Of a stretch of DNA of 64,000 nucleotides, positions 1 to 64,000 are shown piece by piece. Within the stretch, counting starts at the first letter, position 1. Each line of letters begins with the position of its first letter. The DNA is from Bacillota bacterium (GTDB lineage Bacteria > Bacillota > Clostridia > TANB77 > CAG-508). The stretch covers positions 587-64,586 of the forward strand of contig CAWVEX010000045.1 of the NCBI GenBank assembly GCA_963928415.1, given 5' to 3'. Below the pieces are notes generated by a model that did not search any database, was not told the DNA's origin, and saw only the letters and a list, made by a program, of their open reading frames with translations. A program made the translations under genes and the position numbers.

Positions 1-681
1 GGAATAATATATGTAGATTTAGCTGACACTGTAAATACAAGCGGTAGATGGAATGATAATGATTGGTCTGACTGGGAATATACACCAGTAACAGAAGGTT
101 TAAAACAATATGAAATAATTAGTAAAAGCTTTACAGGTTTTGGAGGACAATGGACAAAGCCTGTACTAAAAAAGATAGATGGAAGTGAAGGTGCAGATAG
201 ATTTTATGTAATGGCATTAGAAGATATAGACAATGAAACACATTATTGGTGGAAGGATGCTTATGGTAAGCTAGATTCAACTTACAATGTAGAAGAAACA
301 GCTATCGATTTTACAAAAGATAACTCAAAACCTACAGGACTTGTAAACACAGAAAGAATGATGGAATGTTATAAAAACGGAGAAATAAATGGAACAACAG
401 TATTAAAAGATGATAATGATATGTGGGGATTAATACAAAATGAAGTAGATGCAGGCTGGTTTGTACCATCGAAATCAGAATGGGCAGCATTTGGAACATT
501 TGCATATGATGAGCTAGGCGTTAATACAAATAATTATCCTGAATATGGACTTAGTGATTGGTACTGGTCTTCTTCGCAGTTCGATGCTGGCCTCGCGTAC
601 TACGCTCTCTTTCGCGATGGGTATGTCAGCAGCGTCATTGTGTACGGCGGCCGTTATGTGCGTCTGAGCACGACTTTCTAA
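1..681 (+). CDS. 5'-truncated surface/secreted protein with a C-terminal DUF1566/Lcl-like (C-type-lectin-fold) domain. The last ~120 nt form a candidate DGR variable region.
   Basis: The reading frame is open from base 1 through the stop at 679-681, so the ORF-track start at 211 is an internal Met. The C-terminal motifs (GWFVPSKSEW...YWSSS...YVRLSTTF) resemble the DUF1566 family. An abrupt composition switch occurs at 559. Confidence 0.6.
   Translation, partial: GIIYVDLADTVNTSGRWNDNDWSDWEYTPVTEGLKQYEIISKSFTGFGGQWTKPVLKKIDGSEGADRFYVMALEDIDNETHYWWKDAYGKLDSTYNVEETAIDFTKDNSKPTGLVNTERMMECYKNGEINGTTVLKDDNDMWGLIQNEVDAGWFVPSKSEWAAFGTFAYDELGVNTNNYPEYGLSDWYWSSSQFDAGLAYYALFRDGYVSSVIVYGGRYVRLSTTF
559..678 (+). 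other. Candidate diversity-generating-retroelement variable region (VR) with an IMH-like GC tract (cggcggccg) at its 3' end.
   Basis: This 120 nt tract is ~55% GC in a 28% GC genome. Adenine is ~12% and there are no AA dinucleotides. It is dominated by NNC codons (tac, ttc, ggc, agc, gtc, ctc) encoding Y/S/G/F-rich sequence. It sits at the extreme 3' end of the ORF. Confidence 0.45.
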
Positions 682-703
682 TTTTGTAAAAAATTAGAAA
701 ACA

Positions 704-771
704 GCACGTTATGTAAATAACGTGCAAACAGTCAAATCGAGAATGCTTCATAAGAAGCTCTCGATTTGACT
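704..771. other. Two consecutive stem-loops immediately downstream of the VR-like tract: an 8 bp stem at 704-725 and a 13 bp stem with an inner 5 bp stem at 730-771.
   Basis: The inverted repeats GCACGTTA/TAACGTGC and AGTCAAATCGAGA/TCTCGATTTGACT are perfect. Neither is followed by a T-run. Confidence 0.5.
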
Positions 772-928
772 TAAAAGTATATAAATAATGGAAAATATGA
801 ACAGATATAATATTTTAAGATTGTATACTACTTATTTAGTATACAATTTTTTCTTTTTCCTTGGTTCTTTTTTAGTCCTTAGTGCATATATATTATTAAA
901 ACATAATTTTTAGGAGGTAAAGGACAAT

Positions 929-2461
929 ATGGAGTTAGAAAAAAATAAAATATCCATCAATCAAATTGTAGCTCAAAAATTGGACACAGAGGTTTGTGAA
1001 GGAGATTGTATAGTTCCAGACATTAAACCAGACATATATAATATAATTTCATCTAGTGGAACAGTAAGTGTATATAAAAAGGAAGTAATGGACGGAAAAG
1101 TAAGAATAGATGGTGCAATTAATACATATACAATATATTCATCAGAAGAAGAAGGAAAAAAAGAAATTAGGTCAATTAACTATGTAATAGACTTTTCTCA
1201 GATAGTAAACATAGAAAATGCAAAAAGTGATGAAATGTTAGAGGTAAATACTAAACTAAGAAGTGTTGAAGCAAGAATCGTAAATGAAAGAAAAATAAAT
1301 GTAAAAGGAGTATTAGATTTTGATATCAAGTTATTTGCAAATAATCAAGAAGAATTTATTACAGGTATAAATGATATGATTGATTTGCAAAAACTAGAAA
1401 GAAAAATGACAGTAAATTCACTTTTAGGAACAGCAAAAACAAAAGCACAAGTTAAAGAAACAATTAATATAGATGAAGTAGATAATTTAACAGAGATTTT
1501 AAAAGTAAATGTAGATATAACTAATAAAGATACAAAAATAAGCTATAATAAAATATTAGCAAAAGCAGATACTAAACTTAAAATTTTATATCTAACAGAA
1601 GATGGAAGAATAAATACTGCTACAGCTACTCTTCCTATTATGGGATTTATAGATATGGAAAATATTTCAGAAGAAAATGTATGTGATATGCAGTATGAAA
1701 TTAGAAATATGGTAATAAAACCAAATAGTATGCAAGAACATTCTATATATGTTGAAATAGAAGTAGAAATAACTGCTTCAAGTTTTGAAACAAAAGAAAT
1801 AAATACAATAGAAGATTTATATAGCCCTAGTAAAAACTTATGCTTTACACAAAAACAAATAAAAGCTATGCAAAATAAAAAGAATTATAGAGATACGTTT
1901 TCAATTAGAGAAAAACAATTATTAAATATTGGTGATGAAAAAATATATGATGCAGATGTTAAAGTAAATATAGATAATATGAGAATTGGAAATGATGAAA
2001 TAGAACTTAGTGGAAATGTAGTTATAACTTTTATACATTCTATGAATAATATGACTGAACTTGGTATGACTGAGCTAGATTTACCAATAGATTATAAAAT
2101 GGTTTGCACAGGAATTAAAAGTGATAGTCAAGTAAAAATAGATTTAAGCGTACCACTACAAGATTTTACAATTTTGCCAGGTGGAGAAGTAGATATAAAA
2201 ATAGATATAGAATTTTTAGCTAATGCTTGGGTAGAAATAATGCTAAATGAAATATGTGATGTAAAAGAAGAAGAGAATACTGAAAGTAATGGATATAACA
2301 TGGTAATATACTTTACAAAATCTGATGATAATTTGTGGAAAATTGCCAAAGAATTTAAAAGTACCATGGAAAGTATTAAAGAAAGTAATAATTTAGATAA
2401 AGATACATTAACTCCAGGAATGCAGTTATTTATAACAAAATATGTAGGAGTTAATGGATAG
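929..2461 (+). CDS. SipL/SpoVID-like spore-coat morphogenetic protein (DUF3794-like repeats plus a C-terminal LysM domain).
   Basis: The 510 aa protein has a C-terminal LysM signature (YNMVIYFTKSDDNLWKIAKEF...GMQLFI). A strong RBS AGGAGG lies 8 nt upstream. Its size and architecture match clostridial SipL. Confidence 0.6.
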   Translation: MELEKNKISINQIVAQKLDTEVCEGDCIVPDIKPDIYNIISSSGTVSVYKKEVMDGKVRIDGAINTYTIYSSEEEGKKEIRSINYVIDFSQIVNIENAKSDEMLEVNTKLRSVEARIVNERKINVKGVLDFDIKLFANNQEEFITGINDMIDLQKLERKMTVNSLLGTAKTKAQVKETINIDEVDNLTEILKVNVDITNKDTKISYNKILAKADTKLKILYLTEDGRINTATATLPIMGFIDMENISEENVCDMQYEIRNMVIKPNSMQEHSIYVEIEVEITASSFETKEINTIEDLYSPSKNLCFTQKQIKAMQNKKNYRDTFSIREKQLLNIGDEKIYDADVKVNIDNMRIGNDEIELSGNVVITFIHSMNNMTELGMTELDLPIDYKMVCTGIKSDSQVKIDLSVPLQDFTILPGGEVDIKIDIEFLANAWVEIMLNEICDVKEEENTESNGYNMVIYFTKSDDNLWKIAKEFKSTMESIKESNNLDKDTLTPGMQLFITKYVGVNG

Positions 2462-2568
2462 AATTTACTCTAGACCTAGATTACCTAGGATTAATATAAA
2501 CAGAAATTGGCGGAAATGGATATAATATTAAGCCATATAAAAAAAGAATTGCAATATTATTATTAATA

Positions 2569-3174
2569 TTGATTATAGGATATTTTACAGCAACTACAAT
2601 TATTAAAACCATAACGCCAATTATCGAAAGACAATGTAGAGTAAAAGCAAGAAGTTTAGCAACTCAGTTTGCTAATGAAGCTTGTATTGAAAATATGAAA
2701 GACATAACTTATGATGATTTATGCACAATAGAAAGAGATTCAGAAGATAGAATAAGACTAATAAAAATGAACTCAGTAGCAATAAATAATCTTAATTCAC
2801 ATATAGCCTTAGATATACAAGAAAAATTAAATGATACAACAATTAGTAAATTCTACATTAAACTTGGTAGTTTTACAGGAATAAAACTAATATCAGGAAG
2901 AGGACCTAATGTTGAAGTAAGAATGTCTACAATAGGAGAAGTTACAACAGAAATAAAATCTGAGTTTGAAGAAACTGGAATAAATCAAACATTACATAGA
3001 ATATACATTAATGTAAATTGTAATGTAAGCTTGCTTACACCTTTTAAAGATGTTGATGAAAGCATTACAGCACAAGTGTTATTATCTGAAACTGTAATTT
3101 CAGGAGACATACCAGATGCTTACTATGATTTAGAGGGCATGAGCCCAGAAGACACAATGAACATGATGAATTAA
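2569..3174 (+). CDS. yunB: YunB-like sporulation protein. The start is uncertain: a TTG start is used here, and an upstream frameshift or noncanonical start is possible.
   Basis: The 201 aa product resembles the YunB family. The frame stays open upstream to ~2500 and encodes a TM-like segment (KKRIAILLLILIIGYF) with no in-frame ATG or GTG. Confidence 0.5.
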   Translation: MIIGYFTATTIIKTITPIIERQCRVKARSLATQFANEACIENMKDITYDDLCTIERDSEDRIRLIKMNSVAINNLNSHIALDIQEKLNDTTISKFYIKLGSFTGIKLISGRGPNVEVRMSTIGEVTTEIKSEFEETGINQTLHRIYINVNCNVSLLTPFKDVDESITAQVLLSETVISGDIPDAYYDLEGMSPEDTMNMMN

Positions 3175-3191
3175 TTAAATTTTCCATTTGA

Positions 3192-3231
3192 GACGGACCT
3201 TTTTGTAAAATATTTTACGATTAGGTCCGTC
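3192..3231. other. Nested perfect palindrome: an outer 9 bp stem GACGGACCT/AGGTCCGTC around an inner palindrome GTAAAATATTTTAC.
   Basis: The palindrome is seen directly in the sequence and has no T-run. It could be a terminator or an operator between yunB and the downstream small gene. Confidence 0.4.
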
Positions 3232-3325
3232 CAAAGCGAAAAAATATGCTTGAATATACATAAAATGTATAGTATAATAGAAAAGCCAAGAATGTTGATA
3301 GATCCTTTTAAAGGAGGCCTTAGAA

Positions 3326-3468
3326 TGAAACATTTGCTGGATGAAATTTGCGGTTATGATTTTTTGTGTGAAAAATTTCTTCCGCTTTTGGCTACAGTAT
3401 TAACAACAGTAGGGTGTATTTTTATTTTAATTGTTATTTTGATTGTTATTGCCCAAGTATTGGTTTGA
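3326..3468 (+). CDS. Small hydrophobic peptide (47 aa, single C-terminal TM).
   Basis: An RBS AAAGGAGG lies 7 nt before the ATG at 3326. The ORF-track start at 3250 lacks an RBS. The product is MKHLLDEICGYDFLCEKFLPLLATVLTTVGCIFILIVILIVIAQVLV. Confidence 0.4.
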
Positions 3469-3629
3469 TTTTATTAATTTGTTTCATTCTTGGCAACGGC
3501 TAGATATATTTGTTAAATGTAGCAAGTATACTAGCCACTTTTTATATTACCTAAAATGTACAGAAAAAAGTAAAAAAATATTTACGTAATATGGAAATAT
3601 GATATAATATGAGTGTGAAAGGGAAAAAT

Positions 3630-3806
3630 ATGAAGCAAGTAAAAAATGTAAAACAAATTAATGAAGAAGATACAATGGCTAAAGATTCAATATTTAATGA
3701 AGAAACTATAAAATGTCTTTTGAAATCTGAAGAAGATATTGAAAATAACAGAACAAGGGGCGCAAGAGAAGTTATCGAGGAGTTAAGAAGTAAGTATGGT
3801 TTCTAA
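3630..3806 (+). CDS. Small acidic hypothetical protein (58 aa).
   Basis: An RBS GAAAGGG precedes the ATG at 3630. A sigmaA-like -10 TATAAT lies at 3603-3608. Confidence 0.35.
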   Translation: MKQVKNVKQINEEDTMAKDSIFNEETIKCLLKSEEDIENNRTRGAREVIEELRSKYGF

Positions 3807-4008
3807 ATTATAATGTTGATTTCTTAAATAAAAAAAGTTTTTATTTCACATATAATGTATCAAAGAAGAAATTATTTCATATTAATTTAATATATTAAAA
3901 TCTAAAAAAAATCAAATAAAAAATTGAAATTAAATAAAATCCTATGTTAAAATAATAAAGTAATTAAGATTGTAATAATCTAATTTTATTATTAAATAGG
4001 TGGAAAAA

Positions 4009-4983
4009 ATGAGCAAAAGAAGAAAAAAATCAAATAATATTTTAGTTAGTCTAATAGTATTTGTAATCTTATGTATTTCAGGATATTTTGGAAAAGATTA
4101 TATAACTGGAACAAATGAATTAGCAATAGAAACATCGGCAAATGAAGTTCAAATCACTTTATCACAAAGAATAGAAAATGCTAAAGAAGTTAATTTAGAT
4201 AATGATAAACTTAATATAATATTTTTCTATGTGGGACAAGCTGACTCTACATTAATTAAATTAAATAATGATGTAATGCTAATTGATGCTGGAAATAATG
4301 CTGATGGCAAAAATGTTGTTAGCTTTTTACAAGCAAAAAATATAATGCATATCGATTATCTAGTTGGAACTCATGCTGATGAAGATCATATTGGTGGATT
4401 AGATGATGTAATAAATAACTTAGATATTGAAAATGTTCTTATTCCAACAGTAGGAAGTAGTGGTACAGATTATAAAAATGTTATTGAAGCTTGTGAAAAT
4501 AAAAATATACCTTTGCAAAATCCAACAATGGGAGATATTTTTGAATTAGATGGAGCAAATTTTGAAATAATGTCTGCAATGGAAGAAGAAGAAACATCAG
4601 ATAATAATAGTTCACTGGTAATAAATCTTTCATATAATGAAACAAATTATTTATTTATGGGAGATGCAGAAACAGAGGTAGAAAATTCAAGGTCTTGGGA
4701 AAAAGCAAATGTTTTAAAAGTAGGGCATCATGGTTCTAATTCAAGTAGTAGTGAAAAATTTTTAAACCAAGTAAAACCAGATTATTCAATAATAGAAGTA
4801 GGAAAAGATAATTCATATAATCTTCCAAGTGATAAAGCAATTAAAAGGTTAGAAGATTGTGGAAGCAAAGTACTTAGAACAGACAAAGCAAGTGGAGATG
4901 AAGTAGGTTCTTTTTGGCTTACTAGTGATGGGAATACAATAGATATTAAAGAAGTAAATATTAATTTAGATGGTAATGAATAA
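4009..4983 (+). CDS. Membrane-anchored metallo-beta-lactamase fold hydrolase, resembling the ComEC C-terminal domain.
   Basis: The motifs YVGQADSTLI, VGTHADEDHIGG and KVGHHGS are present, with an N-terminal TM. An RBS AGGTGG lies 5 nt before the ATG at 4009. Confidence 0.7.
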   Translation: MSKRRKKSNNILVSLIVFVILCISGYFGKDYITGTNELAIETSANEVQITLSQRIENAKEVNLDNDKLNIIFFYVGQADSTLIKLNNDVMLIDAGNNADGKNVVSFLQAKNIMHIDYLVGTHADEDHIGGLDDVINNLDIENVLIPTVGSSGTDYKNVIEACENKNIPLQNPTMGDIFELDGANFEIMSAMEEEETSDNNSSLVINLSYNETNYLFMGDAETEVENSRSWEKANVLKVGHHGSNSSSSEKFLNQVKPDYSIIEVGKDNSYNLPSDKAIKRLEDCGSKVLRTDKASGDEVGSFWLTSDGNTIDIKEVNINLDGNE

Positions 4984-5068
4984 AATTACATATTGAAAAT
5001 ATAGCTAAATGATATAATTTTATTATTTGAAAAGTTATATAATAAATTATTGAAAGGAGGATTGGAAT

Positions 5069-5653
5069 TTGGAATTAAATAATATATTAGATAAAATAGG
5101 AGATTTTACTAAAGAATTTGGAGAAAAGTTTATAAATGAATTAACAAATGCTTTAGAAAATAATAAATTAACTAATGAATCAAAAGTAAAATTACAAGAT
5201 AAAACAAGAGATATAATAAAAAGTTATGGAGAAGTGTATCAAGTAAAAAATAGAGGAGTATATAAATATACTAAGGATAATGAATATGAAGAATTACAAA
5301 AAGGAATGTATCAAGGTCAAAGTAATGGCTTTTATATTTTAGAAAATAGCGGAAACTTAAAATATGATGAAGAACTTAATAACAAGATAAATTCTGAAAT
5401 AAATAAAGCAAAATCAAATATATTAAAATCTCAGCAACAAGAATTAGATGATTTTAGAAAAGTTGGAGAAAAATATATAGTAGATGAATTAGGCGATGAT
5501 GAAAAGTACGTATATCTAACAAGGTTGTCAGATAAAAAAGAAATGCAAGATTTTAATATATCAGATAGACTATATGGAAAAATAAAAGAAAATAATAAAG
5601 AGGGGGAAGAAAGCATACTTACTTGGGATGGAAAAGAATATAACTTAATATAA
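5069..5653 (+). CDS. Hypothetical K/E-rich cytoplasmic protein.
   Basis: This 194 aa ORF has an AAGGAGG RBS and a TTG start. Confidence 0.45.
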   Translation: MELNNILDKIGDFTKEFGEKFINELTNALENNKLTNESKVKLQDKTRDIIKSYGEVYQVKNRGVYKYTKDNEYEELQKGMYQGQSNGFYILENSGNLKYDEELNNKINSEINKAKSNILKSQQQELDDFRKVGEKYIVDELGDDEKYVYLTRLSDKKEMQDFNISDRLYGKIKENNKEGEESILTWDGKEYNLI

Positions 5654-5664
5654 AGTAAAAAAAT

Positions 5665-5699
5665 AAAAGCTTAGTAAATTTAAAATTTATTAAGCTTTT
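5665..5699. terminator. Bidirectional rho-independent terminator between convergent genes.
   Basis: A 15 bp imperfect stem (AAAAGCTTAGTAAAT/ATTTATTAAGCTTTT) is flanked by an A-run and a T-run. Confidence 0.5.
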
Positions 5700-5707
5700 A
5701 TATATTA

Positions 5708-6055
5708 TTATTTCTTTGCTACTTTGCATAGTTCTGCAAAAGCTTTAGGGTCTGTAACTGCTAAGTCAGCAAGCATTTTTCTATTAACAGTAACATTAGC
5801 TTTCTTTAAACCATTGATTAAAGTGCTGTATGTCATACCGTTCATTCTTGCAGCAGCATTAATTCTTATAATCCATAATTTTCTGAAATCACTCTTTTTG
5901 TCTTTTCTTCCAACATATGAATATGCTCCAGATTTCATAACTGCTTGTTTAGCTTGTCTAAATCTATAATGTTTAGCTCCATAATATCCTTTAGCTCTTT
6001 TTAATATTTTTTTATGTTTTTTTCTTGTAATTATAGCTGTTTTAACTCTTGCCAT
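5708..6055 (-). CDS. rplT: 50S ribosomal protein L20.
   Basis: Full-length similarity to L20 ([16 protein letters not shown]...). Confidence 0.95.
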
Positions 6056-6077
6056 TTTTTATTCACCTTCCTTTATT

Positions 6078-6281
6078 TTATTTACCATATGGTAATAATT
6101 TTTTAACATGATTTTTACAAGTACTATCAACATAAGCATTTTGAACGCTTCCTGATGACTTTTGTCTATTTGTTTTATTTCCTAATAGATGTCTTCTATT
6201 AGCTTTAGTCCTTTTAACTTTACCTGTAGCTGTAAATTTATATCTTTTTTCAGCAGCCTTATTAGTTTTTAACTTTGGCAT
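6078..6281 (-). CDS. rpmI: 50S ribosomal protein L35.
   Basis: [24 protein letters not shown]...; positioned between infC and rplT. Confidence 0.93.
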
Positions 6282-6349
6282 AATAAATTCCTCCTTATAT
6301 TTTGGTATATATATAAATTAGCTCTTTAGCTAAGTTATAATCTAATTAA

Positions 6350-6862
6350 TTATTTTGATTTTACTGCTAATATTATAAACAAATTCTTTCCTTCTAGAAT
6401 AGGCTTTTTTTCTGCTACTGCTATATCACTTAGATTTTCAATGAATTGATTTAGTACAGATTCACCTAATTTTACATAGTTAAGTTCTCTACCTCTAAAT
6501 CTAACAGTAATCTTAACTTTATTGCCATCTTCTAAGAATTTTCTAGCATTTTTTGCTTTGAAATCAAAATCGTGTTTATCAATATTAGGTGTAATTCTAA
6601 GTTCTTTTATTTCAAAGTTTCTTTGTTTTTTTCTAGCTTCTTTTTCTTTTTTAGCTTGCTCGAATTTGTATTTACCATAGTTCATTATTCTACAAACTTT
6701 TGGATTATTATTTGGAGCAACTAAAACTAAATCTAATTTTTTTTCGTAAGCTAGGTCTAATGCCTTTTGCATAGGTAAGACACCAAGTTTTTCGCCTTTT
6801 TCATCAATAACCTGAACTTCATTTGCTCTAATTTGTTCATTAATTGGTAATTCTTGTTTTAT
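6350..6862 (-). CDS. infC: Translation initiation factor IF-3, with a probable non-AUG (ATA/ATT) start.
   Basis: IF-3 similarity begins near IKQELPINEQIRANEVQVID. An AGGAGG RBS lies ~9 nt upstream of an ATA codon. The ORF-track Met start at 6961 would add ~33 implausible residues. Confidence 0.8.
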   Translation of the reverse strand: MKQELPINEQIRANEVQVIDEKGEKLGVLPMQKALDLAYEKKLDLVLVAPNNNPKVCRIMNYGKYKFEQAKKEKEARKKQRNFEIKELRITPNIDKHDFDFKAKNARKFLEDGNKVKITVRFRGRELNYVKLGESVLNQFIENLSDIAVAEKKPILEGKNLFIILAVKSK

Positions 6863-6920
6863 ATTAAAACACCTCCTAAATATAGTAAAAATTAATTTAC
6901 TTGTATTTAAAATCTTTTTA

Positions 6921-6953
6921 TGCAAAATAAAAAGATTGGTTATGAAGCCAATC
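6921..6953 (-). promoter_or_regulatory. Leader stem-loop plus U-run in the infC 5'UTR, a putative L20-responsive attenuator.
   Basis: The stem GATTGG(n8)CCAATC is followed on the minus strand by a T-run. It lies between the predicted promoter and the infC start. Confidence 0.35.
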
Positions 6954-7064
6954 ATTCTCAAACATATTTATTAAAAACCTAATTTAGGCTTTATATAAGA
7001 TATATTTTAACCTTTTCCTTAAAAGTGAAGGTGAGAATGTAACTTCTTCTTAAATACAATTAAT

Positions 7065-7093
7065 ATGATACTATAAATTTATTCATTTGTCAA
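7065..7093 (-). promoter_or_regulatory. SigmaA-like promoter for the infC-rpmI-rplT operon.
   Basis: Minus-strand TTGACA, a 17 nt spacer and TATCAT. Confidence 0.4.
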
Positions 7094-7111
7094 CATTTTT
7101 TCTAAAATTAC

Positions 7112-7140
7112 TTGACTTTTTTGATATTATGTAATAAAAT
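7112..7140 (+). promoter_or_regulatory. SigmaA-like promoter for rplM-rpsI.
   Basis: TTGACT, a 17 nt spacer and TAAAAT. Confidence 0.5.
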
Positions 7141-7242
7141 AATATAGCGAATTTGAATATGTCCTATAAAGCAATTCCCCGGTTGGCTTTATATGGTTTC
7201 ATATATATTATTTTAATTTAATGAATGGAGGGTAATTTTACC

Positions 7243-7677
7243 ATGAATAATACTACATACAGTGTTAAGAAAAGTGAAATTGAAAGAAAATGGTATATAA
7301 TTGATGCTGAAGGCAAATCTTTAGGTAGAGTTGCAGCAGAAGCAGCAAAATTATTAAGAGGAAAACATAAGCCAACATTTACACCAAATATGGACAATGG
7401 CGATCATGTAATTATAATCAACTGTGCAAAAGCAGTTTTAACAGGAAAGAAATTAAATCAAAAAGTTTACACTCATTTTACAGGATATATTGGAAATATG
7501 AGAAAAACTTTAGCAAAAGATATGATGGAACAAAAACCTGAAAAAGCTATGATGATAGCAGTAAAAGGTATGCTTCCACATAACAGCTTAGGAAGACAAA
7601 TGTTAACAAAATTAAGAGTATACGCAGGTGAGAAGCATGAAAATGCAGCTCAAAAACCTGAAGTATGGAAATTTTAA
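7243..7677 (+). CDS. rplM: 50S ribosomal protein L13.
   Basis: L13 similarity. A GGAGGG RBS precedes the ATG at 7243; the track start at 7225 overlaps the RBS. Confidence 0.95.
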   Translation: MNNTTYSVKKSEIERKWYIIDAEGKSLGRVAAEAAKLLRGKHKPTFTPNMDNGDHVIIINCAKAVLTGKKLNQKVYTHFTGYIGNMRKTLAKDMMEQKPEKAMMIAVKGMLPHNSLGRQMLTKLRVYAGEKHENAAQKPEVWKF

Positions 7678-7693
7678 TTAGGAGGATATGAAG

Positions 7694-8095
7694 ATGGCAA
7701 AATCAGAAAAAGTTGTATTCTTAGGTACAGGTAGAAGAAAAAGCTCAATTGCTAGAGTTAGACTTGTAGAAGGAAAAGGTAATATAACTGTAAACGGAAA
7801 AGATATAAACGAATATTTTGGAGAAGAAACATTAAGAGTAATAGTAAAACAACCTTTAACAGTTACAAATACATTAACAAAATTTGATGTAATTGCAAAA
7901 GTACAAGGTGGCGGATTCAGTGGTCAAGCTGGTGCTGTACGTCATGGTATAGCAAGAGCTCTTAATGAAGCAAATGCTGAATATAGACCAGTTCTAAAAT
8001 CTAATGGATTCTTAACAAGAGATCCTCGTATGAAGGAAAGAAAAAAATATGGTCTTAAGAAAGCTCGTAAAGCTCCACAATTTAGTAAGAGATAA
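7694..8095 (+). CDS. rpsI: 30S ribosomal protein S9.
   Basis: S9 similarity (...[19 protein letters not shown]...[17 protein letters not shown]). An AGGAGG RBS lies 8 nt upstream of 7694. Confidence 0.95.
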
Positions 8096-8107
8096 TATTT
8101 CAATAAA

Positions 8108-8138
8108 CCCCAGAGCAAAAACTCTGGGGAATTTTGTT
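8108..8138 (+). terminator. Rho-independent terminator after rpsI.
   Basis: CCCCAGAG-caaaaa-CTCTGGGG followed by a T-run. Confidence 0.7.
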
Positions 8139-8169
8139 ATAAAAAAGTAGTTGTTATAAAACAGTTACT

Positions 8170-8466
8170 TTAATTATCATCACTATATAAAAGAATTTCT
8201 TCTAAATTTTCATCTTCCAATAGAGAACCTTTTATACTACCTGTAGTTATTATATCAACATCTTTATCTAAAGCTTCTTCTAATGCAAATTTAACTTCCA
8301 CAATCTTAAAACCATCAGCTACATCTTCAGTTCTTACGATTATGTCAATATCACTATCCTTTTTTTGTTTCTTCTTTGCGTAAGAACCAAATAACCAAAT
8401 ATGTTTCAAATTGTATTTTTTTGCAACAGGTTCAATTTTCTTTTTTATTTTATCTATTTCTGACAT
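8170..8466 (-). CDS. Minimal nucleotidyltransferase (MNT) antitoxin of a HEPN/MNT toxin-antitoxin pair.
   Basis: The LFGSYAKK...DSDIDI nucleotidyltransferase motif is present. An RBS AGGTG lies 6 nt before the ATG, immediately after the HEPN stop. Confidence 0.75.
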   Translation of the reverse strand: MSEIDKIKKKIEPVAKKYNLKHIWLFGSYAKKKQKKDSDIDIIVRTEDVADGFKIVEVKFALEEALDKDVDIITTGSIKGSLLEDENLEEILLYSDDN

Positions 8467-8477
8467 TAAAAACACCT

Positions 8478-8816
8478 CTATTTTAAAATATTCTTACAAA
8501 AATTTTTTATTCTTATTGTTTCTTTATCTGCTACATTCCATAAAATCAATTTATCAATAGTTTCATAATTATGTACTATAATATCTCTCATTCCAGCAAT
8601 ATTTTTCCATGGAATTTCTGGATTTTCTTTTCTAAAATCCAGAGGAAGTCTTTTTACAAGTTCACCTATTTGGGTAACTGGTGTAAGTATTGCATTTTGG
8701 TATATACTATTTCCTTCAAAGATTTCATAGTTGTTTCCAAAGTGATTTTTGGTATCTTCAATAATATTACAATGCTTTATAATAGCCAATAATATTTTTC
8801 TAGTTCTTTCATCCAT
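8478..8816 (-). CDS. HEPN-domain (HepT/DUF86) RNase toxin.
   Basis: The Rx4HxY-type motif MRDIIVHNY is present. The gene is adjacent to and co-oriented with the MNT gene. Confidence 0.75.
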   Translation of the reverse strand: MDERTRKILLAIIKHCNIIEDTKNHFGNNYEIFEGNSIYQNAILTPVTQIGELVKRLPLDFRKENPEIPWKNIAGMRDIIVHNYETIDKLILWNVADKETIRIKNFCKNILK

Positions 8817-8874
8817 AATAAATTTTCTCCTTGCAAAACATTATAACATAAAAAGAAAATAATGTATAGTAGTT

Positions 8875-9840
8875 TTAAACAAACAAACTAATCATATAAA
8901 ATATAAAGATTAAAAGTAAAATAACCCCTTTAAATCTAGTTACAGTATTTTTAGTTCCTATAAAATTAAATAACCATATAGTAAATGTACAAAAAAAAAG
9001 TAATATTAAATTTTGTATAAATTCTGTAGTAAATTCAAGAGGAGTAAGTATTGCTCCAATTCCTAAAATTAAAAGTAAATTAAGTGTGCAAGAACCAATA
9101 ATATTTCCAACAGCTAAGTCTGTATCCTTTTTTATAATAGATACTATTGATGTAACTAGCTCAGGTAGAGCAGTACCAATTGCTACAATAGTAAGACCAA
9201 TAACTCTTTCAGAAATATTAAGTTCCTTTGCAATAATAGTTGAATAATTAACAACTAAATCTCCACCATATTTTAATAAAATAATACCTAAAACAATAAA
9301 AATAATACAAAATAATAGATTAATCCTTTTTAATTCAGTATTTTTAGAATTATTTTTTATAGAAATTAATATACCTTCAAATTCTTTTACTATGGGATAT
9401 GCAAAATATATAATAAACAATAATACTAAGAATATGCCTTCATTTCTATTTATAAAAGCAGTATTATTTCCTAAGATTCCAAGACCCATTAAGAGAATAA
9501 TTACAGTAGATAAAAGTGCAATTGGTATATGAAAAATTCTTGTATCTTTATCTATTTTTATAGGGGATATAACAGCCATTAAACCAAGTATAAGTAAAAC
9601 ATTACATAAATTGCTTCCAATTGCATTCCCTATAATTAAATCAGACATTGAATTTTTAGCAGATGTAATAGTAATAATAAGTTCTGGAGCAGATGTACCT
9701 ATAGCAACAATAGTAAGTCCAACTAAAATTTCAGGAATATGAAACTTTTTAGCAATACTGTTTGAACCTTTAACTAATAGGTCTGCACCAAATACAAGTA
9801 AAATTAGTCCTAAAATTATCATTAGTATATTGAAAAGCAT
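8875..9840 (-). CDS. Ca2+/Na+ antiporter (CaCA/YrbG family).
   Basis: It is a polytopic membrane protein with two GTSAPEL/GTALPEL alpha-repeat motifs. Confidence 0.85.
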   Translation of the reverse strand: MLFNILMIILGLILLVFGADLLVKGSNSIAKKFHIPEILVGLTIVAIGTSAPELIITITSAKNSMSDLIIGNAIGSNLCNVLLILGLMAVISPIKIDKDTRIFHIPIALLSTVIILLMGLGILGNNTAFINRNEGIFLVLLFIIYFAYPIVKEFEGILISIKNNSKNTELKRINLLFCIIFIVLGIILLKYGGDLVVNYSTIIAKELNISERVIGLTIVAIGTALPELVTSIVSIIKKDTDLAVGNIIGSCTLNLLLILGIGAILTPLEFTTEFIQNLILLFFCTFTIWLFNFIGTKNTVTRFKGVILLLIFIFYMISLFV

Positions 9841-9913
9841 ACAGTCCTCCTTAAAATTATTATTATAGATTATTTAGTAACTGTCAATAATTGAATATAA
9901 ATTTTTAGTATTA

Positions 9914-9958
9914 AATAAAAAAATTAGATAAATATTTGTAAATTAAATATTTATCTAA
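9914..9958 (-). terminator. Rho-independent terminator of the spoVA operon.
   Basis: A 14 bp perfect stem TTAGATAAATATTT/AAATATTTATCTAA is followed by a T-run on the minus strand. Confidence 0.55.
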
Positions 9959-9967
9959 ATTTTTACT

Positions 9968-10354
9968 TTATTGCTTCTTTATTTTTGGTTTAGCTAATAA
10001 GGAAGCTATATATCCAAAGAAAATTGCAGCAGCAATACCACCACTTGCAGCTTTAACTCCACCTATAAACGCTCCAAGTAGACCTTGAGTTTGAACTGCT
10101 TCCATAGCACCTTTTGCTAAATTTGCACCAAATCCAAATAGGGGAACAGTAGCACCACAACCAGCAAAGTCTATAATATATTGGTAAATTCCAAGACCAC
10201 CTAAAATTGCACCAGTAGTTACAAATATAACTAGTATTCTAGCAGAGGTAAGTTTTGTTTTATCTATAAGTAATTGACCAATTATACATATTAATCCACC
10301 AACAATAAAGCATCTTAGCATTAGTCCCCAATCAATACTTTGTAAAAAATCCAT
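9968..10354 (-). CDS. spoVAEb: Stage V sporulation protein AEb (SpoVAC/SpoVAEb family).
   Basis: A small polytopic membrane protein in the SpoVAC/SpoVAEb family; third gene of a spoVAC-AD-AEb trio. Confidence 0.8.
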   Translation of the reverse strand: MDFLQSIDWGLMLRCFIVGGLICIIGQLLIDKTKLTSARILVIFVTTGAILGGLGIYQYIIDFAGCGATVPLFGFGANLAKGAMEAVQTQGLLGAFIGGVKAASGGIAAAIFFGYIASLLAKPKIKKQ

Positions 10355-10404
10355 AATTTTTTATCGCCTATGCGATGTACTCCTTTCAAATTATTAAATA
10401 AAAA

Positions 10405-11418
10405 TCAATCTTTTTGCATTTCTATTGAAATAGCATGAGCTATTCCAGGAATAGATTCTCCTTGCTGTGATGTTGTAGAATTCATTAATGCTCCTGTTGC
10501 AATTAATAAAAGTTTATTTATATGTCCTTGTTTCATTAATTTATATAAATATCCAGAAAAAACAGTTGCAATACATGCACATCCACTACCACCTGCATGT
10601 GTATCTTGTTTATTTTTATCAAACATTAAAACTCCACAGTCATCATAGTTTTGAGATAAATCTAAACCTTTAGATTTGCCTAAATCAATTAAAATACTTT
10701 TTCCTAAATGACCTAAATCTCCAGTAATAATTGCATCATAGTATTCAGGAGTTCTACCAGTATCTTCAAAATGTGCAAGAAGAGTAGAAAGTGCTGCCGG
10801 AGCCATTGCTGCACCCATATTATTTGCATCTTTTATTCCAAGGTCAGTTATTATGCCTGGTGTTATATGAGTTATATATGGACCAAGGCCTATTTTAGAA
10901 AGAATTGCAGCACCTGAACCTGTTACTGTCCATTGACTAGTTGGGGTACGTTGATTTCCCAGCTCTAAAGGAAATCTAAATTGCTTTTCAGCACTACAAA
11001 AATGGCTAGATGTAGCACAAAGTACATGATTGCATGCCTGACTATCCATAAAAACAGAACCTATGCATAAACTTTCAACAAAAGTGGAACATGCTCCAAA
11101 TAAACCAAAGAAAGGAATATTAGAATCACGCATACCAAAATTTGAAGAAATACATTGATTTAGCAAATCTCCTGCAAAAGAATAGTCTATGTCTTTAGCA
11201 GATAATCCAGATTTAGCAAATAAAGTATTTATAGTTTCTCTAAAAATTTTTGTTTCAGCTTTTTCCCAAGTTTTTTCTCCCCAAAATTCATCTTCTAAAC
11301 ATTTATCAAAATATTGTGCAAGAGGACCATCGGATTCTTTAGGTCCTACAATTGAAGATGTATTTAATATTGTAGGTGGGTGGTCTAGTTTTAAAGTTTG
11401 GTTACCTATTTTTTTCAT
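10405..11418 (-). CDS. spoVAD: Stage V sporulation protein AD.
   Basis: 337 aa; SpoVAD family with a thiolase-like fold, including the GSGCAC motif. Confidence 0.85.
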   Translation of the reverse strand: MKKIGNQTLKLDHPPTILNTSSIVGPKESDGPLAQYFDKCLEDEFWGEKTWEKAETKIFRETINTLFAKSGLSAKDIDYSFAGDLLNQCISSNFGMRDSNIPFFGLFGACSTFVESLCIGSVFMDSQACNHVLCATSSHFCSAEKQFRFPLELGNQRTPTSQWTVTGSGAAILSKIGLGPYITHITPGIITDLGIKDANNMGAAMAPAALSTLLAHFEDTGRTPEYYDAIITGDLGHLGKSILIDLGKSKGLDLSQNYDDCGVLMFDKNKQDTHAGGSGCACIATVFSGYLYKLMKQGHINKLLLIATGALMNSTTSQQGESIPGIAHAISIEMQKD

Positions 11419-11525
11419 ATTAAACCCTTTCTATAAAAATAATATTTTGGATTAAACGATATGTTTTAGTTTTTAATTGTATCAAAATTTGCTTAATAAA
11501 ATAAAGCTAAAAATTATAGAATTAG

Positions 11526-11969
11526 CTAAACAAAAAAGCAAGTTATTATACCAATAATTACAGAAGCAGATATACCAAAAACAAGTACAGGTCCTGCTAC
11601 AGTAAACATTTTAGAGCCTACACCCATAACGTATCCTTCGGATTTATATTCAATAGCTGGAGATACAATAGAATTAGCAAAACCAGTTATAGGAACTAAA
11701 GTACCAGCTCCAGCAAATTTACCAATTTTATTGAAAATATTTAATGCAGTTAAAAGTGCAGAAAGTCCAATTAAACTGATTGATACTATTGTACTTGCAG
11801 AAGTATTATCTAATCCTTTATATAAGCAAAATTCTAAAATAAATTGACCAAGAGTGCATATTAGCCCTCCAACCCAAAAAGCATTAAAACAATCTTTTAA
11901 AATTGGTGATTTAGGTGATTTTGCTTCTACATATTTGTTATATTCTTTTGGAGTTTCAATTGGATTCAT
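11526..11969 (-). CDS. spoVAC: Stage V sporulation protein AC.
   Basis: 147 aa membrane protein; first gene of the spoVA trio. Confidence 0.8.
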   Translation of the reverse strand: MNPIETPKEYNKYVEAKSPKSPILKDCFNAFWVGGLICTLGQFILEFCLYKGLDNTSASTIVSISLIGLSALLTALNIFNKIGKFAGAGTLVPITGFANSIVSPAIEYKSEGYVMGVGSKMFTVAGPVLVFGISASVIIGIITCFFV

Positions 11970-12044
11970 TTAAGAGCTCCTTATTTTACATATTTAGGTT
12001 TTTATTGGATTTACCTATAAACCAAGTTTAAATAAATATTAATG

Positions 12045-12254
12045 TTATCTACTTTGGTCTACCATAAAAGTAATATCTAAATCTACATAATATTCAGTCA
12101 TTTTATTTACAGTAACCTTAGCTCTTTGATCTAATATTTTAAGACTTGTAATATAATCTAAAGTTTTAGCAACTTCCTCTAAAGTTTTAACTATAGCATC
12201 TTTCCATGAAATAGTTGATCTACCTGTTACTTGTATATGTTTTTCAATTCCCAT
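12045..12254 (-). CDS. Dodecin-family small flavin-binding protein.
   Basis: 69 aa; the pattern K.IQVTGRSTISWKDAI...LKILDQRA...YVDLDITF resembles dodecins. Confidence 0.55.
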   Translation of the reverse strand: MGIEKHIQVTGRSTISWKDAIVKTLEEVAKTLDYITSLKILDQRAKVTVNKMTEYYVDLDITFMVDQSR

Positions 12255-12374
12255 AAAAACCTCCTAAAAATTAAATTCTATGTATATAATTTCCAACTTT
12301 TCAAAAAAATATGCACAAAAACGGAATTTTGTGTTAAAATGTATGGCGAAGAAAAATTTAAGAAAGGATATACA

Positions 12375-12975
12375 AATGATTTCATATATAAAAGGATTAT
12401 TAGAAATAAAAGCAAAAGATTATGTTGTAGTTGATGTTGGGGGAATTGGATATAAAATATTTATGTCAGATACATCAATAGGTGAATTAGAAAAAGGAAA
12501 AGAAGTTAAAATATTTACTTATATGAGAGTAAGGGAAGATGATATAAGTTTATATGGATTTTTAAATAATGAAGAACTTGTAACATTTGAACTTTTAATT
12601 AGTGTAGGAGGAGTTGGGGCCAAAAGTGCAATAACAATATTAAGTCATATTACACCTTCTAAATTTGCATTAGCAGTAATTAGTAATGATGTAGGGACTC
12701 TAAAAAAATTACCAGGAATAGGTGCAAAAACTGCAGCAAGAATAATATTAGAATTAAAAGATAAAATGAAAACAGATGAGGCTATTGAAAATGCAGATAA
12801 TGAAGAAATAAAAGAAGCAATTACTTTAGATAATAAAGCAGGAGATGCATTAGAGGCCTTATGCGTTCTTGGATATACAAGAAAAGACGTAGAAATGGCA
12901 TTATCTAAGATAGATACAGCAAAACTTACAGTAGAAGAAATTATAAAACAAGGACTAAAAGTTTTAGGAAGATAA
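12375..12975 (+). CDS. ruvA: Holliday junction DNA helicase subunit RuvA.
   Basis: RuvA similarity from MISYIKGLLE, including the helix-hairpin-helix motifs LPGIGAKTAARI. The track start at 12280 is over-extended. Confidence 0.9.
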
Positions 12976-13006
12976 AATTAGCAAAATATAGAGAGGAAAA
13001 TTAATT

Positions 13007-14272
13007 ATGGATTTATCTGAACCATTAGCATATAGAATGATGCCACAAACTTTAGATGAATATGTAGGTCAAGAAGACATATTAGGAAAAGATAAAATAT
13101 TATATAGAACAATAAAAGCAGATAGATTATCTAGTATTATACTTTGGGGACCTCCAGGTTGCGGAAAAACATCTCTTGCAAGAGTAATAAGCAATACAAC
13201 AAAATATAAATTTATAAAATTAAATGCTGTAACAGCAGGAGTAGGAGATATAAAAAATGCAATAGAAGAAGCACAAAATCTTTTACTTAATCCAAGTGGT
13301 AAATGCATTTTATTTATAGATGAAATTCATAGATTTAATAAACTTCAACAAGATGCGCTTTTACCATATGTTGAAAAAGGTACTGTAATATTAATAGGAG
13401 CAACTACTGAAAATCCATATTTTGAAGTTAATAAAGCTTTAATTTCAAGAAGTATGGTATTTAGATTACAGGAACTAACAAATGAAAATGTATTTACTAT
13501 TTTAAAAAGAGCTCTTACAAGTGAAAAGGGCTTGAAAAATTATAATATTAAAATAGATGATTCAACTTTAGAAAAAATTGCAGAAACTGCAAATGGAGAT
13601 GTAAGAACAGCTTTAAATGGATTAGAAGTAGCAGTACTTACTACTCCAGTTGAAAAAGATGGCTATATACATATAACTGATGAAGTTGCAAAAGAATGTG
13701 TACAAACAAGAAAAGCAATTTTTGATAAAAGTGGAGATTCACATTATGATAATATAAGTGCATTTATAAAATCTATGAGAGGAACAGATCCAGATGCTGC
13801 AATTTTTTATTTAGCAAGAGCCTTAAATGCTGGAGAAGATCCAATGTTTTTAGCAAGAAGAATAGTAATAGCAGCATCAGAAGATGTAGGAATGGCAAAT
13901 CCAATGGCATTAGTTGTTGCAAATTCTGCTATGCAAGCAGTGCATATGGTGGGAATGCCAGAAGCAAGAATAATTTTAGCAGAAGCGGCAGTATATGTAG
14001 CTACATCTAAAAAATCTAATGCTTCATATAATGCAATTAATAAAGCCTTAGATGATGTTAAAAACAAAGATACTGGAACAATACCAATGCATATTAGAAA
14101 TGCACCAATTGATGATATGAAAAAAGACGGCTATCATGTAGGTTATAAATATCCACACGATTATCCTGGGCATTATGTTGAGCAGCAATATTTGCCTGAT
14201 AAAATGCTAGGAACTAAATATTATATTCCAGATGAGAACGTAGATACAAGTAATTATCAAAAGAAAGAGTAA
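13007..14272 (+). CDS. rarA: Replication-associated recombination protein A (RarA/MgsA AAA+ ATPase).
   Basis: The Walker A motif LWGPPGCGKTSLA is present. Its 421 aa length is typical of RarA and not of RuvB. Confidence 0.9.
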   Translation: MDLSEPLAYRMMPQTLDEYVGQEDILGKDKILYRTIKADRLSSIILWGPPGCGKTSLARVISNTTKYKFIKLNAVTAGVGDIKNAIEEAQNLLLNPSGKCILFIDEIHRFNKLQQDALLPYVEKGTVILIGATTENPYFEVNKALISRSMVFRLQELTNENVFTILKRALTSEKGLKNYNIKIDDSTLEKIAETANGDVRTALNGLEVAVLTTPVEKDGYIHITDEVAKECVQTRKAIFDKSGDSHYDNISAFIKSMRGTDPDAAIFYLARALNAGEDPMFLARRIVIAASEDVGMANPMALVVANSAMQAVHMVGMPEARIILAEAAVYVATSKKSNASYNAINKALDDVKNKDTGTIPMHIRNAPIDDMKKDGYHVGYKYPHDYPGHYVEQQYLPDKMLGTKYYIPDENVDTSNYQKKE

Positions 14273-14281
14273 AATATAAAA

Positions 14282-14312
14282 TAAAATCTGGGAATCATAT
14301 CCCAGATTTTTA
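14282..14312. terminator. Bidirectional rho-independent terminator between rarA and the SPFH gene.
   Basis: ATCTGGGA-atcata-TCCCAGAT flanked by A- and T-runs. Confidence 0.65.
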
Positions 14313-14344
14313 TATTAAATTAAAGTTTAAATATTAATTAAAAT

Positions 14345-15271
14345 TTAATCTTTCTTACTTTCAGTTTTTTCTTCTTTTTTATTATTAAGAAGTTCGCTAG
14401 CTGCTCCAATTGCTCCTAGTGCTTGAGTAGCTTCAAATGGTATAAATACTTTATTAGCTTCACCTTTAGCTACATCTTGTAATGCTTCTAAAGATTTTAA
14501 TTGAACTAGTTTTTCATCAGGATTAGCTTTCATCATAGCACCATATACAAGTTTTACTTCATCAGCCTTAGCTTCAGCAACTTTTCTTATAGCTTCAGCT
14601 TCACCGGCAGCTCTTCTTATTTTTGCTTCTTTATCAGCCTCAGCTTGAAGAATTTCAGCTTCTTTTTCACCTTGAGCTTTTAAAACTGCTGCTTGTCTTT
14701 CACCTTCTGCTTGAAGGATAGAAGCTCTTTTATTTCTTTCAGCATTCATTTGCTTTTCCATTGCATCTCTAATATCTGGTGGAGGAGTAATATTTTGTAT
14801 TTCAACTCTGTCAATTTTACATCCCCATCTATCAGTTGCTTCATCTAGAATTGCTCTTAATTTATCATTAATTGCATCTCTTGAAGTAAAAGTTGAGTCT
14901 AAATCCATTTTACCAACAATATCACGAATTGTTGTAATAGAAAGATATTCGATACCTTTTTTTAAGCTTTGAATTTCATAAACTGCTTTTGCAGGTTCTA
15001 AAATTCTGTAGAAAACAACTGTATCGATTGTAATTGTAACATTATCTTTAGTAATAACATCTTGAGGTGGAACATCCATAGTTTGTTGCTTTAAACTAAC
15101 AATACTTCTAACATGATCTATAAATGGTATTATAATTGTAAGACCTGCATCAGCTATTTTATGAAATTTACCAAGTCTTTCAATAATATACACCTCAGAT
15201 TGTCTAACAATTTTAATACTCATAATAGCTAAAGCTATTAGAATAATTAGTAGTATGATTAAAATCCACAT
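14345..15271 (-). CDS. SPFH/band-7 (stomatin/prohibitin-like) membrane protein.
   Basis: N-terminal TM, an SPFH domain and a C-terminal Ala/Glu-rich coiled coil. Confidence 0.85.
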   Translation of the reverse strand: MWILIILLIILIALAIMSIKIVRQSEVYIIERLGKFHKIADAGLTIIIPFIDHVRSIVSLKQQTMDVPPQDVITKDNVTITIDTVVFYRILEPAKAVYEIQSLKKGIEYLSITTIRDIVGKMDLDSTFTSRDAINDKLRAILDEATDRWGCKIDRVEIQNITPPPDIRDAMEKQMNAERNKRASILQAEGERQAAVLKAQGEKEAEILQAEADKEAKIRRAAGEAEAIRKVAEAKADEVKLVYGAMMKANPDEKLVQLKSLEALQDVAKGEANKVFIPFEATQALGAIGAASELLNNKKEEKTESKKD

Positions 15272-15433
15272 AAAAACCTCCTAAATTTTATTTTTACATT
15301 GTTAAACTGTCTAAAATCACATATCTACATTAATTATAACATAAAAAACCTAAAAAATAAAGGGGTTTGCTATTGAAACTTTATTAATTAACGTATATAA
15401 TAGCTAATATAAAATAACAAAGGAATAGAAATT

Positions 15434-15922
15434 ATGAAAACTAATATACTAAGAATAATATTTTTAATTCTAATAATAATTAATTCATTAATAATATTTG
15501 GATTTTCTTCACAAAATGGAGAAGAGTCGAGTAGTTTAAGCAAAACTGTAATTAATAAAATAGCAGATATATTAAATATAAAAGAAAATAGAACGGCTTT
15601 CTTAGATTTAGGAGAGAAAATTATACGAAAGCTAGCTCATTTTAGTATATATACATTACTTGGAATCTGGTCAATTTCATTTTTGCATACTTTTAATATT
15701 AAAATTAAATATCAGGTTATAATAAGTTCTATATGGGGAATTTTATATGCAATAACTGATGAATTTCATCAAATGTTTTCAATTGGCAGAAATGCTAGTA
15801 TAGATGATGTAATTATAGATACATTAGGTGTTATATTTGGCTTATTTTTTGTATTACTTATTTTAAAAATTATTGAAATAATTAAAAATAAAAAAAGTGA
15901 AAAATGCAAAAATAATTTGTAA
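15434..15922 (+). CDS. VanZ-like family membrane protein.
   Basis: Four TMs and the VanZ signature (RKLAHF...DEFHQMFSIGR...DDVIIDTLG). Confidence 0.7.
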   Translation: MKTNILRIIFLILIIINSLIIFGFSSQNGEESSSLSKTVINKIADILNIKENRTAFLDLGEKIIRKLAHFSIYTLLGIWSISFLHTFNIKIKYQVIISSIWGILYAITDEFHQMFSIGRNASIDDVIIDTLGVIFGLFFVLLILKIIEIIKNKKSEKCKNNL

Positions 15923-15978
15923 AATATATGCTTAATGCTTAAAATAAAACATTATATAAAATATGAAGGAGGAAAAAT

Positions 15979-16335
15979 ATGAAAAAGTATTCTAATGAAA
16001 AAGGTGTAACATTAATTGTTTTAGCAATAACAATAGTAGTTCTATCTATAATTGCAGGTGTGGTAATATCATTTAATTATAATGATAATGCAGTTAAAAA
16101 TATAGCTGAAGACAAAAAAGAAGAAACTGAAAAAATGCTTATTTTAGAAAGTATAAAATTAAACCTTGTAGAAAATCCACCTGAAAATTATGAGAATTTA
16201 ATCAGCTATTTAAATAATTATGGAAAAATTGAAAATGAAGATGATGAAAATAACGCTATTTTAATTACTAATCAAGGAAATTATGAAATATATGTAAAAG
16301 ATATTTGGAATATAAATAAGCAAAATATAGATTAA
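15979..16335 (+). CDS. Type IV pilin/pseudopilin-like protein. It has a prepilin-type N-terminus, EKG|VTLIVLAITIVVL, in which valine replaces the usual glutamate at position +5.
   Basis: A short basic leader is followed by Gly and a hydrophobic helix. 118 aa; RBS GAAGGAGG. It is the first gene of the Tad-like operon. Confidence 0.5.
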   Translation: MKKYSNEKGVTLIVLAITIVVLSIIAGVVISFNYNDNAVKNIAEDKKEETEKMLILESIKLNLVENPPENYENLISYLNNYGKIENEDDENNAILITNQGNYEIYVKDIWNINKQNID

Positions 16336-16465
16336 ATAAAGTCAAATATTACAAATATTACAAAAATATTAAAAAAAAGTAATAATAGACAAAAATATTG
16401 TTTTTATTTGTTCTATGATATAAAATTTAAAAGAATATTTAAATAAGTTTAAGGAGGAAATCGCA

Positions 16466-17401
16466 ATGGCAACAATGAATCCATTGGAAAGAAAAGCAAG
16501 GAATTCGTTTATAAAAGGAGCAATTTTAGCTGGATTAATAGGATTAATTTTTATAATCATTTTAGGAATAATAATTATGAGAATGAGAGGAGAAGAGCAA
16601 GCAAGATTAGATGCTCAAAAAAATGTATATGTATTAAGAGGAGCTGTACAATCAGGTACAGTGTTAACTCAAGATATGTTTACAACTGTTGGAGCAGATG
16701 CTAATGTAGCACCTAGTGATGCTTTAACAGCAAGTGTATACAATACACTAGCTTTCGATGAAGAAGGTAATCCATTAGAGATTGTTGCAAAAATAGATAT
16801 AGCAGCAAATACAATAGTAACAGCTAGTATGATAACAACTTCAGATAATATAAATACTGATGATGTAAGAGAAGAAGAATATAATATGATATCACTTCCA
16901 GCAGATTTAGAAACTGGAGATACTGTAGATGTAAGATTAAGAATGCCTGATGGAACTAACTATATAGTTGTATCTAAAAAGAAAGTTACAGTATTAGATA
17001 ATGCAGGTATTCCATCTGTAAATACAATTTCATTAGAACTTTCAGAAGGAGAAATTCTTATGATGAGTAATGCAATTGTAGAAGCATATATGATGGAAGG
17101 AAGCAGATTATATTTAACAAGATATGTTGAACCTGGTATGCAAGCAGGAGCAATTACAACTTATGTACCAAATGGAGAAGTTCAAAACTTAATTGCTCAA
17201 AATCCAAATATAGTTAATGAAGCTAAACAAGAATTAATTAACAGAATAAATAATTATGCAGGATTAAACAGAACAAATATAAATGATGAGTTAAATACTA
17301 TAGATCCTGAAGATAGAACAGATGCTGTAACTAGTGGTACTACAACAGAAAATAGTGATGCACAAGATGCTAGACAAAGTTACTTAGATTCTATGCAATA
17401 A
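16466..17401 (+). CDS. CpaB/RcpC-like Flp pilus assembly protein (N-terminal TM plus an SAF-like domain).
   Basis: A TM segment is followed by VYVLRGAVQSGTVLTQDMFTTV, an SAF-like motif. Position and size match CpaB. Confidence 0.55.
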   Translation: MATMNPLERKARNSFIKGAILAGLIGLIFIIILGIIIMRMRGEEQARLDAQKNVYVLRGAVQSGTVLTQDMFTTVGADANVAPSDALTASVYNTLAFDEEGNPLEIVAKIDIAANTIVTASMITTSDNINTDDVREEEYNMISLPADLETGDTVDVRLRMPDGTNYIVVSKKKVTVLDNAGIPSVNTISLELSEGEILMMSNAIVEAYMMEGSRLYLTRYVEPGMQAGAITTYVPNGEVQNLIAQNPNIVNEAKQELINRINNYAGLNRTNINDELNTIDPEDRTDAVTSGTTTENSDAQDARQSYLDSMQ

Positions 17402-17448
17402 AATTTAAAAAGTAATCCAAATGATTAAAAAAATGAAAGGAACTTACA

Positions 17449-18129
17449 GTGGAACAAATAGGTTTTGTTGGAGTAAATGACAAAAAAGATTTTTTGCTAA
17501 ACATAGCAAAAGTTATATCAAAATTAAATAAAAGTGTATTAATTGTTGATAGTACAGTTATGCAAAGACTAAGATACTTAATACCAAAGGTGTCATCTAC
17601 TCCTACATATGTAAGTGAGTATGACGGAGTAGATGTAGCCGTTGGATTTATGAATCTAATGCAAATAAGTTCATATTTAGGTATGCCAAACTTGAATTAT
17701 GATTATGTACTAATAGATACAGATAATCCTCAGACATTTAATTCTTTTATGGTACAAAACTCAAAAAGAAATTTCTTTTGCACATCATATGATGAATTTG
17801 AACTTCAAAGAAGTTTGGAGATACTAGGAACATTGAGAACACAAATTAATTTAACTAAAGTTATAATATCATCTGATTTAAATAATAAACATGATGAATA
17901 TTTAAATCATTTATTAGAAAATTATCCAGTAGCATGGAGCAAAGAAATTATAGAAATAGCTGATACTGATGAAGATAGAAATGCAACACTTACAAATCAG
18001 CTTACTAAACAAATCAGCATTAAGAATTATTCATCGATTTATAAGGATGGATTAGAATATTTAATATCACTGATATTAGAGGGGCTTATACCTCAAGGTG
18101 ATATTAGAAGAATTATTAGGAGAAAGTAG
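17449..18129 (+). CDS. Degenerate MinD/ParA-fold protein (pseudo-ATPase, lacking a Walker A P-loop).
   Basis: IGFVGVNDKKDFLLNIAKVISKLNKSVLIVD aligns to the ParA N-terminus, but the KGGxGKT P-loop is replaced. The Walker-B-like YDYVLIDTD is retained. GTG start with an RBS. Confidence 0.5.
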   Translation: MEQIGFVGVNDKKDFLLNIAKVISKLNKSVLIVDSTVMQRLRYLIPKVSSTPTYVSEYDGVDVAVGFMNLMQISSYLGMPNLNYDYVLIDTDNPQTFNSFMVQNSKRNFFCTSYDEFELQRSLEILGTLRTQINLTKVIISSDLNNKHDEYLNHLLENYPVAWSKEIIEIADTDEDRNATLTNQLTKQISIKNYSSIYKDGLEYLISLILEGLIPQGDIRRIIRRK

Positions 18130-18141
18130 AAAGGTATAAAA

Positions 18142-35961: not shown

Positions 35962-36510
35962 ATGGGGTTAGCAGAAATTTTATTAATGAGTGTAGGTTTA
36001 GGAATGGATGCTTTTGCAGTTGCAATATGCAAAGGGCTATCTATGATAAAAATGAAATGGAAAAATGCAATAGTAATAGCATTTTATTTTGGTATATTTC
36101 AAGCATTAATGCCATTTATAGGGTATATATTAGGAAGCACTTTAAGTGATACAATTACTAAAATAGATAATTATATTGCATTTTTTTTAATTAGTGCAAT
36201 AGGAATAAATATGTTAATAGAGGCTTTTAAAAGCGAAGAAGAAGATATAAATGATGATATTGGTGTAAGAACAATGTTAATCTTAGCTATTGCAACAAGC
36301 TTAGATGCTTTGGCAGTAGGGGTAACTTTTGCATTTTTAAAAATAAGCATTGTAAAACCTATAATTTACATTGGAATTATAACTTTTATATTATCTTTAT
36401 TTGGAGTAAAAATAGGAAACATATTTGGCAAAAAGTATAAAAAACATTCACAAATTGCAGGTGGAGTTATATTAATATTAATTGCTATAAAAATTCTTTT
36501 TGAAATTTAA
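35962..36510 (+). CDS. mntP: Manganese efflux pump MntP.
   Basis: Duplicated GMDAFAVA/SLDALAVG motifs; 182 aa with six TMs. Confidence 0.85.
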   Translation: MGLAEILLMSVGLGMDAFAVAICKGLSMIKMKWKNAIVIAFYFGIFQALMPFIGYILGSTLSDTITKIDNYIAFFLISAIGINMLIEAFKSEEEDINDDIGVRTMLILAIATSLDALAVGVTFAFLKISIVKPIIYIGIITFILSLFGVKIGNIFGKKYKKHSQIAGGVILILIAIKILFEI

Positions 36511-36667
36511 TTTAATAAGTTAATAAAATTATTAATCATAAATTGTTTACATAAAAAATATAACTAAAATATAAGTAAAATACTTGAATTAAAATAACCC
36601 TTATTATATATTATAAAAAGTATAAGATAAAAGATTTAAAGTTTAAAAAGATAAAAAGGAAAAATAA

Positions 36668-38341
36668 ATGAGCGAACATATAAAAAGGATAAAAAAAGTT
36701 TTAAAAAACAAAATGAATATCATTTTAAGTATAGTAATAGTAATTTTATCTATTACTATGCTTTTTTACGAAACAAAAAAAGAAGGATTTAATGAAGATG
36801 AAATGTTTTCATATGGATCTTCTAATTACAAATATGATAACTTATATCAACCATATGGAGAAGCGGATGCCATAAATAAAGTAATTTATAAATATATTTT
36901 ACAGGGTAATTGGCTAGCAAATATTGTGTATTGTTTAACTAATTCAAATACTTTTTATTATCTAGTTTATACAGAAACTAATACAGAACCTATATGGAAA
37001 ACAAATGAAGAAGCTATAGAATATTTAACAATACAAGAAGAAGATATATTTGACTTCTTTCCAGTAATACTAAATCAATCAAGAGATGTTCACCCTCCAT
37101 TATTTTACATATTAGTACATATTGTATCATCATTTTTTTTAGGACATTTTTCTAAATATATAATTTTTATAATAAATATATTATTTTATATTTTAACTTG
37201 TATTTATATTTTAAAAATTTTTAAATTATATAAAAAAGAAAAAGAAGGCTTAATTGCTATAATACTATATGGACTAAGCATGGGCGCAATTTCAACAGTA
37301 ATGTTCCAAAGAATGTATATGATGATGACTTTTTTTGTCTTATTATATACATATATCGCTTTGAAAATAACAAGAAAAGGAATTACAAAAAAAGAAATTA
37401 CATATTTAAGCATAGCTACAATTCTAGGATTTTTAACACAATATTATTTTTGCATATTTGCAGGTATTATTTTTATAATATTACTTATACATCTAAAAGG
37501 AAAAAGAAAAACTTGGATTTGGGAGAATATAAAACTTGCAATATTAGGAATTGCCATATTTCCTGCAAGTATATATCATATTTTCTTTTCTTATAGAGGT
37601 CTTACAAATCTTCAAGAAAATTATTTTGAAAGACTTATTTTCTATGTTGAAGAAATGTTTAAAGAATTTAGCTTAAATAGAATAATAGGATATATATTAT
37701 TAGGAATATTTATGATTTTGGCATTTATATTTTTTATAAAAAATATAAAAAATAAAAGAATATCGGAATATTCTATAATAGCCTTTCCAGTTATAATATA
37801 TTATTTAATAATTTCAAAAACTGCACCATATTTAGAACAAAGATACATATTACCAACACTGCCATTAATAGTAATTGGAGTTGTACTAATGTCTTCATAT
37901 TATATAAGCAAACTTAGTAAAAAGCATATAAGATTAGTATTTAGCATTTTAGCAATATTAGTGGCTTTTAGTATTCAAACTTATGGAATTATAAAAAATG
38001 AGCCAGATTATTTATATAAAGGATATAATGAGTATATCAATTTAGCAAAAAAATATGAGGATTATCAATTTGTATATGTAGGAATAAATAATTATAATCA
38101 TATAAAAAATATGCTTGAATTTACTATATACAAAGAATCTTTAATATTAAATGAAAATCAAATAGAAATTTTAAAAGAAAGGAATATAGAGGATAAATTC
38201 ATATTAGGAATAAAACTTTATTTAGATACTGATAAAGTTTTAAATGAAGTTTTAAAATATACTAATTCTAATAATTATGAACTTGTTTTAGAAGGAAGAG
38301 CCATTGGATTTGAAGCAAATTATTATTTAATAACTAAATAA
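36668..38341 (+). CDS. GT-C family glycosyltransferase (GT39/ArnT/PMT-like).
   Basis: 557 aa polytopic protein with a DVHPPLFY-type motif. Confidence 0.65.
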   Translation: MSEHIKRIKKVLKNKMNIILSIVIVILSITMLFYETKKEGFNEDEMFSYGSSNYKYDNLYQPYGEADAINKVIYKYILQGNWLANIVYCLTNSNTFYYLVYTETNTEPIWKTNEEAIEYLTIQEEDIFDFFPVILNQSRDVHPPLFYILVHIVSSFFLGHFSKYIIFIINILFYILTCIYILKIFKLYKKEKEGLIAIILYGLSMGAISTVMFQRMYMMMTFFVLLYTYIALKITRKGITKKEITYLSIATILGFLTQYYFCIFAGIIFIILLIHLKGKRKTWIWENIKLAILGIAIFPASIYHIFFSYRGLTNLQENYFERLIFYVEEMFKEFSLNRIIGYILLGIFMILAFIFFIKNIKNKRISEYSIIAFPVIIYYLIISKTAPYLEQRYILPTLPLIVIGVVLMSSYYISKLSKKHIRLVFSILAILVAFSIQTYGIIKNEPDYLYKGYNEYINLAKKYEDYQFVYVGINNYNHIKNMLEFTIYKESLILNENQIEILKERNIEDKFILGIKLYLDTDKVLNEVLKYTNSNNYELVLEGRAIGFEANYYLITK

Positions 38342-38438
38342 AAAATATTATATATTTATATTACGAACTGTATACATTTTTATTACAGCAATTGACAAAA
38401 ATCGACTTTAATATTACAATAATATTAGGGTGAAGATT

Positions 38439-39665
38439 ATGGTAAGAAAGTCAAAAATGTGGATATATATATTAGTATCAATAATAGCCATAGCATTAGT
38501 TATAGCTATTATTTTTGGTATATATATAACAAAAAATATTTCCTATGCATCAGAATCACAAAATAAAACTGTTGCAGTAGAAATACCAATAGCGCCACAA
38601 GATAAAAGTAAGAAAATAAATATAGAAGAAATAGTAGCAAATAATACAAAAGTTCAAAAACTTGAGGTACTAGAAGAGCAAGAAATAGATGTGGAATTTA
38701 CTACTCAATATATTGAAAATAGTTCTCTTGCAAAAGGAAAAATTCAAGTTCTTCAAGAAGGTATAGATGGAAAGCAAAATGCAGTATTAAAAAATATTTA
38801 TGAAGGTGATAAACTAATATCTTCAACTCAAGTTTCTTCAAGAATAACAAAAGCATCGATAGATAAAATAGTACAAGTAGGAACTGCTGCCTTTTCAAAC
38901 AATTATGTTCCAGTAGTAGGAGACGAACTTAAAGCAACATCAATAACTCTTGCAATCAGATTAAATCCAGATGAAAATTCAGAAAAAGTAGTTACAATAA
39001 ACAAGGGCGATAAAGTAATATTAAAAGCAAAACAAGGTGATTGGTACTATGTGTCATATGATAACTATTTGGGCTGGGCAAAATCAGATAGCTTAGAATA
39101 TGTAGCCCCAAATGGCACAGGTGACGGAGACGAAAACAATATTCAATATACAAAGGAACAATTGACTCAAGACCTAGGATTTAGCATGCTTTTAAATAAG
39201 CCAAGTGGACTTACTCTAGACCAGTTTAAACAAATCTTAGAAAATGACTCAAATGATAAAAATAATGTATTTAAAGATAATGCACAATATTTCTATTATG
39301 TAGAACAACAGTATAATATAAATGGAATATTTGTTGCAGCAGTAGCAATACACGAAAGTGGATGGGGAACATCAGCTATATCTAAAAATAAAAAGAACTT
39401 ATTTGGATATGGAGCATATGATAGGGACCCATCAGGAAGTGCATATACATTCCAATCATATGCAGAAGGAATAGACCTAGTATCTAGAGTATTTGTAAAA
39501 TATTACTTAAATCCACCAGGAACACCTATATATGGAGGTGAAACTGCGACAGGTACATATTTCGAAGGAGCAACTTTAACTGCGGTAAATACAAGATATG
39601 CAAGTGATAAAAACTGGGCAAATGCAGTATTTAAATGGATGACTTATTTATATAATAAATTGTAA
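38439..39665 (+). CDS. Cell-wall hydrolase: G5 domain, SH3b domain and a GH73 N-acetylglucosaminidase domain.
   Basis: The glucosaminidase motif (AIHESGWGTS...NLFGYGAYD) is present. The start codon is uncertain (GTG at 38430 or ATG at 38439). Confidence 0.8.
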   Translation: MVRKSKMWIYILVSIIAIALVIAIIFGIYITKNISYASESQNKTVAVEIPIAPQDKSKKINIEEIVANNTKVQKLEVLEEQEIDVEFTTQYIENSSLAKGKIQVLQEGIDGKQNAVLKNIYEGDKLISSTQVSSRITKASIDKIVQVGTAAFSNNYVPVVGDELKATSITLAIRLNPDENSEKVVTINKGDKVILKAKQGDWYYVSYDNYLGWAKSDSLEYVAPNGTGDGDENNIQYTKEQLTQDLGFSMLLNKPSGLTLDQFKQILENDSNDKNNVFKDNAQYFYYVEQQYNINGIFVAAVAIHESGWGTSAISKNKKNLFGYGAYDRDPSGSAYTFQSYAEGIDLVSRVFVKYYLNPPGTPIYGGETATGTYFEGATLTAVNTRYASDKNWANAVFKWMTYLYNKL

Positions 39666-39831
39666 TAAATAATTGTAAGTTTTAAATAAAAATGCAATTA
39701 TTTATTACAAAATTTGCTTGCTATTTTAATAATATTAGTGTATTATTAATATATGTAAAAAAGTAGAAAACATTGGATGAATTAAATAGTTAATTATAAA
39801 AATAAAAAGTAAGAAGGAAGGGAGCAAATTC

Positions 39832-40242
39832 ATGAGAAAAATACTTATAGTTTTTGCAATCATAATAAGCATAATGTGTATAAATTGTGTATATGCTGCA
39901 AATACTAACAATAGTGGAGAAATAATTTCAGAAGAAACAAAAAGCCAATTAGTAGAAATAAAAGATAAAGAACTAAAATCTATAGAAGACTATAATGAGG
40001 CTTATGGTAGTAGTACATATGGAATAGTTGCATACATACTAGATAAAGTTAGAGTTTATAGTATTCCAGTAGCATTTTTAGGAATTGCAATAGCAGCTAT
40101 ATACCAATATGTTATAGGTATTAGAAAACTAGATGTAAGAGATAAAGGCTTTGGAGCGATGATTGGCATAGTAACTATGCTTATTATATGCCAAGTATTG
40201 CCACTTATTTTTGCTATAGTAGTAAAAGGTTGGAGGGGTTAA
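39832..40242 (+). CDS. Small secreted protein with a cleavable signal peptide and two C-terminal TM segments (VirB2/TrbC-pilin-like topology).
   Basis: Signal peptide MRKILIVFAIIISIMCINCVYA|AN, followed by two hydrophobic helices separated by RKLDVRDKGFG. It lies 4 bp upstream of the next gene. Confidence 0.4.
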   Translation: MRKILIVFAIIISIMCINCVYAANTNNSGEIISEETKSQLVEIKDKELKSIEDYNEAYGSSTYGIVAYILDKVRVYSIPVAFLGIAIAAIYQYVIGIRKLDVRDKGFGAMIGIVTMLIICQVLPLIFAIVVKGWRG

Positions 40243-40245
40243 CAA

Positions 40246-42813
40246 ATGAAAGTTTTATTTGCAGTAAGTAATGATAATGTATCATCATCTATAATCAAGA
40301 AATATCAAGAAAAATTTAAAGAGATTATAACAAGTAAAAATGTGTATTACTTTAATGCAATAATAAAAGAATTACAAAAAGATAAAACATATGATGCAGT
40401 TGTTATTGGCGAAGATTTAGAGCCAATATCTAATAATAATTATGATACAATTGATAAATTTATATTTGATAAATTAGATAATATAAGTGATGAAGCATAT
40501 AAGGCTACAGGTGAAGATATTCCTATCATTTTAATTTGTTCAGACAGAAGAACAAAATCTGATGAACTATTAATTAAATTATTTGGAATTGGAATTTATA
40601 ATGCTTTATTAGGTAATGACAGAAACATAGATATGGTTTGTAATTTGATAAATAAGCCTAGAAGTAAAAAAGAAGCAAAAGCTTATTACAGAGTTGATTC
40701 AGAAGATGTTAATTATAAGCCTGAAAATGAATCTGAGGTTAGTGAAACTGAAATAAAAAACATATTAAATCATTATAAAAAAATAGGTAATAATGAGAAA
40801 AAATGTGTAGAAAGTTTCGATAGTATTGCAAGTCAATACAATGATACTCAATTAAGAATAATAATAAAATTTTTACCTAATAGTGTTAAAGCAATACTTG
40901 AAAAAAAATCAGTAAGATATCAAAAACTTGTTACTGGTGGAACTGTTTTAACAAATGGTAAATATACACCATACAGTCCAATGCAAAACGGAGTAAAAAA
41001 GCAGGATACTGAATTCTTAACTAAAGATATTGAAAAGCCAAACTTAACAAAGCCTGTAATTATTCCATCAACTATGAATATAAATGTACCAAATATGAAA
41101 GCAGCAACAAATGTATCTCAAAATGCACCACAAAATAATATTGTTAATCAAGTACAAAATTCAGTTGAAGAACAACAAGAACCAGTTCAAGTAAAAAGAA
41201 GAGGAAGACCAAGAAAAATAAATGTAGGGTCAAATTCTAATGAAAATAATATAGTTGAAACCAATCCAATATTTAATCAAGATCAAATTAGCTTGCAAGA
41301 AAGTCTAGCTAATGCTAATAACCAAACAATGGCAAATATAAATCAATTACAAGAAAATAATACAAATATGCAAGCACCAGAAGTAGTACCAGTTAAAAGA
41401 GGTAGAGGTAGACCTAAAAAGGCAAGTAATGTTGGTGAAGATTTAGAAAAAAATAATACAGCTTTATTGAAAAATAATAATACAGCATTAGCAAATCAAA
41501 ATTCTTTAAATTTATTTGAACTAGCAAATGACCAAAGCAATATTCAAGATGCTAATATAACTACAGGTCTAAATCAAAATAATAATTTAATAGATAGCAA
41601 TATGGATATTAATAATGCTCAAAATAATATTGACTCTAGCGTAAGCGATAGCATAAATTTATTTGATATGGCAGATGACAATACTCAATATGCCCAAAAT
41701 TCAAATCCATATGATGCGGTAAATAATAATATAAATCCTTATGATATTGCAAGTTCATTTAATGACAATTCTTATAATACAAATATTAATCATAATCAAT
41801 ATGATTCAAATCCATATGATTTAAGTAATAATAATTTTGATAATATAGGAACAACACAAGAAATATCGAGAATTGGTAAGGAAAATAATATAGTTCCAAG
41901 TAATTTTGTAGCTCAAAATAAAATAGTAGCTTTTGTTGGGACCAGTAAAAATGGTACTTCATTTATAGTAAACAACCTTGCTGAATTATTAGCTCAAAAA
42001 GGCATAAAAACAGCAATATTAGATTTGACAAAAAATAAAAACTCATATTATATGTTTACAGATAATGATCAAAGATTAATGCAAATAGCAACACAAAGCA
42101 TAAAAAATCTTGAAAGAGGTATTGCACAAGGTGTAGAAGTTAATAAAAATCTAACTGTCTATACTGCATTACCTGACGAATTAGAAGAACCAGAAAATTT
42201 TGAAGCTATATTGCAGACATTAGATAATAATTATTCTGCAATATTAATGGATTGTGATTTTGAAACTAATATTAATTACTTTATAAAGTCAACAGAAATA
42301 TATTTAGTTCAATCCATGGATGCACTTACAATACAGCCATTAACTCAATTTTTAAGTGAATTAAAATTAAAAAATGCTTTGGATGAAACAAAATTAAGAG
42401 TAATTATAAATAAAGAAATGAAGATGAAAATATTAAATGACAAAATGATTTTAGGTGGTATGGCTAAATATAATGAACCATCAATGACTCTTCAAAGGGA
42501 TTTATTTAATCCAGCAACTATTAGATATGTTACAATACCTTTTGAAATGCAAACATATGCAAGATACTTAGAAGCAATAGCACTTTGTCAAATTTCTCTA
42601 AGTGGATATTCGGAGGCATTTTTATCAAGCCTAGAAAAATTAGCTAATATGGTTTATCCATTAGTATCTGGAGGCAATTATACAAATTATTCTCCAAATT
42701 ACAAAAAAGCTGAAAAAAGAGGATTCTTTAAGGGAAGAAATAAAAATCAACCACCAACACAATTTTCTTCAGGAGTTAATGACACATTAAATAAAATGAG
42801 AACGAACTATTAA
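40246..42813 (+). CDS. TadZ/CpaE-like protein: an N-terminal receiver-like domain, an Asn/Gln-rich linker with two AT-hooks, and a C-terminal MinD/ParA-like domain with a deviant P-loop.
   Basis: A REC-like fold (KVLFAVSND...YDAVVIGEDL...IPIILICS), two AT-hooks (RRGRPRK and RGRGRPKK), and a MinD-like C-terminus (KIVAFVGTSKNGTS...ILMDCD). Confidence 0.5.
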   Translation: MKVLFAVSNDNVSSSIIKKYQEKFKEIITSKNVYYFNAIIKELQKDKTYDAVVIGEDLEPISNNNYDTIDKFIFDKLDNISDEAYKATGEDIPIILICSDRRTKSDELLIKLFGIGIYNALLGNDRNIDMVCNLINKPRSKKEAKAYYRVDSEDVNYKPENESEVSETEIKNILNHYKKIGNNEKKCVESFDSIASQYNDTQLRIIIKFLPNSVKAILEKKSVRYQKLVTGGTVLTNGKYTPYSPMQNGVKKQDTEFLTKDIEKPNLTKPVIIPSTMNINVPNMKAATNVSQNAPQNNIVNQVQNSVEEQQEPVQVKRRGRPRKINVGSNSNENNIVETNPIFNQDQISLQESLANANNQTMANINQLQENNTNMQAPEVVPVKRGRGRPKKASNVGEDLEKNNTALLKNNNTALANQNSLNLFELANDQSNIQDANITTGLNQNNNLIDSNMDINNAQNNIDSSVSDSINLFDMADDNTQYAQNSNPYDAVNNNINPYDIASSFNDNSYNTNINHNQYDSNPYDLSNNNFDNIGTTQEISRIGKENNIVPSNFVAQNKIVAFVGTSKNGTSFIVNNLAELLAQKGIKTAILDLTKNKNSYYMFTDNDQRLMQIATQSIKNLERGIAQGVEVNKNLTVYTALPDELEEPENFEAILQTLDNNYSAILMDCDFETNINYFIKSTEIYLVQSMDALTIQPLTQFLSELKLKNALDETKLRVIINKEMKMKILNDKMILGGMAKYNEPSMTLQRDLFNPATIRYVTIPFEMQTYARYLEAIALCQISLSGYSEAFLSSLEKLANMVYPLVSGGNYTNYSPNYKKAEKRGFFKGRNKNQPPTQFSSGVNDTLNKMRTNY

Positions 42814-42896
42814 TTTAAAAAATAATAGTTGCAACAAATGTCATCAATATGATATTCTAAAATGCAACAAAAGAATAAGTTAAAGAGGTGATATAG

Positions 42897-43988
42897 GTGA
42901 TAATAGCTGTAATAGCAATATTAGTTATTATTGTTTTAACATTAATTATATACAACTATTCAGTACACAAAAAAATAGAGACATATAGTAATTTAAATCA
43001 AAGAATAACTAGTTTAAATGTTTTACAAGAATTTATGAAAACACTTGGTGAAACATCAAGCATACAGGAAAAACTTGAAAATATAAATGACATTTTAATA
43101 AGTAAATATTCAATTAAGTATTCAACAATAGTAGTTTTTGATGGTGCTGAATATGTTGTAAAAGCCTCTAATGTTGATAAAAAACACTGGGATGCATTAA
43201 AAAATTTGCAGAATGATCCAGTGTTTGGAGATAGTATAAAAACAGCAACACCTAAATATGTTACAGTAGAAAATGAAAATGAAAAATTACCATATCAAAA
43301 AATGGAATTTGGTAGAGCAAAATGTGCAATGTTTTTCCCTTTATATGTAGACAATGTATATATTGGATATTGGATAATAGAAGGAAGTCAACCACACGAG
43401 TTTGACCATATAGATACAACAATATTAGAAGTAGTTAGAAACAATATTGTAACTATTTTAAAAACAGTTGAAAATCAAGCAACTATTGAAAATATAGTGC
43501 GTGATGATTTATATTCAGGATTAAAATCTGCTGAATATTTATATGGTGAAGGCAAAAAAATAATAGATAAATATACAACATCAGCTATATGTCTTTTCAA
43601 AATAGTTAATCTTCCGGATATAAATACACAAATAAGTAGAAAAACTGGAGATGTTACTATTACAGAAGTATCTAATTTTGTAAAAAAGAATTTAGCTCAG
43701 GAATATGTATTTGTAAGATATATGGGACCTAAATTTGCAATTGTTTTTTCAGGTGCAGATAAAGATGGAGTATATAATTTTATGACTGATTTAAAAAGCA
43801 AAATAGAAACTTTAGATATTATGGCTCAACCTGATTATATCCATAGTGATGAAGAAGATGTAATTGTCAGTCCAAAAATAAGAGTAGTGATATCTACATA
43901 TTATAAGGGAACAGCTTTAGATGGAGCTTTCAAAAAATTAGAAGAGTACATAGATTCATCAAATGAAAATACAGTGCAAGAGATATAA
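42897..43988 (+). CDS. Membrane-anchored protein with a degenerate GGDEF domain (probably an inactive cyclase and possible c-di-GMP effector).
   Basis: Colinear with GGDEF (DDLYSGLKSAEY ... RYMGPKFAIVF in place of RYGGEEF). GTG start with an RBS GAGGTGA. Confidence 0.55.
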   Translation: MIIAVIAILVIIVLTLIIYNYSVHKKIETYSNLNQRITSLNVLQEFMKTLGETSSIQEKLENINDILISKYSIKYSTIVVFDGAEYVVKASNVDKKHWDALKNLQNDPVFGDSIKTATPKYVTVENENEKLPYQKMEFGRAKCAMFFPLYVDNVYIGYWIIEGSQPHEFDHIDTTILEVVRNNIVTILKTVENQATIENIVRDDLYSGLKSAEYLYGEGKKIIDKYTTSAICLFKIVNLPDINTQISRKTGDVTITEVSNFVKKNLAQEYVFVRYMGPKFAIVFSGADKDGVYNFMTDLKSKIETLDIMAQPDYIHSDEEDVIVSPKIRVVISTYYKGTALDGAFKKLEEYIDSSNENTVQEI

Positions 43989-44027
43989 AATATAAAAATA
44001 CACATTTGCAAGGAGGAAAAAACTAAT

Positions 44028-44276
44028 ATGAATATGGATGAAACAATGAGATTTGACGTAGAAAAAGAGCAAAATGCAAGAACTAAAGAAATATTAAAAG
44101 AAGTTTATGATGCTTTAGAAGAAAAAGGATATAATCCAATTAATCAAATCGTTGGTTATATTTTATCTGGAGATCCAACATATATTACAAGTCATAAAGG
44201 TGCTAGAAATCTTATTAGACAAGTAGAAAGAGATGAACTTCTTGAAAAAATGGTTAAAGAATATATAGATAAATAA
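44028..44276 (+). CDS. IreB-family regulatory phosphoprotein (UPF0297).
   Basis: [39 protein letters not shown] matches the family. Confidence 0.6.
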
Positions 44277-44358
44277 TAAAAAACATCTTATTCAGTAATG
44301 AATAAGATGTTTAAAATATGTTTATAAATAAATAATAAAATTATGATAAGGAAAATAT

Positions 44359-44775
44359 ATGAGTAGAATTTTAGGAATTGATTATGGATTAACTAGAACA
44401 GGAATTGCAATTACAGATGAATTAGGTATAACAGCACAAGGATTAGAAACAATAACATCTAATGGAAATGATAAGATTATCTTAAAAAGATTAGCAGAGA
44501 TTGTAGAAAAGTATAATATAGAAACATTTGTAATAGGTAATCCACTTAATATGGATGGAACTAAAAGTCAAAGGTCTATTGAAACAGATGGATTTATACA
44601 TAAATTAAAATCTAGATTTAATAAAATAAATATTGTATCAGTAGATGAAAGACTTACTACAGTTGAAGCACATAAAACAATGAATGTTTTAAATATTAAT
44701 AATAAAAAGAAAAAACAAATAGTAGATACAATTGCAGCTGTATACATTTTGGAAAGCTATATTAATAGAAAGTAA
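44359..44775 (+). CDS. ruvX: Putative pre-16S rRNA nuclease / Holliday-junction-resolvase-like YqgF.
   Basis: MSRILGIDYGLTRTGIAITD...; 138 aa. Confidence 0.9.
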   Translation: MSRILGIDYGLTRTGIAITDELGITAQGLETITSNGNDKIILKRLAEIVEKYNIETFVIGNPLNMDGTKSQRSIETDGFIHKLKSRFNKINIVSVDERLTTVEAHKTMNVLNINNKKKKQIVDTIAAVYILESYINRK

Positions 44776-44885
44776 TATTTTTAATAGAGTCTAATTAATT
44801 GACATAAAAAGCTTGATTTTATGCTTAAAATGTTGTAAAATAAAGTATATGTTTATGAATAAATTATATTTAAGGGGGAATAATA

Positions 44886-45452
44886 ATGGCAACAGTATAT
44901 TCAGCAGGAGATTTTAGAAATGGAACAACATTCGAAATGGATGGAAATGTTTATAGAGTAGTAGAATTTCAACACGTAAAACCAGGAAAGGGTTCAGCAT
45001 TTGTTAGAACAAAAATTAAGAATGTTATAACTGGTAGTGTTTTAGAAAAAACATTTAACCCATCAGAAAAATTTCCAGCAGCAGAAATTGAAAAGAAAGA
45101 AATGCAATATTTATATGAAGATGGTGGATTATATTACTTTATGGACAATGAAACATATGAACAAATTCCTTTAAACAAGGAACAATTAGGTGATAGCTTA
45201 AAATTTTTAAAAGAAAATATGAATGTAAAAGTATTATCATATAAAGGAAAAGTATTTTCAATAGAACCACCTATATTTGTTGAGTTAGAAGTTAAATATA
45301 CAGAACCAGGCTTCTCAGGAAATACTGCAACAACATCAGGAAAACCTGCAACTCTAGAAAACGGATATGAACTAACAGTTCCAATGTTTGTTAATATTGG
45401 AGATATGATTAGAGTTGACACAAGAACTGGTGAATATATGGAAAGAATTTAG
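44886..45452 (+). CDS. efp: Elongation factor P.
   Basis: EF-P similarity including the [12 protein letters not shown] loop. Confidence 0.95.
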
Positions 45453-45499
45453 TTCTATAAAATTAAAACTTATTGTAATAATTTTTGAAAGGAGATTCT

Positions 45500-46243
45500 A
45501 TGGTAGATCCTAAAAGTACATTTTCAAAAATATTATCTGATTTAGAAAGAGAAATAAAAGATAAACATGATTTGGAAATTGCAAAAAATAAGTTACTTGA
45601 AGCAAGTATGATGTTTATAGATATTACTAATAGAGTAGCTCAAAGCAATAGTCAATATGATATTTTATCTAATAAAATAGATGCAATGCAAAAATCTTTA
45701 AGAAAGATAGAAGAAGATATATACATTGATGAAAATGAGGATAATGAAGAATCAGAATATAATTTGGGAGACCAAATGCATGATAACGATATTAATGAAG
45801 ATGAATTCGAATTTGAAATAAAATGCCCATATTGTAATTATGAATTTGTTGTAGGTCAAGATGCGGATTTAAAGGAAGAAATAGAATGTCCAAAATGTCA
45901 TAAAGAAATAGAACTTGATTGGGATGATTATTGCGATGGTGAATGTGAACACTGCAAAAGTATTTGCTATGATGGAGATTTAGAAAAGGATCTAAATAAT
46001 GAACAAAATAAATCTTTAGAAGATATAAAAAATCTTTCGGAAGAATTACTATCTAATTCAATTAAAGAAGATGAAGAAAAATATAATGCAAATGAGAATA
46101 TATCTAATAATAATTCTCAAAACAAAGATAGTAATGCAAAAAATAATAATTCTAATTTAAATCATAAAAAGATAGATGAACCAAATAGCATTAATCAAAA
46201 TGGTTCAAATAATCAAGTAAACGAAAATGAAGATGATATGTAG
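45500..46243 (+). CDS. Zinc-ribbon-containing acidic hypothetical protein.
   Basis: Cys motifs CPYC...CPKC...CEHC. An RBS AAAGGAG lies 7 nt before the ATG at 45500. Confidence 0.5.
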   Translation: MVDPKSTFSKILSDLEREIKDKHDLEIAKNKLLEASMMFIDITNRVAQSNSQYDILSNKIDAMQKSLRKIEEDIYIDENEDNEESEYNLGDQMHDNDINEDEFEFEIKCPYCNYEFVVGQDADLKEEIECPKCHKEIELDWDDYCDGECEHCKSICYDGDLEKDLNNEQNKSLEDIKNLSEELLSNSIKEDEEKYNANENISNNNSQNKDSNAKNNNSNLNHKKIDEPNSINQNGSNNQVNENEDDM

Positions 46244-46323
46244 AATAAAAACATATTATTAGTAAAAAGCTAATAGTATGTTTTTTATTTTGCTAAAAGA
46301 AATCTAAAGGATTAACTGCTTTA

Positions 46324-46884
46324 TCATTTACTTTTATTGTTAAATGTAAATGAGAGCCAGTAGTAGCTCCGGTTGGTTGGGTTACCATTACTATCTTTGT
46401 ATGGGTTATTAGTTATTCCATAAACATTTTTAGGACCAACATATGCAATAAGCTCACCTTTTCTAACATAGTCATTCCTTTTTACAATATAATTAGGAGA
46501 TAAATGGCAATATGAAACAGAGGTGTTAGGGTACTTATCTAATTTTAAAACAATAGTATATCCACCACCAGCTCCCCAACTAGCAAAAGTAATAGTTCCA
46601 CTTTCTACTGCATAAAGATTAGAACCATTTGATGCAGGAATATCTATTCCAGAATGATAACTAGAAGCACCACTTGTTGGAGACTTTCTTTTTCCAAAGT
46701 AAGAAGAAATATATGTATATCCAGGAAGTGGCCAAAAAAAGCCATCACCAGATAAAAGAATTTGCTCATAGTATTCATCAGTATATACATAGTAATTAGA
46801 ATAAATAATTGGAATAAATAAAGAACAAATAATGAATATAAAAATTATTAAAAAAAAGAAACACTTATAAAAGTATTTAATCAT
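46324..46884 (-). CDS. M23-family peptidase with an N-terminal TM.
   Basis: YHSGIDI ... SYCHLS motifs. The track start at 46989 overlaps the tRNA; the start at MIKYFYK has an RBS. Confidence 0.7.
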   Translation of the reverse strand: MIKYFYKCFFFLIIFIFIICSLFIPIIYSNYYVYTDEYYEQILLSGDGFFWPLPGYTYISSYFGKRKSPTSGASSYHSGIDIPASNGSNLYAVESGTITFASWGAGGGYTIVLKLDKYPNTSVSYCHLSPNYIVKRNDYVRKGELIAYVGPKNVYGITNNPYKDSNGNPTNRSYYWLSFTFNNKSK

Positions 46885-46955
46885 AAAATCCTTTCTAAGT
46901 GCTTCCCCAAAAAAAGAAAAAAACAAATGAAATTTAGCTTTTGTAAAAAAGCTTG

Positions 46956-47030
46956 TGGCAGGGGTAGAAGGATTCGAACCCTCACGCACGGTTTTGGAGA
47001 CCGGAATGCTACCATTAACATCATACCCCT
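46956..47030 (-). tRNA. trnW: tRNA-Trp (anticodon CCA).
   Basis: 75 nt cloverleaf: acceptor AGGGGTA/TACCCCT, anticodon loop CTCCAAA, T-arm GGTTCGAATCC, and an encoded CCA end. Confidence 0.85.
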
Positions 47031-47096
47031 ATGATTTGTAACAAGTATTATAATAACACAAAAATTAGATTTAATCAAGTAAATTTTAAAAACAAA

Positions 47097-47369
47097 TTAT
47101 ATATTTTCATAATGAGACCATAGACTGATTATTTTTACTATTTTTTCTACGTCATAAACTTGATAAACTAATCTATGTTTAATGTTTATTCTTCTAGAAT
47201 ATGCTCCCTGCAAGTCACCAACTAACTTTTCATAAGGTGGTGGATTTTGAAAAGGATTTTCTCTTAAAATATCAATTAAAGATTTAGCCTTTTTAGCTAA
47301 ACCTTCATTTTTCAATTTTGAAATATCTTTAACAGCTTGTTTTATATATACGATTTTATACATTACCAT
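47097..47369 (-). CDS. yoeB: YoeB/Txe-family toxin.
   Basis: RINIKHRLVYQV...W.HY motif; 90 aa. Confidence 0.8.
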   Translation of the reverse strand: MVMYKIVYIKQAVKDISKLKNEGLAKKAKSLIDILRENPFQNPPPYEKLVGDLQGAYSRRINIKHRLVYQVYDVEKIVKIISLWSHYENI

Positions 47370-47611
47370 TTAACCTCATTTTCATCTATGCAATCTTTTA
47401 AATCTTCTTTTAAACCTTTAGTAATCTTATCTTTTAATCCAGGAACAGAAGAAATATATAATGTTTCAATTAAATTGTTATAATCTTCTTCTGAAATTAC
47501 AATAGCATTTCCATTTTTGGTTGAGATATTTAACGGTTCATTGTATTTTATTGTTTGTTCTAATAATTCATATATATCTTTCCTAAAGTTAGTAATATTA
47601 ACATTAGTCAT
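47363..47611 (-). CDS. yefM: YefM/Phd-family antitoxin.
   Basis: MTNVNITNFRKDIYELLEQ...; RBS GGAGGG. It overlaps the yoeB start by 7 nt. Confidence 0.75.
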   Translation of the reverse strand: MTNVNITNFRKDIYELLEQTIKYNEPLNISTKNGNAIVISEEDYNNLIETLYISSVPGLKDKITKGLKEDLKDCIDENEVKW

Positions 47612-47849
47612 AATCATACCCTCCGCTAAAAATATTATAGCATACGTTTTTACGTACGTCAAGTATATTATATTCATTTTTTTTATAATAATTCATTAAA
47701 TATAAATTTTTTAATAAAATTTATTAAAATCAAGCTTTATTAAATTCTTTACAAACCAATGTTCGTGTGTTAAAATAAAGTCAAATTTATTAAAAAAAGA
47801 GATTTTAAACTTAAATAATAAATAATAATTAGAAAGTACGAGGAAAACA

Positions 47850-49913
47850 ATGGTTGATTTAAAACAAGATGTAAAATATGTTAAAGGAGTAGGACCAAAT
47901 AAAGTTAAATTACTAAATAAATTAAATATATTTACTCTTAAAGACTTAATTACATATTATCCTAGAGATTATGAAGATAGAAGTATAATAACAAAATTAA
48001 ATGAAGTAAAAGATGGAGAAAAATATACAATTGAAGCTATAGCTTTAACAGAAGTAAATGTAAGATATATAAATAGATATAGAAACTTAGAAAAATTACT
48101 AGTAAAAGACGGAACAGATAATTGCGTAATTACTTGGTTTAATCAACCTTATGTAAAAGATAAAATAAAAAAAGGTGAAAAATATAGATTTTATGGAAAA
48201 GTAAGTATAAAAAATGGAATAATTGAAATAAATAGTCCTACATTTGATAGCATAGAAAATACAAAAAATACTGGTAAAATAATTCCAATATATCCATTAA
48301 CTAATTCACTTTCACAAAATGGCATAAGACAAATTATAGAAAATGGAATAAAACTTATAGATAATAAATTACCTGAAGTTTTACCTAATTATTTATTAAA
48401 AGAATATAATTTAATAGGTATAAATGAAGCTACAAAAGAAATACATTTTCCAAAAGATTTTACAGATTTTAATAAAGCAAGAAAAAGACTAGTGTTTGAT
48501 GAACTTTTATCAATGCAATTAGGCTTGCTTTCATTAAAATATGAAAATGATGAAGAGGTAAAAGGAATAAAATATGATGAAACTGTTCAAATGTCAGATG
48601 TAATAAACGATTTGCCTTTTAAATTAACTAACGCACAATTAAGAGTATTAGAAGATATAAATAAAGATATGGAAAATGAAAAGCCTATGAATAGACTTCT
48701 TCAAGGAGATGTTGGTTCAGGAAAAACTGTAGTATCCATGGTAGCAGCATATAAAGCAGTAAAAAGTGGCTATCAAGTAGCAGTTTTAGCTCCAACAATG
48801 ATATTAGCAAAACAACATGTACAAAATTATAAAAAAACCTTAGAAAAGTATGGAATAGTTTGCGCGGAACTAGTTGGAGGTATGACTGCAAAAAGAAAAA
48901 GAGAAGTATTAGAAAAAGTAGAAAACGGAGAGGTAGATATTTTAATAGGAACTCATGCACTTTTAGAAGAAAATGTAATATTTAAAAAATTAGGTTTAGT
49001 TGTAACTGATGAACAACATAGATTTGGAGTAAAGCAAAGGGCAAAGATTGTAGCAAAAGGAAATAATCCTGATGTATTAGTAATGACAGCAACTCCAATT
49101 CCAAGAACACTTGCTTTAATATTATATGGAGACCTAGATATTTCAATAATAGATGAACTTCCACCTAATAGAAAAAAGATTGAAACATATGCAGTAACAA
49201 AAGCATATGAGGAAAGAGTAAATAATTTTGTAAAACAGCAAGTTTTAAGTGGAAGACAAGCATATATTGTATGCCCACTAGTAGAAGAAGGAGAAGACGA
49301 AAGCACAGCAAATTTAAAAGCAGTTACAGAACTTTATGAAAAATATAAAAATGAAGTATTTAAAGAGTTTTCAGTAGAATATTTACACGGAAAAATGAAA
49401 GCAAAAGAGAAAGATGATATAATGAATAGATTTAAAAATGGAGAAATACAAATACTTATATCTACAACAGTAATAGAAGTAGGCGTAGATGTTCCAAATG
49501 CTAGTGTAATGGTAATAGAAAATGCAGAAAGATTTGGCTTAGCTCAGCTTCATCAGTTAAGAGGAAGAGTAGGAAGAGGAGAATATGCTTCATACTGTAT
49601 ACTAAAATATAATGGCGGAAGTGATATAACTAGACAAAGAATGCAAACAATGACTAAAACAGATAATGGATTTGAAATTGCAGAAAAAGACTTAGAACTA
49701 AGAGGCTCTGGCGAATTCTTTGGAACAAAACAACATGGACTTCCAGAATTTAAAATAGCAAATTTATTTCAAGATATGCAGGAATTAAAAGAAGTTCAAG
49801 CATTAGCTATAGAAATAATACAAAAAGATCCAAAGTTAGAAAAAGAAGAAAATAAACCACTAAAATTGTTAGTAAGAGAAAACTTTACATCAAAAGCAGA
49901 ACTTACGATTTAA
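47850..49913 (+). CDS. recG: ATP-dependent DNA helicase RecG.
   Basis: 687 aa with helicase motifs (GDVGSGKT, DEQHRFG). Confidence 0.95.
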   Translation: MVDLKQDVKYVKGVGPNKVKLLNKLNIFTLKDLITYYPRDYEDRSIITKLNEVKDGEKYTIEAIALTEVNVRYINRYRNLEKLLVKDGTDNCVITWFNQPYVKDKIKKGEKYRFYGKVSIKNGIIEINSPTFDSIENTKNTGKIIPIYPLTNSLSQNGIRQIIENGIKLIDNKLPEVLPNYLLKEYNLIGINEATKEIHFPKDFTDFNKARKRLVFDELLSMQLGLLSLKYENDEEVKGIKYDETVQMSDVINDLPFKLTNAQLRVLEDINKDMENEKPMNRLLQGDVGSGKTVVSMVAAYKAVKSGYQVAVLAPTMILAKQHVQNYKKTLEKYGIVCAELVGGMTAKRKREVLEKVENGEVDILIGTHALLEENVIFKKLGLVVTDEQHRFGVKQRAKIVAKGNNPDVLVMTATPIPRTLALILYGDLDISIIDELPPNRKKIETYAVTKAYEERVNNFVKQQVLSGRQAYIVCPLVEEGEDESTANLKAVTELYEKYKNEVFKEFSVEYLHGKMKAKEKDDIMNRFKNGEIQILISTTVIEVGVDVPNASVMVIENAERFGLAQLHQLRGRVGRGEYASYCILKYNGGSDITRQRMQTMTKTDNGFEIAEKDLELRGSGEFFGTKQHGLPEFKIANLFQDMQELKEVQALAIEIIQKDPKLEKEENKPLKLLVRENFTSKAELTI

Positions 49914-49952
49914 ACCCAAAGGGAACCCAAAGGGGACGCCCCTTTTTGGGTT
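49913..49952 (+). terminator. GC-rich palindromic terminator-like repeat, copy C, preceded by a partial tandem duplicate; it terminates recG.
   Basis: AACCCAAAGGG + AACCCAAAGGGGACGCCCCTTTTTGGGTT followed by TTTTT. Confidence 0.65.
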
Positions 49953-50038
49953 TTTATTAAATTACAGACAAAGTGTTAAATGCTAAATAATTTTTTTTTG
50001 AACTACACTCAAAGTTAAAAATATTTAAGAAAAAAATT

Positions 50039-50067
50039 AACCCAAAAAGGGGCGTCCCCTTTGGGTT
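50039..50067 (-). repeat. GC-rich palindromic repeat, copy D (exact reverse complement of copy C).
   Basis: AACCCAAAAAGGGGCGTCCCCTTTGGGTT, with an 86 bp AT-rich spacer between C and D. Confidence 0.6.
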
Positions 50068-50260
50068 ATTACAATGTTAAGAAAAATAGCTTAAAACTAT
50101 TGACTTTAGCCTGATTTTAGTATATAATAGAAAAGCATGTAAAAGAGATGCGTTGAAGTAGAATGTGGCTACACACTTGAAATACCAAGCGATGGAGGGA
50201 ACTTCTATGGAGTATGTCATGGCTAAGACCAAGGCGGTAAGTATAAATTATATAGCACTT

Positions 50261-50295
50261 ATCCCAAGATTATCATGCAAACTTGGGATTTTATG
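50261..50295 (+). promoter_or_regulatory. Attenuator-like stem-loop plus U-run in the S10-operon leader.
   Basis: ATCCCAAG(n13)CTTGGGAT followed by TTTTAT. It lies ~70 nt upstream of rpsJ. Confidence 0.4.
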
Positions 50296-50366
50296 TTGAA
50301 TATAAAAGAAACACAAGGGTGCGTTTATAACTTCCGACTAAAATAACATTTTAAGGAGGTAAAAAT

Positions 50367-50723
50367 ATGGCAACAAAGAAGAATTCAAAAGAAACAGTTA
50401 CAAAAACAAGTGCTGCAAAAAGCGAGAAGATCAGAATAAGACTTAAAGCTTATGATCATGTAGTTTTAGAACAGTCTGCTGAAAAAATAGTAGATACTGC
50501 TAAAAAGACAGGAGCAAAAGTTTCAGGACCTATTCCACTTCCAACAGAAAAGGAAGTTGTAACAGTTATTCGTTCTCCACACAAACACAAAGACTCAAGA
50601 GAACAATTTGAATTAAGAACTCATAAAAGAGTTATCGATATTCTTTATCCAACACAAAAAACAGTTGACAGTCTTATGAAAATAGACCTACCAGCTGGTG
50701 TAGATATAGAAATCAAATTATAA
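50367..50723 (+). CDS. rpsJ: 30S ribosomal protein S10 (with a ~16 aa Lys/Thr-rich N-terminal extension).
   Basis: The S10 core starts at [11 protein letters not shown]. Strong RBS AAGGAGG. Confidence 0.93.
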
Positions 50724-50793
50724 TTAATTATGCTATGCTGGCAAGTACAAATATTAATGTGCTAATTAAAATGTCAGCCAATAGGAGGAAAGT

Positions 50794-51423
50794 ATGAAAA
50801 AAGCATTAATAGGAAGAAAAGTTGGAATGACACAAATTTTTGATGAAGAAGGAAAAGTTATTCCAGTAACAGTAATTGAAGCTACACCATGTACAGTTAC
50901 ACAAATCAAAACTGTAGAACAAGATGGTTACCAAGCTGTTCAATTAGGATTTGGAGATGTTAAAGAAAAGAAACTTAATAAACCAGAATTAGGTCATTTA
51001 AGCAAAAACAAATTAGCTCCAAAGAAATATTTAAGAGAATTTAGATTAGATTCAGTAGAAGGACTAAAAGTTGGCGATGAACTTAAAGCTGATGTATTTG
51101 CAGCTGGAGACAAAGTTGACATTCAAGGAACTTCAAAGGGTAAAGGATTCCAAGGTGTTATTAAACGTCATGGACAATCAAGAGGACCAATGGGACATGG
51201 TTCAATGTATCACAGAAGACCAGGTTCAATGGGACCAACATCTACACCAGGTAGAGTATTCCCAGGTAAAAACTTACCAGGACATATGGGTGTAGAAACA
51301 GTTACAATTCAAAATTTAGAAGTTGTAAAAGTAGATTTAGATAAAAATGTAATCTTAGTAAAAGGAAGCGTTCCTGGAACAAAAGGTTCAATCTTAAAAA
51401 TAAAATCAAGTGTAAAAGCATAA
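50794..51423 (+). CDS. rplC: 50S ribosomal protein L3.
   Basis: L3 similarity. Confidence 0.95.
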
Positions 51424-51439
51424 GGAAGGAGGAAAGAAG

Positions 51440-52063
51440 ATGCCTAAAGTAGACGTATTAAGCATAGATGGAAAGAAAGTTAAAGAACTAGAACTTAATG
51501 AAAACGTATTTGGTATTGAACCAAATGAAAATATAGTTCATAGTGTAATAGTTAATTACTTAGCAAATCAAAGACAAGGAACACAAAATACAAAAACAAG
51601 AGCAGAAGTTTCTGGTGGTGGAAGAAAACCATGGAGACAAAAAGGAACAGGTCGTGCAAGGCAAGGTTCAATAAGAGCTCCACAATGGATAAAAGGTGGT
51701 ATAGCATTAGGACCAAGACCACGTTCATATTCTTATAAAATAAATAAGAAAGAAAAGAGATTAGCAATCAAATCAATACTAAGCTCAAAAGTTGCAGAAA
51801 AAGAATTAGTTGTTTTAGATAAATTAGAATTAAAAGAAATCAAAACAGCTAATATGGTAAAAGTATTAAATAATGTTAAAGCAGAAGGAAAAACATTAAT
51901 ATTATTACCAGCAAACAATGAAAACGTATTAAAATCATCAAGAAATATTGAAGGTGTTAAAACATTAACAGTTGATACAATCAATGCTTATGATTTAGTT
52001 AAATACAACAACTTAGTAGTAACAGAAGACACTGTTAAAAAATTAGAGGAGGTGTACGCATAA
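51440..52063 (+). CDS. rplD: 50S ribosomal protein L4.
   Basis: L4 similarity. Confidence 0.95.
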   Translation: MPKVDVLSIDGKKVKELELNENVFGIEPNENIVHSVIVNYLANQRQGTQNTKTRAEVSGGGRKPWRQKGTGRARQGSIRAPQWIKGGIALGPRPRSYSYKINKKEKRLAIKSILSSKVAEKELVVLDKLELKEIKTANMVKVLNNVKAEGKTLILLPANNENVLKSSRNIEGVKTLTVDTINAYDLVKYNNLVVTEDTVKKLEEVYA

Positions 52064-52410
52064 TGAAACCAGAAGATGTTATAATTGCCCCAGTTGTTAC
52101 AGAAAAGAGCAATGACAGTATTAATCTTGGTAAGTATACCTTTAAAGTTAATAAAAATGCTACAAAGGTAGATATTGCAAGAGCAGTAGAAAAATTATTT
52201 GAAGTTAAAGTATTAAAAGTTAATACAATGACTGTAAAAGGAAAAGAAAAAAGAGTTGGAAGAAGCGTTGGAAAAACTTCTGACTGGAAAAAAGCTATTG
52301 TTACTATAGATACAAATCCAGGTGATTTATCTTACATCGCAAAAGGTGGAAAAGTAACAAAAGTTTCTAAAAAATACAAAGATTCAATTGATGAATTTGT
52401 AGGAGCTTAA
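52063..52410 (+). CDS. rplW: 50S ribosomal protein L23 (with a ~18 aa C-terminal extension).
   Basis: L23 similarity. Its start ATG overlaps the rplD stop (ATAATGA). Confidence 0.93.
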   Translation: MKPEDVIIAPVVTEKSNDSINLGKYTFKVNKNATKVDIARAVEKLFEVKVLKVNTMTVKGKEKRVGRSVGKTSDWKKAIVTIDTNPGDLSYIAKGGKVTKVSKKYKDSIDEFVGA

Positions 52411-52508
52411 AAAGCATAAAAGTATCGAGAAATAACTCGGATAATAAAAAATATCTGTTTAAGTAGAGCAGGAAAAAATCTACTAAATAAGTAAAGGAGA
52501 ATAATAAA

Positions 52509-53336
52509 ATGGGAACAAAGAAATTTAGACCAATTACTCCATCACTTAGAGGAATGGCTGTATCAGATTTTTCTGAAATAACAAAAAAGACACCTGAAAA
52601 ATCTTTACTAGAAGTAAAGAAATCAAAAGCAGGAAGAAATGCACAAGGAAAAATTACAGTTAGACATCAAGGTGGCGGAAACAGACAAAAATATAGAAAA
52701 ATTGATTTCAAAAGAAATAAATTAGATATGGAAGCAGAAGTACTTGGAATTGAGTACGATCCAAATAGAAGTGCAAATATAGCTTTAATCAAATATACAG
52801 ATGGAACACTTTCATATATATTAGCTCCAAAAGGATTAAAAGATGGAGATAAAGTTATATCAGCAGATACAGCAGATATCAAACCTGGTAACTGCTTAAA
52901 ATTAGAAAATATACCAGTTGGTACATTAATTCACAATGTAGAAATTAATCCAAACCAAGGTGGTAAATTAGTAAGAGCAGCTGGACAATCAGCTCAATTA
53001 ATGGCTAAGGAAGGTAAATATGCTCATTTAAGATTACCATCAGGCGAAATGAGACTAGTTTTAGCTTGTTGCAAAGCAACAATAGGTGTTATAGGAAATG
53101 AAGAACACGAAAACGTAAAACTAGGAAAAGCTGGTAAAACAAGACACTTAGGAGTACGTCCTACAGTTAGAGGTTCTGTAATGAACCCAGTTGATCACCC
53201 TCATGGTGGTGGTGAAGGTAAAGCACCAGTTGGTCACGCTGGACCAATGACTCCTTGGGGCAAACCAGCACTTGGATATAAGACAAGAGCAAAACACAAA
53301 AAATCAAATAGATTAATTACAAAGAGAAGAAAATAA
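52509..53336 (+). CDS. rplB: 50S ribosomal protein L2.
   Basis: L2 similarity. Confidence 0.95.
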
Positions 53337-53409
53337 TTAATTGCCAGGTATTTTAAGAGAAAGGAGAAAACTCCCATTCTCTTAAAGTAAAGGTAGAAAG
53401 GAGAATAAA

Positions 53410-53688
53410 ATGTCAAGATCAAGCAAGAAAAAACCATATGTTGCACCAGAATTATTAAAAAGAATTGAAGCTATGAACGAAAGTGGAAATAAAGAAGTTT
53501 TAAAAACATGGTCAAGAGCTTCAACAATATACCCACAAATGGTTGGACACACAATAGCTGTTCATGACGGAAGAAAACATGTTCCAGTATACATTACAGA
53601 AGAAATGATTGGACATAAATTAGGTGAGTTTGCTCCTACAAGAACATTTAAAGGACATTCAGGAGACAAAACAACTACAACAAAATAA
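53410..53688 (+). CDS. rpsS: 30S ribosomal protein S19.
   Basis: S19 similarity. Confidence 0.95.
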
Positions 53689-53715
53689 TAAGTTATAAAA
53701 AGGAGGTAATTTACA

Positions 53716-54273
53716 GTGGCAGACGAGAAAGAAAAGAAAGTAACTACTACTAAAAAGGCAGCAGAAACAAAGAAAACAACAAAAACTACAGCTTCTAAAA
53801 CAAATGCAGCTAAAACAACAGCAGCAAAGAAAGAAACTGTAAAGAAAGAAGAAGTAAAAACTGCAGCAAAGAAAGTAGAAGAAACAAAAAATACAGTTAA
53901 AGTAGAAAAATCTGAAAACAAATCTGAAACTGAAGAATTAGTAGCTAAAGCTACAGTTAAATATGCAAGAATTTCTAGTAGAAAAATTGCTATTGTTGCA
54001 AACTTAATTAGAGGAAAAAATGTTGATGAAGCATTAGCAATATTAAAATTCACACCAAAAGCAGGTAGTGAAGTATTAGAAAAATTATTAAAATCAGCTA
54101 TAGCAAATGCAGAAAATAATAATCAAATGAGTCATTCAAAATTATATATAGCTGAAATATATTCAAATCAAGGTCCTACATTAAAGAGAATAAGACCTGC
54201 AGCAAAAGGTTCAGCTGTTAGAATTAGAAAAAGAACAAGCAATACTACAATAGTATTAAAAGAACGTGTATAA
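53716..54273 (+). CDS. rplV: 50S ribosomal protein L22 with a ~73 aa Lys/Ala/Thr-rich low-complexity N-terminal extension.
   Basis: The L22 core starts at [14 protein letters not shown]. No in-frame start codon lies between the GTG at 53716 (RBS AAGGAGG) and the core. Confidence 0.85.
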
Positions 54274-54296
54274 ATTAAAGAAGGAGGCATAGACAA

Positions 54297-54983
54297 ATGG
54301 GACAAAAAGTAGACCCACGTGGATACAGAGTTGGTGTTATCAATGATTGGAGCTCAAAATGGTATGCAGATAAAAAACATTACAGCGACTATTTAGTTGA
54401 AGACCACAAGATCCGTGAATATGTTAAGAAAAAGTTATATGTTAGTGGAATTTCAAAAATAGAAATTGAAAGAACACCAAAATTTGTTAAAGTTAATGTT
54501 TACACAGCAAAACCAGGTCTAGTAATTGGTAAAGGTGGAAACTTAGCTGAGAGTTTAAAATCAGAAATTGAAAAAATGATTAATAAACAAGTAAATTTAA
54601 ATATAGTTGAAGTTAAAGATGTTGATACAAATGCTCAATTAGTAGCAGAAAACATCGCAGGACAACTAGAAAGAAGAATTTCATTCAGACGTGCTATGAA
54701 ACAATGTATGCAAAAAGCTATGAAATCAGGTGCTTTAGGAATTAAAACTTCAGTATCTGGAAGATTAGGTGGAGCAGACATGGCTAGAACTGAATTCTAT
54801 AAAGAAGGAACAGTTCCTCTTCAAACTTTAAGAGCAGACATAGATTATGGATTTGCAGAAGCAAATACAACATATGGAAAAGTTGGTGTTAAAGTTTGGA
54901 TATATAAAGGCGAAGTTCTTCCAACAAAAAAGAATAAAGTAGAAGGAGGAGATAATCATGCCATTAATGCCAAAAAAGACTAA
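54297..54983 (+). CDS. rpsC: 30S ribosomal protein S3.
   Basis: S3 similarity. Confidence 0.95.
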
Positions 54984-55398
54984 GTTTAGAAAAATGCAAA
55001 AAGGTAGAATTAGGGGAAAAGCTACTAGAGGAAATAAAGTAACAGATGGAGAATATGGACTTCAAGCATTAGAACTAGGATTAATCACCTCAAATCAAAT
55101 CGAAGCAGCCCGTGTTGCTATGACAAGATATATCAAAAGAGGTGGAAAAGTTTGGATTAAAATATTCCCAGACAAACCAATAACAAGTAAACCTATCGGT
55201 ACTCGTATGGGTAAAGGAAAAGGTAATGTTGAATATTGGGTAGCACCTGTAAAACCAGGAAGAATAATGTTTGAAATGGGAGGAGTTTCAGAAGATGTTG
55301 CTAGAGAAGCATTACGTCTTGCTGGAAACAAACTATCTGTTAAAGCTAAATTTGTAAAAAAAGAAACTGAAATAGGTGGTGATAAAGATGAAGATTAA
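54958..55398 (+). CDS. rplP: 50S ribosomal protein L16.
   Basis: L16 similarity. It overlaps the 3' end of rpsC; RBS AGGAGGAG. An alternative start lies at 54967. Confidence 0.9.
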
Positions 55399-55591
55399 TA
55401 AAATAAGAGAAATGTCTTCACCAGATTTAGAGAAAGAATTAGGAGAACTAAAAACAGAGTTATTTAAACTAAGATTTAGTTTAGCAACAAATGGATTAGA
55501 TAATCCTATGAAAATCAAAGAAGTAAAGAAAGACATTGCAAGAATAAATACAATTCTAACAGAAAGAAAGTTAGAAGAAAGTAAAAAATAA
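55388..55591 (+). CDS. rpmC: 50S ribosomal protein L29.
   Basis: L29 similarity from [10 protein letters not shown]. The track start at 55376 is upstream of the RBS-supported ATG. Confidence 0.9.
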
Positions 55592-55608
55592 AGAAAGGAG
55601 ATACCATA

Positions 55609-55872
55609 ATGGTAGAAAGAAATCTTCGTAAAACAATGATAGGAAAAGTTGTATCTGACAAAATGGATAAAACAGTAGTTGTAGCAGTTGAAACAAGAAA
55701 AATGGATAAGACATATGGTAAGATTAAAAAATCAACATACAAATTAAAAGCTCATGACGAAGAAAATAAATGCCAAGTTGGAGATACAGTTAAAGTTATG
55801 GAAACAAGACCTTTATCTAAAGATAAAAGATGGAGAGTTGTTGAAATAACTGAAAAGGCAGTAATAAAATAA
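55609..55872 (+). CDS. rpsQ: 30S ribosomal protein S17.
   Basis: S17 similarity. Confidence 0.95.
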
Positions 55873-55894
55873 ATAAAAAAGGAGGAATCAAGCT

Positions 55895-56263
55895 ATGGTA
55901 CAGCAACAAACTATACTTAAAGTAGCTGATAACACAGGAGCTAAAGAAATAATGGTTATTAGAGCTCTAGGTGGTTCATATAGAAAATATGCATCAGTTG
56001 GTGATGTAATAGTTGCTTCTGTTAAAAGTGCAACACCAGGCGGCGTTGTAAAAAAAGGTGAAGTTGTTAAAGCAGTAGTTGTTAGAACAAAGAAACCTAT
56101 TAGAAGAGCCGATGGAACAATGGTAAGATTTGATGAAAATGCAGCAGTTATAATAAAAGATGATAAAACACCAAGAGGAACACGTATATTTGGACCTGTT
56201 GCAAGAGAATTAAGAGATAATGATTATATGAAAATATTATCTCTAGCACCAGAAGTTTTATAA
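55895..56263 (+). CDS. rplN: 50S ribosomal protein L14.
   Basis: L14 similarity. Confidence 0.95.
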
Positions 56264-56281
56264 TAGAAAGAGGTGAAATAC

Positions 56282-56599
56282 ATGAAATTAAGAAAAGGAG
56301 ATAATGTAAAAGTATTATCTGGAAACGATAAAGGTAAAACTGGAGAAATACTAGAAGTAATTCCTAAGAAAAATAAAATCGTTGTAAAAGACGTAAATAT
56401 AAGAAAAAGAGCAACAAAACCTAGAAAAGCAGGAGAAGAAGGTGGAATTATAGCATCAGAACATCCTATTAATTCAAGTAATGTTGCAGTAGTATGCCCA
56501 AAATGCGGAAAAGCAGTAAGAGTTGGTTATAAAGTAACTGAAAATGGCAAAGTACGTGTTTGCAAATCATGTGGAGCAGAATTAAAGAAAGTTAAATAA
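56282..56599 (+). CDS. rplX: 50S ribosomal protein L24 (with a C4 zinc-ribbon variant CPKCGK...CKSCG).
   Basis: L24 similarity from MKLRKGDNVKVLSG; RBS GAGGTG. Confidence 0.9.
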   Translation: MKLRKGDNVKVLSGNDKGKTGEILEVIPKKNKIVVKDVNIRKRATKPRKAGEEGGIIASEHPINSSNVAVVCPKCGKAVRVGYKVTENGKVRVCKSCGAELKKVK

Positions 56600-56626
56600 T
56601 AGGGAAAGGAGGTCTATTTAAGACTT

Positions 56627-57166
56627 ATGGAAATTTTAAGAGAACAATATGAAAAAGAAATAATCCCAGCATTAATGAAAAAATTTAACTATAAATCAGT
56701 TATGGAAGTTCCAAGACTTGAAAAAATAGTTTTAAATATAGGTTTAGGTGATACAAAAGAAGATCCTAAATCATTAGACGGAGCTGTAAGAGATGTTATG
56801 GCAATAACAGGTCAAAAACCAGTTATAACAAAATCTAAAAAATCAATAGCAGCTTTCAAATTAAGAGCTGGTGTAAATGTAGGAGTTAAAGTTACATTAA
56901 GAAAAGGAAAAATGTATGATTTTGCATTCAAACTATTCAATGTAGCACTTCCTAGAGTTAGAGATTTTAGAGGAGTATCAAGCGATTCATTTGATGGCAG
57001 AGGAAACTACTCAATGGGTATTAAAGAACAATTAATATTCCCAGAAATCGAATATGATAAAGTAGATAAAGTAAGAGGAATGGACATCATATTTGTTACA
57101 ACTGCTAAAACAGACGAAGAGGCTAAAGAATTATTAACTCTTCTTGGAATGCCATTCAAAAAATAA
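56627..57166 (+). CDS. rplE: 50S ribosomal protein L5.
   Basis: L5 similarity. Confidence 0.95.
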
Positions 57167-57188
57167 TATAAGGAGGAATTAGAATAAG

Positions 57189-57374
57189 ATGGCTAAGAAA
57201 TCTTTAAAAGTAAAGCAAGCTAGACCACAAAAATATAAGACTAGAGAATACAATAGATGCAAAATTTGTGGAAGACCACATGCTTATATAAGAAAATATG
57301 GAATTTGCCGTATATGCTTTAGAGAATTAGCACATAAAGGTGAAATCCCAGGTGTAAAAAAAGCAAGCTGGTAA
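57189..57374 (+). CDS. rpsZ: 30S ribosomal protein S14 type Z (zinc-binding, 61 aa).
   Basis: [23 protein letters not shown]. Confidence 0.95.
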
Positions 57375-57421
57375 TTTTAAACAAAATCAGCATCAAATAA
57401 AATAAAAAGGAGGGAAAAGAA

Positions 57422-57820
57422 TTGAATACAACAGACCCAATAGCAGATATGCTAACAAGAATAAGAAACGCAAATAGTGCTAAGCATAAGGAAGTTGATA
57501 TTCCAGCATCAAATATGAAAAGAGCTATAGCTCAAATCTTACTTGATGAAGGATATATAGCATCTTTTGAAGAAATAAAAGATGAAAAGCAAGGAATGTT
57601 AAGAATTACTCTAAAATATGATGAAAACGGAAAAAGAGTAATAGATGGTTTAAAAAGAATTAGTAAACCAGGTTTAAGAATATATGTTAACAAAGAAGAA
57701 TTACCACAAGTATTAAATGGTTTAGGTATAGCTTTAATTTCAACATCTAAAGGAATCAAAACAGACAAAGAAGCAAGAAAAGAAGGTTTAGGTGGAGAAG
57801 TTCTAGCTTATGTATGGTAA
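57422..57820 (+). CDS. rpsH: 30S ribosomal protein S8.
   Basis: S8 similarity ([13 protein letters not shown]); TTG start with an RBS. Confidence 0.93.

Positions 57821-64000: not shown

Follow-up and report, generated by a model that had tools for sequence, protein, structure and literature searches.

The prototype of the diversity-generating retroelements (DGRs) is that of Bordetella phage BPP-1, in which the mtd gene with its variable region (VR) is followed by avd, the template repeat (TR) and brt. Homing of BPP-1 requires a GC-rich hairpin/cruciform of 7–10 bp with a GRNA loop, located 4–34 bp past the VR (PMC3240598). DUF1566 is the commonest Pfam domain of DGR targets, and "putative pilin structures" are also among these targets (PMC6642488). 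G-type pilin domains holding a VR were found to be rare in a 2024 survey (PMC11661182), and DGRs of Bacteroides diversify the tip adhesins of type V pili (bioRxiv 10.1101/2024.11.15.621889). We found no literature link between DGRs and type IV pilins in Clostridia. Here, we analyzed a 64-kb stretch of DNA (hereafter the window) from an uncultured, low-GC, spore-forming gut bacterium of the Clostridia, together with the adjoining part of its source contig and related loci in other genomes.

The window begins inside an open reading frame (ORF), which is open in frame 1 from position 1 to a stop codon at 679–681. The initial annotation had described the 3' end of this ORF as adenine-poor, GC-rich and free of AA dinucleotides. 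A composition count of positions 559–678 gave 12.5% A, 55.8% GC and no AA dinucleotide, whereas the background of the whole window is 41.5% A and 27.8% GC. When all 120-nt segments of the 64 kb were scanned, this tract was both the lowest in A and the highest in GC. An A content below 15% was observed solely in segments starting at 543–569, and a GC content above 48% solely at this tract and at 53130–53186. The composition profile jumps at about 550–650, and the majority of the codons in the tract have C or another non-A base at the third position. Thus, the description holds, and the ORF tail lies far outside the background of the window itself.

The 226-aa fragment encoded in the window matches the C-terminal part of P0001, a protein of 336 aa, with 100% identity; the contigs that carry P0001 reach 1.56 Mb in length. 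On the source contig (L001), window position 1 corresponds to position 10331, and the two sequences differ by one mismatch in 10,681 nt (window position 3880). This contig contains a chromosomal cassette between the sporulation genes veg and sipL, with the gene order pilin-like target 1 (with its own VR1), Avd-like gene, TR, reverse transcriptase (RT) and pilin-like target 2 (with VR2). Target gene 1, a paralogue encoding 334 aa, is located upstream of the window at L001 7252–8256 and is followed by the Avd-like accessory ORF (154 aa; L001 8323–8787). The TR is an intergenic, adenine-rich segment of 129 nt at L001 8921–9049, which is 1,281–1,409 nt upstream of window position 1. The RT ORF (138 aa; L001 9097–9513), a truncated gene, lies 48 nt downstream of the TR. 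It is separated by about 490 nt of AT-rich DNA from target gene 2, which starts at L001 10001. The 3' two-thirds of target gene 2 (codons 111–336 and the stop codon) occupy window 1–681 on the + strand.

Within the 64-kb window itself, no template repeat was detected above background, either by ungapped scans with and without adenine wildcards or by a repeat search, and no homologue of RT or Avd was found (tblastn best E = 0.46), in agreement with the initial annotation, which had placed the RT and the TR outside the window. Comparison of window 1–800 with phage genomes gave zero matches, and Rfam models matched nothing but a tRNA in the window and in L001 6500–11400.

VR2, at window 550–678 (+ strand), spans the last 43 codons of target gene 2 and aligns over its 129 nt without gaps to the TR. 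There are 28 mismatches between the two, 27 of which fall on adenines of the TR, which has 44 A among its 129 nt (hypergeometric P = 3.4e-15). The substitutions in VR2 include 15 A>G, 8 A>T and 4 A>C, and all 27 affect codon position 1 or 2 only. The TR is rich in AAC/AAT codons, has LSDWYWSSSQNNTNNAYNANFNNGYINNNNVNNNNYVRLSTSF as its translation and follows the classic AAY design: all of its 44 adenines belong to AAY codons and are confined to the first and second codon positions. The changes are concentrated in a mutagenised core of 74 nt (window 580–653, + strand), in which 27 of 36 template adenines have been substituted. The near-identical, adenine-rich template repeat proposed as a check on the initial annotation was therefore found, 1.3 kb upstream of the first position of the window. 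This adenine-specific match, together with the flanking Avd-like and RT genes, bears out the proposal of a DGR variable region, and we consider it almost certain that window 550–678 is a genuine one.

The GC content of the tract (56%, twice the genome average) and the presence of three copies of the segment within 3 kb might instead suggest an origin outside any retroelement, either by horizontal transfer of GC-rich DNA or by gene conversion that homogenised decaying, duplicated gene ends. However, the differences between the non-coding and the coding copy are almost completely restricted to adenines of the non-coding copy (27 of 28, P = 3e-15) and to codon positions 1 and 2, the non-coding copy has an Avd-fold gene on one side and an RT gene on the other, and the same adenine pattern recurs in several species. 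The adenine specificity of the TR/VR2 pair and its recurrence in relatives refute such an origin, whose probability we regard as negligible.

In five related loci (L010, L011, L014, L019 and L020), 17–25 TR/VR mismatches were observed at A versus 1–4 at other bases. Relatives of P0001 show 85–96% identity to this protein outside the VR and 42–65% inside it, and VR differences between lineages sit at Asn-encoded positions. A comparison of strains had been suggested in order to see whether variability is confined to the tract; this is the case between lineages, but the VR is identical among close variants (see below). The tract shows that composition alone, i.e., adenine depletion, NNC codons and a jump in GC content within a low-GC genome, can reveal a DGR variable region.

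The only TR/VR2 difference that does not involve a template adenine is at window 674, where the TR has G and the VR has C. In all VR/TR pairs examined, from seven or more loci, this base was C in the VR and G in the TR. Because of this uniform split, base 674 appears to behave as an IMH/IMH*-type marker rather than as a random mutation. It belongs to an invariant, IMH-like 3' end of 24 nt that is common to VR and TR, TATGTGCGTCTGAGCACGA[C/G]TTTC (window 655–678, + strand), and TR/VR homology stops abruptly after 678. The initial annotation had assigned the IMH to cggcggccg instead. This assignment was rejected: the motif is at 644–652, inside the mutagenised core, where the TR reads aacaacaac, and thus it is a product of A-to-G/C mutagenesis.

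VR1 is also derived from the same TR. It has four further changes at non-adenine positions, together with an insertion of 3 nt, and so is older or else no longer serviced. VR2 has no non-adenine change beyond the universal marker at 674.

Two strong stem-loops had been noted downstream of the tract, both of which exist: hairpin 1 (window 704–725, + strand), folded as a 9-bp stem with a 4-nt loop, GCACGTTAT gtaa ATAACGTGC, and hairpin 2 (window 730–771, + strand), with an interrupted stem of roughly 18 bp and an apical loop that reads ATAA, as opposed to GTAA in the majority of relatives. However, a third one, which overlaps the stop codon, had been missed. This hairpin A (window 675–700, + strand) has an AT-rich stem of 10–11 bp, TTCTAATTTT / AAAATTAGAA, and a GTAA loop; it begins in the last codon, spans the stop and abuts the exact end of the TR/VR homology. 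DNA folding of positions 660–790 gave −34.6 kcal/mol versus −10.0 ± 2.4 for shuffled sequences (z = −10.2). When the sequences that follow nine VRs of different loci were aligned, compensatory changes were seen at 11 of 34 pairs: four pairs in hairpin 1, several in hairpin 2 and a single one (T-A to C-G in L014) in hairpin A. Hairpin A is invariant after every VR examined, including VR1, the decaying copy, from which hairpins 1 and 2 have disappeared. The loss of these two hairpins at VR1 fits a possible role of the hairpins in target competence.

The three hairpins could also serve the target gene in transcription termination or mRNA stability and have nothing to do with DGR target recognition. 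They sit directly past the target stop codon, in L005 and L006 they are located between the target gene and avd, and their stem and loop features are unlike the BPP-1 consensus (PMC3240598). On the other hand, no T-run was found on the + strand after any of the three, which led us to reject them as intrinsic terminators on that strand. Moreover, hairpin A adjoins the end of TR/VR homology and does not vary from VR to VR, and the VR that lacks hairpins 1 and 2 is also the one with non-adenine changes and an indel. We consider a function restricted to the target transcript possible but lean toward a role of the hairpins in DGR target recognition.

The product of target gene 2 (336 aa) has a prepilin-like N-terminus, which is encoded upstream of the window. 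Its AF2 model (pLDDT 86.9) contains two long N-terminal helices (residues 23–45 and 50–82) and, in the middle, a beta-rich domain; the domain at the C-terminus has the C-type-lectin (CLec) / Lcl_C (DUF1566-type) fold. The protein also contains the CLec motif pattern WYWSS...AY.A.F..G...VRL. No Pfam or NCBIfam family matched the target protein above threshold. For Pfam Lcl_C (DUF1566; PF07603), whose gathering threshold is 34.9 bits, P0001 had no match and the best score, 13 bits, was that of the L014 homologue. The name "DUF1566-like" given to this gene is thus right as to fold but not as to membership in the Pfam family.

The N-terminal sequence, KG followed by ITLIALVVTIIVLLILAG, resembles a prepilin methylation motif. 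It gave a sub-threshold match to N_methyl (16.7–17.2 bits versus a cut-off of 21.2 bits) and has Ala instead of Glu5. One homologue of the target is named "type II secretion system protein" by NCBI. Presumably, the target is a surface adhesin carried on a type-IV-pilin-like N-terminal helix, which would be displayed on a pilus. Separately, a divergent type-IV-filament-like cluster was observed at 16–31 kb of the window, and in L005 a gene for a prepilin peptidase lies downstream of what remains of the RT, at a distance of about 1.2 kb.

The accessory protein did not match any Pfam or NCBIfam family above threshold, and a profile search against PDB sequences was also empty. Its AF2 model (pLDDT 82.3) is a helical bundle, and the protein is of the Avd-like four-helix-bundle type.

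An upstream search for RT and Avd genes had also been proposed; both genes were indeed found to flank the TR, but the RT is truncated. An intact member of the family, the 380-aa RT of L014, matches RVT_1 (E = 8e-17). Among solved structures, its best match is 8ub7, the DGR RT of a Bordetella phage (E = 1.2e-16), which ranks above a group II intron maturase. This intact relative contains the motifs IGNLT[A/S]Q and YVDD and is 28–35% identical to phage RTs, including those of Bacteroides phage F2 and Bordetella phages. The ORF at L001 9097–9513 aligns to residues 1–124 of the L014 RT and to residues 1–126 of the frame-corrected RT of L005. This stump retains about 126 homologous residues, lacks motifs A to C and the catalytic YVDD palm, and gave no Pfam or NCBIfam family above threshold.

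Homology between the L001 RT and all of its relatives ends at L001 9474–9486, and the segment at L001 9576–9835 matches the leader upstream of target genes in other loci. The break and the leader match show that a rearrangement has fused "leader + target 2" to the first third of the RT gene. An exact 135-aa gene call for the stump (the same ORF with a downstream start codon) was found on seven contigs from NCBI and ENA, some of which exceed 1.5 Mb; therefore, the truncation is not an assembly error. Because the stump is devoid of motifs A to C, the cassette as encoded here is unable to reverse-transcribe, i.e., to make cDNA, by itself.

In species-representative MAGs, a scan with a TR-derived pattern identified five related cassettes, each of them in a bin whose annotation is uncultured Clostridia (four BRZ_* and one Lapin-013), and further loci were added through Avd-based look-ups. 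One additional hit of the pattern scan, L012 (Paludibacteraceae), was discarded as a chance match in unrelated sequence that has no TR, VR or RT. In the related strains L002 and L003, only a single target gene, sometimes frameshifted, is present between veg and sipL, and there is no cassette on the contig.

Intact RTs were detected beside an Avd homologue in L014 (ORF with RVT_1) and in L017 and L018 (378 aa, gene-called, RVT_1); L019 has an intact 339-aa RVT_1 call, and the RT of L020 is intact up to the contig end. Degraded RTs were found in L009 (residues 293–321 only remain), L011 (a deletion and a frameshift), L013 (121 residues; its TR has an 18-nt deletion), and L015 and L016 (which have lost both the TR and the 5' half of the RT). 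L010 was counted as neither intact nor degraded. The estimate of RT decay was based on loci found by TR pattern or Avd only. L005, whose RT has two frameshifts, and L006–8, which have lost the YVDD region in frame and lack a TR, were left out because they were reached via RT fragments, a sample biased toward broken RTs. RT decay is frequent in this family: it affects about half of the loci sampled without this bias, in which Avd, TR and VR are still recognisable. A separate search for homologues of the RT stump listed 100 matches, all of at most 238 aa, which might be taken to mean that the RT is systematically split or decaying. We rejected this reading as a search artefact, since the intact RTs of L014, L017/L018 and L019 are missing from the matches. 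The decay of RT genes in cassettes that retain Avd, TR and VR is relevant to surveys in which DGR activity is deduced from TR/VR pairs alone.

By analogy with the established DGR pathway, the RNA of the TR would be copied by an RT–Avd complex into cDNA, with misincorporation opposite adenines. We infer that information flows in the direction from TR to VR, the cDNA replacing the VR under the guidance of the common invariant 3' end (655–678) and probably also of the hairpin(s) directly downstream. In this way, as many as 18 Asn codons could be rewritten in the part of the gene that encodes the ligand-binding face of the CLec-fold domain. The rearrangement has removed the catalytic YVDD palm from the local RT, and VR2 is most likely the frozen product of a last homing event that was fairly recent.

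VR2 is identical in P0001, P0221 and P0222 (nine contigs; proteins at least 90% identical), despite differences elsewhere in these proteins. No VR heterogeneity was observed among these close variants, and the VRs differ only between lineages. We think that VR2 is probably frozen at present and that it records past diversification. The absence of non-adenine changes beyond the marker means that inactivation was recent or that an RT encoded elsewhere acts in trans.

In the latter case, the DGR would still be active on VR2, with the intact RT of a second cassette in the same genome supplying the cDNA. Several observations are compatible with such a situation: VR2 is "clean" in that each of its 27 informative differences falls on an adenine, the RT stump adjoins an intact Avd ORF and an intact TR, and family members with intact RTs exist in L014, L017, L018 and L019. 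In addition, L005 contains a 94–99% similar cassette (Avd 97%, TR 99%) in another chromosomal context, so one genome could hold two cassettes. However, the RT of the L005 cassette itself has two frameshifts, no second cassette is present in the 64-kb window or in the 10 kb upstream of the target gene, and the same VR is found on all nine contigs whose proteins are at least 90% identical. Ongoing activity in trans is thus unlikely. A DGR variable region that is now frozen is, as a joint explanation of the data, likely the best one.

A more speculative and quite improbable scenario is that the RT-less cassette is alive as part of a larger system. In such a system, conserved Avd+TR modules and several pilin-like lectin genes of these gut Clostridia would be served in trans by any cassette with an intact RT, and the three-hairpin, GTAA-loop module after each VR would be the signal that decides which targets stay "writable"; VR2 has this module, and VR1, which has lost two of the hairpins, is decaying. 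If true, this would represent a distributed DGR of Gram-positive anaerobes in the gut, which diversifies the lectins at the tips of their type IV pili.

Compared with described systems, the element characterized here, with VR2 read as a genuine but probably frozen variable region, is an ordinary member of the DGRs and leaves the view of how they work unchanged. As in the BPP-1 prototype, the TR and VR differ specifically at adenines, the target has a CLec fold and bears the VR at its 3' end, the repeats close with an invariant segment that includes a base discriminating VR from TR, and an inverted repeat lies directly downstream of the VR (PMC3240598); moreover, the best solved structure for the RT family is bRT 8ub7. 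In contrast to BPP-1, the element is chromosomal rather than phage-borne and has two flanking targets, its IMH-like end is one base off the TR counterpart, and the RT is truncated in the present genome. The hairpin at the position analogous to that of BPP-1 has an AT-rich stem and a GTAA loop and is followed by another two conserved hairpins.

DUF1566 targets of the Legionella LdtA type and the Treponema TvpA type have the same C-terminal CLec fold and WYWSS...AY.A.F..G...VRL pattern. However, the N-terminus of the present targets is prepilin-like instead of a lipoprotein or TAT signal, and the Pfam Lcl_C threshold is not reached here. The type V pilus DGRs of Bacteroides and the fimbrial protein of Bacteroides ovatus (4eps) are similar in that a lectin-fold module diversified by a DGR is placed on a pilus-type protein of a gut bacterium. 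The carrier here is a type IV (prepilin-type) pilin-like protein of a Gram-positive Clostridia bacterium and not a type V pilin of Bacteroidota. The locus thus adds a well-resolved DGR with type-IV-pilin-like, lectin-tipped targets in uncultured gut Clostridia, a class that surveys treat in passing.

The state of the RT gene was compared between two sets of related loci from other contigs (L005, L006–L008, L009, L011, L013, and L015/L016 versus L014 and L017–L020). Breakage of the RT gene is frequent in this DGR family and was found throughout the first set, where the damage takes the form of frameshifts, 5' or 3' truncations, or an in-frame deletion of the YVDD region. In some loci with a broken RT the TR has gone as well. 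The 153-aa Avd-like ORF is usually intact and highly conserved. One example is the Avd-like protein P0338, found on 137 contigs beside an RT whose 5' half is missing. Among the matches listed for the RT stump in a search for homologous proteins, every one was a fragment, none longer than 238 aa or with a Pfam match. The idea that the RT is always split in this family proved wrong, however: the same collection has contigs with intact RTs of this family that are RVT_1-positive, which did not appear among those matches.

Upstream of the DGR cassette, and outside the window, lies the paralogous target that carries VR1. Together with its downstream region, VR1 occupies positions 8122–8298 of the ENA contig L001. 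VR1 differs from the TR at five non-adenine positions (four beyond the shared marker) and by a 3-nt insertion in VR1. Hairpin A is retained downstream of VR1, but hairpins 1 and 2 have been deleted, which places avd nearby. The VR1 target thus looks to have left service earlier than VR2.

A conserved leader was detected upstream of target gene 2, also outside the window (L001 9576–9835, 495–754 nt upstream of window position 1). It recurs upstream of the targets in L017 and L018, and is also present at positions 2668–2881 of L005. The leader is made up of a sigma-70-like promoter and an RBS together with a short ORF (ATGAWAATYGCTRAAAGCCTTGNGGCTGTA) that contains a small hairpin. This ORF enters a dinucleotide repeat, which in L001 is (CA)n with some 18 units and in the other loci is (TA)7–9, and the repeat is followed by a terminator-like hairpin with a T-run. 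No match for the leader was found in Rfam. For the pilin-like genes it may be a leader that is phase-variable or acts as an attenuator.

In two related strains, whose nucleotide identity with the window is about 91%, a single target gene lies between veg and sipL (L002 9788–10580 and L003 1–2055), and no DGR cassette was found on either contig. The target gene of L002 is frameshifted into two ORFs of 64 and 205 aa, and in L003 the contig edge upstream of the target gene is taken up by a 272-aa non-RT ORF. Either the cassette is absent from these strains or the two paralogues were collapsed by short-read assembly. In L019 (1–10477), an intact cassette of the family adjoins genes for a phage-type integrase, an HTH regulator, and a Mob_Pre relaxase, and these neighbors suggest that the DGR is able to travel on an integrative mobilizable element.

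Two other features of the window were observed. Over 10,681 nt the window and L001 differ only at window position 3880, where the window has T and L001 has A; this position falls between genes in AT-rich sequence. Two distant intergenic sites (31065–31157 and 50011–50065) share a palindromic, GC-rich element (CCCAAAAAGGGGCGTCCCC...); it corresponds to repeat D5 and inverted repeat I7, and is probably a shared bidirectional terminator.

The window also contains a gene cluster (15979–31045) which in appearance is a divergent type IV filament or Tad-like system. Its members include a small protein whose prepilin-like N-terminus is the same as that of the DGR target (15979–16335), a SAF-domain protein (16466–17401), an ATPase of 634 aa that matches T2SSE close to the threshold (19030–20934), four paralogues of repeat family D1 that start with MENA[ST].A (23129–25971), and a transglutaminase-like protein (29987–31045). 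This type IV filament-like cluster could be the assembly machinery for the DGR-diversified pilin-like proteins.

Follow-up and report, generated by a model that had tools for sequence, protein, structure and literature searches.

The three-gene module small136–big855–ggdef363 encodes, in our tentative reading, an ATP-independent scaffold that would bind both the nucleoid and the membrane and would serve core cell organisation rather than act as a pilus accessory. ParA and MinD have two surface-binding activities that are switched by ATP. The central protein, big855, would be a MinD/ParA-fold scaffold without the ATP switch, which appears lost because both Walker-A lysines are gone, and it would carry both surface-binding activities in fixed form. 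Two AT-hooks in its linker would bind the minor groove of AT-rich DNA and, since the genome has 27% GC, their target would be nearly the whole nucleoid; an amphipathic helix at its C-terminus would bind the membrane. DNA binding, membrane binding, complex formation and the cellular role are what we infer from architecture alone. The family is unnamed and is covered by neither Pfam nor NCBIfam models, and no member of it has been cultured.

Organization and conservation of the module

In the window (the whole stretch of 64,000 nucleotides that was analysed), the + strand ORFs small136 (39832–40242, 136 aa), big855 (40246–42813, 855 aa) and ggdef363 (42897–43988, 363 aa, GTG start) follow each other. 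The tight coupling of the first two genes, proposed in the initial annotation, is borne out, although the gap between the small136 stop and the big855 ATG is 3 nt (CAA) and not 4 bp; match coordinates in most of 80 orthologous loci imply the same spacing. A purine-rich ribosome-binding site, GAAGGAAGGGAG, was read from the sequence ahead of small136 (39811–39825, + strand). The intergenic region upstream of this gene (39666–39831) has 166 nt, is AT-rich and is likely the promoter region of the module. Promoter-like matches in a scan were no commoner than in shuffled sequence, and no specific promoter is claimed.

Downstream are ireB (44028–44276, + strand; Pfam IreB 1.9e-40) and ruvX (44359–44775, + strand; Pfam RuvX 3.3e-41). 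The order small136–big855–ggdef363–ireB–ruvX is kept in 80 other species genomes wherever the contig reached, and also in the divergent metagenome contigs L081–L087. Gene small136 lies directly upstream of big855 in 79/80 loci and ggdef363 is present in 80/80, while ireB and ruvX occur in the same order in 78/80 and 77/80, the loci missing either one being cut contigs. A DUF1292 gene comes next after ireB–ruvX in 60 of 70 loci; upstream synteny is variable across the 80 loci. The gap between ggdef363 and ireB is 39 nt, a terminator scan predicted none between them, and ireB–ruvX are probably co-transcribed with the module. Their adjacency may be historical rather than functional.

The module was found in at least 534 species. 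Its GC content equals that of the flanks in the window and ribosomal-protein genes are found nearby in related loci, which argues that it belongs to the core genome; a phage and defence search gave no matches of note. It appears to be a core and vertically inherited component shared by TANB77, an uncultured order of gut bacteria, and a small number of related lineages. Judged by the ortholog comparisons, all three ORFs and the motifs quoted below are genuine features under strong constraint, well beyond what chance would give.

The small membrane protein

ORF, hydropathy and alignment A5 indicate that small136 is a membrane protein. A hydrophobic, signal-peptide-like N-terminus (aa 1–25, ...VYA/AN) is separated by a short extracytoplasmic stretch from two C-terminal hydrophobic segments (aa ~72–98 and 105–135), and ORF and hydropathy thus agree with its earlier description as a small secreted protein with two C-terminal transmembrane helices. 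The two-helix hairpin is highly conserved, with a core that is invariant in A5 even in the divergent L081 and L084; a basic loop, RKLDxxDKG, joins the helices and the protein ends in KGWRG. The protein had also been called VirB2/TrbC-like. This likeness holds for topology but not for sequence, where 14 family members gave no TrbC/VirB2 signal; there was no match in Pfam, NCBIfam or PDB, and none to T4SS_pilin.

The MinD/ParA-fold domain and the C-terminal tail

Residues ~545–823 of big855 (41878–42714, + strand) form a predicted MinD/ParA-fold (SIMIBI) domain, according to AlphaFold2 (pLDDT 72, pTM 0.74) and Foldseek. The top Foldseek match in PDB was MinD (4v02; E 3.9e-8, TM 0.52–0.68), followed by BcsQ, Soj (2bek, 1wcv) and FleN/FlhG, the top matches ranging from E 4e-8 to 1e-5. 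BcsQ complexes occupied ranks 3, 6, 8 and 9. At the sequence level the domain gave solely a sub-threshold Pfam CbiA match, and its profile had no match among PDB sequences; against E. coli MinD there is a local identity of 45% over 20 aa, covering helix alpha1, strand beta2 and the switch-I region. Of the earlier claim of a MinD/ParA-like ATPase with a deviant P-loop, the fold and the P-loop stand, with the MinD likeness at fold level only.

The degenerate P-loop, FVGTSKNGTSF (aa 563–573; 41932–41964, + strand), is kept as F[VIL]GTxKNG[TI]SF in 80/80 orthologs, which have GT[ST]KNGTS where MinD has GKGGVGKT. In the register alignment Thr stands at both Walker-A lysine positions, T566 and T571 corresponding to K11 and K16 of E. 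coli MinD. The switch-I-like LDLT (42013–42030, + strand) and the Walker-B-like MDCD (42238–42267, + strand) are retained. The protein has probably lost the ATP-dependent switch of dimerisation and membrane binding, and we infer that ATPase activity is lacking. Nucleotide binding might still be possible with a P-loop of the GxxxxG[T][ST] form.

After the domain, a basic motif, KRGFFKGR (42715–42738, + strand), precedes an amphipathic C-terminal helix, FSSGVNDTLNKMRTNY (42763–42810, + strand), which is a candidate membrane-targeting sequence. The motif F[ST]xx[MVI]NxTLxxM[KR] occurs in the tail of every sampled ortholog. The median hydrophobic moment of the tail is 0.41 in 80 orthologs (z = 2.1 against shuffles), close to the 0.45 of the E. 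coli MinD targeting sequence, and AlphaFold2 places a helix, with low confidence, at 298–309 of the domain model. Members of a more divergent clade end in KKKGLF or RRGLFG, like MinD. Hydropathy indicated no transmembrane segment in big855, unlike both of its neighbours, which have one or more.

MinD is the best structural match to this domain, sharing its SIMIBI fold and an amphipathic C-terminal helix of similar hydrophobic moment. Nevertheless, big855 is ~540 residues longer, with a family-specific N-terminal domain and the AT-hook linker, its C-terminal domain has no sequence similarity detectable against PDB even with a profile, and the module is found without minC/minE or the flagellar context of FlhG.

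The linker and its AT-hooks

The linker (aa ~281–544; 41086–41877, + strand) is rich in Asn, Gln and Glu, hypervariable in alignment A1 and, from its composition and variability, presumed to be disordered. In the 41 proteins whose linker limits could be set, it was 172 to 404 aa long. Exactly two RGRP motifs are present in 80/80 orthologs within this otherwise hypervariable region: AT-hook 1, KRRGRPRK (aa 317–324; 41194–41217, + strand), forms invariant columns in A1, and AT-hook 2, KRGRGRPKK (aa 384–392; 41395–41421, + strand), is kept in 80/80 orthologs, with a spacing of mostly 20–26 aa between hooks in other species. The initial annotation had reported two RGRPRK hooks; both are real and invariant, but the second reads RGRPKK. 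The Pfam AT_hook model scored 15.1 bits on AT-hook 2, below its cut-off of 17.4.

The linker also contains two short NLF[DE][LM] motifs (41503–41526 and 41650–41673, + strand) and three NPYD repeats (41704–41820, + strand). We counted 64 occurrences of the form [ND]LF[DEGSNA][LMI] in 43/80 orthologs, where shuffled sequences would give 0.125, and all of them lie downstream of hook 2. In the more divergent clade the AT-hook linker is replaced by a coiled-coil/EKR-rich or an S/G/Y-rich linker.

Like ParA/Soj, big855 would work on the nucleoid as its surface, and Soj is one of the top structural matches. On the other hand, big855 would bind DNA via eukaryote-style AT-hooks in a linker and not via the surface of an ATP-dependent dimer, and no parB/parS partner is encoded near the module. 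Noc binds DNA and also has an amphipathic helix for the membrane. By functional analogy big855 would have the same combination, with AT-hooks in place of the ParB-fold HTH.

This architecture, joining DNA binding with membrane binding, would also suit a sporulation-specific chromosome anchor or a forespore-membrane scaffold, functionally like RacA/DivIVA or SpoIVA/SpoVM, in which the AT-hooks would keep the chromosome attached to the membrane while the cell divides asymmetrically and small136 could be the anchor. A SpoIVB-type peptidase and SpoVG are encoded in the window, and CotJA/B in L084. We consider this very improbable: no evidence points to a sporulation-specific promoter, the module lies among the housekeeping genes ireB, ruvX, efp and ribosomal-protein genes, the divergent clade is devoid of AT-hooks, and nothing sets a sporulation role apart from a vegetative one.

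The degenerate GGDEF protein

The third protein, ggdef363 (42897–43988, + strand; Pfam and profile A6), has a single N-terminal transmembrane helix (aa 1–25), a conserved and weakly GAF-like middle domain (aa ~40–190; GAF_2 E 0.053) and a GGDEF-fold domain (aa ~195–340; Pfam GGDEF 24.4 bits, cut-off 23.8). Profile A6 matched PDB GGDEF domains (E 1.9e-9). In this alignment RYMGPKF pairs with RFGGEEF, and the metal-site and GH..GD positions are replaced. RYMGPKF stands in place of R[YF]GGEEF (aa 274–280; 43716–43736, + strand) and [FL][VI]RYMGPKF is kept in 80/80 orthologs. The Pfam and PDB profile homology, the loss of the active site and the invariance of RYMGPKF sustain the proposal of a degenerate GGDEF membrane protein: ggdef363 is, by its alignment, a true GGDEF homologue and predicted to be catalytically dead. 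Since RYMGPKF is invariant, the constraint acts on a non-catalytic function.

Known degenerate-GGDEF receptors of c-di-GMP use an RxxD I-site. No RxxD was found upstream of RYMGPKF in the 80 ggdef363 orthologs, a c-di-GMP riboswitch search of the window was negative, and no intact GG[DE]EF occurs among window ORFs of >=150 aa, all of which count against the suggested c-di-GMP input through ggdef363. True GGDEF homology with a non-canonical motif is shared with the degenerate proteins GdpS, YybT/GdpP, PopA and PelD-type, GdpS giving a weak NCBIfam match (E 0.0025) far below the cut-off. Unlike them, ggdef363 has the invariant RYMGPKF and a single N-terminal transmembrane helix with an uncharacterised middle domain; because the metal-binding Asp positions and the RxxD I-site are missing, it would not fit a cyclase, nor a receptor of the canonical I-site kind.

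The E. coli Bcs trio consists of the MinD-like BcsQ, the degenerate-GGDEF BcsE and the small membrane protein BcsF/R. In BcsQ the P-loop is intact, and BcsE binds c-di-GMP with an I-site-like RxGD motif. The module parallels this trio by analogy in its MinD-like, degenerate GGDEF-type and small membrane proteins, and several of the best structural matches are BcsQ complexes. It might then be an envelope-synthesis complex of the BcsQ/BcsE/BcsF type that positions or gates a cell-wall or exopolysaccharide enzyme and ties into IreB-mediated cell-wall homeostasis. A candidate enzyme would be the G5-SH3-glucosaminidase encoded directly upstream of the module in the window and in 39/69 loci, and ireB is downstream in all loci. 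This is unlikely, however. The upstream hydrolase is absent from ~40% of loci, no polysaccharide synthase is conserved nearby and no cellulose synthase genes accompany the module, the P-loop of big855 is not intact, ggdef363 is without an I-site-like motif, and the AT-hooks, which have no Bcs counterpart, are given no role.

The N-terminal region and the Tad-like pilus

The conserved N-terminal region of big855 (aa 1–280; 40246–41085, + strand; alignments A1, A2 and A4) comprises an alpha/beta part (aa ~1–150), with an invariant Glu56 within VVIGEDLEP, and a helical sub-domain (aa ~165–230). Among 1.84 billion proteins it matched only 335 representative clusters, always N-terminally, which points to a region specific to this family. 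The initial annotation had read it as a receiver domain, a view that was not confirmed: a Pfam search of 29 diverse members and a profile search of PDB sequences gave no match, hhalign against a receiver-domain profile gave a probability of 0.3%, and the AlphaFold2 model (pLDDT 48) was too poor to decide for or against this fold; it had an alternating beta-alpha pattern, and only the helical aa 165–230 reached ~80. Foldseek with this low-confidence model returned nothing below E 0.02.

The module had been regarded as the missing positioning or regulatory part of a Tad-like machine ~9 kb away. The Tad-like operon (16466–28727) ends ~11 kb from it and corresponds to the published 12-gene TANB77 pilus cluster (PMC11680825 Table 1), which is near-universal, in 122/129 TANB77 species (PMC11680825). 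CAG-492 sp900553225 and CAG-492 sp000434335 are reported to be without it. This cluster already encodes TadZ-like and CpaE-like genes (17449–18129 and 18142–18981), so nothing is missing from the Tad machine. In addition, queries with Tad genes found no homologue within +/-10 kb of the module in the 80 other-species loci, where it is fixed beside ireB–ruvX. The missing-part claim is thus unsupported and the Tad-pilus idea is weakened, no link between module and pilus being demonstrable.

It is improbable, then, that big855 is a TadZ/CpaE-type factor for this pilus, with a pilin-like small136 and ggdef363 feeding in c-di-GMP. The domain order does resemble TadZ (E. rectale TadZ, 3fkq), an alpha/beta N-terminal domain preceding a MinD-fold domain whose nucleotide site is non-canonical; the N-terminal secondary-structure pattern could be that of a (beta-alpha)5 domain, and by eye the invariant E56 would fall at the position of the receiver phospho-acceptor Asp. 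TadZ 3fkq is among the structural matches of the C-terminal domain (E 2.9e-5) but at rank 46, behind MinD, BcsQ, Soj and FleN. An hhalign comparison with the pilus TadZ-like ORF was co-linear but insignificant (24% over 120 columns), and NCBIfam and Pfam gave no CpaE/TadZ match. A linker of 170–400 aa with AT-hooks separates the two domains of big855, unlike in TadZ/CpaE, and its gene lies outside the tad locus, which in TANB77 has its own TadZ and CpaE (PMC11680825). Receiver homology is undetectable, and a TrbC/VirB2 signal in small136 and an I-site in ggdef363 are lacking. Pilus cluster and module largely co-occur, as would be expected within one order from shared ancestry alone.

Proposed role of the module

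As the proposed scaffold, big855 would form a membrane complex with small136 and ggdef363, and the module is probably co-expressed with ireB–ruvX. The N-terminal domain of big855 would be an interaction or localisation head, and ggdef363 would be a membrane-anchored adaptor or sensor, like BcsE with BcsQ or FleQ with FleN. As the divergent clade is without the AT-hook linker, DNA binding would not be family-wide, and the conserved core function would reside in the N- and C-terminal domains. Most likely the module would help to organise the chromosome or the division site, possibly in sporulating cells, by tethering or positioning the nucleoid with respect to the membrane or to sites of envelope growth.

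Organization and conservation of the module

The module consists of three open reading frames on the forward strand, all present where the initial annotation had placed them: small136 (39832–40242; 136 aa), big855 (40246–42813; 855 aa) and ggdef363 (42897–43988; 363 aa, with a GTG start). Every motif quoted in that annotation, including the P-loop, the two AT-hooks and the motif at the GGDEF position, was located in the encoded proteins. The stop codon of small136 is separated by 3 nt from the ATG of big855, whose GGAGGGG ribosome-binding site sits within the 3′ end of the small136 ORF. Upstream of the module is a gene for a G5+SH3+glucosaminidase protein (38430–39665), and downstream are ireB (44028–44276) and ruvX (44359–44775). 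The GC content is even, at about 26% across the whole region, and therefore gives no sign of a foreign insert.

Between ireB and ruvX there is a perfect hairpin with a 14-bp stem (44281–44312), for which the scan called a terminator on the minus strand only; it might be an attenuator or a bidirectional terminator within the putative operon. Seven loci, those of the window's own lineage, have efp (44886–45452) after ruvX in place of DUF1292. After efp, a 252-aa protein rich in Asn, Asp and Glu is encoded (45485–46243, + strand), which has no family assignment and is conserved in close relatives only (7 loci); its CPYC...CPKC and CEHC-type Cys pairs look like a zinc ribbon.

Homologues of big855 number in the thousands, all without a name or Pfam annotation. 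When genomes were scanned, one for each GTDB species, at least 534 encoded a relative. All belong to gut Clostridia that are uncultured, among them Clostridium sp. CAG:508, CAG:567 and Candidatus Merdicola; the ortholog and neighbourhood counts rest on 80 loci retained from these. In this set, the order small136, big855, ggdef363, ireB, ruvX was seen wherever the contig extends far enough, and ruvX is followed by DUF1292 in 60 of 70 loci. The ireB-ruvX-DUF1292 arrangement is the usual Firmicute block. The upstream neighbour is not fixed, being the G5-glucosaminidase gene in 39 of 69 loci and unrelated genes in the rest. Distant members, with about 40–45% identity in the N-terminal domain, retain the block on metagenome contigs (L081–L085), as do two loci from rabbit MAGs (L086 and L087). 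The three genes together with ireB and ruvX form an invariant block of the core genome. Neither Pfam nor NCBIfam has a model for the big855 family, no source names it, and no literature on it was found.

A protein 100% identical to ggdef363 (P0386) is recorded on a 1,555,319-bp contig in NCBI/ENA/Logan; a closed or nearly closed genome of the organism, of about 1.55 Mb, is therefore public.

The MinD/ParA-like domain and tail of big855

In big855, the central protein of the module, a MinD/ParA fold lacking the catalytic lysines is combined with a strictly conserved pair of AT-hooks and, at the C-terminus, an amphipathic helix. The C-terminal domain (aa ~545–823) had been described in the initial annotation as a MinD-like ATPase with a deviant P-loop; structure prediction upholds the MinD-like fold, and ortholog comparison the deviant loop. 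The AlphaFold2 model (pLDDT 72, pTM 0.74) gave 128 Foldseek matches in the PDB at E≤1e-3, led by MinD (4v02, E 3.9e-8), BcsQ, Soj and FleN/FlhG, and the domain is accordingly modelled as a MinD/ParA-type SIMIBI fold. In sequence comparisons the domain is an orphan: its best Pfam match, CbiA, is sub-threshold (16.7 bits against a cut-off of 25.4), no NCBIfam model, the curated CpaE/TadZ models included, matched big855 at E≤0.1, and the domain profile matched no PDB sequence.

The P-loop of big855 (FVGTSKNGTSF, aa 563–573) departs from the deviant Walker A consensus xKGGxGK[ST], with both the signature and the catalytic lysine absent. In the register against E. coli MinD set by hhalign (NNLAELLAQKGIKTAILDLT against AAIATGLAQKGKKTVVIDFD), the signature K11 corresponds to T566 and the catalytic K16 to T571, and the Mg-binding Ser/Thr is kept. 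This degenerate, non-canonical loop, GT[ST]KNGTS, is found in 80 of 80 orthologs; the variants of a divergent clade include GTNKVGTS, GAPGIGTT and similar forms.

Hydropathy indicates zero transmembrane segments in big855. Its tail carries the motif F[ST]xx[MVI]NxTLxxM[KR]xNY in every sampled ortholog and is amphipathic: its hydrophobic moment has a median of 0.41 (z = 2.1; 80 orthologs), and that of the E. coli MinD membrane-targeting sequence is 0.45. Divergent members terminate in KKKGLF or RRGLFG, which resemble the MinD tail. The protein thus bears a predicted C-terminal amphipathic helix of the kind that marks the MinD/FlhG subgroup, a candidate membrane-targeting element.

The linker and N-terminal region of big855

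The linker (aa ~281–544) is hypervariable in sequence and in length, ranging from 172 to 404 aa in the proteins where it can be delimited, and is enriched in N, E and Q. Two AT-hooks, KRRGRPRK (aa 317–324) and KRGRGRPKK (aa 384–392), are found in it. Exactly two RGRP cores with basic flanks are present in 80 of 80 orthologs, mostly spaced by 20–26 residues, while the Pfam AT_hook model scores sub-threshold on big855 (15.1 against a cut-off of 17.4). DNA binding is predicted from the R-G-R-P core and its basic flanks. A BcsQ/BcsE-like regulator of the envelope could be built from the same parts, but it would leave the AT-hooks without a role, and we regard it as unlikely.

Past the second hook, and always there, occurs the motif [ND]LF[DEGSNA][LMI], with 64 occurrences in 43 of the 80 orthologs against 0.125 expected from shuffles; the window has two copies of the form xNLF[DE][LM] (41503–41526 and 41650–41673). 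The consensus for beta-clamp binding is QLxLF, which we take the NLF[DE][LM] motif to resemble.

Three NPYD repeats are also encoded in the linker (41704–41820). NPY repeats reach up to seven in close relatives (in L004, for example, QNNPYN occurs six times) and are missing from 70 of the 80 orthologs, so that they look like a fast-evolving repeat array.

The divergent clade (P0217, P0228, P0245 and P0255; loci L081–L085) has no AT-hooks. Its linker is instead EKR-rich and coiled-coil-like, or of low complexity and rich in S, G and Y, and the gene neighbourhood is unchanged. Whichever functional model is preferred, the ancestral function must therefore lie in the N- and C-terminal domains and their partners. 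In L081–L083 the large gene was called as three separate ORFs, for which errors of assembly or frameshifts within the repeats are the probable cause.

The N-terminal region (aa 1–280) is extremely conserved, with 68–89% identity among close relatives (alignment A2) and 33–77% over a diverse set (A4). Among 1.84 billion proteins it matches only 335 representative clusters, each time at the protein N-terminus, and by these searches the region is specific to the big855 family. No Pfam family, Response_reg included, was matched by this region in 29 diverse members; its family profile had 0 matches at E≤10 among all PDB sequences, and hhalign gave a probability of 0.3% against a receiver-domain profile. 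The AlphaFold2 model, made from a shallow alignment, has a pLDDT of 48 and shows strand/helix alternation to about aa 150, its better-defined part being a helical sub-domain at aa 165–230. Foldseek with this low-confidence model returned generic alpha/beta matches only (E≥0.02), in which P-loop-like and a few receiver domains were mixed. The invariant Glu56 (VVIGEDLEP) can be placed by eye on CheY Asp57...Pro61, and the sole stretch aligned by hhalign sets a beta4-like IPIILICSD against CheY LPVLMVTAE; as a hint of a receiver domain, these likenesses are a lead and not evidence. In the homologue P0114, the first ~115 residues (ISEELEAFTNTQY...) are markedly more divergent and the rest is typical; the protein is a recombinant or else the product of a chimeric assembly.

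Partner proteins

The hydropathy profile of small136 has hydrophobic segments at aa 1–25 (a signal-like N-terminus), 72–98 and 105–135, and the two-helix hairpin with its basic loop is almost invariant, divergent loci included. The resemblance to VirB2/TrbC noted in the initial annotation holds for this topology, a generic one of a signal and two helices, but not beyond it, because the 14 family members searched gave no TrbC/VirB2 or T4SS_pilin match at E≤5 and no secretion or conjugation genes lie nearby, the neighbours being housekeeping genes in all loci. The one match that recurs, to Colicin_V (a family of membrane proteins), is sub-threshold, and the profile search against the PDB gave nothing relevant.

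The third protein, ggdef363, has one N-terminal transmembrane helix by hydropathy. It lies just at the threshold of Pfam GGDEF (24.4 bits; cut-off 23.8), and the family profile (alignment A6) matches solved GGDEF domains in the PDB at E 1.9e-9. In this alignment RYMGPKF (aa 274–280) falls on RFGGEEF, and the D-x-D metal-binding and GH..GD positions are substituted. The motif is present in 80 of 80 orthologs, with the consensus NLSxEYIFVRYMGPKF. On sequence grounds, the protein cannot be a cyclase. Known degenerate-GGDEF receptors bind c-di-GMP through an RxxD I-site, which would lie five residues ahead of the GGDEF position; it is absent upstream of RYMGPKF both in ggdef363 (...NLAQEYVFVRYMGPKF) and in the ortholog consensus. 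The proposal of a degenerate GGDEF receptor for c-di-GMP consequently stands as to homology and the loss of cyclase activity, but not as to the I-site; any c-di-GMP binding would be at another site. Neither a c-di-GMP riboswitch nor an intact GG[DE]EF ORF was found within the window, which is a weak negative.

Relation to the Tad-like pilus cluster

The initial annotation took the module for the missing positioning or regulatory part of the Tad-like pilus encoded in the same window. The ORFs of that operon (16466–28727), of 311, 226, 279, 634, 691, 158, 186, 141, 151, 238, 173 and 654 aa, match in size, gene for gene, the published 12-gene pilus cluster of TANB77 (PMC11680825, Table 1), which comprises CpaB (927), TadZ-like (928), CpaE-like (929), TadA/CpaF (930), a TadC/TadB fusion (931) and pilin-like proteins (932–938). 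Two degenerate MinD-like genes of the window are the equivalents of 928 (17449–18129) and 929 (18142–18981), and the pilus machine is therefore not short of a TadZ/CpaE component. The cluster is present in 122 of 129 TANB77 species, two CAG-492 species being named as lacking it (PMC11680825).

The big855 gene is not in a tad/cpa/flp locus, the pilus cluster lying 11 kb from the module in the window, and none of the five Tad-operon proteins used as queries matched anything in the 10 kb to either side at the 80 loci. TadZ (3fkq) ranks 46 among the structural matches of the C-terminal domain (E 2.9e-5). With the cluster already complete, no linkage to Tad genes and this low rank, a role of the module in the pilus is quite improbable. 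The module genes lie outside the published cluster, and a pilus-accessory label is a tempting mis-annotation.

A 118-aa prepilin-like ORF beginning MKKYSNEKGVTLIVLAITIVVL... (15979–16335, + strand) lies immediately upstream of the CpaB-like gene, beyond the 12 published genes, and could be an additional pilin.

Proposed function and significance

By ATP-cycled binding to, and release from, the nucleoid or membrane, proteins of the ParA/MinD family set the positions of chromosomes, division sites, pili, flagella and organelles. No partners of the MinC/MinE, ParB or FlhF kind are encoded beside big855 in the window or related loci; its actual neighbours are the genes for the hairpin membrane protein small136, the dead-GGDEF protein ggdef363, IreB and RuvX. 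For these uncultured organisms we infer function, and tentatively propose that big855 may tether the nucleoid to the membrane or serve as a positioning factor in cell organization, the simplest mechanism fitting all firm results. It would act as a scaffold without an ATP switch, contacting DNA and membrane simultaneously and organized by its membrane partners, ggdef363 and the translationally coupled small136. A sporulation-specific anchor is rated very unlikely; the data here fit it and the tether alike.

A bolder and doubtful extension of the tether is that big855 founds a new ParA/MinD class, a nucleotide-independent, hard-wired link between nucleoid and membrane that organizes the chromosome or division site in the TANB77 Clostridia, whose genomes are small (~1.55 Mb). 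In such a class the AT-hooks would hold the chromosome and the amphipathic helix the membrane, the P-loop would be dead, and the protein would act with the small membrane protein and the dead-GGDEF adaptor. It might substitute for canonical Min, Noc or Soj functions, and its NLF[DE]L linker motifs might bring in another partner, e.g. the replisome sliding clamp.

The fold class of big855 is known. What is new is the apparent combination of a dead P-loop with AT-hooks, a helix resembling a membrane-targeting one and a novel N-terminal domain, in a protein whose fixed operon includes a dead GGDEF protein. Recent work (PMC11680825) has linked TANB77, an uncultured order of the human gut, with cancer immunotherapy response. 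The module is one of the order's few lineage-defining, wholly unannotated gene sets. If the proposal is true, a widely conserved member without both Walker lysines but with fixed DNA and membrane elements would represent another use of the ParA/MinD fold.
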